A stretch of DNA of 52,194 bases, taken from an archaeon. Lineage in GTDB: Archaea > Undinarchaeota > Undinarchaeia > Undinarchaeales > JBDRKL01. The stretch spans positions 1 to 52,194 of the forward strand of contig JBDRKL010000008.1 in NCBI GenBank assembly GCA_043814055.1, read 5' to 3'. The translations under genes and the position numbers were made by a program. The notes beneath the pieces were generated by a model, which was not told the DNA's origin, made no database searches, and was given only the letters and a program-made list of their open reading frames with translations. This document shows, one piece after another, positions 1 through 52,194 of the stretch (its first letter is position 1; the number at the start of each line of letters is the position of its first letter).

Positions 1-300
1 TGGAAAATAATTATATATATAATAATAAACTAAAAATTTGAACTTCATATGGAAAAAACCCAGAACCCCTCTATTTCCTCTGGAAAACCCCTTTATTTCC
101 TCTGGAAACCAAAAAAACCCCAATTTAGCGTTTTTTAGTAAAATACTCTAAAAATTAAACCCTTTATTAGAGTGGAAAAGACCTCAATTCTCTAATACAA
201 CCCACGTTCCCCTTAAAAAAACCCAAATTGGCGTGCTTTTACCAAAAAGAGCCCAAATAAAAAGAACTCCATAGGAAACGAAGGGGCGGGGGCTCTGAAA
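1..300. promoter_or_regulatory. Replication origin (oriC) with ORB elements, probably continuing left of the window
   Basis: Minus-strand ORB-like boxes TTCCAGAGGAAATAGAGGGG (66-85) and TTCCAGAGGAAATAAAGGGG (88-107), a degenerate copy near 160-177, and an oppositely oriented CTCCATAGGAAACGAAGGGGCGGGGG (267-292) with a G-string. AT-rich stretches are present, and the region lies directly upstream of cdc6. Confidence 0.88.
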
Positions 301-365
301 GCCGTACACAATATTTAAATACCCCTACTTCCTATGCAGATTAAAATAGATTTTAAGGGATATAA

Positions 366-1571
366 ATGGCACAAAAAACACTTAACGAACTCTTTGACTC
401 CTTCCTAAGCCAACAACCACATTTCTCGCGGAAGGACGCCCTCCAGGAAACATACACCCCTGAGAGCCTCCCCCACCGCGAGGAGCAGATGAACCAACTC
501 GCTTCCATTCTTGCTCCTGCACTTCGGGGAGAAAAGCCCTCCAACATCTTCCTCTACGGGAAGACAGGAACTGGAAAAACCGCGGCCAGCAAGTATGTTG
601 GACAAGAGCTGGAGAAGAAGGCGGCTGAACGCGGCACAATACTTCGAACCAGCTACATAAACTGCAAGATGGAGAAAGTCAACACAACCTATCGTGTGCT
701 TTCCCGATTCTTCATGGACATGAACTTTAAAGGGGAGGCAGAACTCCCAGTAACCGGCCTCCCAACTGATGTAATCTATCGAAAGTTAGTGAGTGCACTG
801 GATAAAAATGCCGGGGTTTACCTATTACTCCTTGATGAGATTGATGCAATAACAGACCCCGATGTGCTCTACGACCTAACCAGAATAAACACCGACCTGA
901 AAAATGCAAAGATAAGCATCATCGGCATCTCCAACGACCTGTCCTTCACGAACACGCTTGACCCCCGAATCAAGTCCAGCCTCTCTGAGGAGGAACTAGT
1001 ATTCCCCCCCTACAACGCGATACAGCTCCAGGACATCTTAACTCAGCGCGCGCAAATCGCGCTCCAGGCAGGAGTCCTTGAGGGTGCAACCATCCCCAAA
1101 TGCGCCGCTCTTGCTGCGCAGGAGCACGGCGACGCCCGCCGCGCGCTTGACCTCCTCCGCGTCGCGTGCGAAATAGCCGAGCGGAACGGGGAGACCAAAA
1201 CAACCGAGGCGCACGTGTCAATGGCCCAGAAAAAACTGGACATAGACCGTGTGATTGAGGTTGCAAAAACCCAGCCGCGCCAATCCCAGCTAGTGCTCTA
1301 CAGTATAGTATATCTTCATGACCTAAACAAAGAAGACATTGGAACCGGCGAGGTGTATGAGGTTTACCAAAACTTTTGCAAGCAGAGCGGGCTTGACTCC
1401 CTCACCCAACGCCGCGTTTCCGACCTCATATCTGAATTGGATATGTTAAGCCTCATAAGCACCTCGGTAATTTCAAAAGGCCGCTATGGCCGAACCCGCA
1501 AGATAAAGCTGGAGATAAACGGAACCGCACTTGACCGCTGCCGAGAAGTGCTAAACCGAGAATTGTTATAA
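366..1571 (+). CDS. cdc6: Orc1/Cdc6 replication initiator
   Basis: Walker A GKTGTGKT, Walker B LLLDEID, HGDARRALDLLR, C-terminal winged helix ending GRYGRTR; adjacent to ORBs. Confidence 0.97.
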   Translation: MAQKTLNELFDSFLSQQPHFSRKDALQETYTPESLPHREEQMNQLASILAPALRGEKPSNIFLYGKTGTGKTAASKYVGQELEKKAAERGTILRTSYINCKMEKVNTTYRVLSRFFMDMNFKGEAELPVTGLPTDVIYRKLVSALDKNAGVYLLLLDEIDAITDPDVLYDLTRINTDLKNAKISIIGISNDLSFTNTLDPRIKSSLSEEELVFPPYNAIQLQDILTQRAQIALQAGVLEGATIPKCAALAAQEHGDARRALDLLRVACEIAERNGETKTTEAHVSMAQKKLDIDRVIEVAKTQPRQSQLVLYSIVYLHDLNKEDIGTGEVYEVYQNFCKQSGLDSLTQRRVSDLISELDMLSLISTSVISKGRYGRTRKIKLEINGTALDRCREVLNRELL

Positions 1572-2974
1572 TGAACCCCAAAAAGGAAATCCTCCTAAAA
1601 TTCTTGGGACACAACATACAGGTTTCCAAGGACGCTCTAGATGCGCTACTAGCTGACAAAAACCCAACCGAGAAGGCAGACGAGGTTCTTACGCGCATCA
1701 AAGGCAAGGAAAAACTCCTCCTCGTAGCCCACCTAAAAAAATCAACCCGCCAATGCCAAGCAGAAGTAAAAGTCCTAAAAACCTACTCCGGCAACACTCC
1801 AATCTCAAACGCCCAGGATATCTCAGCATTCTTCACGTCCCGCTACAATCACTTCAAAAAAGTTTTTCATGGCCGCCTTAACAACCTAGTTTCTCTCAGC
1901 CATCTGAAAAAATTAAACAATGAAAAAGCCAGCACCATCGCGATGGTTTCAAGCAAAACCACAACTCCAAAGGGTAACATAATACTGGAGTTAGAGGACC
2001 CAACCGGGGTATTCAAGGCAATAGCAACCTCTGAAGACGCAATAAAAAAGGCAACAGCGGTCATCCGGGACGAGGTCATTGGGGTTTCTGGTAGCACAGG
2101 CACTGACATTCTATTCATAGATGACATAGTCTGGCCGGAGGTTCCCATTAAAAATGTGCGCAAGGAAACAAGCGAAACCATCTATGCAGCTTTCCTCTCT
2201 GACACGCATATCGGAAGCAAGAAATTCATGCGCCAGGAATTCAAGAAACTCCTCCAGTGGTTCAACAGCGACAACGAAATCGCGAAAAACACGCGGTATG
2301 TTTTCCTTGCCGGGGACATTGTGGAGGGAGTTGGGGTGTACCCAAAACAGGAGGCGGAACTTGAATACACAGACATCCGCGAACAATACAAACAAGCAGC
2401 AATGCTCCTCTCAAAACTCCCTGAACATATGCATCTCATAATCAGCCCGGGCAACCACGATTTTGTCCGTTTGGCGCAACCACAACCCGCGCTCTGCCCG
2501 GAAATTTGCGCCCCCCTCTACGCATTAAAAAACACAACAATGGTTAGCAATCCCTCGCTTGTGAACATACACGGCTTTGACAACGGAGGCATAAACGTGT
2601 TGATGTATCATGGGGTCAGCATAGACGCAATGGTCTCTGCAACTCCGCTCTTAAAAGACGGCTATGCCCACCCGGAAAAAGTGATGCTCTCCCTGCTCAA
2701 GCGAAGGCACCTATCCCCCCCCTATGAATCCGGTCTAATTGCCGGCGGGATAGATTCTCTAGTGATAGATGAAACCCCGGACGTGTTCCACGTTGGCCAC
2801 GTTCACTCAAACGGCGCAGCAGAGTACCGCGGAATTACATTAATAAATTCAGGAACCTGGCAGGCACAAACAGACTTCCAGAAACTTGTCGGCCACGACC
2901 CAACCCCTGCGCAACTCCCCGTGCTTAACCTGAAAACGCGCGAACTCAGCCTGATAAATTTCATATCAAAATGA
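1571..2974 (+). CDS. polB: DNA polymerase D small subunit DP1 (3'-5' exonuclease)
   Basis: OB fold (LEDPTG), calcineurin-like motifs SDTHIGS, AGDIVEG, PGNHD, YHG, GHVH; NSGTWQAQTDFQ. Confidence 0.96.
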   Translation: MNPKKEILLKFLGHNIQVSKDALDALLADKNPTEKADEVLTRIKGKEKLLLVAHLKKSTRQCQAEVKVLKTYSGNTPISNAQDISAFFTSRYNHFKKVFHGRLNNLVSLSHLKKLNNEKASTIAMVSSKTTTPKGNIILELEDPTGVFKAIATSEDAIKKATAVIRDEVIGVSGSTGTDILFIDDIVWPEVPIKNVRKETSETIYAAFLSDTHIGSKKFMRQEFKKLLQWFNSDNEIAKNTRYVFLAGDIVEGVGVYPKQEAELEYTDIREQYKQAAMLLSKLPEHMHLIISPGNHDFVRLAQPQPALCPEICAPLYALKNTTMVSNPSLVNIHGFDNGGINVLMYHGVSIDAMVSATPLLKDGYAHPEKVMLSLLKRRHLSPPYESGLIAGGIDSLVIDETPDVFHVGHVHSNGAAEYRGITLINSGTWQAQTDFQKLVGHDPTPAQLPVLNLKTRELSLINFISK

Positions 2975-5900
2975 ACCCGGAAACCTATTTCACAACCCTG
3001 GAAAAAAAGGTCAAGAAAGAATTTGACCTGGCAGCGCAAGCTCGTGAAAAAGGATTGGACCCCGCCACAAAACCTGAAATATACCTTGCAAAAGACCTTG
3101 CTGAAAAAGTGGAGGGGCTCATAGAGATGGAGGGGCTTGCAAACACCATCCGAGAAATATCCAAGAAATTTGACAACGAACTTGAAATTGCTTTCCATCT
3201 GGCCAAGGACATAGTCTCAAAAGAAGCTGACCGCGAGAAAGCCGCCGACCTCGCCCTCCGGGCTTCGCTTGCGTTCCTTACCCAGGGCGCGGTTTCAGCA
3301 CCACTTGAAGGAATTGCAAAACTCAAGATAAAAAAGAACCCCGACGACACAGAATACCTCTCGGTTTATTACTCTGGACCAATCCGCGCAGCCGGAGGCA
3401 CAGCAGAAGCGCTCTCAGTCCTAATGGCCGACTACATTAGAAAACAGCTCGGCCTTGACTGTTACAAGGCAACGCTTGATGAAATAGGCCGCTACATAGA
3501 GGAAGTACAATGGTACCACAGGCACGTCCACTTGCAGTACTTCCCCTCTGAGAAAGAGATACAAACAATCGCAATGAATGTTCCAATCTGCATAGACGGT
3601 GAGCCAACAGAGGAGTTTGAAGTTGCCAACTACCGCGACCTCGGCCGAGTTGAAACAAACCGCGTTCGCGGCGGGATGTGCCTGGTGCTCGCAGAAGGAA
3701 TAGCCCAAAAAGCCCCCAAGCTCCTAAAGCGCCTCAACCCGCTCCAAAAAGAATATGGCTTGGACTGGTCCTGGCTCAACGAGCTAATACATTTAAAAGC
3801 CCAAACTGCTCCAACAAAACAAGAGCATCAAGCAATTCCCGACCTTGAATTCGCAGCAGGCATTGTTGATAGTTCCCCCCTCGCTGCTGAACAACTAATA
3901 GAGCTGGCAAAGGAGCACTCGCAATGGGATTGGATGGATGAGGAAACCGAAACCGCGCCAGAAACTGGGGGGAGTACAAAGTACATTCAAGAAATCCCAG
4001 CGGGTCGCCCAGTATTTTCTCACCCAAGCAGAAAAGGCGGATTCTCCCTGCGCTATGGCCGCTCAAGAGCCGGCGGGCACTCCGCAGTATCACTACATCC
4101 TGCAACAATGAGCGTGCTTGACAACTTCATAGCAATCGGAACCCAAATTCGTCTGGAATTCCCTGGGAAAGCTGCAATCACAACTCCTTGCGACACAATT
4201 GACGGCCCAATTGTCCTGCTGGAGGACGGCGAAGTCTTGCAGCTCACCACGCTGGAGCAAGCAGATGAAATCAAGCCAAAAGTTAAAAAAATACTTCGGC
4301 TCGGAGACATACTCATCTCCGGTGGAGACTTCCTGGAGAACAACCACAAATTACGCCCGGGGGCATATGCAGAGGAGTGGTGGGCCAAGGAAGTATTAGC
4401 AGATGCAAAAACCGCACCAAAAGAATTTGCAAAATACCTCAGGCCTCCATACCCAACCCCTAATATAGAAACCGCTCTTAAAATCTCAAAAAAATATAAC
4501 ACCCCCCTGCACCCTCAGCACACATTTTTCTGGGGTGACCTTAATTTTGAACAGTTAAAAAACCTAATATCCGCACTTAAAAAGGCCAAATCCACACAAG
4601 ACCACATTGAATTTGAAAACGAAAAATCACTAAAAAACACCCTTGAAACCCTCTGTATTTTTCACAAACTGGAACACAACAAGATACTCATCACAGAGCA
4701 CGCGCAAACGCTTCTAAAAACAATCAACCCAACGAAAACCCCTGCAGAACTTGACAAACTCAAAAATTCCTCAAAGAACATGCTTGAGCTCATTTCAACA
4801 CTCACTGGCGTTAAAGTAATGGACCGAAAACCAACGCCAATTGGGGCAAGGATGGGCCGCCCTGAAAAGGCAAAGCCTCGCAAGATGTCCCCAGCCCCCC
4901 ACTCCCTCTTCCCAACCGGCGCGAATCAGGGTCGCGTTCGAGATTTGATAAAAGCATCTGAGATGGAAACCTCGCCAGATATCGCAAAGTTCACCTGCCT
5001 AAAATGCAATACGACTGAAATATTTCCACGTTGCAGCACGTGCGGCACGCGCACAATACTGAGCAGGGCATGCACAAACTGCAAGCGATCAACAAGCGCA
5101 GAACGCTGCCCAGCATGCGGTTCCCTCACCACCTCTTCTGAGCGCCGCAGCGTAGACATCAAGAAATATCTCGCAGATGCTGCGAAAAAAATCAACACCC
5201 CGCTTCCAAAATCCATCAAGGGGGTCATTGGCATGACCAGCAGGAACAAGATACCAGAGGCTCTGGAAAAAGGAATCCTTCGCGCAACCGAGAACATTTA
5301 TGCATTCAAGGACGGAACAATCCGTTTTGACAGCACAAACGCTCCACTAACCCACTTCCGCCCGGCAGAAATTGGCACAAGCGTTGAGAATTTAAAAAAA
5401 CTTGGCTACATAACAGACATTAAAGGCAAGGAACTTACCAACAATAACCAACTCCTTGAGCTTAAACCTCAGGACATAGTGCTTTCAAGCTTTGGTGAGG
5501 ATTCTGCGCCAAATTACCTGCTTAGAAACGCCAGCTTTGTTGATAATCTGCTCCAAAAATATTATGGCCTTGACCCTTACTACAAACTAAAGACCGGGTC
5601 CGACCTTATCGGCCATCTAGTCATAGCGCTCGCACCACACACATCAACTGGCATAATCGGCCGCATAATTGGATTTACAAAAGCGCGCGTCGGTTTTGCG
5701 CATCCAGCATTCCACGCGGCAAAAAGGCGCGATTGTGACGGGGACGAAGATGCAGTAATGCTGCTCTTGGACGCTTTCCTGAATTTCTCCCGGTCTTTCC
5801 TCCCTGCAAAACGCGGCGGCAGGATGGACGCTCCGCTGGTTATCACAACTAAACTGGAGCTAAACGAGGTTGACGACGAAGTATACGACTTTGACATCAA

Positions 5901-6480
5901 TTCCGAGTACGACTTGCAATTCTACAAAAACGCCCAAGCCGGCGCAGACCCAAATGAAATTGGATTGAAGACAGTAAGCAGTGTCCTTGGTTCAACAGAG
6001 CCCTTTGCAAACTGGATGTTCACGCACGACACGAGTGACATCAATCTCGGCCCAATCGTAAACTCCTACACAGAGGGTGAAATGATTGACAAGCTTGAGC
6101 GCCAGCTAACTTTGGCCGAGAAGATAAACGCGGTCAATGAAAAGGATGTTGCCGAGCGCATCATAGATACACATTTCCTCCCGGATATGAAAGGGAATTT
6201 GCGAACTTTCTCGCGCCAAAAAGTCCGCTGCACAAAGTGCAATGCAAAGTACCGCCGCGCCCCGCTGAAAGGGGTTTGTCTGCGCTGCGGCGGAAACCTA
6301 ACACTAACCGTTCACAAAGGGACAATAGAAAAATACCTCGGCGCCTCAAAGAAAATGGCAAAGAAGTACAATATTTCACCCTACCTAAACCAGCAAATAG
6401 AAATGGTTGAGCTCAGCCTGGAGTCAATCTTTGGCAAGCCGACCCAGTCCACGCTTGAGGCCTTCTCTGAAAAAGCATAA
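2971..6480 (+). CDS. polC: DNA polymerase D large subunit DP2 (no intein)
   Basis: GPIRAAGGT, NRVRGG, RYGRSR, GARMGRPEKA, catalytic KRRDCDGDED, Zn fingers, C-terminal PIP-box-like QSTLEAF. Confidence 0.97.
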   Translation: MNPETYFTTLEKKVKKEFDLAAQAREKGLDPATKPEIYLAKDLAEKVEGLIEMEGLANTIREISKKFDNELEIAFHLAKDIVSKEADREKAADLALRASLAFLTQGAVSAPLEGIAKLKIKKNPDDTEYLSVYYSGPIRAAGGTAEALSVLMADYIRKQLGLDCYKATLDEIGRYIEEVQWYHRHVHLQYFPSEKEIQTIAMNVPICIDGEPTEEFEVANYRDLGRVETNRVRGGMCLVLAEGIAQKAPKLLKRLNPLQKEYGLDWSWLNELIHLKAQTAPTKQEHQAIPDLEFAAGIVDSSPLAAEQLIELAKEHSQWDWMDEETETAPETGGSTKYIQEIPAGRPVFSHPSRKGGFSLRYGRSRAGGHSAVSLHPATMSVLDNFIAIGTQIRLEFPGKAAITTPCDTIDGPIVLLEDGEVLQLTTLEQADEIKPKVKKILRLGDILISGGDFLENNHKLRPGAYAEEWWAKEVLADAKTAPKEFAKYLRPPYPTPNIETALKISKKYNTPLHPQHTFFWGDLNFEQLKNLISALKKAKSTQDHIEFENEKSLKNTLETLCIFHKLEHNKILITEHAQTLLKTINPTKTPAELDKLKNSSKNMLELISTLTGVKVMDRKPTPIGARMGRPEKAKPRKMSPAPHSLFPTGANQGRVRDLIKASEMETSPDIAKFTCLKCNTTEIFPRCSTCGTRTILSRACTNCKRSTSAERCPACGSLTTSSERRSVDIKKYLADAAKKINTPLPKSIKGVIGMTSRNKIPEALEKGILRATENIYAFKDGTIRFDSTNAPLTHFRPAEIGTSVENLKKLGYITDIKGKELTNNNQLLELKPQDIVLSSFGEDSAPNYLLRNASFVDNLLQKYYGLDPYYKLKTGSDLIGHLVIALAPHTSTGIIGRIIGFTKARVGFAHPAFHAAKRRDCDGDEDAVMLLLDAFLNFSRSFLPAKRGGRMDAPLVITTKLELNEVDDEVYDFDINSEYDLQFYKNAQAGADPNEIGLKTVSSVLGSTEPFANWMFTHDTSDINLGPIVNSYTEGEMIDKLERQLTLAEKINAVNEKDVAERIIDTHFLPDMKGNLRTFSRQKVRCTKCNAKYRRAPLKGVCLRCGGNLTLTVHKGTIEKYLGASKKMAKKYNISPYLNQQIEMVELSLESIFGKPTQSTLEAFSEKA

Positions 6481-6511
6481 ACACTTAAATATCTACTCAC
6501 AATTTCTTACT

Positions 6512-6715
6512 ATGGACCAAGAAAAGAAAAAGAACGCGGATGCCAAAGTTGCAAAGGACGAAGCAAAAACTGCTGCACAGGAAGCAAAAACCAAAAAGGG
6601 CATTGCCGCCCACACGGCAACCGAATCTCCAAAAAGAAAAAGCAACCGCGGTCTTGCGCTTGGATTATTGCTGGCGGTTATCATCATTCTCTTTGTTATA
6701 TACACAACACTCTAA
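6512..6715 (+). CDS. Small tail-anchored membrane protein (67 aa)
   Basis: ATG at 6512 (MDQEKKK...), Lys/Ala-rich N-terminus, single C-terminal hydrophobic helix; stop overlaps the next ATG (TAATG). Confidence 0.65.
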   Translation: MDQEKKKNADAKVAKDEAKTAAQEAKTKKGIAAHTATESPKRKSNRGLALGLLLAVIIILFVIYTTL

Positions 6716-6945
6716 TGGGCAAAAAAGACAAGATAGAACCAGCGGAACCAGAGCTGAAAGAAGAAAAGGCACCAAAATCAAAAAAAGCCCCAGAACCCGA
6801 AGAAGACCTATCTTTTGAAAAGGAGTTTGCGTCAGGCTCGCCAAGCTCCCTCCCTTGGTGGGTGTTCCCGCTCGCTATTATAGGCCTGATAGCAACCAGT
6901 ATAACTATAATTTATTTGCAACTATCCGGCTATGGCGTGTTTTAG
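6715..6945 (+). CDS. Small tail-anchored membrane protein (76 aa)
   Basis: Charged Glu/Lys/Pro-rich N-terminus and a C-terminal TM helix; translationally coupled to the upstream ORF. Confidence 0.7.
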   Translation: MGKKDKIEPAEPELKEEKAPKSKKAPEPEEDLSFEKEFASGSPSSLPWWVFPLAIIGLIATSITIIYLQLSGYGVF

Positions 6946-6951
6946 GAACTC

Positions 6952-7107
6952 CTACCCCCCAGGTTTTTTTGTGAATTTTTCTATTGAGCCGCCGAGCGGG
7001 TACGAGTAGTGTGGCATTGCTTTCCTCTGTTTGTGCCCGCACTTGGTGCATTTCAATTCCCCGCCTTGCTCTTCAAGCTCTTCACAATCACAAACTTTAC
7101 ATTTCAT
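6952..7107 (-). CDS. Small zinc-ribbon protein (51 aa), not in ORF track
   Basis: Hand translation MKCKVCDCEELEEQGGELKCTKCGHKQRKAMPHYSYPLGGSIEKFTKKPGG; CxxC-x13-CxxCG; ATGA overlap with the atpD stop. Confidence 0.72.
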   Translation of the reverse strand: MKCKVCDCEELEEQGGELKCTKCGHKQRKAMPHYSYPLGGSIEKFTKKPGG

Positions 7108-7736
7108 TTTTCCCCCTTTTCCTTCTTCTTTTTAACCCGTTTTAACCTAAATAAGTTCTCTCTCTCCAACTCTTCAAGCCGCAGGCGTATGAAATTTGCA
7201 GCACTTTTCATATTTGGTATGACTATATCCTCTAGTGCGCTCACACGCCTCTTGGTCTTCTCCACCTCAAGCAGAACCTTCTTCAATGTCGCTTCCTTCT
7301 CAGCGCTCTTGAGCACGTTGTCAAGAAACTCCCTATAAGTGGAAACAACATCGTCAATATACGTGTCACTCCCTATCACTCCATACCCAAGCCCCCCTGA
7401 AGTATCTACCCCAAAGTCGCCTTTTATTTTCGGGACAACAACGCCCATAATATTTCCAGGTTCAAGCCAAATGTTTGGCAATGGTTTTGACGCGAGCGCG
7501 ATTGATTCCAAGGCAACCCGCCCGTCCATTGCTAGCGCAAGGTTGAGCTTTTTATCCGCCCCCTTGTACGAACCCGCCATGGCGCACCTGAACTCGTGCA
7601 CATCCTCCCATATTCTAAAAAACTCCTGGATAAGCCCGTCCTTCTTCCTCTTGAGAAGGTTGTGCCCGCGCTCAGCTAGCTTTATGCGTTCCTTGAGCAC
7701 GATTAGCTCTGAGCGCGTTGGCTTTATATCCTGCAT
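7104..7736 (-). CDS. atpD: A/V-type ATP synthase subunit D
   Basis: KPTRSEL, GHNLLKRKKDGL, KTKRRVSALE, LEELERENLFRLK. Confidence 0.96.
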   Translation of the reverse strand: MQDIKPTRSELIVLKERIKLAERGHNLLKRKKDGLIQEFFRIWEDVHEFRCAMAGSYKGADKKLNLALAMDGRVALESIALASKPLPNIWLEPGNIMGVVVPKIKGDFGVDTSGGLGYGVIGSDTYIDDVVSTYREFLDNVLKSAEKEATLKKVLLEVEKTKRRVSALEDIVIPNMKSAANFIRLRLEELERENLFRLKRVKKKKEKGEK

Positions 7737-9164
7737 TTATGCCTCCTTTTTTGGCTCTTCCTTCTTAAACTTCTTCAAGTACTTCTTGGCAAGGCTTGCT
7801 TCTATTCTGGTGAGTTCTGACTCTGGGAGCATTGACAGTATGTCCCAGCCCAAGTCCAGCGTTTCCTGAATTGAGCGGTCATCATCATATCCCTGGCTCA
7901 CAAATTCATTCTCAAACCTCTCTGCAACCTTGAGGAATTTCCTGTCCCGCTCGTTCAGCGCTTCTTCCCCAACAATCGCAACAAGGCCTCGCAAGTCACG
8001 GCCCTCGGCATATCCAGCATACAACTGGTCGGACAGTGCCTTGTGGTCTTCTCTGGTTTGCTCCTTGCCTATTCCAGCGTTCATCAGCCGGGACAAGCAC
8101 GGCAGCACGTCAATTGGAGGATATATGCCCCTTCTGTGCAAGCTGCGGTCAAGCACAATCTGCCCCTCTGTAATATACCCAGTAAGGTCAGGGATTGGGT
8201 GCGTTATGTCGTCTCCCGGCATGGTTAAAATCGGGACTTGCGTAACCGACCCCTTCTTCCCGCGAATCAAACCAGCGCGCTCATAAATAGTCGCCAGGTC
8301 CGTGTACATATACCCCGGATAACCCCGCCGCCCTGGGACGTCCTCACGAGCTGCTCCAATTTCACGAAGCGCCTCGCAGTAGTTTGTCATGTCAGTCAAT
8401 ATGACCAGCACGTGGTAGTCATGCTCAAACGCAAGGTACTCAGCAGTTGTGAGTGCCATCCTCGGCGTAATCAGCCGCTCAACAGCAGGGTCGTCCGCAA
8501 GGTTCAGGAAAACCACAGACCTCTCCAAAGCCCCGGTGCGCTCAAAGTCAGCTATGAAGTGCTGAGCCTCCTCGTTCGTAATTCCCATTGCGCCGAACAC
8601 AACAGCAAAGTCTTCCTCCTTGCCTGGAACTTTTGCCTGCCTTGCAATCTGCAGTGCAATGTCATTGTGCGGCAAGCCAGCTCCTGAAAATATCGGAAGT
8701 TTCTGACCCCTGACCAGCGTATTCATTCCATCAATAGTGGAAATTCCGGTCTGGATAAAGTCAGCAGGCGGTTCCCTTGAGTACGGATTTATCGCAGCGC
8801 CGTAAACATCCAGCCTGTCCTCTGGCACAATCTCAGGCCCGTCGTCCAGTGGAGTTCCAAGTCCTGAGAAAATCCTTCCCAGCATCTCAGAAGACACCGG
8901 CAGCTTGATAGTCTCGCCTGTGAACCTCACCTTGGACTTCCGGTCTATCCCCATTGAAGCGCCAAATACCTGCACAACCACAACATCCTTTGACGTGTCA
9001 AGCACCTGTCCCCTTCGCACTTCTCCATTCCCAAGCTCTATGTCAACCAGCTCGCCGTATGATATCGGCTCGGTCTTCTCTACAAAGACTAGCGGCCCGC
9101 TAATCTGGCTAATTGTTCTATACTCTTTAATCGGACTCACCTCCTTTCTCTCCTGTCTTTTCAT
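7737..9164 (-). CDS. atpB: A/V-type ATP synthase subunit B (start may be 9140 GTG or 9131 ATT)
   Basis: [53 protein letters not shown]. Confidence 0.97.
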
Positions 9165-10932
9165 CTTTCTTACGGTCCGCGCTCCTGCTCATTTTCTTGA
9201 AGTCATCATTCATCTTGTTCTGTATCCTCTTGAGCTCCTTCTCAAATTCAGAGTCCTTCACGAACCTCAACTGCATCAAATCATCTCTGCAGTCCGCGTT
9301 AACTATACTCTCAATCGGCACGCCGGATTCCAGCGATGCCATTGCAAGTTCGTAGTATTTCAGGAACGCGCTAATCATTCCATTCTGCTTTGTGTGGTTG
9401 CAGAAAGTGTCAACTGCGTGGTACGCGTTCTGCTGCAGGAACCCTTCTCTAATAATTCTTGCAACCTCCAGCACGAGGCGGTCTTTCTCAGGCAGGGCAT
9501 CCGAGCCAACCAGCTGAACAATCGCCTGAAGCCGGGATTCCTCCTGCAGGAGTGACATCGCGGTTGCCGCGTTCTCGCTGTAGTTCGGCGCAACCTCTTT
9601 CGTAAACCAGCCACCGAGCACTTTCTGGTACAAGCTGTAGCTGTTCAGCCAGTTTATGCTCGGGAAGTGCCTTCTGTTTGCCAGCCTTGAATCAAGCGCC
9701 CAGAACACTTTTGTAACGCGCAGAGTGTTCTGCGTAACCGGCTCTGAAAAGTCCCCGCCCGGCGGAGAAACCGCGCCAATAGCAGTTATCGAGCCTATGC
9801 GTTTCTTGTCCGTGCCGAGGCAAATACCCCTGCCCGCTCTTTCATAAAACTCAGCGAGCCTTGTGGCAAGATAAGCAGGGTACCCTTCCTCCCCTGGCAT
9901 TTCCTCAAGCCTTGAAGAAACCTCACGCATCGCTTCCGCCCACCGTGAAGTGGAGTCAGCAAGCAGTGAAACATCGTATCCCTGGTCCCGGTAGTACTCA
10001 GCAATTGTCATTCCTGTGTACACAGACGCTTCTCGCGCAGCCACTGGCATGTTTGAAGTGTTCACAATCATCACGGTTCGTTCCATCAATGGCTTTCCCG
10101 ACTTAGGGTCTATGAGTTTTGGGAATTCTTTAAGAACATCAGTCATCTCGTTCCCGCGCTCCCCGCACCCAATAAACACAATAACATCTGCATCAGCCCA
10201 CTTTGCCAGCTGGTGCTGCGTCACGGTCTTCCCGGTTCCGAACCCTCCGGGGATGGCAGCGGTCCCCCCCTTTGCAAGTGGGAAGAAAGTATCAAGAATT
10301 CTCTGCCCTGTGATGAGCGGAACATCCGGCCTCAGTTTCTTCCCAACTGGCCGTGACTTTCTTACAGGCCACCACTGCGCCATTGCAATCTCGGTCCCAT
10401 CTTCAAGCGTTGCTATTGTGTCCCGTACAGTGAAAGAACCCGACTTAATGTCCTTTATTCTACTCGCCTTTGCAGTAGGTGGAATCATCACTCGGTTAGT
10501 TATCATCGCGCTTTCCTTAACTTCGCCAATAATATCCCCAGGCGCAACCTTGTCGCCCTTCTTTGCAATCGCCTTGAAGTCCCACTTCTTTTTCAGGTCA
10601 AGCCCGTCCGCTGTTGCGCCGCGCTCTATAAAACTGCCCATCTGCTTTTCAAGCAGGTCCAGCGGTCTCTGGATGCCGTCGTAAATACTGGTCAGCAATC
10701 CTGGCCCAAGCTCAACTGACAGTGGCATGCCAGTGTTCTCAACAGGCTCGCCAGGCCGCATGCCTTGCGTTTCCTCATAAACCTGAATAATCGTATTATC
10801 CCCAACAATTCTGATTACTTCCCCCAGAAGCTTTTCCTTCCCCACCTTAACCAGGTCATACATCTTCGCGTCCAGCCCGGTGGCTGTAACCACAGGCCCG
10901 GACACTCTGCTTATTTCAGCTTTGCTGCTCAT
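9127..10932 (-). CDS. atpA: A/V-type ATP synthase subunit A (no intein)
   Basis: P-loop [29 protein letters not shown]; start set at MSSKAE after an AAGGAGG SD. Confidence 0.97.
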
Positions 10933-11260
10933 CTTTACTTCCTCCTTTTTGAATATCTTTGTCTTTCCAAAGGTCAATCCCGAGGCACCTCTTTATGAGC
11001 TTCCTCAGGTCCCCCCCGCTCCCTGCGTCGGATATTGGCACTACCATCGGCGTCATCTCCTGCTCTGCTTTCTTTTTCATATGCATTGGCAGGCAGTTCG
11101 CATAATGCTCTTCCATTATGAGAACTCCAACATCCGCGTCATTAACAAGTTCTTCGTACTTCTGCACAAAGTTGTTATCATTAACAATAGCGTATTTCTT
11201 CACGCCGCACAGCTTGAACCCAAGCACAAACTCACTGCTGCCAAGCGCGCAAATTTCCAT
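10916..11260 (-). CDS. atpF: A/V-type ATP synthase subunit F
   Basis: [28 protein letters not shown]; operon position. Confidence 0.92.
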
Positions 11261-11262
11261 CG

Positions 11263-12297
11263 CTACCTCCAGTACAGGTTGGAAATAAATCCTTCCTGTT
11301 CCTCCTGGTTTTCAACTTTTTTGCTCCTAAGTATTATCCGTATGTTGTTCACTTCTCTCTCTTTTGCCCTAATGTACCCGAGCATGGTATTGACTGACGG
11401 CTCATAGTCCCGAAGCAGCTTGTACCCGAGCAGCATATAGTATCTCCTCAACCCAGATTCCACCTCGCTGGGCTCTGCGGCATCAATCGGAATATGTTTT
11501 CCGAAACCTTTCTTGTTCAAAGCGAGTGTTATTTCCCTTTTCTCAGCGCCTAGTAATCCTATAAAGAAAGCAGGTCTCAAATTTCCGCCTGCAATGAAAA
11601 TTCCCTTGGGATTCTCAAGCCCGAGCCCATTTGCCCTGAGGAGGTTCACTGCATTTTTCAGGTCTATCTCTGCCTTTACAATTTTCATCAGGCTTTTGCA
11701 CCCGCCCCCTCTCTCCAAAACCCTCTCATAATAAACCTTGTCCAGGGCATCCTCAATTTCCCGCAGGGTTTTTCCTTTGTGCTCTGCCGCAACTTTGTAA
11801 TATGTTGTTCCTCTCAGTCCCTCTATAACTGCATCAGGGGTCTCAGCTTTCACAAGCCTATCCAAAAGCGCCCCACTGAGCTCACCAACCGGAACTAGGT
11901 TATCAAGTAGGATCTCCTGGGCATTCCGTGATTCTTTACTCCTCAGCAAGGTCTTTATGTTGAATATGTCCCATCTCTTGAGGTACTCTTCCAGAGCCGA
12001 CCCTTTTGGAAGGAAGCCCACGACCCTTTTCATTTCCTTCACAAAACTAATGTTTATTGCCTTTTCAACAAGGTCTGCATCCGAGTATTTTGTGCTGAGC
12101 TCATCAATGTCTTTCTTGTACTCCCCCTCTTCCAGCACCCGTATAATTTCCTTAATATCCATCTTGATAAATCTATGATAGTCCGCCTCTGTAAGGAGCC
12201 GCCCTGCGGAAACCCTGACTCGCGTTGCAGCATATTCAAAATTAACCGGAGGCCCTTTCATCCTCCCTGCGATGTCTGAAACATATTTCAAGTTCAT
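11263..12297 (-). CDS. atpC: A/V-type ATP synthase subunit C
   Basis: YAATRV, RWDIFNIKTLLR, EIDLKN, YIRAKEREVNNIR. Confidence 0.92.
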   Translation of the reverse strand: MNLKYVSDIAGRMKGPPVNFEYAATRVRVSAGRLLTEADYHRFIKMDIKEIIRVLEEGEYKKDIDELSTKYSDADLVEKAINISFVKEMKRVVGFLPKGSALEEYLKRWDIFNIKTLLRSKESRNAQEILLDNLVPVGELSGALLDRLVKAETPDAVIEGLRGTTYYKVAAEHKGKTLREIEDALDKVYYERVLERGGGCKSLMKIVKAEIDLKNAVNLLRANGLGLENPKGIFIAGGNLRPAFFIGLLGAEKREITLALNKKGFGKHIPIDAAEPSEVESGLRRYYMLLGYKLLRDYEPSVNTMLGYIRAKEREVNNIRIILRSKKVENQEEQEGFISNLYWR

Positions 12298-12854
12298 TTA
12301 AACACGCGCTTCGCAGTCTCCTGAAGCGTTTCTTTTCTCACCTCTTTAAGTATGGTTTCAAATCTATAATCCACCGCAATGTCCTTCTTACTGTTCTCAA
12401 GTACAATCCCTCCAATGCATTCAATGTTCTCGGCATACTCCAATCCCTTCCCAAGCTTTTTCACCTCTTCAGCATCTCCTTCATTTGAACGAACATACTT
12501 TGCATCAAGCTCTTTTTTCGCCTTCTCCAATAGCGCGCCAAGCATCTTTCGCCTCTCAACGCCTTTCATTTCACGCAAGGTTCCTTCAACCTCTCCATAA
12601 ATGCCATCTAGTATCTCCTTCTTCTTTCTTAGAACAACCCTGCGCCCCTCCAACCTAGCCTGGGCTAGCCGCTTATTCCTAAGCTCAAGCTTCATTCGGC
12701 TCAGCTTCTCAGCCCGCTTAGCCTCAAGCTCCTTCACTCTCCTCTTGGCATCCTTTAAGATGGAGTCGCATTCTTCACTGCTTTGCACAGCTATCTTGTT
12801 GCATTGTGACTCCACCCTGTTCTGGATGTCCTTCTCTACGTTCTCTATTGCCAT
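12294..12854 (-). CDS. atpE: A/V-type ATP synthase subunit E
   Basis: Long coiled coil plus IGGIVL...VDYRFE; operon position. Confidence 0.9.
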   Translation of the reverse strand: MAIENVEKDIQNRVESQCNKIAVQSSEECDSILKDAKRRVKELEAKRAEKLSRMKLELRNKRLAQARLEGRRVVLRKKKEILDGIYGEVEGTLREMKGVERRKMLGALLEKAKKELDAKYVRSNEGDAEEVKKLGKGLEYAENIECIGGIVLENSKKDIAVDYRFETILKEVRKETLQETAKRVFK

Positions 12855-12861
12855 TTCTGTA

Positions 12862-13089
12862 CTAGCCCATCTTCCCTAGCATCAGTATTGCTATTACCAG
12901 ACCGAAAATAACAATTGTTTCCGGTATAACAGTCAGGATGAGTACCTTACTGAAGGTCTCTTCCGGCTTTTCAGCTATAGCTCCAACAGCTGCACTACCA
13001 ATGCCCTTCTCTGCCCAAGCGGCAGCGAACGAAGAGCCAATCATGGTAAGTGCTACGCTGAGTGCTATCATTCCTGTGGATTCTACCAT
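12862..13089 (-). CDS. atpK: A-type ATP synthase subunit K/c (single hairpin)
   Basis: Two TM helices, AEKGIGSAAVGAIAE and IPETIVIFG with the carrier Glu; SD GGAGGTGA upstream. Confidence 0.95.
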   Translation of the reverse strand: MVESTGMIALSVALTMIGSSFAAAWAEKGIGSAAVGAIAEKPEETFSKVLILTVIPETIVIFGLVIAILMLGKMG

Positions 13090-13110
13090 TTCTTCACCTC
13101 CTTATTGAAA

Positions 13111-14655
13111 TTATGCACCAAAGGGTTCATACTTCTTTCCCCCCCCTTTATAAAACTTCGTGAAAAACTCCACATAGTGGAGCCGAAGCGACTGCAAAAA
13201 GCCACCAAGCAACCCGATGGCTATGTTCAAAGCGTGCCCAAGCACAAGAATAATCCCTGCGAGCGGCCACCACATCCAGCCCATCTGTATCATATTTCCA
13301 ACGGAATCATTTATTATGACTGCAAGAATAACAGACGCGAGCCCAATGGCAAACAACCTCGCATACGAAAGTATGTTGCTCAAGACCGACGGCAATTCAA
13401 TTAAACCAGCAACCCCATGGCCCATATATATCATTATAATTGACAGCACTATCACCCCTGCGCCTGCCTCAAACAAGTACGGCGCCGCAAACCAACCCTG
13501 ATTCTGGACAATCAGCATAATTGCTCCAAGCTCAAGAAGCAGCCAGCTTCCCCCTTCAAGCACCGCGCCCTTTACTCCGTGAGCTTTGAACCCATTTACA
13601 GCATTTAGGACAAACCCGCTCGTGATATGCAGCGCTCCAATAAGGACTGAAATCATTATCATCAGCATTATCTGGTCTTGGTGTTCGCCAGCCCTGTGCA
13701 GCAATGGAGTGTACCCCATTGAAGCGCCAAAGAATTCCCCAAACACAAACCCAAATATTATCGCACCCACAGAAGCTATCATCATGGCATTGACAAACCC
13801 TTTAGATGCTCCGCTCATTTTTCTCCCTGCCAAATAGAACGCAATGAACGTGGCAATCCCATATCCAACATCCCCCAGCATAAACCCAAAGAATAAAGGG
13901 AAAGTTATGAACACGAACATTGTTGGGTCCAGCTCCTTGTAGCTTGGAAGTGAGTATAGCTTTAGGAAGAATTCAAAAGATTCTATTCCCCCTGGGTTCT
14001 GCAACTCAGTCGGGGGCGCGTCAATGCAATCCTCAAGCTGCTCCATGTGCACCTTGCCCCCTGTCCTGTCCTCTAGTATTTTTTCAACCTTCTTGTAATC
14101 CTTCTCCGGAACCCATCCATCAACTATGAAAGCATTGGTGCTTACTGCAAATCTGAGCGGAGCCTCGGCTTTTTCAGTTTCCGCTTTTAGCTCCTTTTCA
14201 TAATTGTAAAGGAAAGCACCATAGGTGTCAACAACTTTTTTCATGCTTTTGTTAACTCCTTCAAGATTGGTTTTCTCTTTCTTCTCCCCTCTCTTGCTAT
14301 TGTTAGCTTTCACTGCAGCTTCAAGGCCCTTCTTTTTCTCGTGCAACCCAAGAACTGCCTTTTCAATTGCCTTGAATCTTTCCCAGGAATTACTCCCCAG
14401 CACATCCTTCTTAAATTCCTTTTTCCCAATCCCCAAAAAGTTGATAACCACTCTCACCTTGACTAATTTTTCAGAAGTCGTAGACGCTTTTCCAAACGGA
14501 GCACCTATATCAAAGCAATCTTCATCATATTTCCCAGCTGAATACTCCTCCAAATGCAGAAGTTTCATTGAGTGCAGGTCTTCAATAACACCCTGCAGAA
14601 CCCCTTTTGAGCCTACTATTTGCACCCTGCACATTCGCATTGGCTCAAAACTCAC
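13111..14655 (-). CDS. atpI: A/V-type ATP synthase subunit I/a (short soluble domain)
   Basis: LPSYKELDPT, FFGFMLGDVGYG, SNILSYARL, LQSLRLHYVEFFTKFY. Confidence 0.95.
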   Translation of the reverse strand: MSFEPMRMCRVQIVGSKGVLQGVIEDLHSMKLLHLEEYSAGKYDEDCFDIGAPFGKASTTSEKLVKVRVVINFLGIGKKEFKKDVLGSNSWERFKAIEKAVLGLHEKKKGLEAAVKANNSKRGEKKEKTNLEGVNKSMKKVVDTYGAFLYNYEKELKAETEKAEAPLRFAVSTNAFIVDGWVPEKDYKKVEKILEDRTGGKVHMEQLEDCIDAPPTELQNPGGIESFEFFLKLYSLPSYKELDPTMFVFITFPLFFGFMLGDVGYGIATFIAFYLAGRKMSGASKGFVNAMMIASVGAIIFGFVFGEFFGASMGYTPLLHRAGEHQDQIMLMIMISVLIGALHITSGFVLNAVNGFKAHGVKGAVLEGGSWLLLELGAIMLIVQNQGWFAAPYLFEAGAGVIVLSIIMIYMGHGVAGLIELPSVLSNILSYARLFAIGLASVILAVIINDSVGNMIQMGWMWWPLAGIILVLGHALNIAIGLLGGFLQSLRLHYVEFFTKFYKGGGKKYEPFGA

Positions 14656-14996
14656 AGCACTCGCCTCTTAAACTCTTTAAGCAAAAAATCAACCACAGTC
14701 TCTTTCTTCTTTCCTGCTGCTTTGCCAAGTTTTTCCGCATCGCCCTCAGCAATTCCAATTATCTCAGAAACCTCTTTGCCAAGCTTTTTTTCCTCTTTTT
14801 CCAACTCACCGCGCAAATATGCGTCTTCAGCTGCTCCGAACTCCTCAATCATAGAAATAGAATCCTTTTGCGCGTTCCTTACCTGCGTTTCCCCCTGATT
14901 TTTTGCATAATCTACCCTCTTTTTGCTGTCTTTCTCCAGCTCTTTTATGCGCTCTACAACGTTTTGTTCCATGCGAGATGTCATCTCTATACTCAT
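14652..14996 (-). CDS. atpH: A-type ATP synthase subunit H (start may be later, at MEQNVV)
   Basis: Charged coiled-coil protein of about 110 aa at the head of the operon, ATGA-type overlap with atpI. Confidence 0.75.
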   Translation of the reverse strand: MSIEMTSRMEQNVVERIKELEKDSKKRVDYAKNQGETQVRNAQKDSISMIEEFGAAEDAYLRGELEKEEKKLGKEVSEIIGIAEGDAEKLGKAAGKKKETVVDFLLKEFKRRVL

Positions 14997-15020
14997 GCCT
15001 TTTTATAGCTTTCGTAATCA

Positions 15021-16259
15021 CTAGACAATGCCCAAAAAAACAGCAAAAATCGCATATAAGCCAGTGTAAAAAAGCACAACAGGAAAGAGCAAAAATCCCA
15101 TGCACTCCGCCCGCCGAACGCTTAAAAGCGGCGGCAAAAGTCCGAGCGCAGTTCCAACTAACAAAACAACCAGCCCAATCCCCCCGGTCAGCGCAAAAAC
15201 AGAAGCAGTGATAACCAATATGATGCACACATTTATCTTGCCGTAATTGCTCCCGCCCCCGCTCAATTTAAGCGCGAAAAACATTCCCAATTTAATGTGC
15301 AGGAACAGCGCAACCCCCCCAGCAAGCAAAATAACCCCTAGAAACAGCAGCAACTGCCCAAAAATCATTTCTCCTAGCATATCATCAATAACCACCATTA
15401 TTCCAGACCTCATTTTTCCAAGTGAGTAAAGCACAACCATTGTAAATATCATGTTCGCTGTGTTGACTCCTGAAACCGCGACCAAGAACTCCTGCACACT
15501 GCTCTTCCTCGTGACCTGCTGCGCCACAAAAGTCGCCTGCGCAGCTCCAATTCCTGGGAGCATTCCCACGAGCATGCCTGCAACTGAACCCACAACAGAC
15601 CCTCTAACAATTTCTCCCAATTTCAGGTTAATGTTCGCTCTTGCCTGAATTGGGATTCTCACTTTTTCCCTTAAACTGAGCAGCATTGTTGAAACTCCAA
15701 ACATCCCGCTCAGCGCAGGGAATATCATTCCTTCTGGAAAAGCACTTCCGAGCACAAAGAATCCAAAAAATCCTGCGGCAAGAAACACAAACACGGCGCG
15801 CCAGGTATTTTTCTCAGCTGCAAAACCCAGCAATATCATAAAAAGGAGCACGAAGTGCAGGTTCGGTTTTATGAATTCATAAACAGGCCCAACCCATTTC
15901 ACCATAACCAGGAACAATCCTGCTGCAATCAAAAGTGCCATCAGGCTTCCAAGCCCAGTCAGTTTTATCGCTTCAATCGCCCGCCCCTCAAGAAGCATCG
16001 TGTGCCCCGGCAAAACCGCAAGCGCGGTTTCCCCGTCCGGCGCGCCGAGCAAAATGCTGGGTATGAAATCCAAAAAAGTGTGCGTGACTGCCATTGCCAT
16101 TATCATCGCCGCAACTGACAGTGTCTCAAACCCTGCAAAAAAAGGCAGGCCTGCAAGCACAAGCGCTGAAACCATGTTTATGTGAATCCCCGGCACCAAC
16201 CCTGTGATTATTCCAAGCCCGCACCCGGCGAGCGTGAACAGCAGAATCTCAGTGAACAT
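15021..16259 (-). CDS. TctA-family (tripartite tricarboxylate transporter permease-like) membrane protein
   Basis: GIITGLVPGIHIN, THTFLDFIPSILLGAPD, VLPGH..LLEG, LPGIG; many TM helices. Confidence 0.88.
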   Translation of the reverse strand: MFTEILLFTLAGCGLGIITGLVPGIHINMVSALVLAGLPFFAGFETLSVAAMIMAMAVTHTFLDFIPSILLGAPDGETALAVLPGHTMLLEGRAIEAIKLTGLGSLMALLIAAGLFLVMVKWVGPVYEFIKPNLHFVLLFMILLGFAAEKNTWRAVFVFLAAGFFGFFVLGSAFPEGMIFPALSGMFGVSTMLLSLREKVRIPIQARANINLKLGEIVRGSVVGSVAGMLVGMLPGIGAAQATFVAQQVTRKSSVQEFLVAVSGVNTANMIFTMVVLYSLGKMRSGIMVVIDDMLGEMIFGQLLLFLGVILLAGGVALFLHIKLGMFFALKLSGGGSNYGKINVCIILVITASVFALTGGIGLVVLLVGTALGLLPPLLSVRRAECMGFLLFPVVLFYTGLYAIFAVFLGIV

Positions 16260-16359
16260 AAATCAAGCGACAGCAACCACTTTTATAAGATTTCCTTAAC
16301 TCCGCAGAGTTTGTACCTCAACAGCAAACTATATAGTCCTCTATATTTACTATGCCTCT

Positions 16360-17268
16360 ATGGAGCTTAGAAAAATCCAGAAAACCGGAGGCTCAACCTA
16401 CATAATCTCCTTGCCAAAGAGCTGGGCGCAGAAAGAAAACCTAACCCAGGGCAGCGTGCTCTCAATTGAGGAGCAGCGCGACGGCTCCCTGCGCCTTAGC
16501 CCGAAAATCTCCGGCGAAAAGGAAACACAGGAAATTGAAATAATTGCGGATGAGAACCTGCGGCGTAGAATGCTCAGCAAATACCTGCTTGGCTATGATG
16601 TCCTCCTAATAAAATCCGAAACAAAACTCACCAAAAATCAAAAATCTGAGATAAAAAAGAATGTTCAGCATATGATTGGTTTTGAAATCCTTGAAGAGTC
16701 CGCGAACGAGATGCGCATCAAGTCCCTTCTGGATCCGAACGAGGTTTCAATTCACAAATCCCTCCGCAGAATGTACTCAATAGTTTCAGTAATGCACCGC
16801 GACCTGATAATAGCGATAGAAACCACAGACCAAAAACTCCTCAGGGACATAATTCAAAGGGACGTTGAGGTCAACAAGCTCTACTTCCTTCTTGTCCGCC
16901 AAATCCGCACAGTAATCCAGAACGCCCGGCTTCAGGAAAAAGAAAACATTACTGCAGTTGACTGCGTTGATTACCGCCTGGTAGCCAGCGTGATGGAGCG
17001 CCTCGGAGACTCATTGGAGAGCATAGCAACCACCCTGCTCAAGGAAACCCCCGAGCCTCGGCTGAAAAAAATGATAGAATCAACCTATGAAATCCACAAC
17101 ACTGCCGCAACCGCAATATTCAAGCGCGATGAGAAGCTCGCAAAAGAAGCGCACCTCAAGTGGCAAAAATTCTCCCCAACCGGCCTCAGGAATCAAAACA
17201 TCTCAAACGAGCTGGTAAAAATTGCAGATTTTGGAAACGACCTTGCGGACATAGTGGCCGGGGACTAA
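16360..17268 (+). CDS. Phosphate uptake regulator (AbrB N-terminal + PhoU domains)
   Basis: RKIQKTGGSTYIISLPKSW AbrB-like start; RDVEVNKLYFL and MERLGD PhoU motifs. Confidence 0.88.
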   Translation: MELRKIQKTGGSTYIISLPKSWAQKENLTQGSVLSIEEQRDGSLRLSPKISGEKETQEIEIIADENLRRRMLSKYLLGYDVLLIKSETKLTKNQKSEIKKNVQHMIGFEILEESANEMRIKSLLDPNEVSIHKSLRRMYSIVSVMHRDLIIAIETTDQKLLRDIIQRDVEVNKLYFLLVRQIRTVIQNARLQEKENITAVDCVDYRLVASVMERLGDSLESIATTLLKETPEPRLKKMIESTYEIHNTAATAIFKRDEKLAKEAHLKWQKFSPTGLRNQNISNELVKIADFGNDLADIVAGD

Positions 17269-17817
17269 TTAAGAAACAATTCCCTTCGTCAGGTCCTTCT
17301 TGTATTTTTTAACAGATTCTATCTGCTTGTCAACTACCTGTATTTGCCTGTCAAAGGCACCACGATCCACAGGAAATCCAAGCTCAACCTTGTGTTCTTT
17401 TGCCTTTTTCATGGTCTCTGTCAACCAATCACGTATTTCAATCCACTTCTCTTTTGAAAGTTTCAGGCTAGTTATAGCAGTATCAAGTGAGGTCCACTCC
17501 GCTCCTTTTATCTCTTCAGTTCTCCAGGCATCGTTTGGCATATGCGCCCACCGATCCAGTATGTTTCCACTCACAGTCTCATAATTCCGCATTCCATAAT
17601 CATACAAAAGTTGCGCTTCCATCTTCCGAATACCATAAACAAACTTTGCTGCCTTTGGTATTATCGTTGGCCTCTGCTCTATAAAATTTAGCCACTTTGC
17701 CACATACCGCTCCTCAACACTCTTTACAATGTCTGGAGCGCCTGACAAGTATTGGTTTGCCCTAGTACTATCAAGTGCATTTTGTGCCTGTTCATATACT
17801 GTAGCTCCTTCTGCCAT
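17269..17817 (-). CDS. Hypothetical protein
   Basis: 182-aa ORF filling the gap between convergent genes; no motif recognised. Confidence 0.65.
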   Translation of the reverse strand: MAEGATVYEQAQNALDSTRANQYLSGAPDIVKSVEERYVAKWLNFIEQRPTIIPKAAKFVYGIRKMEAQLLYDYGMRNYETVSGNILDRWAHMPNDAWRTEEIKGAEWTSLDTAITSLKLSKEKWIEIRDWLTETMKKAKEHKVELGFPVDRGAFDRQIQVVDKQIESVKKYKKDLTKGIVS

Positions 17818-17832
17818 ACTCTTACTCCTGTC

Positions 17833-18390
17833 TCATCTTTTATTTAAACTTATTGAAGCCAAATCGCTATAGACCGGGCTATCAGCTGCTAGCTCGCTCT
17901 TCCTTATCTTAACCTCTTTAACCTCAACTTCTCCAAAATCAGAATTCTCAAACTTCCTCAGCGCGGAAAGAAGCTTTTCCATCTCCCCAATGCTTTTAAC
18001 CCTCCCAATGGTAACGTGCGGACTGAACTTCATCGCACCAATCTTCCCCACATTAACTTGCGCGTCAATCTCCTCTTGGAGCTCAATTAACTCTTCTGCC
18101 CCTTGCTCAACTCCTGCCCACAGAACCTTTGCATAATCCCAGTTCGGGAAAGCACCAACGCCTTTCAAGGACATTTTGAATCCGGCAAATTTTTCAACAG
18201 CTTTTTCACACCCTTTTCTTGCAGTTTCCAGGGCATTTTCATCCACTTCGCCCAGAAACTTTAGTGTTAAATGCAAATTCTCCGGCTCAACAAACTTAAC
18301 ATCTGCCCCAATTTTCTTCAGGGTGCCAATAAGTTTGCCCAACTTCGCTCTCTGGTCCTCTCCAATCTCAACCGCAATGAAAGCTCTCAT
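17833..18390 (-). CDS. thpR: RNA 2',3'-cyclic phosphodiesterase (2H family, LigT/ThpR)
   Basis: MRAFIAVE start; two HxT motifs (LHLTLKFLG, PHVTIGR). Confidence 0.92.
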   Translation of the reverse strand: MRAFIAVEIGEDQRAKLGKLIGTLKKIGADVKFVEPENLHLTLKFLGEVDENALETARKGCEKAVEKFAGFKMSLKGVGAFPNWDYAKVLWAGVEQGAEELIELQEEIDAQVNVGKIGAMKFSPHVTIGRVKSIGEMEKLLSALRKFENSDFGEVEVKEVKIRKSELAADSPVYSDLASISLNKR

Positions 18391-18427
18391 GCAAAATACT
18401 ATATACATCTCAAATTTAAACCTGTGC

Positions 18428-18799
18428 ATGAACAAAGAAACAAATCCCGCAGAAGATGCAGGTGCAGTAGTGCACGTCAATGACTCAAACTTTGAGGCAG
18501 AAGTTACCCAAGCAGACGGTCTCGTGATAGTTGACTTCTGGGCATCTTGGTGCGGGCCTTGCCAAATGATGAGCCTGATTTTTGAGGACGCAGCCAGCGA
18601 GTTCAAGGGACAGGCAAAATTCGTGAAGGTTCAGCTTGACGACCCTGCGAACCCAACCAACCAAAACCTCGCGCACGCCTTCGGCGTGATGAGCATTCCC
18701 TCAATACTCTTTTTCAAAAATGGCGAGGAAGTAGACAGAGTTTCAGGCGTGATGCAGAAAGAGCAAATCAAGGAAAAAATAGACGCGCTCTCTACCTAG
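18428..18799 (+). CDS. trxA: Thioredoxin
   Basis: VDFWASWCGPC active site and SIP cis-Pro loop; start corrected to ATG 18428. Confidence 0.93.
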   Translation: MNKETNPAEDAGAVVHVNDSNFEAEVTQADGLVIVDFWASWCGPCQMMSLIFEDAASEFKGQAKFVKVQLDDPANPTNQNLAHAFGVMSIPSILFFKNGEEVDRVSGVMQKEQIKEKIDALST

Positions 18800-18911
18800 A
18801 CTTGAAATTCGCGCAGAACTGGAAAACAGTCAGCTCACGCTCACATTCTCCGCTGCAATCGTCAGCGTATCGCGCGCATTTTGCACAATCCATAGAACGT
18901 CCAGTATTCAT
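18792..18911 (-). CDS. Possible Cys-rich microprotein (39 aa), not in ORF track
   Basis: Hand translation MNTGRSMDCAKCARYADDCSGECERELTVFQFCANFKSR; five Cys including CxxC; fills an otherwise empty gap. Confidence 0.4.
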   Translation of the reverse strand: MNTGRSMDCAKCARYADDCSGECERELTVFQFCANFKSR

Positions 18912-19029
18912 CTTAACCAATGGGATTTAGCAGCGGCAATGCCCCAAAACTCCATCTTGTTACCCCCTTATATCAAAGCTTGCTCGCAGAGCATCTCTAC
19001 TCTAAGAATAATGCCTATACAAACCAAAC

Positions 19030-19287
19030 CTAAATTATATCTTGCTCATTCACCAAAAGAAAATCCCCGACTGCGGTAACTGCGCTGAACGGAAGCAAAA
19101 GCCTGCCCTGCTTGTCCCGAACAAGGTCTTCAAAATGAGCAACAATGTACTTTGTAGGCTCAACTATCATGTTGATAAGCTCGCCTGTTGAAACATCTGC
19201 GGTTATGTCCAGGACTTTACCAAACATCCTGCCGCCCTCTGAAACAACAGTCTTTGCCTGTATCTCTTTGAAAGGTACCTTTGCCAT
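19030..19287 (-). CDS. PRC-barrel domain protein (CdpB-like)
   Basis: KTVVSEGGRMFGKVLDI..D..TGEL ... LPFSAVTAVGDFLLV matches the stand-alone archaeal PRC-barrel pattern. Confidence 0.85.
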   Translation of the reverse strand: MAKVPFKEIQAKTVVSEGGRMFGKVLDITADVSTGELINMIVEPTKYIVAHFEDLVRDKQGRLLLPFSAVTAVGDFLLVNEQDII

Positions 19288-19305
19288 ATGATTCTTTCCT
19301 TGTTA

Positions 19306-19854
19306 CTACCCCTTTATAAATATTCTGTCCAACAGCCCGTTTACCCCTTCCTTAAACCCTTCCCTATCAAGCACCTCATTTAGTATGTAGTAGTCCCCCA
19401 TTGCAACACTGCTCCCGTGGTCCAGCTTCTCAAGCTCTGCCTTGTCCCTGCTCCTAAATTCCTCTGGTGTTAAAGCGCGCTCATCCCTGATTCTAATCCG
19501 CTCCTGCCTAGTCTTTGGCGAAGCCACGATTGAAACCGCAATAAACCCCCCCTCATACTTTTCTTTCAAATACTCATACTCTTTAAAACTCCTAACCCCA
19601 TCAAGCACAACATCTTCCCCAAGCGCATCAATCTTCTCTGCAACTTTTTGAGCGTAAACATCCATTCCAAATTCATCCCGCAATGACTCCCGAATTATCC
19701 TTTCATTTTCCTCATTCCGCTCTAGTCCGCGCTTCTCTAATTCCTTGTCTGTCAAATCCCCGAGCCGAAGTACCCCCAGCCCGCGCTCCTTGGCGTATTC
19801 CCCTGCCAAGCTCTTTCCAGCGCCGGGCATCCCGACAAAAGCAACTATTTTCAT
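19306..19854 (-). CDS. P-loop nucleotide kinase (UPF0200 / dephospho-CoA-kinase-like)
   Basis: VGMPGAGKS, VVLDGVRS..E, R..RI..R LID, RD..E. Confidence 0.85.
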   Translation of the reverse strand: MKIVAFVGMPGAGKSLAGEYAKERGLGVLRLGDLTDKELEKRGLERNEENERIIRESLRDEFGMDVYAQKVAEKIDALGEDVVLDGVRSFKEYEYLKEKYEGGFIAVSIVASPKTRQERIRIRDERALTPEEFRSRDKAELEKLDHGSSVAMGDYYILNEVLDREGFKEGVNGLLDRIFIKG

Positions 19855-20483
19855 TTGAGTCCTTTAATCTCCTCTTGCAGCCTCTTCAGATAGAGCTCTA
19901 TGTAAAAATGCCTGTCCTGTGCAACTTTCTTCGCAGACTCAGTGTACATCAGGTCTTTCAACTTCAAGATTTTCTCGTCAAAATGAGCAAGGCTCCCCTT
20001 CACGTCCCTTTGATGTCTGCCCCCATAAGTAAAAACCCGCGCAATCCCGACCGCGCCGAGCGCGTCAAGCTTGTCCGCATCAGAAAGAACTTTTGACTCA
20101 AGGCTGCTTGGCAATATCCCTGAGCTGTACCTGTGCTCCTTGATCGCGTCAATGACCATTTTTATCTTTTCCTTTGGAAAATCAATGCTATTCAAAAATT
20201 CCTCAGCCAGATATGCGCTGGTCTCTGCGTGGTCTATCCCCAAATAATCCTCCAAATCACGCCCAATGTCGTGAAGCAGCGCGGCAGTGAGAACAACCTT
20301 AAGGTCAGCTTTCTCCCGCTGCCCAATTCTCATCGCCATATTATAAACCCGGCGAGTGTGGTCAAAGCCATGCGACATTGAGCGAAGCTTCTCTCTAGCA
20401 AATAATTCAATCTCTCTAAGCACGCCCCACTCTCGCTCTACCTTTTCCTTTTCCCTTTCAAACTGGTCTTTACTCGTTTCCAA
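19851..20483 (-). CDS. HD-domain phosphohydrolase
   Basis: SHGFDHTRRV, ALLHDIGR, EHR, SDADKLDALGAVG; TTG start with AAGGAGG SD. Confidence 0.9.
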   Translation of the reverse strand: METSKDQFEREKEKVEREWGVLREIELFAREKLRSMSHGFDHTRRVYNMAMRIGQREKADLKVVLTAALLHDIGRDLEDYLGIDHAETSAYLAEEFLNSIDFPKEKIKMVIDAIKEHRYSSGILPSSLESKVLSDADKLDALGAVGIARVFTYGGRHQRDVKGSLAHFDEKILKLKDLMYTESAKKVAQDRHFYIELYLKRLQEEIKGLK

Positions 20484-20643
20484 TTCCTTGGTCCTCCTTT
20501 AATTGTGTCCGCAGAGCGGCCCTAACATACTCGCTAACAGAGGCATACCCAGTCTTCCCGCTCTTCACATAGTCCTGGATTTGCTTGTAGTACTCCTCTG
20601 GTATCTGCACGCTCTTCCAGCTTGTTGCCCACTTTTTAGTCAT
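20470..20643 (-). CDS. Ribbon-helix-helix (CopG/MetJ-like) regulator, 57 aa, not in ORF track
   Basis: Hand translation MTKKWATSWKSVQIPEEYYKQIQDYVKSGKTGYASVSEYVRAALRTQLKEDQGIGNE; SVxIP strand and GYxSxSExVRxAL helix; overlaps the HD gene start. Confidence 0.82.
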   Translation of the reverse strand: MTKKWATSWKSVQIPEEYYKQIQDYVKSGKTGYASVSEYVRAALRTQLKEDQGIGNE

Positions 20644-20753
20644 TATACTCTCATTTCCAAATTTAAGTTATCCCTAACTGACATATATGTTATAATTCCC
20701 CTATATATAACTTTCTATGAAACTTTTATATACACCTTTGTCTTATTTCCCCT

Positions 20754-20935
20754 CGTGGAGAATGGCGTTGCGTATTAAGAGGCGGTTTCCTCTATTTCTC
20801 TCTCCACGTTTACCCGTGTAATTTCCACTCCACGCAGCCGCTGGAGGCGGTCGCGTGTGCGTAAAACCGCTTGCGGCGGTTTCACGTTTTTTGGGTGGGT
20901 GGGTCAGTCTCTCTTTTTTAGAGGCGGCCCGCCCA
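20754..20935. ncRNA. Candidate structured non-coding RNA or leader (four hairpins)
   Basis: GC-rich intergenic stems at 20754-20808, 20831-20857, 20860-20886 and 20896-20935; TATA-like TTTTATATA about 25-30 nt upstream. Confidence 0.5.
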
Positions 20936-20951
20936 GTTCCTTTACACTAAA

Positions 20952-21122
20952 ATGAAAAGCTTCTTTGACCTGCTGAAAGAGAAAAATTTCCTCCTGCCTT
21001 TCCTAATCTTGGTTATAATCCTAATCTTCAACTTCATTGACGGCTTCCGCTGGTACACAATAATGTTCGCGGCAATCCTTGCAGCTGCAATCGGTCTGAA
21101 TCTTTACAAGACAAAAATATAA
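20952..21122 (+). CDS. Small two-TM membrane protein (56 aa), not in ORF track
   Basis: Hand translation MKSFFDLLKEKNFLLPFLILVIILIFNFIDGFRWYTIMFAAILAAAIGLNLYKTKI. Confidence 0.7.
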   Translation: MKSFFDLLKEKNFLLPFLILVIILIFNFIDGFRWYTIMFAAILAAAIGLNLYKTKI

Positions 21123-21147
21123 AAACCGCAGGTTACACTACTTCCCT

Positions 21148-21351
21148 ATGGTTGCAATAAAAATCTCTTCAAAAAAGCCGCTTGACATGATTAAAATTCA
21201 GCAACTCCTCAGTTTGAATGGCGCTGAAATTACTCAAAAATTGTTGGGCCAGAACGCCCTAGTGGTGAATGCGCCAGACAAAACGGCGGCCAATAACCTA
21301 AAAAGATCTCCTATACTGCGCGGCTGTTGTGTTGAGCCGATTAACAAGTAA
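21148..21351 (+). CDS. Small hypothetical protein
   Basis: 67-aa ORF with an alternating strand/helix pattern; upstream AT-rich promoter-like element. Confidence 0.55.
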   Translation: MVAIKISSKKPLDMIKIQQLLSLNGAEITQKLLGQNALVVNAPDKTAANNLKRSPILRGCCVEPINK

Positions 21352-21391
21352 CCCAATATTTTTATAGGCAGGCAACCAATAACACTTCCAA

Positions 21392-21486
21392 GTGGGAGCT
21401 TGACACAGGAGTAACATGTCCATATCCTATTGGCGCGCTTTACTCTAGATCCCTGTGTTTAGTTACTCCTGTGTTGGCAGCCGCAC
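21392..21486 (+). ncRNA. Long stem-loop upstream of lhr (sRNA or structured 5'UTR)
   Basis: Perfect 13-bp inverted repeat ACACAGGAGTAAC (21403-21415) / GTTACTCCTGTGT (21462-21474), extendable outward; TATA-like TTTTTATA near 21359-21366. Confidence 0.45.
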
Positions 21487-21507
21487 AACTGATTTTGTGA
21501 TTTAACA

Positions 21508-24102
21508 ATGAGCCTAGCGTATCAAGAAACCGAATACACCGACGAGCAGATCTTCGCGAAACTGGATCCCATAGTCCAGCGTTGGTTCCGCGCGAAATTC
21601 ACTAAGTTCTCCAAGCCCCAGCGCTTTGGAATAATGCCAATCTTCAAGGGCGAAAACACGCTCATCTCAGCCCCCACTGGCTCAGGAAAAACACTCCTCG
21701 CTTTTCTCTCAATCCTCAACGAGCTCATCAAGCTCTCAAAAGCCGGCAAGCTTGAAGACAGGGTCTACTGCATCTACGCTTCCCCTCTCCGCGCCCTAAC
21801 CCGGGATATTGACGTCAACCTCAAGCAACCGCTCAAGGAAATTGAAGAGCTTGCTGAAGAAAAATTTGGCATTCAAATCGCAACAAGAACCAGCGATACA
21901 ACTCAATATCAACGTTCAACAATGTTAAAAAACCCGCCGCACATCCTCCTCACAACCCCAGAAACAGTTTCAATCCTTCTGGTGGCTCCAAAATTCCGCG
22001 AGCTCCTCCGCGATGTCCGCTGGGTTATTATTGACGAGGTTCACGCGCTCGCGCCGAACAAGCGCGGCGTCCACCTCTCACTCAGCCTGGAGCGCCTCCA
22101 AAACCTCGCCGGGCGATTTCAAAGAATTGGCCTCAGCGCAACAATCGCCCCGCTTGAGGACATTGCAAAATTCCTTGTTGGCTGCGAGAATGGCGAATAC
22201 CGCTCGTGCCAAATCATAGATGTGCGCTATCTGAAAGAGCTGGACCTAAAGGTGCTCAGCCCGGTTGAGAACATAATAACCGCAACCCAGGATGACCTCC
22301 ACGAATCGCTTTACAAAATGCTTGACGACCTAATCTCAGAGCACAGGACAACCCTTGTCTTCACAAACACCCGCTCTGCAACTGAGCGCGTGGTTCACCA
22401 CCTCAAGACAAAATTCCCAAAGAAATACATTGAAAACATCGGTGCGCACCACAGCTCGCTCTCAAAAGAGCACCGCTTTGACGTTGAGGACAAGCTCCGC
22501 AGGGGTGAATTGAAAGTAGTAGTATCAAGCACTTCCCTTGAGCTCGGTATTGACATCGGCTACATTGACCTTGTGATAATGCTCGGCTCCCCCAAGTCTG
22601 TAGCCAGAGCGCTCCAGCGTGTCGGCCGCAGCGGTCACCAGCTCCATTCAAAAATAAAAGGCCGCTTCGTGGTGATGGACCGCGACGACCTTGTGGAGTG
22701 CGCAGTAATGCTCAAGCAGTCAGTGGAGGGAAAAATTGACCGCGTTGACATCCCGACCAACTGCCTTGACGTCCTCTCCCAGCACATTTACGGAATGGCA
22801 ATTGAGGAGCGGCAGCACGTTGAAAATGCGCTCGCGCTAATAAAACGCTCATACTGCTTTGAAAATTTATCCGACGATGATTTCTACTCAGTCCTTGACT
22901 ACCTCTCCGGGGAAAACGTCTCGCTTGAGCAGCGCAACGTGTACGCGAAAATCTGGCACGACAAGGAAACTAAAATGATGGGCAAGCGCGGCAAACTTGC
23001 GCGTGTACTCTACTCAACAAATATCGGAACAATCCCGGACGAAGCTTATGTAACTGTGAAGCAGGGTGAGCAGAAAATAGGCGCAATAGACGAGCACTTT
23101 CTTGAGCGGCTCAAGCCAGGCGACATCTTCGTGCTCGGCGGGAATACCTACAGGTTCGGCTTCGCCCGCGGAATGACAATTCAGGTCACCCCAGCGCCGG
23201 GTAAAGTGCCAACAGTTCCGTCCTGGTTCTCCCAAATGCTCCCGCTCAGTTTTGACCTTGCGCTGGAAATTCAAAAATTCCGCAGATTAATGGATGAAAA
23301 ACTCCGCGCGAAAGAGCCAAAGAAAGAAACCCTCAAGTTCATCAATGAATACCTCTACGTTTCAGGCAATGCAGCGAACTCACTCTACGAATACTTCCGC
23401 GAGCAGCATCTCTATGCTGAAATTCCGCACGACAAGAAAATGGTGATTGAATTCTACAGCGGCTACTCTGACAAAAAATACGTGATATTCCACTCGCTCT
23501 ACGGCCGCAGGACAAACGACGCGCTCTCCCGCGCAATCGCATACGAGCTCTCCAAGATAAAAAAGAAAAACGTGGCAATCACCCTGAGCGACAACGGCTT
23601 TTTCCTAACCTCTGACTCAGGAAAGCTTCAGGTCCTCCGCGCGTTCAAGCAGGTAACCCCAAAAAACATAGAAAGCATTTTGGAAAAAGCAATAGAAAAA
23701 ACAGAAATTCTCAAGCGCAGGTTCCGCCACTGCGCAGGTCGCTCTCTTATGATACTGCGCTCCTACAAGGGCCGCCACAAGTCAGTTGGCAGGCAGCAAG
23801 TCTCTTCCCAAATCCTAATCAACGCTGCGCGCAGCATCTCAGAGGATTTCCCAATTCTCAAAGAAGCCCGCCGCGAGGTGCTTGAAGATTTAATGGACAT
23901 TAAGTCAGCGCAAAAAGTAATGAAGTGGCTCCACGAAAACAAGGTTGAAGCGAAGATAATTGCAACAGACGTCCCGAGCCCCTTTGCGCTGAACCTAATC
24001 GCCCGCGGCTACATGGATGTGGTAAAAATGGAGGACAAGCTGGAATTCATCCGCAGAATGCACGCCAAGATACTTGAGAGGATTGATGAATATGAACCTT
24101 GA
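21508..24102 (+). CDS. lhr: Lhr-core ATP-dependent helicase
   Basis: APTGSGKT, TTPE, IIDEVH, LSAT, HHSSL, SLELGIDIG, QRVGRSGH, GTIPDE. Confidence 0.94.
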   Translation: MSLAYQETEYTDEQIFAKLDPIVQRWFRAKFTKFSKPQRFGIMPIFKGENTLISAPTGSGKTLLAFLSILNELIKLSKAGKLEDRVYCIYASPLRALTRDIDVNLKQPLKEIEELAEEKFGIQIATRTSDTTQYQRSTMLKNPPHILLTTPETVSILLVAPKFRELLRDVRWVIIDEVHALAPNKRGVHLSLSLERLQNLAGRFQRIGLSATIAPLEDIAKFLVGCENGEYRSCQIIDVRYLKELDLKVLSPVENIITATQDDLHESLYKMLDDLISEHRTTLVFTNTRSATERVVHHLKTKFPKKYIENIGAHHSSLSKEHRFDVEDKLRRGELKVVVSSTSLELGIDIGYIDLVIMLGSPKSVARALQRVGRSGHQLHSKIKGRFVVMDRDDLVECAVMLKQSVEGKIDRVDIPTNCLDVLSQHIYGMAIEERQHVENALALIKRSYCFENLSDDDFYSVLDYLSGENVSLEQRNVYAKIWHDKETKMMGKRGKLARVLYSTNIGTIPDEAYVTVKQGEQKIGAIDEHFLERLKPGDIFVLGGNTYRFGFARGMTIQVTPAPGKVPTVPSWFSQMLPLSFDLALEIQKFRRLMDEKLRAKEPKKETLKFINEYLYVSGNAANSLYEYFREQHLYAEIPHDKKMVIEFYSGYSDKKYVIFHSLYGRRTNDALSRAIAYELSKIKKKNVAITLSDNGFFLTSDSGKLQVLRAFKQVTPKNIESILEKAIEKTEILKRRFRHCAGRSLMILRSYKGRHKSVGRQQVSSQILINAARSISEDFPILKEARREVLEDLMDIKSAQKVMKWLHENKVEAKIIATDVPSPFALNLIARGYMDVVKMEDKLEFIRRMHAKILERIDEYEP

Positions 24103-24799
24103 CGAAAATCTCCAAATCAAAGACCTCGCGCTTTGGCTGAAAAAGCAAAAAACCCTAATCATAGCAGACCTGCACCTCGGTTACGAGAACTGTATGCAGA
24201 AGTCAGGGTATATGCTCCCTTGGTTCCAATATGCGGAAATCAAAGCCAAACTACAAAAAATAATTCCCGCGAATGTTGAAAAAATAATAATCAACGGTGA
24301 CCTTAAGCACGAGTTCGGACAAATACCCCAGCAGGAGTGGGACGAAGTGAAAGGGATGATTGATTTTTTAAGAACCTACACTGAAGATTTAATTTTAATC
24401 AAGGGCAACCACGACAGCATCCTCAGCCCAATCGCCCGCCACAAGAAAGTTGAGCTCGAACCCAAAGGCCTTCTCATAGATTCATATTTCATAACCCACG
24501 GCCACAAGCTCTTTGAAATCCCAAAAGAAGCAAAAACAATCATAATCGGGCACGAGCACCCTGCGGTCTCAATAAGTGACGGCATCTCCCGCGAGCTGTG
24601 CAAGTGCTTCCTCAAGGGAACATACAACAAAAAAACCCTAATAGTCCAACCCTCCCTCTGCACAGCAAGCGAAGGCAGCGATATTTTAAGCGAAAAAACA
24701 CTCTCTCCCTACCTGAAAAACATCAGCAATTTTGACGTGTTCGTGGCAGCTGACAAAACTCGCCACTTCGGCAAGGTCAGCGGCTTGAGAGAAACTTAA
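24092..24799 (+). CDS. Metallophosphoesterase (Lhr-associated MPE type)
   Basis: ADLHLG, NGDLKH, GNHD, THGH, GHEHP; overlaps the lhr 3' end. Confidence 0.9.
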   Translation: MNLDENLQIKDLALWLKKQKTLIIADLHLGYENCMQKSGYMLPWFQYAEIKAKLQKIIPANVEKIIINGDLKHEFGQIPQQEWDEVKGMIDFLRTYTEDLILIKGNHDSILSPIARHKKVELEPKGLLIDSYFITHGHKLFEIPKEAKTIIIGHEHPAVSISDGISRELCKCFLKGTYNKKTLIVQPSLCTASEGSDILSEKTLSPYLKNISNFDVFVAADKTRHFGKVSGLRET

Positions 24800-24824
24800 A
24801 TACGCCAAGCACTTACTACAAACC

Positions 24825-25658
24825 ATGCTAAGTCTAGAGTATCTTTTTGAAATTGTGCCAAACCCCTGGCTATATACAGTATTCACTATCGTTCTGACAT
24901 ACCTAATCATAAAAATCCTTCACAGGGCAATAGACGAAATAGCAAAGACAGCCGGAGCTACCAAACACATTCGCCTCACTCCAAAACAGACGACTCATTA
25001 TGCCAGACCCATCAAGATAGGGGTAAATCTGGTGGCGTTCATAATTGTAATCCTCATGCTCCTCAACTTCTTTGGCCTTGAGGGCAGCTTCCTCGGCGTG
25101 CTTTCCGCAGCCGGTTTCATGGGGATAGTAATCGGTTTCGCAGCAAAGGACGTGCTTGGCAACCTTATGGCCGGCTTCATGATTTTCTTTGACCAGCCGT
25201 TCCTGCTAGGCGACTGGATTCAGGTCGGCGAGATAGAGGGCATAGTAATTGACACAAAAATCACCTCAACCAGGATAAAAACCTTTGGCGGAGAGATGGT
25301 TGCAATCCCTAATAGCCTAATCCAGAGCGAGAAAATCATAAACAAAACACACAACGGGAAATTGCGCGTGCGCGCGGATGTTAGCATTGACTACAACGCA
25401 GACCTTGAAAAGGCAGTAAAGCTCGCGAAGGATTACATGAAAAAGAGCCCCCTATTCCTCCAAGACCCAGAGCCGAGCGTTCTGCTGGACGAGCTCGGCG
25501 ACAGCGCGGTGAAATTAACGCTCCGCGCATGGGTTGACCCGAACAAGCAGAGTGCAATCGCTGCGAAGGACGTTCTCCTAACTAACGTGAAGCTCATATT
25601 TGAAAAGAACAAGATTAAGATTCCATTCCCGCAGGTTGAGCTTAGCAACCGCAAGTAA
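24825..25658 (+). CDS. mscS: Small-conductance mechanosensitive channel
   Basis: GIVIGFAAKDVLGNLMAG, PFLLGDWI, IPNS, IPFPQ. Confidence 0.92.
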   Translation: MLSLEYLFEIVPNPWLYTVFTIVLTYLIIKILHRAIDEIAKTAGATKHIRLTPKQTTHYARPIKIGVNLVAFIIVILMLLNFFGLEGSFLGVLSAAGFMGIVIGFAAKDVLGNLMAGFMIFFDQPFLLGDWIQVGEIEGIVIDTKITSTRIKTFGGEMVAIPNSLIQSEKIINKTHNGKLRVRADVSIDYNADLEKAVKLAKDYMKKSPLFLQDPEPSVLLDELGDSAVKLTLRAWVDPNKQSAIAAKDVLLTNVKLIFEKNKIKIPFPQVELSNRK

Positions 25659-25660
25659 TC

Positions 25661-26032
25661 CTAAGGCGAAACCATTTTCAAAACATCAAGCGCTATAACT
25701 ATTGGAATTATTGTGGTTAAATTATCAAAATAGAAGCTTCCCACCGGGTCAGCGTTCCCTACTGCGAATCTCAGCATAAATATTCCAACGAGCAGCATCA
25801 GCGCGCCCATTACTCCGCTTATCGGGGTGAGCCCGTGGTGAAACAGGTGCACAAGCGGCGAGATTATCACAAGCATTGAGAATATTAAAACTGCCGGCAT
25901 CCAAATCTTGTCTCCAGCCAGCGCCCAGCTCAGGATAATGACACCCATTATAACGAGCAACGTGGTTGGAATAACACAAATTGGGTCAATATGCGCCTTG
26001 GTATTCCTAAGCATAATTCCCCTTCTTGGCAA
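25661..26032 (-). CDS. Hypothetical membrane protein
   Basis: About four hydrophobic segments; co-oriented downstream of radA. Confidence 0.65.
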   Translation of the reverse strand: MPRRGIMLRNTKAHIDPICVIPTTLLVIMGVIILSWALAGDKIWMPAVLIFSMLVIISPLVHLFHHGLTPISGVMGALMLLVGIFMLRFAVGNADPVGSFYFDNLTTIIPIVIALDVLKMVSP

Positions 26033-26047
26033 CTGGTATATTTAACC

Positions 26048-27085
26048 TTAATCCCCAAGCCCTTCTTCAGTAACCTTGAACACGGCTTCCCCTTCCGGCA
26101 GGTTCGGCGAGTCAATCAGGCGTGCAATCCTCTTCCCTGCCTTGCCCTTCCTCAAATACAATCTAAAGGTTGCGCTGTGCCCGAGTATGTGCCCGCCTAT
26201 CGGCTTGGTCGGGTCTCCGAAGAACATGTCCGGCTTGGACATCACCTGGTTCGTGACATAAACAACCGCATTGTAATTGTCCGCGAGCTTGTGCAGGACG
26301 TTCAGGTGCCTGTTGAGCTTCTGCTGCCTTGCTGCAAGCGTTCCCCTACCAGAGTATTCAACCCTGAACAGCGAGGTCAGCGAGTCAACAACAACCAGCT
26401 TTATCTTCCCTTCCCTCAGCAGAGGGTCAGCCTGCTCAGCCATCAGCATCTGGTCATCAGAACTATAAGCACGCGCAATATGTATCCGCTTCAGTGCCTC
26501 TTCTGGGTCAAGCCCTATCTTCTTCGCCATCTGCATAGCCCTCTCCGGCCTGAACGTGTGCTCAGAATCAATGTACAGGCAGTCCCCATCCAACCCTCCT
26601 TTCTCAACCGGAAGCTGCACGTTCACAGCGAGCTGCATCGCAATCTGCGACTTGCCCGAGCCAAATTCTCCGAACGCCTCGGTGATTGCCTGGGTCTCAA
26701 GCCCCCCACCCAGGAGCGCATCAAAAGGTTCAGACGCGGTGGTTAAGCGTCCAATCTCCTTCCTTCGCTCCATGAGCTTGTCTGCTGTTTCAAAACCCAT
26801 ATCCAGGTTTTCTTTGGCCATTGCGATTATCTTCTTCGCCTTGGCTTCGCTGATATCCGCAATGGCTGAAATGTCCCCTGCGCTCGCGGTTGCAATTGAT
26901 TTAGCATCCTTTAGTCCAGCTTCTTCCAGCTTCTTGGCTGTTGCTGGTCCTACACCTGCGATTGCTTCAAGCCCTTCGTTTGAAGCTTCCTCATCGTCTT
27001 CCTCAAGTTCTTCCTCTTCTTGAATCTCTTCAACCTTTTCCTCGGTTGGCTCTTCTTGTTCTTTCTCAACTTTTTCTTTTGTCAT
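26048..27085 (-). CDS. radA: DNA repair/recombination protein RadA (acidic N-terminal tail, no intein)
   Basis: Hh[16 protein letters not shown] polymerisation motif, Walker [26 protein letters not shown]. Confidence 0.97.
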
Positions 27086-28436
27086 TTTTCAACACCTCTT
27101 TATTTTTTAAATTATCAATCAATTTGCCAGCTTCTTTAGCCGGATCCACATCTCTCATCTGGTATACGTTAAACTCTATCCTGTCGTACGCGTCGTTTTT
27201 CTTCACGCGCCCCTCGACTATGATTTCCTTCCCAAGCAGCCCCGCTTTCTTTTTCTGCACTTTCTCCGCTGACGCTTGCAGTTCCATCGCGTTCATTCCA
27301 AATAGTTTCTCCGCCTGCTCCCTGAAAAACGACGCGCGAATCATCCCGCTACCATCATCAATCATTGTGTTCACAACCACAAGCTTCTCCGGTGTTGCAA
27401 TCTCCCCGCATTTCCCGCATTTCCCTTCAGTTATCTTCTTGTTGCAAGTTGGGCACATATCATACACAAAGTTGTCCCCGTAAACATCTACAACCGCGCC
27501 TCGGATTTCCTTGTAAGTGTCCCCATCATTCAAATCCGAAATCTTCACGCGCTGGCTCTGCCCCTCTGAAGCCGCAGCAACCACAACTCCTTCGGGGTTC
27601 TTCGCAATCTGAGTCTGCCAGTTAGCCTGCACCTCAACCCCTCTCATACCTTCCTTTGAATATGCATTTTGAATCTGCAGTATGTCCCCCACTTCAACCT
27701 CGTTCGCAAAGTCCGCCTGCTCGTTCCACAGCACAAGCCGAGCTCCTCCAGTCCCATCATTCACTACAAGGTTCGCAACCTTGCCTTTCTTGTCCTCTTT
27801 CTCAAACTCATTTATTCCAAAGTTGTGCGTCACCCGCCCTATTACTGAGACGGGCATGTTCGGTTGAAGTTCGCTTATCTTCATCATTCCTCCTACTGCC
27901 TCTACTTTCGGGAATTCATCCTCATCCACGTTCTCAGGGTTCATCATCAGTGTGCCCTTGCTACCAAGGTGCACCTCGTACCCTCCCTTGAAGCCATCGC
28001 GCACGTATCCGTTCTTGACCTGCACGATGTCCCCTGCATTTACCTCTTTTTTCTCAACTTTCTCTATGTCTGACATATTCCACAGCACAATCCTTGTTGT
28101 GCCGGTATTGTCCATTACCTCAAGGTTCGCCACTTTCCCCTTTGTCCCGGTTTTTGTGGTGAATTCGCGCGGCGGGAAAATCGCCTTGACGCGCGCGTTG
28201 AGCGTGACTGCCCGCATCTCGGGCATTATGTCCTTGACCTTGAGCATGTTTTCAACAACGCGGTTCTGCGTTTTTATGCCAAGCTCGTTTGCAACGAGGT
28301 AAGCTGCGCCGTCCTCTGAGACCAGGCCGGACAACTCCGCTTGCTTCCGCTTTATCTTGTCCCATACCTCTTCTCTTGTGAGACCTGCCTTGGACATTAT
28401 GGTCTCTAGCAATTCTCCTACACGCTTCCCCGCCAT
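27066..28436 (-). CDS. rpa: Replication protein A large subunit (three OB folds + Zn finger)
   Basis: N-terminal [16 protein letters not shown], repeated D.TG..R.VLW OB motifs, CPTCNKK...CGKC. Confidence 0.88.
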
Positions 28437-28512
28437 ATTGCACACTAAGTTCTCGTCGTATATATGTTTTCTCAGGCAAAACTGTTTATAAATCTTTTCA
28501 AACCGCGGCTGG

Positions 28513-29658
28513 TTAACCGAGCAGGCTCAAAAGGTATGGGAGCGCGGCAAAAGTGCCAATGCTTGACCCAAGATTCGCGAAAATAACAACGAGCAGCGTC
28601 CGAGTAACACGGTTTTTCCACCAGTCCCTCAGCCTGCCCATCTTGTTCAGGTCCTCAAAGTCCGCAACCTTTGGCTTCCTTACCTTTGCCTCAACATACC
28701 CCGCGACCCAGCCTGCGGCAATTGCCGGGTTCAGGGAGGTGAAGGGCGCTGCAAGGAACGCGCTTGCAATACTTACCGGATGCCCGCCAGCTGCTGCAGC
28801 TCCAATTGCTGAAAGAACCCCATTAATCAGGAACCAGTACATGAACATTTCAAGCCCTGTGCCGAGCCCCTTTGAGACTATGCCATAAATTATCATCGTT
28901 GCGAGCAAAACCGGAACGGCATAGCTTATGAGCTTTAGCTTGCTAATTTTCTTTGGAACATTTTCAAGTGCTTTAAGGTCAATGTTCCCTCCTAGTTTTT
29001 CCTTAACTCCTTTCAGGTGCCCTGCCCCAATAACCGCGAGTATCTTTTTACCCTCAAGCCCAGTCAATTTCCCTGCAAGATATTCATCCCGCTCATCAAT
29101 CAAAACCCGCTTGACGCCAGGTGCACTCTCTGCCAGCGCGCCCATTGCCTCCTCAAGCACATCCTTCTCCTTTAGTTCTTCAATAGCCTCTTCATCAATT
29201 TCCGCGCTGAACGTTTCAAAAATCAAAGTCCCCATCAATTTAAGCTTCTCAAAAAAGCCCATGGCGCTGAGCGCCCGCTTCATCGTAACCTGTATATCGC
29301 GGTCAATCAATTCCACCTTTGAGCCAATTTTCTCAGTAGATTCAATCGCTGCCAGCATCTCTGCGCCGGGCTCAACTCCCAGTTTTTCTCCAATTTTGCG
29401 CTGAAAGTTGGAAAGAATCAGATTCGCCAAAAACAAGTGCGCTCGCCCCTCTTTGATAATCGTGCTCAGCTCTGTATCCCTCCACTTATCCTTATCTCTA
29501 AGAGTTTCATACCTCCGCTCACAGAGCTCTACTGCAACAACATCAGGCTTTTCCTCATCAATAATTTTCTTAACGTCTTGCACGCTTTGTTTTGAAACGT
29601 GCGCAGTCCCGACTAGCAAATACTCTTTCTTTCCAATGTTAACTGCCTCTAGACTCAA
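28513..29658 (-). CDS. TraB/GumN-family protein with C-terminal membrane domain
   Basis: LVGTAHVS, VAVELC..R, PGAEM, IDRDIQVT, LIDERD, VIGAGH, AAPFTSLNP. Confidence 0.9.
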   Translation of the reverse strand: MSLEAVNIGKKEYLLVGTAHVSKQSVQDVKKIIDEEKPDVVAVELCERRYETLRDKDKWRDTELSTIIKEGRAHLFLANLILSNFQRKIGEKLGVEPGAEMLAAIESTEKIGSKVELIDRDIQVTMKRALSAMGFFEKLKLMGTLIFETFSAEIDEEAIEELKEKDVLEEAMGALAESAPGVKRVLIDERDEYLAGKLTGLEGKKILAVIGAGHLKGVKEKLGGNIDLKALENVPKKISKLKLISYAVPVLLATMIIYGIVSKGLGTGLEMFMYWFLINGVLSAIGAAAAGGHPVSIASAFLAAPFTSLNPAIAAGWVAGYVEAKVRKPKVADFEDLNKMGRLRDWWKNRVTRTLLVVIFANLGSSIGTFAALPYLLSLLG

Positions 29659-30286
29659 TTAAAACATCTCCCTCTTTGTTAGGCAGTATTTCCAGCGCGC
29701 CCTTATATTCCTTTACATCTCCAATTACAGTAATAGCATCCCCCGCTTTTGCCCCAGCAAGAAGGTCTTTCATCCCAAACACAGTTACATTAGAATTTTC
29801 CAAGGAGAGCACTGCGGCTTGGTCATAGTCTTTCCGCTCTGAAACAACCCCGCGAACCTTAACAATCTCTCCTAAGTGCCCATCACTCAATTCGTCCAGC
29901 GCAATTTCCACTGGTCCAAAATTTACCTGGCCTTTAACCTCAATTATAACATCCTCTGGTTTGCCTGGCAATATCTCCAGTTCTCCATTATATTCTTTTA
30001 TCTCCCCGCTCACAGTAATATTATCCCCTGCTTGCGCTCCAGCAAGAATATGATTCATACCAAAGACAACAACCTCGGAATCCTCAAGCATAAGCACAGC
30101 TGCCTTTTCATAATCCCTCCGCTCAGAAACAATTCCATTAATTGTCACAACCTGCCCAATCTGCTCATCGCTCAGCGCATCCAAGGAAACAACCTCGGGC
30201 TCAAAGCTCGCAGAAACAAACCAAAGCAGGGCAAGGCCTGCCAAAGAAGTAAACAGCGCGATTCCCAAGAGCGTAGAGTCCTCCAT
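29639..30286 (-). CDS. Membrane-anchored protein with two tandem OB folds
   Basis: N-terminal TM helix followed by two similar units of about 90 aa, each ending G.(I/V)KEY.G.LEILP. Confidence 0.78.
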   Translation of the reverse strand: MEDSTLLGIALFTSLAGLALLWFVSASFEPEVVSLDALSDEQIGQVVTINGIVSERRDYEKAAVLMLEDSEVVVFGMNHILAGAQAGDNITVSGEIKEYNGELEILPGKPEDVIIEVKGQVNFGPVEIALDELSDGHLGEIVKVRGVVSERKDYDQAAVLSLENSNVTVFGMKDLLAGAKAGDAITVIGDVKEYKGALEILPNKEGDVLIESRGS

Positions 30287-30445
30287 ACAGCAACCGCGCT
30301 ATTTTGAACTTATAAAGTTTTCACAACCAGCGCGGGTTAATAACTCAAATATTACGCAGTAAACAGCGTAAATTTGAATCCTCCCTTCGTGGCGATTCAA
30401 ATATTTCCCAAGTGCACGTGCTCCAATAAACCGATTCAGCCGCCA

Positions 30446-31455
30446 TTAGCTGATAGGATTAATTTTAATCTGCTCCCTCAACAGCCTCTGAACCTCGTTG
30501 TACAATTCGTCAACCCTCTTCTTTATCCTTCTGTTTTTGGGAGTCAGTTTTGGGAAAATATACGATTTGGGCTCTTTGCTTTTTGGAACTCTCTGTTTAA
30601 CCCTGCGCGCCCTACCTTTTCTGAAGCATATTAATCTTGAGTTAAGAGTATCCAACCGCTCCTTTACCCGTCCTTGGACATGCTCTAGGTATCTTTTCGG
30701 ATCCTTAGGCACATTATGGAGGCTCTCGGTGGCTCTTACAACTCCCTCGGGCCCCACTCCCCTCTGTTGGTATACTTCTGCATGTTTCAAGTGCCCTCCC
30801 AAATTTAGCTGGTCTATGCAAGCATCCAGCTCCCTACATTTTTTTAATATTGCCTCAGGAGTTGGTTTGGTGAGTTCGGTGCCCTTCCCATAGCTCATTT
30901 TTACTTTTGGCATTGTTATCTCTATCAATTCCTTAATTATCCCACCAAGACTCTCTATGTCCGCCTTAATGTATAGCAGAGCCCAGTCAAGATAAATATC
31001 CCTCTCCCCCTCTGCTTCTCTCTTCCTGCTCACGACATATCTTGGCGTCCTATCCTTCCACTTCTTCCTTAGTAGCTGACAACAAACCGCGCTTTTCCCA
31101 TAATGCTCTGCTGCGTTTAAGTAGTGATTTAAATACAGCTTATGTTTACTACGCCCTGCCCCCCTCTCAACAATGTCGATGTACATGTCTGCAACTTTTA
31201 AATGGATCTCACTTAAGGCCAGCCACACAATGGGGTGATCCCCCAGCTCCCGAATCCTGTGTATTATGCCCTTCCTAGAGATAATAGCGAGGGCGTCCTC
31301 GGGGGTTTTTTCTGCAATTTCCTTTATTGCCTCCCAAGTAAGCGGCGGGGGCCTATAATCTCATTAATCTGGGCAGAAAGGGCAATGCCTTGCTGAAATC
31401 TGCGGGGGTTTCGCATAGCCTTGTCCAAAGCCTGCCGCGCGTAATCTTTTACCAT
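30446..31455 (-). pseudogene. Hypothetical basic protein gene interrupted by a frameshift (or assembly error)
   Basis: ATG at 31455 reads 43 codons. The frame of ORF 30446-31228 stays open upstream to about 31360. One extra C in the C5 run (G5 at 31347-31351 on +) fuses them into 336 aa. Confidence 0.55.
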
Positions 31456-31502
31456 TTTAAACAATTACTAGTGTATACTTCAATTTATTAAAGTTGCGCC
31501 TC

Positions 31503-32378
31503 CTAAAGTGGGAGGTTTCCCAAATGCACGCGCTCCATCCCCATCTCTTCCGCAATCTCCCCTGCCCGTTTCACAACCTCAACGCTCGTCGGTTCAACAT
31601 CACTCATTTTATAATGCGGGAAAAACCTTGAGAAATGAATCGGCACATTTGTTCCAAGCTCATCTTTCACAAACTCAACAAGCTCTTTGATTTTTTCCTC
31701 AGAATCATTAAAGCCTGGAATAATCAAATTCGTAACCTCTAAATGAATCCCAAACTCCTTGCAGTTCCGCGCAGTCTGCTTAATCGGCTCCAGACCCATG
31801 CCGTGGCAAATCTTTTTGTAAAACGCATCATCCCACGCCTTCAAGTCCAAATTCATCGCGTCCAGGTAAGGCGAAATCTTCTTCAGCGGCTCAGTGTTTA
31901 TCATCCCGTTTGAAACAAAAACATTGAACATTCCCTGCTCGTGCGCGAGCTTCGCAGTGTCGTAAGCATACTCGTAAAACACAGTTGGCTCTGTGTATGT
32001 GTATGAAATAATTTTCACATTCTGCGCCTTTGCCATTGCCACAATCTCCGCCGGGCTTACTTCTTTCACTTCCATTTCCTCCGGGTCTGCCTGCGAAATC
32101 TCCCAATTCTGGCAGAAGTCGCACGCAAGATTGCAGCCGCAAGTCGCAATTGAAAGCGTCAATTCTCCTGGATGAAAATGATACAGCGGCTTCTTTTCAA
32201 TCGGGTCTACAGAAATCGAGCACGGCTTTCCGTAGGTGATTGCATAAAGCGTTCCGCCAATGTTTTTTCTTGTGCGGCAGAAGCCCTTCTTGCCCTCGGT
32301 GATTGTGCAGCCCCTCGGGCACAGCTCGCACTGGACTTTTTCAGAGCTGAGCTTTTTGTAAAACATTGCTTCGTGCAT
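31503..32378 (-). CDS. amrS: AmmeMemoRadiSam-type radical SAM enzyme (PFL-activating-like)
   Basis: N-terminal CELCPRGC...GFC..R, DPIEKKPLYHFHPG, CNLACDFCQNWEISQ (CxxxCxxC), YTYTEP, HFSRFFP. Confidence 0.88.
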   Translation of the reverse strand: MHEAMFYKKLSSEKVQCELCPRGCTITEGKKGFCRTRKNIGGTLYAITYGKPCSISVDPIEKKPLYHFHPGELTLSIATCGCNLACDFCQNWEISQADPEEMEVKEVSPAEIVAMAKAQNVKIISYTYTEPTVFYEYAYDTAKLAHEQGMFNVFVSNGMINTEPLKKISPYLDAMNLDLKAWDDAFYKKICHGMGLEPIKQTARNCKEFGIHLEVTNLIIPGFNDSEEKIKELVEFVKDELGTNVPIHFSRFFPHYKMSDVEPTSVEVVKRAGEIAEEMGMERVHLGNLPL

Positions 32379-32412
32379 AGCAAGATTTAATAAGTTTAAG
32401 TTTAAGTAAATG

Positions 32413-32557
32413 GTGCTTGGTTGACAGGTTTCACCAAAGGCAAACAAATTGCTTGGCAAGGTGACTTCGCCGCAGGCGCAAATTCGCGACAGCGAATTGC
32501 GCAACACGCTTCGCGTGTTTGTGAATGTCGCCTAGCGTGTCAACTTCGCTAGAAGTT
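32413..32557 (+). ncRNA. Structured 5' leader element of tRNA-Thr (shared with tRNA-Leu)
   Basis: Begins GTGCTTGG; GTTGACA/TGTCAAC long-range stem; hairpins at 32476-32502 and 32503-32519; ends in a 24-mer identical to the one upstream of tRNA-Leu. Confidence 0.65.
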
Positions 32558-32632
32558 GCCTCGGTGGCTCAACGGTAGAGCGTCGCTCTCGTAAAGCGAA
32601 GGTTGGGAGTTCAATTCTCCTCCGGGGCTCCA
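32558..32632 (+). tRNA. tRNA-Thr(CGT), intronless, CCA encoded
   Basis: Acceptor GCCTCGG/CCGGGGC, anticodon arm TCGCT-CTCGTAA-AGCGA, T arm GGGAG-TTCAATT-CTCCT, U73, CCA. Confidence 0.95.
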
Positions 32633-32726
32633 ATTCAAACTTTTTAGTAAAAAAGTTTGATCAAAAACACCCCGCCCACAGGGCTCCAATTCAAACTTTT
32701 TAGTAAAAAAGTTTGATCAAAAACAC
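32625..32726 (+). repeat. 46-bp direct repeat (2 copies) including the tRNA-Thr 3' end and a palindrome
   Basis: GGGCTCCAATTCAAACTTTTTAGTAAAAAAGTTTGATCAAAAACAC at 32625-32670 and 32681-32726; internal TCAAACTTTTT/AAAAAGTTTGA inverted repeat. Confidence 0.9.
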
Positions 32727-32768
32727 AACATCAATTCTCCTGCGCAGACCATTTTCACAAAAGGCACT

Positions 32769-33161
32769 TTACCTTATTTCCCTTAGAAAATCAACAACAG
32801 CTTTCTCGTTGTTCAGCTCCAGCATCCTGAACAGCGTGGTTCTGCTAGCTTCAAGATGCTGTTTTCCCTCGTCGTTTAGTGAATAAACAACACCAACCCC
32901 GTCCATTCTCTCCCTGTTTGAATACTCCTTTACGTGTTTGAAAAGCCTCGCTATGCTGTGCCCGGCAATGTCCGTGAACCCTGCAAGGTTTTTTTGGGAC
33001 GTCCCGCCCTCTGCAAGAAGGTCCAGGAACGCCACAACCCTCCATCGTATGGCTGAGCGCGGGCTGTTCAAGCCGAACTCCCTCAGCCGGGAAAGAGGCT
33101 CCAAAAGGCCTAGCAGTATTCTGTGCTGTTCGGTGGCCTTGTCTGAAATCTCATATGCCAT
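32769..33161 (-). CDS. Winged helix-turn-helix protein (MarR/PadR-like)
   Basis: LLAEGGTSQKNLA...SIARLFK HTH followed by a wing ending VYSLNDEGKQHL. Confidence 0.6.
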   Translation of the reverse strand: MAYEISDKATEQHRILLGLLEPLSRLREFGLNSPRSAIRWRVVAFLDLLAEGGTSQKNLAGFTDIAGHSIARLFKHVKEYSNRERMDGVGVVYSLNDEGKQHLEASRTTLFRMLELNNEKAVVDFLREIR

Positions 33162-33163
33162 TT

Positions 33164-33619
33164 CTAAATCACCAGCCCAATAATCCCAACACTCGCCAGC
33201 ATAACAATACTCCCTGCGATGAAAACTCCAAACGCGATTGAAGCAATCGCCTCTGCTCTTTTCATCTTAAGAACATACGCCCCAAACGACCCTGTCCAAG
33301 CACCGGTCAAAGGAAGTGGAATCGCAACAAAAAGTGCGAGCCCAACAAATCCATATTTCTTAACATAAGGTTCAGCTTTCTTGCGAGCCCGCTCCATTTG
33401 CTTTTCAATAACATTCCCAAGCCGTGGCATTTTGAAAACAACATGCTTGAATACAAGGTCAAGCAGTAAAAACAAGACCGGAATCAAAAGTATGTTCGGA
33501 ACCACGCTCGCCATAAAAACCAACCCAGGGTCCAACCCTGCCGCTATTCCGAGGGGAATCGCCCCCCTAAGTTCTATGAACGGCGTCACTGATATCAGCG
33601 CAAGCCAAAATGGGTTCAT
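33164..33619 (-). CDS. Putative small multidrug export family membrane protein (COG2426-like)
   Basis: PFIELRGAIPLGI, LALFVAIPLPLTGAWTG; start corrected to MNPFWL. Confidence 0.88.
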   Translation of the reverse strand: MNPFWLALISVTPFIELRGAIPLGIAAGLDPGLVFMASVVPNILLIPVLFLLLDLVFKHVVFKMPRLGNVIEKQMERARKKAEPYVKKYGFVGLALFVAIPLPLTGAWTGSFGAYVLKMKRAEAIASIAFGVFIAGSIVMLASVGIIGLVI

Positions 33620-33656
33620 CACAACCCCTATAAATGCAACCAGTATAAAACACTGT

Positions 33657-33983
33657 ATGGTAAGAGTAAATGGCATTGACTGTGACTTCGCGGACACCAC
33701 GTTCAAGCGATTTCGCGGCCTGATGCTCAAGCGAAATTTCAAACCGCTATTCTTTGACTTTGGCAAGGACTCAAGAAACTCGTGCTCGCTCCACACGTTC
33801 TTCATGCTTGAGCCCATTGACATCGTGTTTATCAATTCAAAAAAAGAAATAGTGGACATTCAAACAGCAAAACCCTGGCTGCCCCTGATTCGCCCAAAGA
33901 AAAAAGCCCGTTACGTGCTGGAACTCTCAGCAGGCAAAGGGAAAAAGTTCAGACTTTCGTCCAAGGCAACAATAAAATTTTAA
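33657..33983 (+). CDS. DUF192 (UPF0127) family protein
   Basis: ADTTFKRFRGLM, LHTFFMLEPIDIVFI, ARYVLEL.AG; start corrected to ATG 33657. Confidence 0.85.
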   Translation: MVRVNGIDCDFADTTFKRFRGLMLKRNFKPLFFDFGKDSRNSCSLHTFFMLEPIDIVFINSKKEIVDIQTAKPWLPLIRPKKKARYVLELSAGKGKKFRLSSKATIKF

Positions 33984-34775
33984 TTAATTAGACCAAGGAT
34001 CTTTTACAGGGGCTTTCTTGTACGGGGTTGCTTGCGGCTTGTTAACATTCGCAGCCAGTTTCCCAACATTCGCCAGCTCTTTCTGAATGTCCCTCAGGCT
34101 TGTGCCCAAGTCCTTCATGTTCCCCTTGAGCTCCTCAACATCCTTCTTAACCTTATCATCCTTTGGGGGTATAGGCTTGGACGGCATTGCCGCGCTCTTC
34201 TTCTTGGCGGCTTCAATGTCTTTCTTGAGGTTCTCTATCTCGTCTTTTATCTTCTCAGATTCCTCTGCCTTTTTTTTCTTGCCGATTAATTCCTGTATCT
34301 TCCCGGTTTCTGGCATGTCCGCAAGAACCGTCCTCACCTGATTCTTTGTGGTCTCAAGGAGCATTCTCCACTTTCTAAGCGCCTCTTCCTCGTGCTTCTT
34401 TATCTCGTTCATTGTTTCAAGAGTTTCATCCATACCCAGGAGCGAGTCAACAATCACGTTAAGATTCTTTACAATATTATCATATTCCTCAACCTTCATA
34501 AAGAGCGGAAGTTTTGCCATCTGTGCCTCATTGAGCGCAGGTTCAATCCTCTGCATTGGTATTGGTCTTGGCTGGAACTGAACCGGCGGGGCTGGCGGTG
34601 CCATCGCTGATTCTGGCGGTCTCATTGCCGGTGGTCTTGGCAATGGCGGCCTGCCAGCGGGCGGGTTTAATGCAAATGGCTTTGGCGCGTCAAGTTGTGC
34701 AGTCTCTTTCTCAAGTTCTGCCAACAATTCGTCTTCGCCAAGCGTGTCTTCTTTTTTCTTTTTTAAGAGGGACAT
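33984..34775 (-). CDS. Hypothetical coiled-coil protein with Pro-rich linker
   Basis: Pro-rich segment, PLFMKVEEY motif, long heptad-like helices; AGAGGA-like context. Confidence 0.75.
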   Translation of the reverse strand: MSLLKKKKEDTLGEDELLAELEKETAQLDAPKPFALNPPAGRPPLPRPPAMRPPESAMAPPAPPVQFQPRPIPMQRIEPALNEAQMAKLPLFMKVEEYDNIVKNLNVIVDSLLGMDETLETMNEIKKHEEEALRKWRMLLETTKNQVRTVLADMPETGKIQELIGKKKKAEESEKIKDEIENLKKDIEAAKKKSAAMPSKPIPPKDDKVKKDVEELKGNMKDLGTSLRDIQKELANVGKLAANVNKPQATPYKKAPVKDPWSN

Positions 34776-34880
34776 AATAAGTCTCCAGTGTATTATAAAA
34801 ACCTATAACCAAATGCTCTTTATAAATATTGTCCTGCCCCGAGCCATTATGTTTTTAAGTAAGTAATCCAAGTTATACCT

Positions 34881-35948
34881 ATGCGAAAAATACAGGTGTC
34901 CCGGAAACTTACTGATATTACCCACCATTTCCGGCTAAGAAACATCGCGCTTCTTTCTTTTGGCTTTCTCATCATGCTTGTAGTTGCGCAATGGGTTGGC
35001 TTTGACACGCTGATTCCAATTGTGCAGGAGATGAATCCTTTCTACTTCGCCCTTTTCCTTGCGCTGAAGGTGACCGCACTTCTTATCTGGAACGGCAAGT
35101 GGAAACTGCTCGTTGACGAGATACGAAAAGTGAAGTTTTGGGGCTTGTTCCCAATTACAATGACCTATATGCTGGTCAATAGCATCACGCCCGGCTACAA
35201 TGTCGGCGGCGAGCCTGTAAGGGCGTACTACTTGTCCAAACGAACAGGTCTCAGCATATCAAGGTGCCTAAGCACTGCAGTAATGGACACCGGGGTTGCT
35301 TTTGTCATTTTCATGATGATAACCATGCTGTCCATGTTCTATGTCCTGGTGTTCTTTGACATCCCTGTTGTTGAAGGCCTGATTCAACTCCTGTTCCTAG
35401 TCGTAATCCTTATTTCAGGCATTCTGCTAGTTTTAATCAACAGAAAGAAAACGCCAACAGTGTTTCTTAAATTCTCGCGAAGGTTTATGCACTGGATTTA
35501 CAGGCTGAAGTTCATAAAGAAGCACTACAAAACCTATGAGGATTTCAAAGCGGTTTTCCACGGCGGCCTGCTCAAGTTTGAAGACAGCTGGGACACGCTC
35601 GCAAGGAACAAGAAGCGTCTGGTCCTCGTTGCATTCCTCTCAATACTTCTCCAGATGATTGAGTACCTCAAGATTTACACACTCTTCCTGGCAGTAGGGG
35701 TGCACGTTAACTTCTGGGTAATAATCGTGGTTGTCACAGTTGCATGGGTGCTTGGCTACTTTGTGTTCCTGCCTGGTGGCATCGGCGTTGTGGAGGCTGT
35801 GATGATTGCAATTTTCATCGCGTTTGGAATAGATGCAGGAGCCGCAGGCGCAGTCACGATAGTCAATCGGTTAGTATTCTCATTCATTATATACGGCTTT
35901 GGCACAATTTCGTTTATACACGTGAATTCAAAATATCATAAAAAGTGA
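34881..35948 (+). CDS. Lysylphosphatidylglycerol-synthase TM / flippase-like (UPF0104) membrane protein
   Basis: NSITPGYNVGGEPVRAYYL, PGGIGVVEAVM, many TM helices. Confidence 0.88.
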   Translation: MRKIQVSRKLTDITHHFRLRNIALLSFGFLIMLVVAQWVGFDTLIPIVQEMNPFYFALFLALKVTALLIWNGKWKLLVDEIRKVKFWGLFPITMTYMLVNSITPGYNVGGEPVRAYYLSKRTGLSISRCLSTAVMDTGVAFVIFMMITMLSMFYVLVFFDIPVVEGLIQLLFLVVILISGILLVLINRKKTPTVFLKFSRRFMHWIYRLKFIKKHYKTYEDFKAVFHGGLLKFEDSWDTLARNKKRLVLVAFLSILLQMIEYLKIYTLFLAVGVHVNFWVIIVVVTVAWVLGYFVFLPGGIGVVEAVMIAIFIAFGIDAGAAGAVTIVNRLVFSFIIYGFGTISFIHVNSKYHKK

Positions 35949-36140
35949 TTATTTTCTCACAAAGTAAAGCATCAGGGCAATCCTAATTAAAACAAGCGCC
36001 ATCAACATCCAAAGAATATTTATCAAATTCCCTGTCTGCGCTGCGTAGAGGAAAATTATTACAAAACCAACCCAAGTTACTGCACGAATCTTATTGTGCG
36101 GAAATTTCAGGAATTCCTTGAGTTCGTCGATGAGTTCCAT
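35949..36140 (-). CDS. Small two-TM membrane protein (63 aa)
   Basis: MELIDELKEF... starts just downstream of tRNA-Leu; two hydrophobic segments. Confidence 0.6.
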   Translation of the reverse strand: MELIDELKEFLKFPHNKIRAVTWVGFVIIFLYAAQTGNLINILWMLMALVLIRIALMLYFVRK

Positions 36141-36151
36141 TTTAAGATTAA

Positions 36152-36237
36152 TGCGGGGGGCAGGATTTGAACCTGCGTATTCACTAAGAAACAAGGTCCT
36201 AAACCTTGCGCGATTGGCCAGGCTACGCGACCCCCGC
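36152..36237 (-). tRNA. tRNA-Leu(TAG), intronless, CCA not encoded
   Basis: Acceptor GCGGGGG/CCCCCGC-A, anticodon arm CAAGG-TTTAGGA-CCTTG, long variable arm, T arm GCAGG-TTCAAAT-CCTGC. Confidence 0.95.
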
Positions 36238-36332
36238 AACTTCTAGCGAAGTTGACACGCTGTCCCGCACCACTTTGGTGATGCTGCGGGACTACCGAGC
36301 GAGTCCACCTCAGTCAGTAAATTGCCAAGCAC
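36238..36332 (-). ncRNA. Structured 5' leader element of tRNA-Leu (shared with tRNA-Thr)
   Basis: Begins GTGCTTGGCAA; TTGGCA/TGTCAA stem; GTCCCGCA/TGCGGGAC hairpin; identical 24-mer abutting tRNA +1; ATAAATA about 20-26 nt upstream. Confidence 0.65.
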
Positions 36333-36362
36333 AATTAAGTATCTAACTAGGTATTTATCTTT

Positions 36363-38447
36363 TCACTCCAACCCATCAAAAATATTTTTTGCAACTTTAA
36401 CCCCAATCAGCTTTGAAACTCTCTCAAGCCCGGCCTTCTTGATGTCCTCAATGCCTTTAATCCCATTTGAGTGCAGCGTCCTCGCCCTAACTCTTCCAAT
36501 ATTCTTAATCCTAACCAGGGGCAAAAGTTCCATCTTAACACCATACTTCAGCCTCTTCCTAACTGTATTCGCCATCGGCACAATCTTCTCCCTCTCCGCA
36601 AGCCGCGCAATCTCTGAGCAGGCATAGAGCAGCCAATCCGCCACAGTCAGCTTCCCGTGCAAAACTCCCGGCGGCAGACCATACTTGTCATAAATCTTGT
36701 CATCAGTAACCTCGTTCATCCACTCAAAGAAAATGTAAGCATTTCTGAACGCGCGAAACTGCTCATCAACCAAGTCATATTTCTCAAACTGCTCATACAG
36801 CTCAACTTCCTCCGAACGCCGAACAGTTCCAATCGGCCGCATCTCCGCGGAGTCCGAAAGCACAGTCAACAAGACGACCTCATCCAATTTCTCCCTCTCA
36901 AACAACTGCAGAAAATCCCACGCAGTCAAAGGATCAAGATAAAGCTCAGCGACTCGTCTACCTAATTTAGTACATCCTAACATATTCTCATGGCGATTAA
37001 CAAACCCCCAGTCAAACAATTGGTCAAGAACCCGGTCAATCAACTCCTCCAATTTTTCCATATCTCCAAACTGGTGAGCATAAAACGTTTTCTCAAAAAA
37101 TTCGTAAAGATTCTCCTTGCTCCACGGCAGCTGCGCAAGCAGGCCGAGCACGTGCGTTCTCATAACCGGTTCAACCCCGAGCTTTGAGCTAATCGGCTCT
37201 GGGCTCCCTTCAACATAATGCTCCCACAGCATGTCAAATTCTTCCTCGTTCTTCGCAATCAAAATCGCTTCCCCCTCATTGTCATACTTCGGTCTTCCTG
37301 CCCTGCCGAACATCTGGTGCACTTCAAGAATTGGAATCGGTTCCATTCCAAAATTCCCATACCTCCTGTAATCGCGAACAATCACGCGCTTCCCAGGCAA
37401 GTTCACCCCTGCGGCAAGAGTCGGCGTAGCTGAGATGACTTTAATCAAATTATTCTTGTAATTCTTCTCAACAATCATTCTCTGTTTCTGGTGCAGTCCT
37501 GCGTGGTGGAACGCTGTGCCCTGCCTTACACAATCCGAAAGTCTCTTGCACTGCCTCGTTGGCGAGTCAAGAACATTCAAAACCTGCTCTGATAATTTTG
37601 ACAATTCTTTTTTCTCTTTCGTGTCCAGAATCTCGTAAATCTTTTTCCCGGTTTCTTCTGCCTCTTTCTCAGCTCCTTTCCGTGTGTTAACAAAAACCAG
37701 GCTCTGCGCCCCGTTCTTCACAATGTCCAGGGCCAAAACTTTTGAAGGCTCCAGTCCGCCGCTAATCTTCAAGTCAGCCTTCCCGCTGAACGTAACCTCC
37801 CCGTCCAGATAAACTCCGCGCGAAAGTTTTATCGGTCTGAACTCTGACTCAACAAGCTCAGCTTCCAACCACTCCGCAATCTCGTCCGAGTTTTCAATTG
37901 TCGCTGACAGCGCCAACATCTGCACTTTCATACTTTTCAATCTTGTCGCAACCATCTCAATCGCCGGCCCCCTATTCACAGAATCAATAAGATGCACCTC
38001 GTCAAGCACGACAAGCCTGACGTCCCTGAGCCAATCCTGCCCGTGCCGCATTATTGAATCAAGTTTCTCATTTGTCAAAATCACAATATCAAACCCAGCG
38101 AGTTCTGCCCCGCTTGAGTCATAGTCCCCGGTTGAAATCCCAATCTTCGCAAACTCGCTGTACTTCTCCTTCATGTCCTCAAACTTCTCAAAAGCAAGAG
38201 CCCTGAGCGGCGCAGTGTAAAGCGCCTTACCCCCTTTCAAAACCTGATTAAGCATGGCGAGCTCTGCAATCAAAGTTTTCCCCGAGGCTGTCGGAATACT
38301 CAGCACAAGATTTTTCCCTTCAAAAACTCCGGACTCAATCGCTTCTTTCTGCGGCGGGAACAGCTCGTCAATTCTGTCAATTTCCTGAACTCTCTGCACC
38401 ACATCCGCGAGCGCTGGGTATTTTTTTGAAATCTCCTCAAGTTTCAT
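36363..38447 (-). CDS. hel308: Ski2-like helicase Hel308/Hjm
   Basis: IPTASGKT, DEVH, LSAT, FHHAGL, TPTLAAGVNLP, QMFGRAGRP, C-terminal HhH IGRVRAR.L. Confidence 0.93.
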   Translation of the reverse strand: MKLEEISKKYPALADVVQRVQEIDRIDELFPPQKEAIESGVFEGKNLVLSIPTASGKTLIAELAMLNQVLKGGKALYTAPLRALAFEKFEDMKEKYSEFAKIGISTGDYDSSGAELAGFDIVILTNEKLDSIMRHGQDWLRDVRLVVLDEVHLIDSVNRGPAIEMVATRLKSMKVQMLALSATIENSDEIAEWLEAELVESEFRPIKLSRGVYLDGEVTFSGKADLKISGGLEPSKVLALDIVKNGAQSLVFVNTRKGAEKEAEETGKKIYEILDTKEKKELSKLSEQVLNVLDSPTRQCKRLSDCVRQGTAFHHAGLHQKQRMIVEKNYKNNLIKVISATPTLAAGVNLPGKRVIVRDYRRYGNFGMEPIPILEVHQMFGRAGRPKYDNEGEAILIAKNEEEFDMLWEHYVEGSPEPISSKLGVEPVMRTHVLGLLAQLPWSKENLYEFFEKTFYAHQFGDMEKLEELIDRVLDQLFDWGFVNRHENMLGCTKLGRRVAELYLDPLTAWDFLQLFEREKLDEVVLLTVLSDSAEMRPIGTVRRSEEVELYEQFEKYDLVDEQFRAFRNAYIFFEWMNEVTDDKIYDKYGLPPGVLHGKLTVADWLLYACSEIARLAEREKIVPMANTVRKRLKYGVKMELLPLVRIKNIGRVRARTLHSNGIKGIEDIKKAGLERVSKLIGVKVAKNIFDGLE

Positions 38448-38496
38448 AGGGGTAAAATACTTAAACCGGATACTTCATATTTGTTTCTTGATAGCG

Positions 38497-39036
38497 ATGG
38501 CTAGAAATGTTCCAAAAATAATAGTTCATGTGGTTAGTGCAGAAGAATTTAAAACCAAATTTGATGAGTGCACGCACGGCAAGAGAAAACCCCTGCTTAT
38601 TGAGATACCCAACATGACCACGGAAACTGCCGAAATATATCTTACTCGCTACATATCTTTTCTGCAGAACAGCAAAAACTCCGGCCTACTCCTTAAATCG
38701 GAAACAAAGGTTTTGCAGGAAGACGGAAAACCAAAGTTCCTCCTGGAGGTGTATGAGTTTGAGCAAATTGACCAGACACAGGAAGTTGGGGGCGCCAAGG
38801 AACTGACAACAGTAAAACGCGAGAAACCGCACCACATCCTAATTGAGTCAGGCCCAGAAACGCCAGGAATGGCAAAGCTTGTGCTTTACCTCCACCCAAG
38901 CGACACGAATACGAGAATCATAATTGACGCATGGAAGTTTTTTAAGCAGAATGAGAAAAAGAAGCAAGCGGAATTCCATGCCTGGCTGGACGTGGTTGGC
39001 ACAAGAATCCAGATACAAAAAATACAGGCTAAATAA
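38497..39036 (+). CDS. Hypothetical protein
   Basis: ORF of about 179 aa divergent from hel308; no motif recognised. Confidence 0.6.
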   Translation: MARNVPKIIVHVVSAEEFKTKFDECTHGKRKPLLIEIPNMTTETAEIYLTRYISFLQNSKNSGLLLKSETKVLQEDGKPKFLLEVYEFEQIDQTQEVGGAKELTTVKREKPHHILIESGPETPGMAKLVLYLHPSDTNTRIIIDAWKFFKQNEKKKQAEFHAWLDVVGTRIQIQKIQAK

Positions 39037-39643
39037 TATCCGCTGCGCACGCAAGCAGCACAGCCGGCAGCGCAACCAGCAGAGTTCTGTTTATCATAAT
39101 GCTAACTGCAGTCACTCCAATAACATTTATCCCGAACAGCAGCATGAAGCAGAACACGACTGTCAGCGAAAGCATGTAAAAGAAAACGGCTCGCTTTGGT
39201 ATTATCTTCTTCAAAACGTCAATGTCTGTAATCTTCTTGAATTGCGAGAAGTTCAAAACAAACGCAGCCCCGAGCAGCGAAACCACAACAATGAACAGCG
39301 CGCTCCAATAGGTCATTCCAGCAGCAACATCCCACAGCGTACTCTCCCAGACAACCGAAATCATTCCAACCATGGAGCCAACTAGCCCGCGCGCAATATC
39401 CCCCTTTGTTATTTTGTCCTCTATGCGCCGCGCAACCTTGAGTTTGTCCAGCTTTTGCTCGAACTGCGCAAACTCCTTAATCTCATTCGCTCCCTCTACC
39501 TCAACCTCCTCTTTGAGTTCATCCATCTCAGCCTTGCTCTCATCCACCTCTGCCTTAATCTCGTCAAGCTCGGATTTTATCGCCTTTAGCTGGTCAAGCT
39601 CTGACTTTTTCCTAGAAGTTTTTTTCGCACGCTTCTTCGCCAT
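39029..39643 (-). CDS. Membrane protein with N-terminal coiled coil (DUF2391-like)
   Basis: Charged coiled coil, then DIARGLVGS...WDVA and four TM helices ending ACAADII. Confidence 0.65.
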   Translation of the reverse strand: MAKKRAKKTSRKKSELDQLKAIKSELDEIKAEVDESKAEMDELKEEVEVEGANEIKEFAQFEQKLDKLKVARRIEDKITKGDIARGLVGSMVGMISVVWESTLWDVAAGMTYWSALFIVVVSLLGAAFVLNFSQFKKITDIDVLKKIIPKRAVFFYMLSLTVVFCFMLLFGINVIGVTAVSIMINRTLLVALPAVLLACAADII

Positions 39644-39674
39644 AATACGCTATAGAAAACAGGAGTATTTATTT

Positions 39675-41372
39675 TTAGTCCAAGCTGCCTTTACCGCTCG
39701 GAACAAATCTCTGAATCTCACTCACGCTTACTTTCGTGTCCAGTTTCTTTTTAATCTTCTTCGCGAGCTCCCCTGACTTCTCCTGCCCTGGCCCCACGAG
39801 AACATAATTCTTCGTCTTTGCTTTCACAGCATTTTCCGGCCCGGCAACAACCTCATCACCAAGAACTCCAATCGCCATCTTCAGCTCGGTATTCCTAAAA
39901 TAAGTCTTCTTCCCTTTAATCATGAACGCGCCCTTCCCAATAAATTCACCAGAAGGCGCCTCTTTTGTAACCTGCTCCGGTTTGACATAATAAACATTAA
40001 CAGTTCCAAAGCCGCGCTGCCACGCTTTTGAGTAGCTCGCCGCGAACTCCGCGGTCTCTTTCAAGGTATTCTCCGGAATCGCTTTGCCTCCGGCTTTCAC
40101 AATGCAAAACGGAGCGCCTGTAATGTCAGCGTGGAACACCACATCATCCGGCTCCATATGCTTTTTCACAACTATCTCATTGCTCGTTGCGTCCTTCCCG
40201 CCTATAACTAAAAATCCGTCCGAGCTTTTGAACCACCTGAACTTCTCAAACCACTCCTGCTTCACCTTCTCTTTCTTCTCCGGCAGTTCTTCCTCAGCCT
40301 CAACCTTGACACTTTCAATAGCTTCCTTGGTCTTTGCAATCGCCGCGCGCAAACCCGGTATCTTCTTCCTGGCCTTCTTCGCTTTTTCATACGCCTTCCC
40401 AGCCTCTTCAAACTTCTGCTCGCCCGACAACTTGTCTCCTTCCTCTTTCAGCTCGTTCATTTCCCGCAGGAACCTGTCAAACGCTTCCTCCTGCTCTCTG
40501 AGCCGATACTCAAGCTCCCCTGTTTTCTCATCTTTCTTATCAGCAAGAACCACTGCCCGCTCCTCTGCGAAGAATCCATCGCACGCCCCGCTCAGTGTTT
40601 TGAACTTTTTGCTCTCTTTCAAATTGGATAATTTTATTGGCGAAAACTCAACAGGAACTCCTGCCTCTTCATACAAATAACCAGCTTTTCCAACTTCCTT
40701 GAAAATATTCTGAATCGCATTGTGCACCTTCTTCAGCTCTGCAGCAGAAACCTCTTTCAAATTCTTATCAACCCCTGCCCTCGCGCAAATCTCCTCAGCG
40801 TACATTCCTCCAAAGTTCAGCGCAGTCGCAAGAGCCCTTACCAAATCCTTCCCGGACTTTTCCAAAACCTCTTTCAGCCCTTCCTCATCCAGCTCTTTCG
40901 TGTTCGCGCCCTCGGGCGGGAAAACATACGGCTCTTTTGATTTTATCGTCCTGTGTTTCCACTTCTGGTTGTGCAGAGCCTGCATAATATTATTCTTGCT
41001 GTCAACCAGGATGATATTTCCATCTGAGAACATTTCAACAACAAGCGTTTTCTCCTCTTTTCCCTCAAACTTCAGCGCAAGAACCCTGTCAAAATTATGC
41101 TGCTCAACGCCAGTCAGGAAACAACCGCTCAAGTGCTTTCTCAAAAACATGCAGAACCCGTGCGGGCTCTGCGGAAACTTGAACGAATACTGAGTCAGGT
41201 AAGCCCGGTCTGGGCCGAGCACAAGCACGGTCTTTTCCCCCTTGTACAGGCTCAAAAAAACATTATTTCCTTTCTGGTAAACCTTCTGGACCCGCGCGCC
41301 GGTTAAACCCTGCAACTCTTTTTCAGCTACAAAAACCTCAAGCGACGTGAAGTCCCTTGATTCTTTTTTCAC
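39675..41372 (-). CDS. rqcH: Ribosome quality-control factor RqcH/NEMF (NFACT family)
   Basis: FCMFLRKHL, QHNFDRV, GNIILVD, WFEKFRWF.SSDGFLVIGGKDA.SNE, HADI.GAP, APSGEFIGKGAFMI. Confidence 0.9.
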   Translation of the reverse strand: MKKESRDFTSLEVFVAEKELQGLTGARVQKVYQKGNNVFLSLYKGEKTVLVLGPDRAYLTQYSFKFPQSPHGFCMFLRKHLSGCFLTGVEQHNFDRVLALKFEGKEEKTLVVEMFSDGNIILVDSKNNIMQALHNQKWKHRTIKSKEPYVFPPEGANTKELDEEGLKEVLEKSGKDLVRALATALNFGGMYAEEICARAGVDKNLKEVSAAELKKVHNAIQNIFKEVGKAGYLYEEAGVPVEFSPIKLSNLKESKKFKTLSGACDGFFAEERAVVLADKKDEKTGELEYRLREQEEAFDRFLREMNELKEEGDKLSGEQKFEEAGKAYEKAKKARKKIPGLRAAIAKTKEAIESVKVEAEEELPEKKEKVKQEWFEKFRWFKSSDGFLVIGGKDATSNEIVVKKHMEPDDVVFHADITGAPFCIVKAGGKAIPENTLKETAEFAASYSKAWQRGFGTVNVYYVKPEQVTKEAPSGEFIGKGAFMIKGKKTYFRNTELKMAIGVLGDEVVAGPENAVKAKTKNYVLVGPGQEKSGELAKKIKKKLDTKVSVSEIQRFVPSGKGSLD

Positions 41373-42082
41373 GGCTCAAACTCCTCGCCTTCTTCAGAAT
41401 CGTCATAGTCCTTCTCAAGCTCTTTCTCAAACTTCTCCAATTTATCAAGAAGCTCCTGCTCCTTGTCCCCCTTCGCAACACCCATCCACTCATCTATTCC
41501 ACGGTCCTTGGTCTTGAGTATCTTCATGATCTCGCGTTGCTTCTTCACTTTTTCCTTCAGCTTGTCTTCGGCCTGCATCTGTTCAAGCTCTTTCTTGGCT
41601 TTCGCAGCATCTAGCGCCTCCTTAATCCTGGTCGCCTCTGGCTCCCCAAGGAAAGTTAGCAGCTTCGTGGTCGTGGTGAGTTCCTTGCTGTGCCCTCTCG
41701 GCTCAGAATTTATCAGCCCGCGCTTTTCAAGCTCTTTTATGTAATCATAAACCCTGTTCCCAAACTTGTTCACAAGATTCGCCTGCCTCACAGGCTGCTT
41801 GTAAGCGATGTAAGAAAGTATGGTCAAAACCGCGCGGCTCATATCCATCTGCGGCGCCATATGCTGGACCTTGTCAAGGTACTTGTGCCGAACCTCCATC
41901 CTATACCGCCCATTCTCCTCCCCAATCTGAATAGCAGTATCCCTGTTCTTGTACTCCTCTGTGAGCTCGTCAAGCGCCTTCTTTACTTCCTCAACCGAGT
42001 CAATTCCCAGTATCTTGCAAATCTCCTCTGGAGTAACACGCCTCCCTGCCATGTACAATGCCGCCTCAACTTCGTGTTTCAT
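41369..42082 (-). CDS. scpB: SMC-Scp complex subunit ScpB
   Basis: VEAALY, LSYIAYKQPV, RGLI...TTKL; charged C-terminal extension. Confidence 0.88.
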   Translation of the reverse strand: MKHEVEAALYMAGRRVTPEEICKILGIDSVEEVKKALDELTEEYKNRDTAIQIGEENGRYRMEVRHKYLDKVQHMAPQMDMSRAVLTILSYIAYKQPVRQANLVNKFGNRVYDYIKELEKRGLINSEPRGHSKELTTTTKLLTFLGEPEATRIKEALDAAKAKKELEQMQAEDKLKEKVKKQREIMKILKTKDRGIDEWMGVAKGDKEQELLDKLEKFEKELEKDYDDSEEGEEFEP

Positions 42083-42135
42083 TGCTATGCCTTAGGTTGG
42101 ATAGTTTTATAAATTTAGGGGAGCTATCAAAATTG

Positions 42136-42651
42136 ATGAAGAAAAACATAATCATCGCCACAAGGCAGACCGCGCTCATTTTCGCGACAATCGGAATCTT
42201 TGTTGCTCTCTTTAGCCAGGTCTTGGCTAGCCCTCTCATCTTCCTCTCGTTCGCCTCATCCATATTTGCAATATTTGCCCTGCCGAATACGCATACTTCT
42301 GAAACAAAAGTAGTGCTGGGCAGCCAGTTGCTCGCGGCGTTCGTTGGCTACGGATTAACTTTCATATTTCCTGAATTCTCCCCACTAGTAGCCGCGCTCT
42401 CTGTTGGAATTGCCTCTTTCTTCATGATAGTCCTGAACATGCGCCACGCCCCAGCTGCAGGAACTGCGCTCGCGTTCTCCTATAATCTCGGCGGTCTCGG
42501 CTCTGCAGAACTTTTCTTAACCTCACTTGTGATGGTATTTGCCCTTGGCGTAGTTAGTGGACTTTGGCACCTTATCAGAAAAGTATGGGTAGATATTGAG
42601 CACGGGCTGGACGAGCTTGAAGACCTTCTTGGTATCCACAAGAAAAAATAA
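42136..42651 (+). CDS. HPP-family membrane protein
   Basis: FALP....SE...VLGSQL and HAPAAGTAL (HPP variant); start corrected to ATG 42136. Confidence 0.75.
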   Translation: MKKNIIIATRQTALIFATIGIFVALFSQVLASPLIFLSFASSIFAIFALPNTHTSETKVVLGSQLLAAFVGYGLTFIFPEFSPLVAALSVGIASFFMIVLNMRHAPAAGTALAFSYNLGGLGSAELFLTSLVMVFALGVVSGLWHLIRKVWVDIEHGLDELEDLLGIHKKK

Positions 42652-43005
42652 TCACTTCTTATAGCAGCCATACAATGCGTAAGCGCAAATCGTGCTGGAC
42701 AAGAACAGGAGTAAAAGAAGGTTGCGCACAAAAACGTGGTAGATGCTCCACCCGGCGAACATTATTGCCACTCCAACAATTAGAAGCCAAATCATTGAAA
42801 ATGCCATTGGCAGTCCAATAATCAACTCGTGGTGCCTGCCTTTGTGGGGATATTTGCTGTAGCTGAAACCAAGGAACAAGAACAGAACAAAAGCTGCCTC
42901 AAAAAACGGCCACTCCGGCCAAACGTACTCAAGCAGGAAAGAGAGAAAACCGAGTACTAAAAGAGGAACTGTCAGCGTTGTTATTTTTATCCCTTTCTTT
43001 ACCAT
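42652..43005 (-). CDS. Hypothetical membrane protein
   Basis: 117 aa with about four hydrophobic segments. Confidence 0.6.
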   Translation of the reverse strand: MVKKGIKITTLTVPLLVLGFLSFLLEYVWPEWPFFEAAFVLFLFLGFSYSKYPHKGRHHELIIGLPMAFSMIWLLIVGVAIMFAGWSIYHVFVRNLLLLLFLSSTICAYALYGCYKK

Positions 43006-43103
43006 AATCTAAACTAGGGGGCAGTTTCTTATAAAGGTTATTCTCTCAACAAACTTGCCTTGGTTAACCAAACCTTATAATCCCTTCTGCGCTCGTTTCC
43101 TCC

Positions 43104-46100
43104 ATGAACTATACAATCAGGAAACACCCGCACTACAGCCGGCGAATAAACAAGAAATACGTGGCAATGCTCTGCATCTTTTTTGCTCTGGTCCTTGTAT
43201 ACAAAACCAGCGGCCTGCAGCCAATCACCGGCTTCGCAGTTCTTGGCTCAGGCGAAGAAACCTCTGGGCACGAAGAGCTCCTAAAACTTACGGAAAACCA
43301 AACAAACTACACAGAGCAAAATCCCTGTGAAGAAGCAACAACCTCATCAGGCAGCGGCGCATCAATCTCAGGCACAACCCCTCCAACTTACAGACCCTCT
43401 ATAAAAATCTCATTCCCGCTTGAGCTCAACCTGCCCCACAGCGCGGGATTCAACGTGACAATCATAAACCCAACTGGTCAAATCTTAACCAACCTTTCAT
43501 TAACTTCAAATTCAACCAACATCCTGGTTCATTCTACCCTGCCAGACATCATCGGCGCTGAATCCACAGTAATAATTCCAGTCAACCTCTCAACCCAAAA
43601 CTCGTCATGCTTTGTTGAAACTGCAATCTTCAATTTCAAATCAAACACTTACCAGGCAGTTTTCCAAATCAAAATCCACGCCAACGGGGTGTGGACAACT
43701 GGCGGAGTCTACTACAACCGCACAATGCCCAAGTCAGCCTCCTATGAAATAGTCCCGGTCCCAAACGCATTCCCAGAGCTCTCAGAAACCTGCGCCGGCT
43801 ACGAGCAAAATCCAACAGATTCCCTCGGCACTTTCCAATCTTTCCGCCCTGCAGAACCAGTTAACATAACCATAATCGCTCCTGGCTTCCTCGCTTCAAG
43901 GCACGCACGTAAAGAGCTTGAGCACAATGAGCAAAACGCGCACTTCCTGCTCCTAATCGGAAAGTCCAAGCTTAGCCCTGCTGAAAACGCAAAACTCATC
44001 CTCGGCGAAAGCTCGGAAATAACCTACGCCGCGGTAACTGAATTCCCTGACACAATCCTACTTGGCTACGAATCTCTCAAAGATGTTAAACTTGAACTAA
44101 CGCTCATCAAGGAATTCGGCGAGGAAACATACGAACTATCAGAGCCCACATATTCCTACCACAACCTCAGCGCAGGCACACAACTCATAACCGCAAACAT
44201 AACAATTCCTGGCAGCCTCTCCTCCCGCGACTTGAACGCGCCAAAGCTCCGCGCCCGCCTCAAGACCTCAACCTCTGACATAATTTATGAAAAATCTGAA
44301 AAAGTCACGCTCGGCTTTATCCTAGCAGAACTCAACACGTCAACAATCAAAATCCGCAACCCAACCTCGCGAACAATTGAAGGAATAACTCTCGCCTCTG
44401 AAATCACCAACGAGCTCGGCAGCGGCGCAATAGTTGAATTCTCAAATAACCAATTTGCCCTTGAGCCAAACGCAACAGTCAACATACAATATAATATATT
44501 AAACACTGAGCAGGGTAATTACACAGGTCACATCTCAGTCTCAGGCACTCTCCCGCCGCTCGGCGATTGGGATGAACCAGCGTCTGATTTAATCTTTCTC
44601 CCAGTTGGCTTGAACCTTGAAGTTCACGACATCTCGCTTACACTTACCAGCCCCCTAGTAATCACTCCAAACACACCACTCAAATTCCTAATAACCAACA
44701 AGAAGAGCCACAATGAAACCACAAATTTCACGCTCGGCAGCTGCTCAGAGCTCATTGAGATCACCTCGGGCGAATCAAAAGTATACACACCAACCTGTGA
44801 AATCCAACTTGTCCCAGGCTCAAATAATCTCTCAGCCTCAGCCAAAATCCCAATGGACTACACGCCCTGGGACAACTCTCAAACTTTCCAAATTTTCGTA
44901 ACCAACCAAACCGAAAACAAAAACGCAATCATCCTAATCTTTGACGGCCTCGGTTCTCAATACTTGAACCGCGCGGAAACCCCAACTTTCAAAGCTCTGC
45001 AACACCGCGGTTTGGACTTCACCAATGCGCGCGTGCGGATACCTAGCACTACTGAATCCCACTCAATTCTCTTCACATCTCAATACAAACTCGGCTACGA
45101 CTACAAGGCATTCTCCCAAACAGTCGCGCTTCCGAACAACACAATATTTGACAGCGCCCGCGAACAGGGTTATATTATATTAGGGGTAATGGGTCAGGGC
45201 GATTCGCCCCAGGCAGTCTCCAAGATGGATGCAGCGCTCTGGGACGCAAATAACAACTGGGACTTGTTTGACTCAAATCTAAATTATAAAAACATCTCAC
45301 CAAAACTCCTAAGCGTAATGCAGCAGCACAACAACCTCCCTGATTACAAAGATCTCAGCGATTGCGAGTTCTGCGACTACGACCAGTGGACAGCAGACGC
45401 AGTAACCTCGCTGATTGAAAACGCAGAAGAGCCCTTCATCCTTACAGTGAACTTCGCAGGCACAGACCACGCAGGCCACTCTGGTCCGGCAGATTACCTC
45501 AAAACCAAAGTCGCGGCAGACGCCCAACTAAACCAAATCCTCAACACGCTGATGCAAACTGGTCTCGCCCAAAATACAATATTAATAGTAACAGCTGACC
45601 ACGGCATGTGCTTCCGCGAAGGCTCCTATGGCTGGTACGGCTATCACGCATCGTGCGCAGATGAGCCAGCTTACCAAATTCCATTAACAATAATAGTCCC
45701 TGGCAGGGAACTAACACAATCAAGCTCCCTCACATATCTCGAAGACACCACAGTAACTTTGGAAACCCTCCTCAACATGAACAAACAACAAAACCCAACC
45801 GGCATAACCCGCCCCGAGCTCTTTGGAGATTTCTCTGACATTGGAATCGAATCACTCTCTCAAACACAAGCAGTACTCAAAAACCACGGCACCTTTGAAG
45901 AAACTGTCAGCATTTGCTTTACCACTTCGCAAACCACTGAATGCAGACAAGCCGCACTGGCCCCAAAAGCTGAAGAAATAATATATTACAATTTCACACC
46001 ACAGAACAGCGGAATCCACAAACTCACGGTACATCTCGAAAATCCAGACGCAAACCCGCACAACAACCAGCTCACAGAATCAGTAAGCGCTGGAGCCTTC

Positions 46101-46436
46101 ACAGATCTTGGAATTGGCAAAATCTGGTACGACCTCACAGACCAGTACTACAACAACTCAACACAAAAAATCGAACTGGACATCGACATTTGCAACAACG
46201 GCAACCTTGACTTTGAGGGCAAAGTTGGCATGCACATTTGGATTGAGAATTGCACAGAGAGCTTCTGCAACAAGACATACAATCCAACGTTCAGCGCAAA
46301 AATCGGCAACTGCAACACTTACAAGAGCGACGCGCCTTTCGGCCTGCAAAGCGGATTCCAGACGATTTATTTTGAAATAAATACAACAGACGCTGATTTG
46401 AATAATAATGAGAAAACTTTAACCACTTTCACTTAA
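43104..46436 (+). CDS. Large exported protein: Ig/CARDB-like repeats + alkaline-phosphatase-superfamily (NPP-like) domain
   Basis: N-terminal TM/signal with ITGFAV; many N-x-S/T sequons; ILIFDGLG, PSTT..H, D..GH, TADHG metal-binding motifs; CARDB-like ...NN... ends. Confidence 0.8.
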   Translation: MNYTIRKHPHYSRRINKKYVAMLCIFFALVLVYKTSGLQPITGFAVLGSGEETSGHEELLKLTENQTNYTEQNPCEEATTSSGSGASISGTTPPTYRPSIKISFPLELNLPHSAGFNVTIINPTGQILTNLSLTSNSTNILVHSTLPDIIGAESTVIIPVNLSTQNSSCFVETAIFNFKSNTYQAVFQIKIHANGVWTTGGVYYNRTMPKSASYEIVPVPNAFPELSETCAGYEQNPTDSLGTFQSFRPAEPVNITIIAPGFLASRHARKELEHNEQNAHFLLLIGKSKLSPAENAKLILGESSEITYAAVTEFPDTILLGYESLKDVKLELTLIKEFGEETYELSEPTYSYHNLSAGTQLITANITIPGSLSSRDLNAPKLRARLKTSTSDIIYEKSEKVTLGFILAELNTSTIKIRNPTSRTIEGITLASEITNELGSGAIVEFSNNQFALEPNATVNIQYNILNTEQGNYTGHISVSGTLPPLGDWDEPASDLIFLPVGLNLEVHDISLTLTSPLVITPNTPLKFLITNKKSHNETTNFTLGSCSELIEITSGESKVYTPTCEIQLVPGSNNLSASAKIPMDYTPWDNSQTFQIFVTNQTENKNAIILIFDGLGSQYLNRAETPTFKALQHRGLDFTNARVRIPSTTESHSILFTSQYKLGYDYKAFSQTVALPNNTIFDSAREQGYIILGVMGQGDSPQAVSKMDAALWDANNNWDLFDSNLNYKNISPKLLSVMQQHNNLPDYKDLSDCEFCDYDQWTADAVTSLIENAEEPFILTVNFAGTDHAGHSGPADYLKTKVAADAQLNQILNTLMQTGLAQNTILIVTADHGMCFREGSYGWYGYHASCADEPAYQIPLTIIVPGRELTQSSSLTYLEDTTVTLETLLNMNKQQNPTGITRPELFGDFSDIGIESLSQTQAVLKNHGTFEETVSICFTTSQTTECRQAALAPKAEEIIYYNFTPQNSGIHKLTVHLENPDANPHNNQLTESVSAGAFTDLGIGKIWYDLTDQYYNNSTQKIELDIDICNNGNLDFEGKVGMHIWIENCTESFCNKTYNPTFSAKIGNCNTYKSDAPFGLQSGFQTIYFEINTTDADLNNNEKTLTTFT

Positions 46437-46504
46437 GCTGCAGCAGCCCAGCCACCATTTAAAACGAGGTGCACGAGCTTGAGGGGGTGTTCAAGAAAAA
46501 GTAA

Positions 46505-47578
46505 TTAGCCTTTGTTTTTTAATCTTGTGGCTTTTTCGTAGAATGTTTTAGCTGAATCCTTTCGGCCAAGGCAGTTCAGTATATCGCCCTTCAGGTTCAA
46601 ACTGTTGCAACTCGTTGGCCTCACTTTCAGCGCCTCATTTATAACCACCAGCGCTACGCCATACTTTTTCAGGTTATAGAAGGCCTCGGCTTTTGAGAAC
46701 AATCCCTGATAAAAATCCGGCTTCTGCTTTAGGGCTGTGTTAAACTCCCTGATGGCTTCCTTATGTTTCCCTAATTGTTTCAGGGCCAACCCTTTTCCGT
46801 GGTATGACGCGTACAGTTCGCTTTTTTTGGTTGTGTTTAGTTCAATTGCCCTGTTAAAAGCAAGCGCCGCCTTTCTGTATTTCTTCAGGCTAAGCAACAC
46901 GTTTCCCATATTATGCCAAACCACCCAGTCATTTGGGCTCTGCTTGTCTGCCTTTTTAATTGCCCTCAGAGCCGCTTTGGAATCTTTTTCATCGTGTTCA
47001 AGAGATAGTGCTGTGTAGTGCCAGTCCCTCCTATCCTTAGGCGTTTTAATCTTACCCATGTCTATCAGGCCTGTTTGAATCATCCTAATCTCAATGCCGA
47101 TTTCTCCCAACTCGCCGCCTTCAAATAATCCAGGGGCATCCCTGACAATTTTTTTCCAGTTCTCGCCCCTAAGCACCATTTTAACGTGCTGAGCAATATC
47201 TTTTGGCGTTGGCTTGCCGCTCAACTGCTGATATGATTTTTTGATAAGCTCGTCTATCGCACTGTTCCCAAGAAAATCAGTTTTCTCCACTATCTGGTTC
47301 AGTTCTTTCCCAAACTTAGTGTATTCCTGCAGTGCCTCTTTCTTTAAATCTGCAAATGCGTTTTCCCCTATTTTTCCTCTTTGAAGAACAAGGCGTAGTC
47401 GGCTCGTCACCTCTGCTCTTATATTTCTAGGCACCAGTCTGGAATTTAGACTCTCTAAAAACTCCTTTCTTGTTACGCTGACCCCTTTCTTTTCTATCAC
47501 TACTCCAAGCACAGCTTGAGGTAGTTTGTCAGGTGTTCGGCACTCATCATATGCAATTCGTATGCGACTCTTTATCAT
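46505..47578 (-). CDS. Tetratricopeptide repeat protein
   Basis: C-terminal TPRs (WHNMGNVL...A...FNRAIEL; YHGKGLAL...A...FNTAL; NLKGDIL...A...YEKA). Confidence 0.85.
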   Translation of the reverse strand: MIKSRIRIAYDECRTPDKLPQAVLGVVIEKKGVSVTRKEFLESLNSRLVPRNIRAEVTSRLRLVLQRGKIGENAFADLKKEALQEYTKFGKELNQIVEKTDFLGNSAIDELIKKSYQQLSGKPTPKDIAQHVKMVLRGENWKKIVRDAPGLFEGGELGEIGIEIRMIQTGLIDMGKIKTPKDRRDWHYTALSLEHDEKDSKAALRAIKKADKQSPNDWVVWHNMGNVLLSLKKYRKAALAFNRAIELNTTKKSELYASYHGKGLALKQLGKHKEAIREFNTALKQKPDFYQGLFSKAEAFYNLKKYGVALVVINEALKVRPTSCNSLNLKGDILNCLGRKDSAKTFYEKATRLKNKG

Positions 47579-47618
47579 TTATGATTATGTCTTGACAATC
47601 CGGACTTAAAAACCTTTT

Positions 47619-49082
47619 TCAATCAACATCAATCTGCGCTTTCTGCAATTTCCCAGAGTAATCAAAGTAAACCGTCTTGGTCTCAGAGAACTCATGAATC
47701 CCCTCAATCCCTGCCTCGCGCGTCCCATTCCCAGTCCCCTTCACCCCGCCGAAAGGCAGGTGTGCCTCAGCTCCAATTGTTGAAGAGTTAACATAAGTCA
47801 ACCCAGCCTCAATCTTCTTAATCGCAGTAAATGCATTCCTCATATTCTCTGTGTAAATCGCCGAGCTCAGGCCATACTCAACCCCGTTGCATATTTTTAT
47901 AGCATCCTTCAAATCCTTTGCAGAAATCATGCTCACAACCGGCCCGAAAATTTCCTCCTGCGCAATCCTCATGCTGGGTGCAACATTCGTGAACAGAGTC
48001 GGCTCGTAGAAGAATCCTTTATCTGAACCAACCTTTCCACCAACGAGCAGTTTCGCCCCCTCCTTTTTCCCAATCTCAGTATACTTATGAGTCTTATCCA
48101 CAGCCTTTTGATTTATGAGCGGACCAACATCAGTCTTTGAGTCAATTCCATTCCCAACCTTCAGCTTCTTAACCCTCTCAACCAGCATCTTCTCAAGTTT
48201 CCCTTTAACTTTCTCATGCACAATCACCCTGCTCGAAGCCGTGCATCTCTGCCCTGTAGTCCCGTAGCCGCCGAATAAAATCCCCTCAACAGCCAAGTCC
48301 AACTTAGCATCATCCATAACTATAATCGCGTTCTTCCCGCCGAGCTCCAACCCAAGCTTCCTCACTCCAACTTTCTTTGTGATATGCTCCCCAACTTCTT
48401 TTGAACCTGTAAACGAAATCCCGCGAATCTTCTTGCTGTCCAAAATCGCCTCCCCAACTTCTCCGCCTGGCCCAGTCACAAGATTAACAACCCCTTTCGG
48501 CAGTCCAGCCTTCTCAAGAATCTTCACAAGCTCAATCGCGCAGAGCGGCGTATCCGTAGCAGGCTTGAAAACCACTGTGTTCCCGCAGACCAACGCGGGC
48601 ATCAGCTTCCACGCTGGAATCGCAATTGGAAAATTCCATGGCGCAATCAGGCCCATAACACCAACAGGAACCCGCAGAGTCATCGCGAACTTGTTCGGCA
48701 GTTCAGATGGTGTAGTATATCCAAACAACCTCCTACCTTCGCCAGCCATGTACTCAGCAATGTCAATCGCTTCCTGAACATCACCCAAGCCCTCAGAGAT
48801 AACCTTGCCCATCTCAGTTGTAACCAGCTTGCCAAGCTCTTCCTTCCTCTGTTTCAAAATCTCAGCAGTCTTAAAAAGTATCTCAGCCCTCTGCGGTGCA
48901 GGAGTTTCGCTCCACTTGTCAAAAGCATCCTCAGCCGCGTCAACTGCAGATTTAACATCTTCTTTAGTCCCTTTCTGAAAAGTCCCGAGCGATTTCTTAG
49001 TCGCTGGATTAATACTCTCAAAAACTTCGCCAGAAGACGATTTCTTCCACTCGCCGTTTATTAGGATTTTATGCTCAGCCAT
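47619..49082 (-). CDS. NAD(P)-dependent aldehyde dehydrogenase
   Basis: PWNFP, FTGS, ELGGKN, GQRC (catalytic Cys), EEIFGP, PFGG. Confidence 0.95.
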   Translation of the reverse strand: MAEHKILINGEWKKSSSGEVFESINPATKKSLGTFQKGTKEDVKSAVDAAEDAFDKWSETPAPQRAEILFKTAEILKQRKEELGKLVTTEMGKVISEGLGDVQEAIDIAEYMAGEGRRLFGYTTPSELPNKFAMTLRVPVGVMGLIAPWNFPIAIPAWKLMPALVCGNTVVFKPATDTPLCAIELVKILEKAGLPKGVVNLVTGPGGEVGEAILDSKKIRGISFTGSKEVGEHITKKVGVRKLGLELGGKNAIIVMDDAKLDLAVEGILFGGYGTTGQRCTASSRVIVHEKVKGKLEKMLVERVKKLKVGNGIDSKTDVGPLINQKAVDKTHKYTEIGKKEGAKLLVGGKVGSDKGFFYEPTLFTNVAPSMRIAQEEIFGPVVSMISAKDLKDAIKICNGVEYGLSSAIYTENMRNAFTAIKKIEAGLTYVNSSTIGAEAHLPFGGVKGTGNGTREAGIEGIHEFSETKTVYFDYSGKLQKAQIDVD

Positions 49083-49113
49083 GAGAAAGTGAAAGCGCTC
49101 TTAGTTAATAAGT

Positions 49114-49710
49114 CTAACTTTTTTCATTCTTTGGCTGCCACTTTCTTCTATTTATCCTATATCGTGCCCTGGTGTTTGCCAACTTTCTCATCACTATATA
49201 CTCCTTTTCAAGGAGGAACGTACTCAATGTTTTTATGCCCCCTATCCTCTTTTTCATACTGGGCGTAAACCCTGGAGTTTTGTATAGTTTTGAAACTGTT
49301 TTATTGAATTGGAGTCCATTAAACCAGTCTCCTTCACTGCTGTCAAAAAGGGTCTGCATTACAATCTCTATAACTTCTGTTTTTGTGTATTTATTTTCCT
49401 CTTCTGCACCCTGTGCCCCGGCTTCTGTTTTTTGCCTGCTCTTTTTCAGACCAATTAATCCTAAAAACTCTAAAGACTCTGCAGTCAGCATATATTTTTT
49501 CTTATACTTCTTCAGCCATCCTTTCTCCACATAGTCTGCGAGAAATGCTGCATAGGTTTTCTTGCGGTTTCGCACATCATCAAAGTATGCCCACCCTATC
49601 ACCCCTCTTAATTTAAGGCGAAAGTCTTCAGGACTGAATGGGGTTTCTCTATACTGTTCGTGAATATACTCAAGCCGTGTCTTAAGGAGTTTCTCTTCTT
49701 CCTTGTTCAA
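49114..49710 (-). CDS. Hypothetical basic protein (possible winged-helix domains)
   Basis: 198-aa Lys/Tyr-rich ORF coupled to the aminotransferase stop; YVEKGWLKK...YMLT and LLEKEYIV...RYRI resemble wings. Confidence 0.55.
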   Translation of the reverse strand: MNKEEEKLLKTRLEYIHEQYRETPFSPEDFRLKLRGVIGWAYFDDVRNRKKTYAAFLADYVEKGWLKKYKKKYMLTAESLEFLGLIGLKKSRQKTEAGAQGAEEENKYTKTEVIEIVMQTLFDSSEGDWFNGLQFNKTVSKLYKTPGFTPSMKKRIGGIKTLSTFLLEKEYIVMRKLANTRARYRINRRKWQPKNEKS

Positions 49711-50906
49711 ACTGCACTTACCGCCTTCAAAGATTCCTCAAGTATCCCAAGACCTTTCTCTGCGTCCTCTTCTGTAATAATCAAAGGAGGTGCAATTCTT
49801 ATTCCCTTGTACCCGCAGGTCAGAAGCGCAAGCCCATTTTTCAAGGCCTCGTTTACAACCTTTTTATTGTCTCCTTCTTTCTGCAGGTCAAAGCCAATCA
49901 TAAGACCCAATCCGCGCACATCTTTAATCGGATATTTCTCAGCGAGCTCACCCAGCCTCTTAAGGAAATACGTTCCCATCCTCTCCGCATTCTTCATCAA
50001 CTTTTCCTTCTCAATAATCTCAATCACTTTCAACCCAACTGCAAGATCAATCAAATGCCCGCCGCCCCAGGTACTACCAATTGACCCGGGTTCATTATTA
50101 TCATACTTTTTCGAAACCAGAGTGGCTCCGACGCAAAGCGACTTCGCAGCTGTCATTATATCAGGCTTTATGCCATAGTGCTCGTGAGCCCACCACTTCC
50201 CAGTCCTGCCCATGCCGGACTGAACCTCATCAATTATCAATGGAATATTATTTTCACGAGTCACCTTTCGTATGGTCTGCAGGAATTTTTTCCCTGCCGG
50301 CCTATACCCGCCCTCTCCCTGCACTGCCTCAACAATCACAAAAGCAGGAGCCCCCTCCATCCTTATGTACTCCTCTAATTCGCCAATCTGTTTATCATCA
50401 TCAGAGGTGCAAAACTCAATCACATGGCTTGGCAATTGCGGAAAATACTGCTTCTGTACGGCCTTGCTTTCTGTGTACGTCAAAGCCCCGAGCGTCCTCC
50501 CGTGGAACGCGCCCTTGCACGAGATTCCCGGCTGCCCGCCCCGGCGTTTCAAATAGACAAATTTTATCGCATTCTCCACAGCCTCTGCGCCCGAGTTTAT
50601 GAAAAGCACCTTGCTCATGTTCTCAGGAGAAATTCCCAAAAGTTTTTTCGCAAGCTTAAGCGCTTCGTCAGTATAATATGTTGTGCCGTCTATCTTGTAC
50701 AGCCCGCTCTTCGCATGCTCCTCAATAACTCTTTTAATCTCTGGCCGGCCATAGCCCACGTTGTTCGTGGAGAAGTTAGAGTTGAAATCCAGGTACTTCT
50801 TCCCCTCGGTGTCAAAAAAATAGCACCCGTCTCCGCTCTTCAAAGCTATAGGAAAACTTCCGGTCTCAACCCTACATTTCTTTGACTCAGACACGATTTT
50901 GTCCAT
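49707..50906 (-). CDS. Class-III PLP aminotransferase (GabT/ArgD/Lat family)
   Basis: NSGAEAVENA, FHGRT, VQGEGG, DEVQSGMGRTG, AKSL (PLP Lys), STWGG, RGLGLM. Confidence 0.92.
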   Translation of the reverse strand: MDKIVSESKKCRVETGSFPIALKSGDGCYFFDTEGKKYLDFNSNFSTNNVGYGRPEIKRVIEEHAKSGLYKIDGTTYYTDEALKLAKKLLGISPENMSKVLFINSGAEAVENAIKFVYLKRRGGQPGISCKGAFHGRTLGALTYTESKAVQKQYFPQLPSHVIEFCTSDDDKQIGELEEYIRMEGAPAFVIVEAVQGEGGYRPAGKKFLQTIRKVTRENNIPLIIDEVQSGMGRTGKWWAHEHYGIKPDIMTAAKSLCVGATLVSKKYDNNEPGSIGSTWGGGHLIDLAVGLKVIEIIEKEKLMKNAERMGTYFLKRLGELAEKYPIKDVRGLGLMIGFDLQKEGDNKKVVNEALKNGLALLTCGYKGIRIAPPLIITEEDAEKGLGILEESLKAVSAV

Positions 50907-50989
50907 AAACAAGCTAGTTATCTTTTACTTATGAACTTTTCCTGCAGATATGGAATAACTATAAAAACCACCACTTCCAAAAACAGCCC

Positions 50990-51460
50990 ATGGCACTTAC
51001 AGAAAAACAGCGCAACCTAATAGACGACGCTGGCTGGATAAATTCAGTAATAATAATTGAGGTTCAGGGCAATGACAAGGACTATGTCAAGGAAGCCCTT
51101 GAAACATTAGTAAACAGGATGGCTCGCGAGAAAGGTATTGAGATTTACGAAACTAACTACGATCCGCCCCAGGAGTTCAAGGAAAAGTGGTTCTCAATCA
51201 ACACAGAGGTCAAATTCCTCGCAAAGGACTTCGGCCTCCTAACTAGGGTTGCTTTGCTTTATTCCCCCACTTCTTTTGAAATACTGGACCCTCAAAAAGA
51301 CCTAAAAGTCCCTATTGGCGAGCTCCAGAACTCATTAGTTGATATTTCCCACCTTGTAAGTTCCTTGGCGCATGCCGTTTTTGTCCACCAGAGCGCCGCC
51401 AACCGCGCCGCAAAGGCAAAAAAGGCTAAAAAAGGGTCAAAAAACAATACAAAAAGCTAA
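50990..51460 (+). CDS. Conserved-looking archaeal hypothetical protein
   Basis: IIEVQG...VKEAL, FS...EV, YSPTSFEILDP pattern; function unknown. Confidence 0.7.
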   Translation: MALTEKQRNLIDDAGWINSVIIIEVQGNDKDYVKEALETLVNRMAREKGIEIYETNYDPPQEFKEKWFSINTEVKFLAKDFGLLTRVALLYSPTSFEILDPQKDLKVPIGELQNSLVDISHLVSSLAHAVFVHQSAANRAAKAKKAKKGSKNNTKS

Positions 51461-51468
51461 ACGAAACC

Positions 51469-51571
51469 TTTATATACACTCTATTCGTTACTATGTTCAA
51501 CAGTGTTGGTTTATTTTCGCTTTGTTTTATAGAAAACAACACTAAATAATACCAATCGGAGGTATAAAAAA
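51469..51571 (+). promoter_or_regulatory. Promoter, long 5'UTR and SD of the S-layer gene
   Basis: TTTATATA at about 51469-51476, inverted repeats (AGTGTTG/CAACACT; TTGGT/ACCAA), GGAGGT at 51558-51563. Confidence 0.55.
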
Positions 51572-52194
51572 ATGCAAAAAATATGGAAAAAAGCAGGAGC
51601 CGCCCTCAGCGTTGGCCTTATGATAGGCGCAACAATGGCCGGAGCAGCTTTTGCAGAAGAAACCGAAGATGTTGCAGCAATGGACCTCGGCGACTACCAG
51701 GACTTGATGGTCTCATCTGATGGGACAGTCACAGGCCTCTACGTAGTTGGCGAGAACGCCGCTGCTGCTGACGTGATTGCAGCTGTCGATATGGCAGGCG
51801 CAACCATGAACATTCAGGTTTCTGGCGACGAAGCAGGCGAGGGCGAAATCACCCTTACGCCTCTGACGACAGACGCAGCAGGTGTAACCAGGCACATACA
51901 GCTGGACAAGGACGCAACATATGCGTACGAGTTCGGCGGTTCAACCGCAGTAACAACAGATGTTATCGGTCCAGCAGGTTACGCATCTGGTGACGGTGTC
52001 GTAGACTACCTGTACAGCCACAAGGAAAAGGGCTACACGTACATCGACGGTTTGGAGAAGACCTGGCACGAAGAGGTTGAGATAACCCTTTCCGGTCTGA
52101 ACGCATCCAGAGATATGCTGGACACGCAGACAGCGGATCAGTACGACGAAGTGTTCCTGAAGGTTTCAGGCAGCACTATCAAGTACTACTACAA
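51572..52194 (+). CDS. S-layer protein, 5' part (runs off the window; not in ORF track)
   Basis: MQKIWKKAGAALSVGLMIGATMAGAAFA signal peptide, then DLGDY...YVVGENAAAADVIAAVDMA, typical of the Methanococcales/Thermococcales/DPANN S-layer N-terminal domain. Confidence 0.85.
   Translation, partial: MQKIWKKAGAALSVGLMIGATMAGAAFAEETEDVAAMDLGDYQDLMVSSDGTVTGLYVVGENAAAADVIAAVDMAGATMNIQVSGDEAGEGEITLTPLTTDAAGVTRHIQLDKDATYAYEFGGSTAVTTDVIGPAGYASGDGVVDYLYSHKEKGYTYIDGLEKTWHEEVEITLSGLNASRDMLDTQTADQYDEVFLKVSGSTIKYYY

What the first reader, a model, noticed from the sequence alone, without database searches (positions are those of the whole stretch)
32413..32557. Identical 24-nt motif and shared leader architecture abut position +1 of two unrelated tRNA genes (tRNA-Thr copy)
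Seen: AGCGTGTCAACTTCGCTAGAAGTT lies at 32534-32557, directly before G+1 of tRNA-Thr, and again on the minus strand at 36238-36261, directly before G+1 of tRNA-Leu. Both leaders start about 25 nt after a TATA-like box with GTGCTTGG, both contain TCACCAAAG, and both can close a long-range UUGRCA/UGUCAA stem around variable GC-rich hairpins. A terminal hairpin AACUUC-GCUA-GAAGUU ends exactly at -1. An alternative pairing (AGCG with CGCU; CUAGCG/CGCUAG in this copy) would open that hairpin or form a pseudoknot. Established: archaeal pre-tRNA leaders are usually short, unconserved and removed by RNase P or HARP, and N. equitans tRNAs are leaderless. Theta ribozymes act on tRNA 3' trailers, not 5' leaders. 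Inference: this is a conserved cis element for tRNA 5' maturation, such as a self-processing RNA, a processing switch or a nuclease-recognition handle. The alternative is a small mobile element that targets tRNA 5' boundaries precisely.
Basis: partly seen in the sequence, partly recalled or inferred. Interest (0 to 1): 0.9.

Follow-up and report, generated by a model that had tools for sequence, protein, structure and literature searches.

The report
Pseudoknotted repeat element before tRNA genes
The identical 24 bases in front of two tRNA genes are the folded end of a small repeated element present about sixty times in this tiny archaeal genome, mostly at the edges of tRNA genes and just after other genes, so it is probably not a device made for trimming those two tRNAs.

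Summary
The 24-mer abuts G+1 of tRNA-Thr(CGU) and tRNA-Leu(UAG), and also of tRNA-Pro(CGG) on another contig.

It is one module of a genome-wide, modular repeat family, not a leader-specific signal. Two covariance models give 62 merged copies. Of these, 26 touch tRNA genes: 10 as sense leaders, 7 just after tRNA 3' ends, 6 antisense beside tRNA ends and 3 antisense inside tRNA introns. Twelve of 33 core copies sit right after protein-gene stop codons.

Several copies are flanked by direct repeats of the target, 9 to about 80 nt long. Diverged relatives occur in 5 of 12 other genomes of the order, in the same kinds of places.

The unit is a covarying hairpin followed by a compact H-type pseudoknot.

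RNase P RNA, Pop5 and Rpp30 are encoded. No Rfam family matches. None of eight transposase, integrase, Cas1 and reverse-transcriptase Pfam families searched was found in the 82%-complete assembly.

Best reading: a new small insertion element, tolerated at sites where RNA processing removes it. How it spreads is unknown, and an RNA function is not excluded.

The parts
32386..32394 (+). A/T-rich TATA-like box (TTTAATAAG) about 23 nt upstream of the leader start. It is the inferred promoter of the leader-tRNA-Thr transcript.
   Evidence: Read. There is no A/T-rich box within 40 nt of tRNA +1, so the tRNA must be transcribed through the leader (inference; no RNA data).
32413..32557 (+). 145-nt leader of tRNA-Thr(CGU): one 'type II' copy of the repeat family. 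Its parts are a 5' GTGCTTGG, an ACCAAAGGCA box (32433-32442), hairpin A and a terminal pseudoknot.
   Evidence: R1 hit 32424-32472 (20.7 bits); R2 hit 32456-32558 (46 bits); BLAST shows it is a mosaic of modules found elsewhere in the genome; fold -58.9 kcal/mol, z -3.75.
32460..32532 (+). Hairpin A: GGUGAC-UUC...GAA-U-GUCGCC with a conserved bulged U. Two extra GC-rich hairpins are inserted at its tip.
   Evidence: Alignment A3: helix 99.1% paired, 4 of 10 pairs changed on both sides; the apical hairpins recur elsewhere, for example in the tRNA-Trp intron.
32534..32558 (+). Terminal H-type pseudoknot, which contains the 24-mer. The parts are AGCG (32534-37), TGT, CAACUU (32541-46), CGCU (32547-50), AG and AAGUUG (32553-58). 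The last G is tRNA G+1.
   Evidence: the pseudoknot helix is 90.9% paired with 4 of 4 pairs changed on both sides. 46 of 2264 hairpins of 6 bp with a 6-nt loop have a perfect 4-bp pseudoknot partner, against 10 in a shifted control.
32558..32632 (+). tRNA-Thr(CGU), with encoded CCA.
   Evidence: ARAGORN; Rfam RF00005, 67.1 bits.
32625..32726 (+). Two copies (32625-32670 and 32681-32726) of a 46-nt unit, separated by 10 nt. The unit is the tRNA-Thr 3' end (GGGCTCCA) plus a trailer hairpin CAAAC-T5...A6-GTTTGATCAAAAAC. A T-arm-like fragment follows at about 32731-32745.
   Evidence: Read; BLAST gives a 23-nt exact repeat at 32681-32703. The trailer hairpin family also follows other tRNAs and starts some introns.
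36352..36358 (-). A/T-rich TATA-like box (ATAAATA). It lies just after the stop codon (36363-36365) of the upstream 694-aa ORF and about 23 nt before the leader start.
   Evidence: Read; ORF 36363..38447(-).
36238..36335 (-). 98-nt leader of tRNA-Leu(UAG): one 'type I' copy. Its parts are a 5' GTGCTTGG, GGUAG, the core hairpin P2 (36292-36262) with the conserved loop AGCAUCACCAAA, and a terminal pseudoknot.
   Evidence: R1 hit 36253-36327, 71.1 bits. P2 covariation: 95.6% paired, 6 of 8 pairs changed on both sides. Fold -37.3 kcal/mol, z -2.67.
36237..36261 (-). Terminal pseudoknot of the Leu leader, identical to the Thr copy. The last G is tRNA G+1.
36152..36237 (-). tRNA-Leu(UAG).
   Evidence: Rfam RF00005, 52.5 bits; ARAGORN.

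Best explanation
The 24-mer is the 3'-terminal pseudoknot module of a family of small (about 75-170 nt), non-coding, modular repeat elements.

Each unit has four parts:
- a 5' box (ACCAAAGGCA-like);
- one covarying hairpin, either type I (GGUAG plus a 7-8 bp stem with the loop AGCAUCACAAA) or type II (NNNNNN-UUC...GAA-U-NNNNNN);
- from zero to several extra GC-rich hairpins;
- a compact H-type pseudoknot, built from 4 nt, a 3-nt linker, a 6-bp stem, and a 6-nt loop whose first 4 nt pair with the upstream 4 nt.

The elements have entered the genome as DNA insertions. They sit at places where they do no harm because RNA processing or translation stops before them: directly 5' of tRNA +1, directly 3' of tRNAs, in the D-, anticodon- and T-loop regions (with regeneration of a complete tRNA), and just after stop codons.

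In the two window copies, the promoter lies upstream of the element. The leader is transcribed with the tRNA, and the organism's ordinary RNase P (RNA plus Pop5 and Rpp30) cuts at +1 and discards or releases the leader.

Shown: the family, its structure, its distribution, the target duplications and the presence of RNase P genes. Inferred: transcription of the leader, cleavage by RNase P, and insertion as the origin. Unknown: the enzyme or route by which copies spread.
For: Family and copy number:
- R1 gives 36 matches at E<=0.1 and R2 gives 42 at E<=0.01.
- Merged, these make 62 elements. Of these, 26 are tRNA-linked against 0.75 expected (binomial P about 2e-33 over the whole genome; 7e-11 if only an assumed 12% non-coding fraction is allowed).

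Both orientations and non-tRNA sites:
- 10 are sense leaders and 7 start at most 19 nt after a sense tRNA 3' end.
- 3 end at an antisense tRNA 3' end, 3 lie antisense just upstream of a tRNA, and 3 lie antisense inside introns.
- The antisense Arg(UCU) and Arg(CCU) introns align to the leader's last 55 nt or so, up to the element end (z 7.8 and 5.9).
- 12 of 33 core copies lie 0-52 nt after a same-strand ORF.

Insertion signatures:
- Direct repeats of the target flank 7 of 33 copies in a script test, one of them a tandem pair.
- Examples: 20 nt of the tRNA-Ser 3' end; 17 nt of tRNA-Ser(UGA) from -2 to +15; 9 nt including a stop codon.
- Repeats of 53-62 nt at protein-gene 3' ends differ mostly at synonymous sites.
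- tRNA-His has a 20-nt repeat and tRNA-Met a 16-nt repeat, three times in tandem.
- The same pattern is seen in relatives: G010, 4 tRNAs; G004; G006 and G003.

Not tied to particular tRNAs: 5 of 6 tRNA-Thr(CGU) genes in relatives lack such a leader, and the G010 tRNA-Leu(UAG) lacks it too.

Conventional processing is available: RNase P RNA at 141 bits, Pop5 at 82.5 bits and Rpp30 at 98 bits.

U at -1 is general in this genome, in 24 of 31 tRNAs, with or without the element.

No Rfam match was found.
Against: No mobilising enzyme was found. The families PF00589, PF07282, PF01797, PF00078, PF01867, PF01609, PF00239 and PF01548 are all absent from the 82%-complete assembly. No IS-like long repeat is present either.

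The two window copies themselves show no flanking target duplication.

The direct repeats vary in length from 9 to about 80 nt, which fits no standard transposase.

A covarying pseudoknot, and G.U outnumbering A.C in the stems by 15 to 5, point to a structure used as a single strand, most simply RNA. About 29 copies are co-oriented with the neighbouring gene, against 9 antisense. Together these would also fit a selected RNA function.

The junction falls exactly at mature tRNA ends (+1, or the CCA end) in at least 8 copies. Selection alone explains this only loosely.

A leader structured right up to -1 is an unusual RNase P substrate (from my own knowledge; not tested).

No close relatives and no RNA data were available to show presence/absence polymorphism or transcripts.
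Confidence: 0.6

Rival explanations
1. The elements are a family of functional structured RNAs, either small RNAs or cis-acting 3'-end modules. They are transcribed with the neighbouring gene. RNase P cleavage at tRNA +1 (or tRNase Z at the tRNA 3' end) sets their ends. The terminal pseudoknot protects the new 3' end from exonucleases, and the conserved loop AGCAUCACAAA is a binding site. Mobility, if any, is secondary.
For: - Hairpin A, P2 and the pseudoknot all covary strongly.
- 13 different complementary 4-mer pairs occur in the pseudoknot.
- G.U outnumbers A.C by 15 to 5 on the element-sense strand.
- About 29 copies are co-oriented with the adjacent gene, against 9 antisense.
- The architecture persists in 5 of 12 other genomes of the order.
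- The pseudoknot ends exactly at -1 in 5 leaders.
- Three leaders follow a protein gene's stop codon by 36-52 nt, so RNase P could form that mRNA's 3' end.
- As a precedent, MITE-like sRNA elements and sRNA-tRNA co-transcripts are described in Pyrobaculum (PMC6009581, passages read).
Against: - Nine tRNA-linked copies lie antisense to the host transcript, three of them inside introns.
- Target duplications and tandem re-insertions are insertion marks, not features of an RNA gene.
- The distribution over tRNA species is not conserved between relatives.
- Most copies after ORFs have no promoter of their own.
- No RNA data exist.
Confidence: 0.22
2. The copies are scars of larger integrative plasmids or viruses that recombine with tRNA genes and gene 3' ends through a site-specific recombinase. 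What remains is the arm next to the attachment site, including a replacement promoter and leader for the tRNA.
For: - The direct repeats cover a tRNA 3' end from the T-loop to CCA (20 nt, 16 nt), or from the tRNA 5' flank to the D-loop (13-20 nt). These are positions typical of integrase crossover sites (recalled from Williams 2002; not read here).
- The long repeats at protein-gene ends differ mostly at synonymous sites, as expected for an element-borne copy of the target.
- A 3.8-kb cargo segment (ArsP_1 permease, DsbD_2) is bounded by repeats of the tRNA-Trp promoter plus 5' part.
- tRNA disruption by an integrating element with a recombinase is described in Caldiarchaeum (PMC3293823, abstract read).
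Against: - Units between the repeats are uniform and complete (about 74-170 nt), not ragged deletion remnants.
- More than 20 different targets would need as many site specificities.
- No PF00589 or PF00239 recombinase is present.
- No related sequence was found in the viral collection.
- A covarying pseudoknot is not expected of a double-stranded protein-binding arm.
Confidence: 0.1
3. One reading: the leader is a cis element made for tRNA 5' maturation, either a self-cleaving RNA that cuts at +1 or a recognition handle or switch for a nuclease.
For: - The structure ends at -1 in 5 leaders, and its last base pair uses G+1 (C-G in 10 of 10 aligned rows, though the pair never varies and so is uninformative).
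- The pseudoknot is conserved.
- Rpp29 was not found.
- A weak PIN_5 (HARP-like) match exists at contig 10:52752-52868 (32.9 bits, covering only positions 155-193 of the 205-position profile).
Against: - Only 10 of 41 tRNAs carry such a leader.
- The same module occurs after ORFs, after tRNAs, and inverted in introns.
- Two leaders have the bases GT between the hairpin's GTT and +1.
- There is no conserved unpaired core of the kind ribozymes have. The linker and loop residues vary, apart from one G.
- No Rfam ribozyme match was found at E<=10.
- RNase P RNA, Pop5 and Rpp30 are present.
Confidence: 0.05

Closest known systems
Bacterial REP/BIME elements (GTAG-tagged repetitive extragenic palindromes; PMC3733652, abstract and passages read)
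   Same: Both are short GC-rich stem-loops in tens of copies, mostly downstream of coding regions. Both combine into mosaics of modules, show G.T pairs that suggest transcription, and have stems that covary between subfamilies. Type I copies carry G(U/C)AG at the 5' foot of the stem in 18 of 20 aligned copies.
   Different: - This organism is an archaeon; the paper lists only bacterial phyla.
- In these elements the last G of GUAG pairs.
- The loop is long (15-17 nt) and conserved.
- The unit also has a pseudoknot.
- Copies are flanked by target duplications, which REPs lack.
- No Y1 transposase (RAYT, PF01797) was found.
- The Thr copy in the finding is type II and has no GUAG.
MITEs, including the MITE-like sRNA elements of Pyrobaculum calidifontis (PMC6009581, passages read)
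   Same: Both are non-coding, about 100 nt long, present in many copies, lineage-specific, modular and rearranged, and lie in regions that do not align with relatives. There may be overlap between a mobile element and an expressed small RNA.
   Different: No terminal inverted repeats were seen. The target duplication is variable and often long (9-80 nt) instead of short and fixed. There are no C/D boxes. The association with tRNA gene ends is strong, and no partner transposase was found.
Integrative elements that recombine with archaeal tRNA genes and leave tRNA fragments (PMC3293823, abstract read; PMC3218864, passages read)
   Same: Partial tRNA copies flank the inserted DNA while a complete tRNA is regenerated. 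There is a link between insertions, introns and disrupted tRNA genes.
   Different: Those elements are kilobases long and encode a recombinase. Here the unit is about 100 nt, structured, present at some 60 sites, and also lies after protein genes. No recombinase gene was found.
RNase P-dependent 3'-end formation next to a tRNA-like structure (MALAT1/mascRNA), and pseudoknot domains upstream of viral tRNA-like structures (recalled; not read here)
   Same: A stable tertiary structure ends exactly where RNase P would cut, 5' of a tRNA or tRNA-like fold.
   Different: Those are eukaryotic or viral single cases with a triple helix or several pseudoknots. Here the structure is a repeated archaeal element before genuine tRNAs. 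Nothing about expression or stability is shown.
Ordinary archaeal pre-tRNA 5' leaders
   Same: The leader lies between a TATA-type promoter and +1 and is presumably removed by RNase P. U at -1 matches most tRNAs of this genome (24 of 31).
   Different: These leaders are 98-145 nt long, highly structured and repeated, whereas tRNA genes without the element have their A/T-rich promoter box about 25-35 nt upstream of +1, which implies short leaders.

Membership tests
Any Rfam family (including self-cleaving ribozymes and known pseudoknot RNAs) | A match to a curated covariance model | tested here: not met
   At the gathering threshold only the two tRNAs match in the window. With E up to 10 over 32300-36450, nothing falls on either leader.
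Self-cleaving ribozyme | Site-specific cleavage without protein, with a conserved catalytic core | not testable with these tools
   No conserved unpaired core is visible. Linker and loop residues vary, apart from one G. Activity needs a bench assay.
REP/RAYT system | A GTAG tag at one end of a short palindrome | tested here: inconclusive
   G(T/C)AG is present in 18 of 20 type I copies, but its last G pairs. It is absent from type II copies such as the Thr leader.
REP/RAYT system | An associated Y1 (IS200-like) transposase gene | tested here: not met
   PF01797 was not found; the assembly is 82% complete.
REP/RAYT system | No target-site duplication | tested here: not met
   Direct repeats of the target flank several copies.
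MITE | Terminal inverted repeats | tested here: not met
   The ends of repeat-bounded copies were read. The left end (A..TTAACCAAAGG) and the right end (..GCGGAG) are not inverted copies of each other. This was checked by eye only.
MITE | A short target-site duplication of fixed length | tested here: not met
   Repeat lengths are 9, 13-20, 30, about 53-62 and about 80 nt.
MITE | Small, non-coding and multicopy | tested here: met
   62 merged copies of about 75-170 nt.
MITE | A partner transposase in the genome | tested here: not met
   PF01609, PF07282, PF01797, PF01548 and PF01867 were not found. There is no long multicopy repeat. The assembly is incomplete.
tRNA-targeting integrative element | Direct repeats made of a tRNA end, with a complete tRNA regenerated | tested here: met
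   Met for tRNA-Ser(CGA), Ser(UGA), His, Met and others, and in relatives. Not seen for the two window copies.
tRNA-targeting integrative element | An encoded integrase or recombinase | tested here: not met
   PF00589 and PF00239 are absent. The 3.8-kb segment bounded by tRNA-Trp repeats has none.
RNase P substrate (ordinary pre-tRNA leader) | RNase P is present in the organism | tested here: met
   RNase P RNA RF00373 at 141.2 bits, Pop5 and Rpp30. Rpp29 was not found.
RNase P substrate (ordinary pre-tRNA leader) | The leader is transcribed and cut at +1 | not testable with these tools
   No sequencing run could be listed.

The most novel reading that the evidence does not exclude
The family is an RNA-level entity: a pseudoknot-capped RNA that uses the cell's tRNA-processing enzymes (RNase P, tRNase Z, the splicing endonuclease) to define or free its own ends.

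In the leader position, RNase P cleavage at tRNA +1 would create a 3' end sealed by the pseudoknot. This would be an archaeal counterpart of MALAT1/mascRNA-type 3'-end formation, and it could also finish upstream mRNAs.

The same element, entering the anticodon-loop, D-loop and T-loop regions, would be the source of this order's large tRNA introns and partial tRNA copies. That would link leaders, trailers and introns as states of one element.
Probability: 0.2. Interest if true: 0.85.

Novelty: new variant of a known kind. Interest (0 to 1): 0.58.

Why it matters
tRNA genes of ultrasmall archaea are unusually interrupted, and how their introns, split genes and fragments arise is an open question.

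In this genome one structured unit of about 100 nt is found as a tRNA leader, as a tRNA trailer, inverted at the start of tRNA introns, and after protein genes, often with target duplications. That gives a concrete, testable candidate for the agent that remodels tRNA genes in this lineage.

The well-supported miniature pseudoknot that ends exactly at the RNase P site is also a clean substrate for two questions. How does archaeal RNase P deal with fully structured leaders? Do released leaders survive as RNAs?

For annotation, it shows that identical sequence before unrelated tRNAs need not be a processing signal.

Tried and rejected
- my first regex census returned 0 because of a scripting fault (greedy groups). 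It was redone.
- an 11-mer search with 2 mismatches gave 472 mostly chance hits and was useless.
All 117 or more hits are bacterial chance matches and none was used.
- the metagenome scan with a 22-mer gave 1 hit, a chance match in an unrelated coding region (no tRNA, no similarity to the genome).
- two viral scans gave 3 and 5 hits, all chance matches in coding sequence. R1 scored at most 13.9 bits on them.
- the exact 21-mer (up to 2 mismatches) is in 0 of 40 other genomes sampled. The genome has no relative closer than order in the collection, so empty-site comparisons were impossible.
- no RNA holder was listed and no run at all was listed.
- C/D box, H/ACA and K-turn readings of the core hairpin were considered by eye and dropped. 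There is no RUGAUGA/CUGA pair, no internal pocket and no tandem G.A.
- The TnpB omega-RNA, IS200/IS605, IS110 bridge-RNA and casposon readings were dropped. PF07282, PF01797, PF01548 and PF01867 are absent, and these elements do not make such direct repeats.
- A DGR reading of the duplicated gene ends was dropped. The differences are not adenine-specific and no reverse transcriptase is present.
- Leader-trailer pairing into a bulge-helix-bulge site was looked at by eye only and found weak.
- The weak helix P1 (61% paired) is not claimed.
- Literature: six searches listed no paper describing such an element. I saw listings and abstracts only, apart from the passages named above. Supplements were not opened.
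Full report
**The observation.** The 24-mer is present exactly as described, at 32534-32557 (+) and 36238-36261 (-). No occurrence is expected by chance. It runs up to G+1 of tRNA-Thr(CGU) (32558) and tRNA-Leu(UAG) (36237). Both leaders begin with GTGCTTGG about 23 nt after an A/T-rich box. Neither leader has such a box within 40 nt of +1, so by sequence the tRNAs must be transcribed through the leader. The window is contig 8 of a 979,685-bp, 14-contig, 82%-complete small archaeal genome with about 47% G+C.

**Not two copies but a family.**
- The 21-nt core occurs at 5 places in the genome. Three abut a sense tRNA +1 (Thr-CGU, Leu-UAG, Pro-CGG). One is followed by GTA and then the 3' end of an antisense tRNA. 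One has no tRNA next to it.
- Variants with other stem sequences precede tRNA-Thr(UGU), Thr(GGU), Asn and Ser(GCU).
- BLAST shows both leaders to be mosaics of modules scattered over the genome in both orientations.
- A model of the 'type I' core (alignment A1, model R1) finds 36 copies at E<=0.1.
- A model of the 'type II' two-hairpin unit (A3, R2) finds 42 copies.
- Merged, these are 62 elements.

**Anatomy.** Each unit has four parts.
1. A 5' box, ACCAAAGGCA-like.
2. One hairpin of either of two types. Type I is GGUAG followed by a 7-8 bp stem (95.6% of cells paired, 6 of 8 pairs changed on both sides, 0 of 500 shuffles reach the score), with a 15-17 nt loop that begins AGCAUCACAAA. Type II is NNNNNN-UUC...GAA-U-NNNNNN (99.1% paired).
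3. From zero to several extra GC-rich hairpins.
4. A terminal module.

Four nucleotides lying 3 nt upstream of the 6-bp stem pair with the first four loop nucleotides. All 4 of these pairs show changes on both sides in A3 (90.9% paired), as do all 3 pairs present in A2. In a census of all 2264 hairpins of 6 bp with a 6-nt loop in the genome, 46 have a perfect partner in this register, against 10 in a shifted control. About 41 of the 46 are clearly family members, and they use 13 different 4-mers. The interleaved order of the strands makes this an H-type pseudoknot. In the leaders, its last base pair uses tRNA G+1. G.U pairs outnumber A.C by 15 to 5 on the element-sense strand, which is a modest sign that this strand is the one that folds.

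**Where the copies lie.**
- 26 of 62 touch a tRNA gene, against 0.75 expected. One tRNA in that count was added by me by eye.
- Of the 26, 10 are sense leaders and 7 start at most 19 nt after a sense tRNA 3' end.
- The intron cases align to the leader's last 55 nt or so, right up to the element end (z 7.8 and 5.9).
- 12 of 33 core copies begin 0-52 nt after a same-strand ORF, using a crude ORF call of at least 90 aa.

**Insertion marks.**
- A script found significant flanking direct repeats for 7 of 33 copies, one of them a tandem pair.
- Examples are 20 nt of the tRNA-Ser(CGA) 3' end, 17 nt of tRNA-Ser(UGA) from -2 to +15, a 17-nt and a 30-nt repeat, and 53-62 nt of two protein-gene 3' ends.
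- In the first ten codons of one such pair I count six synonymous and no replacement differences. This suggests that the two copies evolved as coding sequence in different lineages.
- By reading I also found a 9-nt repeat including a stop codon, a 20-nt repeat around another element type before tRNA-His, and a 16-nt repeat of the tRNA-Met 3' end, three times in tandem at a contig end.
- T-loop-like fragments follow copies downstream of tRNA-Leu(GAG), Leu(UAA) and Tyr.
- The two window copies show no such repeat.

**Relatives.**
- The exact motif is absent from 40 other genomes sampled.
- R2 finds diverged copies in 5 of 12 other genomes of the order: 6, 3, 3, 2 and 1 copies.
- Their contexts match those in this genome. 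One is antisense in the tRNA-Arg(UCU) intron, one follows tRNA-Arg(CCU) with a 16-nt repeat of the tRNA end, one is antisense beside tRNA-Phe, and others follow ORFs.
- In G010, four unrelated tRNAs each have a copy of tRNA positions 1 to 11-15, then a conserved element of about 105 nt, then the full tRNA.
- Of six tRNA-Thr(CGU) genes in relatives, five have a plain promoter and one (G001) has a type II-like leader.
- So the family is old and order-wide, it is expanded in this genome, and it is not tied to particular tRNAs.

**Processing machinery.** RNase P RNA (141 bits), Pop5 and Rpp30 are encoded. Rpp29 was not found. A partial PIN_5 match exists. U at -1 is the rule in this genome, in 24 of 31 tRNAs, with or without the element. 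No Rfam family matches the leaders.

**What remains open.** No integrase, resolvase, DDE, Y1, IS110 or TnpB transposase, Cas1 or reverse transcriptase family was detected, and no IS-like repeat either. The assembly is incomplete, and repeats are often missing from such assemblies. The variable repeat length, the single-strand structure and the bias towards the sense orientation keep an RNA-level role or route possible. No RNA data could be obtained, and no closer relative was found.

**Verdict.** The maturation-device reading is unlikely (about 0.05). The small insertion-element reading is the best supported (about 0.6). A functional pseudoknot-capped RNA is the main rival (about 0.2).

Noticed in passing
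window 32625-32745: Downstream of tRNA-Thr(CGU), a 46-nt unit made of the last 8 nt of the tRNA plus a T-run trailer hairpin (CAAAC-T5..A6-GTTTGATCAAAAAC) occurs twice, 10 nt apart. A T-arm-like fragment follows. The same trailer hairpin family (AAC-stem-GTTGAYCAAAAG) follows at least 10 other tRNAs, starts the tRNA-Gly, Met and Val(UAC) introns, and follows truncated tRNA-Glu and tRNA-His 5' copies.
   Followed up: partly
G000 contig 6: 47100-51029 (L220): A 3.8-kb segment is bounded by near-identical copies of the tRNA-Trp promoter plus the first 11-18 nt of the tRNA. It encodes an ArsP_1 permease and a DsbD_2-like membrane protein, with no recombinase. It looks like a cargo island recombined into the tRNA 5' region.
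   Followed up: partly
G000 contig 12: 153104-153225, and contig 13 end: 47380-47655: The tRNA-Met 3' end (16 nt) is repeated around a 74-nt element of a different sequence type. The element-plus-repeat unit stands three times in tandem at the end of contig 13. Two contigs probably break at this array.
   Followed up: partly
G000 contig 12: about 102180-102345 (-): A tRNA-Pro(UGG)-like gene with an insertion in the T-loop region is missed by ARAGORN and by the Rfam scan. I recognised it by eye. Several ARAGORN labels are doubtful: 'Pyl(cta)' is a tRNA-Arg(UCU) with an intron, 'His(atg)' on contig 6 looks false, and 'Pro(tgg)' at contig 12:132988 looks like tRNA-Gln.
   Followed up: no
G000, whole genome: At least 17 of about 41 tRNA genes carry introns of 24-193 nt. 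The large ones are built from the same GC-rich hairpin modules as the leaders.
   Followed up: partly
G010 loci L175, L186, L191, L198: In a genome of the same order, tRNA-Thr(GGU), Ala(GGC), Arg(GCG) and Tyr each have a copy of their first 11-15 nt, then a conserved element of about 105 nt ending ...GCCAAGCGTCATTGGAAAAT, then the full gene. This is a second case of identical sequence abutting +1 of unrelated tRNAs.
   Followed up: partly
G000 contig 10: 52752-52868 (L002): A partial PIN_5 (PF08745) match at 32.9 bits, covering only profile positions 155-193, lies in a 167-aa ORF. Whether it is a HARP-type RNase P was not examined.
   Followed up: no
window 51971-52194: The last 224 nt of the window are 92% identical to the end of contig 4 (150022-150245), so a repeat lies at the contig ends.
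   Followed up: no

Follow-up and report, generated by a model that had tools for sequence, protein, structure and literature searches.

A dispersed, mosaic hairpin cassette as the probable leader of tRNA-Leu(UAG) in an archaeon of the order Undinarchaeales

What are the 95 nucleotides that lie between a promoter-like box and the first base of tRNA-Leu(UAG) in this archaeon, and are they an RNA kept for the sake of the tRNA or a repeat that has come to rest in front of it? The locus is part of a window of 52,194 nucleotides (the whole stretch of contig JBDRKL010000008.1 that was analysed), and the genome searched along with it, that of a DPANN-type archaeon, comprises 0.98 Mb in 14 contigs and is 82% complete. 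The initial annotation regarded the element as the second and minimal copy of a leader also found before a tRNA-Thr, and considered the pair a functional structured RNA whose peripheral helices vary. The explanation favoured here, and held to be fairly probable, is that the element is a lineage-specific mosaic hairpin cassette situated between promoter and tRNA, a position in which it is tolerated. It resembles a selfish insertion, transcribed and then trimmed away, more than a purpose-built regulatory RNA. The features of the locus are the following.

36152..36237, minus strand: tRNA-Leu(UAG) (Rfam RF00005, 52.5 bits; ARAGORN gives 36151-36238)
36238..36332, minus strand: the Leu element, a 95-nt leader before tRNA-Leu(UAG) and a copy of a dispersed family (sequence read)
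36238..36253, minus strand: terminal hairpin AACUUC-GCUA-GAAGUU, flush with the tRNA +1 (reading and fold)
36251..36257, minus strand: UGUCAAC, invariant within a subfamily of nine copies, with a different sequence at this place in other subfamilies (alignments)
36262..36292, minus strand: hairpin A, an 8-bp stem GUCCCGCA/UGCGGGAC with the conserved loop GCAUCACCAAAGUGG (fold and inverted-repeat search)
36292..36300, minus strand: conserved motif GCUCGGUAG, family consensus GCUYGGUAG, immediately 5' of hairpin A (alignments)
36301..36332, minus strand: variable 5' part with GUGCUUGGCAA and the UACUGA...CUGAGGUGGACUCG region (reading)
36352..36359, minus strand: TATA-like box GATAAATA (direct reading)

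The element (window 36238-36332, minus strand) stops exactly at +1 of the tRNA. Read on the minus strand from 36332 to 36238 it is GUGCUUGGCAAUUUACUGACUGAGGUGGACUCGCUCGGUAGUCCCGCAGCAUCACCAAAGUGGUGCGGGACAGCGUGUCAACUUCGCUAGAAGUU and passes directly into tRNA-Leu(UAG), and its order is GUGCUUGGCAA..., UACUGA/UCGGUA, GUCCCGCA...UGCGGGAC and AGCG-UGUCAAC-UUCGCUAGAAGUU. Direct reading confirmed this layout as it was initially described, together with the length of 95 nt against 145 nt for the Thr copy. The arms of hairpin A were placed at 36262-36272 and 36282-36292 by the inverted-repeat search, and the hairpin may alternatively be drawn as a helix, a 3-nt bulge and a helix. The variable 5' part stands in place of the first hairpin that is usual in the family, H0.

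The TATA-like box lies 4 nt past the stop codon of a helicase gene and about 20-24 nt ahead of the element, and is likely the promoter of a transcript made of leader and tRNA. As there is no A/T-rich box inside the element or between the element and +1, the element is taken to be transcribed with the tRNA as its leader. For the eight tRNAs that bear a cassette, the nearest all-A/T octamer on the upstream side is 102-169 nt away from +1; among the other tRNAs the median distance is 30 nt. The genome carries an RNase P RNA gene (RF00373, 141.2 bits, contig C12, 3873-4205), and the cassette would presumably form the whole 5' leader of the pre-tRNA, with RNase P cutting at +1. A search for complementarity between UGUCAAC and the RNase P RNA found no site.

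Neither the Leu nor the Thr element stands alone. A 19-nt part of the 3' block that they share has five occurrences in the genome as opposed to none for a reversed-pattern control, hence the shared block is not due to chance. The covariance model R1, made from five copies and covering 75 nt with hairpin A and the terminal hairpin, finds 27 genomic copies at E <= 0.002, which are spread over 11 of the 14 contigs; the Leu copy scores 92.1 bits over 36238-36312. The order common to the family is the small hairpin H0 (CCAAAGGCAAnCAAAUUGCUUGG), GCUYGGUAG, hairpin A, a linker, the terminal hairpin and then a G. Hairpin A has an 8-bp stem with the conserved loop GCAUCACAAA, kept in most of the 20 aligned copies, and the terminal hairpin occurs in at least four unrelated sequence classes (AACUUC/GAAGUU, AACUG/CAGUU, CUCCGC/GCGGAG and GCCCG/CGGGC). 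By-eye counting of the alignment rows gives GTAG in 13 and G[TC]AG in 17 of the 20 copies. With a profile of the last 40 nt, nine copies are found that form a subfamily characterised by UGUCAAC and an AACUxx hairpin; four of them have AACUG...CAGUU replacing AACUUC...GAAGUU, which is a compensated change. Seven of the nine end 0-2 nt before the +1 of a tRNA, and these tRNAs (Thr-CGU, Thr-GGU, Thr-UGU, Leu-UAG, Pro-CGG, Asn-GUU and Ser-GCU) represent five amino-acid families. Of the remaining two, one precedes a non-tRNA structured region on contig C6 and the other, on contig C12, is turned towards the 3' end of a tRNA on the opposite strand. The 'conserved core' that the second copy was initially thought to define is, accordingly, the signature of a nine-copy subfamily within a family of 27 copies, whose terminal hairpins are entirely unlike one another.

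Rfam 15 at the gathering score reports nothing besides tRNAs in the window, and at E <= 1 on five copy loci it adds only two chance-level matches lying over tRNAs. No common sequence upstream of the copies was seen by eye, and the idea that a promoter region travels with the cassette was rejected on this ground. The C6 locus (about 87510-87680, minus strand) deserves a remark of its own: the UGUCAAC leader module is followed there by some 170 nt of non-tRNA sequence whose ends pair (GGUAGAA with UUCUACC) ahead of a T run. This region has no Rfam match at E <= 1 and may correspond either to a structured RNA of an unknown kind or to an RNA gene broken up by many interruptions.

The modular nature of the family is best illustrated with the sister copy in the same window.

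32413..32557, plus strand: sister copy before tRNA-Thr(CGU), 145 nt (direct reading)
32558..32632, plus strand: tRNA-Thr(CGU) (ARAGORN and Rfam)

The last 24 nt of the Thr and Leu copies are identical and an 8-nt GTGCTTGG is common to them at the 5' end. In the Thr copy the outer hairpin is of type B, GGUGACUUCGC...GCGAAUGUCGCC, and its loop encloses a module of two hairpins. The type-B outer hairpin is common to the Thr(CGU) and Pro(CGG) copies, where it is joined to the same 3' module (35 nt identical), and an identical 3' module of 24-35 nt joins unrelated 5' hairpins in different copies. Likewise, the inner two-hairpin module of the Thr copy is found again at 41821-41885 of contig C4 with 92% identity over 65 nt, this time inside another outer stem and, by eye, with a 14-nt direct repeat at its flanks. 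It also recurs within other outer stems and within the intron of tRNA-Trp. Judged from these sequences, what had been called 'variable peripheral helices' consists of repeat modules, interchangeable or nested, that occur elsewhere in the genome.

Repeats are also seen behind tRNA-Thr(CGU). A 46-nt block, which contains the last 8 nt of the tRNA including CCA and a T-rich hairpin trailer, is present in two perfect copies (window 32625-32670 and 32681-32726), and after the doubled block 32731-32744 is a 93% copy of the preceding 14 nt in the T arm of the tRNA. The repeats over 32611-32744 look like the outcome of repeated re-copying of the 3' end of tRNA-Thr(CGU). A trailer hairpin CAAACUUUUU-loop-AAAAAGUUUGAUCAAAA, for example at window 32633-32668, stands behind the Thr-CGU, Thr-UGU, Ala-UGC, Trp and Ile tRNAs and looks like a repeated terminator-like module. 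The genome has many long tRNA introns, which reach 193 nt in tRNA-Trp, and 40 tRNAs are called by ARAGORN with introns as against 31 by Rfam; the tRNA set is for these reasons only partly detectable by standard tools.

The structural claim was evaluated on 20 copies aligned to the model, a fit that favours the model, although the stems are plain in the raw rows. Hairpin A is paired in 96.3% of cells, with six of its eight pairs changed on both sides, and the terminal hairpin in 99% of cells, with five of five pairs changed on both sides; none of 500 shuffles scored as high for the two hairpins and slid controls were far lower. H0 is paired in 62.5% of cells. Folded alone, the Leu leader gives z = -2.48 (one of 200 shuffles as good) and the Thr leader z = -4.02 (none of 200). 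The closing stem UUGRCA/UGUCAA, which had been put forward as conserved by an A-U to G-U change, fared less well than the hairpins. It is present in the minimum-energy folds of the Leu and Thr leaders, each taken alone, but when scored as GGYA/UGYC over the copies it is paired in only 72% of cells with no pair changed on both sides. Moreover, RNAalifold on the five closest copies prefers a different closure, GAC.UGCU with AGCG.GUC, and the minimum-energy fold of the Leu leader is altered once the tRNA is appended.

The view that the element is not a simple recent duplication of one locus is upheld, and two hairpins keep their pairing through compensatory changes over 20 aligned copies. The initial interpretation holds in part: hairpin A and the terminal hairpin do covary, but a functional structured RNA with variable helices is not supported, the variable helices being the repeat modules described above. 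Wobble counts amount to seven G.U against four A.C in hairpin A and none of either in the terminal hairpin; there is no strand bias and the RNA strand is not singled out.

Eight of the 27 copies end 0-4 nt ahead of the 5' end of a same-strand tRNA, the junction with +1 being exact (0 nt) at five tRNAs and 2-4 nt away at three further ones. Two copies stop 1-3 nt short of the 3' end of a tRNA encoded on the opposite strand, and in a third such case, recognised by eye, the copy abuts a CCA-ending tRNA-like sequence that has no ARAGORN or Rfam call. Two copies are located 48-54 nt upstream of a tRNA with other hairpins in between, and two start about 20-26 nt after a tRNA. The remaining copies are intergenic, some of them between convergent genes and some upstream of promoters, and the family occurs in both orientations. 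The tRNA-like sequence of the third case, at about 102280-102352 of contig C12 (plus strand), ends with ...AAAUCUGGGCACCCCCACCA, and ~40 inserted nucleotides interrupt what looks like its T loop; probably this is a tRNA carrying a T-loop intron that both programs left uncalled, and its CCA end is adjoined by the cassette on the other strand.

Direct repeats of 17, 25, 34 and 45 nt flank four of the 27 copies, while repeats of at least 12 nt flank 0.7% of 1000 random sites; for repeats of at least 10 nt the figures are eight of 27 copies versus 4% of 1000 random sites. One of the long repeats duplicates a tRNA start with its leader (C12:18838) and another is a tandem accretion (C4:112886 and C4:113006). 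All eight copies that abut +1, those of Leu and Thr(CGU) included, have flanking repeats of only 6-7 nt, which is the random level. Decoy tRNA starts upstream of these eight copies gave nothing significant, the best candidate being that of Thr(GGU) with p about 0.04 before correction for eight tests. As the Leu copy has neither a flanking repeat nor a decoy start, its insertion is inferred from the sister copies and from the orthologous loci. The presence of a +1-abutting subfamily without flanking duplication is an addition of this analysis.

These observations weigh against the functional RNA that was initially proposed, since the copies are oriented either way at tRNA ends and also stand in ordinary intergenic DNA, four of 27 carry repeats of 17-45 nt, the stems have no G.U over A.C bias, and the element is at none of nine orthologous tRNA-Leu(UAG) loci. 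The features of a miniature transposable element that had been named as speaking against an RNA are encountered in part: target duplications are there at sister copies, but classical terminal inverted repeats are not.

The orthologous loci were drawn from 12 other genomes of the order, all outside the same family or genus, and four other genomes of the phylum were compared as well. The helicase neighbouring tRNA-Leu was found in 11 of the 12, and tRNA-Leu(UAG) lies beside it at nine of the 11 loci scanned. All nine tRNAs have an A/T-rich box directly upstream (by eye), and the hairpin element was found at none of them in the 200 nt upstream, by eye and with R1. In most relatives the tRNA is inverted relative to the helicase, so that the Leu promoters are not orthologous; a left junction for the Leu copy placed directly after ...GTGC, as in another locus, was rejected on that account. 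Three metagenome helicase loci with 63-67% identity showed no tRNA, no element and no R1 match. Similarly, none of the 16 tRNA-Thr genes in the rest of the order has an R1 match at the tRNA. The absence at orthologous Leu genes and the lack of R1 matches at Thr genes imply that the tRNAs do not need the leader.

Hairpin leaders of different sequence were seen by eye at two of these 16 tRNA-Thr genes, namely Thr-CGU of genome G001 and Thr-UGU of genome G004. In G001, which belongs to another family of the order, the leader is type-B-like, ends 1 nt before +1 of the orthologous tRNA-Thr(CGU) and carries compensatory changes in its outer stem; this could reflect long-term retention. The G001 leader cassette is dispersed in its genus, g2, with seven matches in G001 and 20 in G009. 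It measures ~85-120 nt and has a covarying GGCWGCUUCGC...GCGAAUGCWGCC hairpin followed by a CAGCCG...CGGCUG hairpin. Several g2 copies separate the ATG of a protein gene from a TATA-like box, and at one G001 and one G009 locus the second hairpin ends 0-2 nt before the ATG. In G004, tRNA-Thr(UGU) is preceded by a decoy of about its first 20 nt and a ~70-nt cassette, after which the intact tRNA follows.

Elsewhere in the order R1 gives weak matches only (best 25.8 bits), two of which, in G010, are convincing two-hairpin cassettes, and in the four other genomes of the phylum outside the order it gives no significant match (best E 0.2). The 3' motif with up to three mismatches, searched in 60 other genomes, returned only 3-mismatch matches at a rate like that of the reversed-pattern control. 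An exact 20-mer searched in one genome each of 185,579 species had two matches in unrelated bacteria, which is chance level, and none in viral contigs.

Several known systems resemble the cassette. REP and BIME sequences of Proteobacteria are mobilised by RAYT, a Y1 transposase, and a GTAG-type motif 5' of a hairpin defines REPs. Like them, the cassettes are short, numerous, protein-less extragenic hairpins that form mosaics of modules (27 copies with shuffled modules), have a GTAG-type motif directly 5' of a covarying palindrome and are transcribed within neighbouring transcripts. Unlike them, the cassettes have an archaeal host, no Y1/RAYT gene found, a strong association with tRNA termini, and long flanking duplications that differ in length from copy to copy. 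Gene-invading palindromic elements include the Rickettsia palindromic elements and the double-hairpin elements of fungal mitochondria. The cassettes share with MITEs and palindromic elements that they are non-autonomous, hairpin-forming, dispersed and tolerated where RNA or protein accommodates them, and with the mitochondrial hairpin elements that they adjoin tRNA genes. They differ from MITEs in having no terminal inverted repeats, a duplication that is not of fixed length, and no cognate transposase among the Y1/TnpB searches; the inverted repeats of window 36100-36420 are the internal hairpins and the tRNA acceptor stem only. The cassette works like REP/BIME and other palindromic repeats but falls outside their membership. 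The yeast Ty3 and Dictyostelium TRE5 are eukaryotic autonomous retrotransposons of kilobase size guided by Pol III factors, and they likewise insert only a few bases away from the point where tRNA transcription starts; the resemblance is in outcome only.

Archaeal precedents have been described as well. Near-identical introns have spread among the tRNA genes of Thermoproteales in an unexplained manner (Fujishima 2010, in the summary given by PMC4090602), and integrating elements leave tRNA-end duplications in archaea (Sugahara 2012, PMC3293823). As in the former case, the cassettes are near-identical short sequences in different tRNA genes of one lineage, and as in the latter, insertion can go with duplicated tRNA ends, but they are placed outside the mature tRNA, as a leader and not an intron; in contrast to the tRNA-gene-disrupting integrating elements, there is no recombinase-bearing element of 1.8 kb. 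The spread of tRNA introns and the integration duplications are the nearest archaeal precedents. Literature searches on Undinarchaeota tRNAs, DPANN MITEs and tRNA introns, transposition and leaders turned up no description of these elements, and the main text of the paper describing Undinarchaeota (PMC7414124) makes no mention of hairpins, repeats or introns.

The course of events suggested by the favoured explanation would be as follows. Dispersed cassettes without a protein gene of their own would accumulate at the ends of tRNA genes, and one of them would have come to lie between the promoter and +1 of tRNA-Leu(UAG) in this lineage. It would be transcribed as the entire 5' leader of the pre-tRNA and removed at +1 by RNase P, and would be tolerated there because the leader is discarded. 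The hairpins may be kept for the spread or persistence of the element itself, as folded DNA or RNA, and not for the need of the tRNA. In this genome, 82% complete, the Y1 transposase (PF01797) has no match at E <= 0.01 and the TnpB zinc ribbon nothing over the cut-off. An origin from the right end of an IS200/IS605 or TnpB element (omega-RNA-like) was rejected on these two results.

The exact +1 junction and the invariant UGUCAAC are, on the other hand, more than mere tolerance would predict. They lend some weight to a selected cis-acting leader, in which UGUCAAC and the hairpin module are kept before tRNAs and aid expression or maturation; such a leader could present the RNase P cleavage site, protect the 5' end or set the folding order. 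This alternative is unlikely but is not a negligible one, owing to the exact +1 junction without duplication, the invariant UGUCAAC and the G001 leader. It has in its favour that seven of nine subfamily copies are 0-2 nt before a tRNA +1 in five amino-acid families, that UGUCAAC is invariant while the adjoining hairpin covaries (AACUUC/GAAGUU vs AACUG/CAGUU), that the +1-abutting copies have no target duplication, and that in G001 the orthologous tRNA-Thr(CGU) is preceded by a hairpin leader, the outer stem of which is compensated. However, the element is absent at nine of nine orthologous tRNA-Leu(UAG) genes, R1 matches at none of the 16 tRNA-Thr genes of the order, and about 30 other tRNAs of the same genome do without the element. 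Further, two subfamily copies do not stand before a tRNA, one being turned towards the 3' end of a tRNA on the other strand and one lying ahead of a non-tRNA region, and no complementarity to RNase P RNA was found.

Less probable again, with only a slight chance of being right, is an independent sRNA gene in a dicistronic sRNA-tRNA arrangement, where the tRNA would serve as 3'-end processing signal and the sRNA would act in trans through the loop of hairpin A. The loop GCAUCACAAA on a covarying stem is indeed conserved in most of the 20 copies, a promoter-like box stands directly upstream, and RNase P would yield a defined 3' end. An sRNA gene is, however, difficult to reconcile with 27 paralogous copies that have interchangeable modules and both orientations, many of them with no tRNA or terminator after them. 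There is also no Rfam family match, no C/D or H/ACA boxes were seen in the sequence, and the four other genomes of the phylum outside the order have no significant match (best E 0.2).

That the leader contains a self-cleaving ribozyme which releases the 5' end of the tRNA is very improbable. The exact +1 junction and the structured leader are all that speak for it, but no ribozyme family was matched at the gathering score or at E <= 1, and the invariant stretches (GCUYGGUAG, the loop of hairpin A and UGUCAAC) are not common to all subfamilies; the idea of a ribozyme or of a substitute for RNase P was dropped once the RNase P RNA gene was found. Least credible of all is a plain, recent duplication of the segment upstream of one tRNA, which would account for the identical blocks of 24-35 nt common to copies but is refuted by identity that ends at module borders, by unrelated downstream tRNAs and by the spread of 27 copies on 11 of 14 contigs.

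A more novel reading is rather unlikely but not negligible. In it, the cassettes would owe their movement to a mechanism that recognises tRNA gene ends as such and takes no enzyme from the element, and the +1 subfamily would later have been retained as a functional leader module. Such a mechanism might respond to DNA melting where transcription starts, or to a tRNA-like fold adopted by one or the other DNA strand or by the RNA. The terminal hairpin would in this way come to adjoin +1 directly, or the CCA end where the cassette is turned round.

Streamlined genomes are commonly attributed to small symbiotic archaea; this genome nevertheless has dozens of protein-less cassettes concentrated at tRNA ends. 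Their covarying stems allow such cassettes to mimic 'conserved structured RNAs', and covariation alone is not evidence of RNA function. If the cassettes are mobile, they give tRNA genes leaders, decoy starts and perhaps introns, which would bear on how archaeal tRNA genes become interrupted. A mechanism directed to tRNA ends, if true, would amount to an undescribed tRNA-end-directed mobile element in archaea and to a route towards new structured RNA leaders. Likewise, the +1-abutting subfamily, if functional, would represent a new class of structured pre-tRNA leader.
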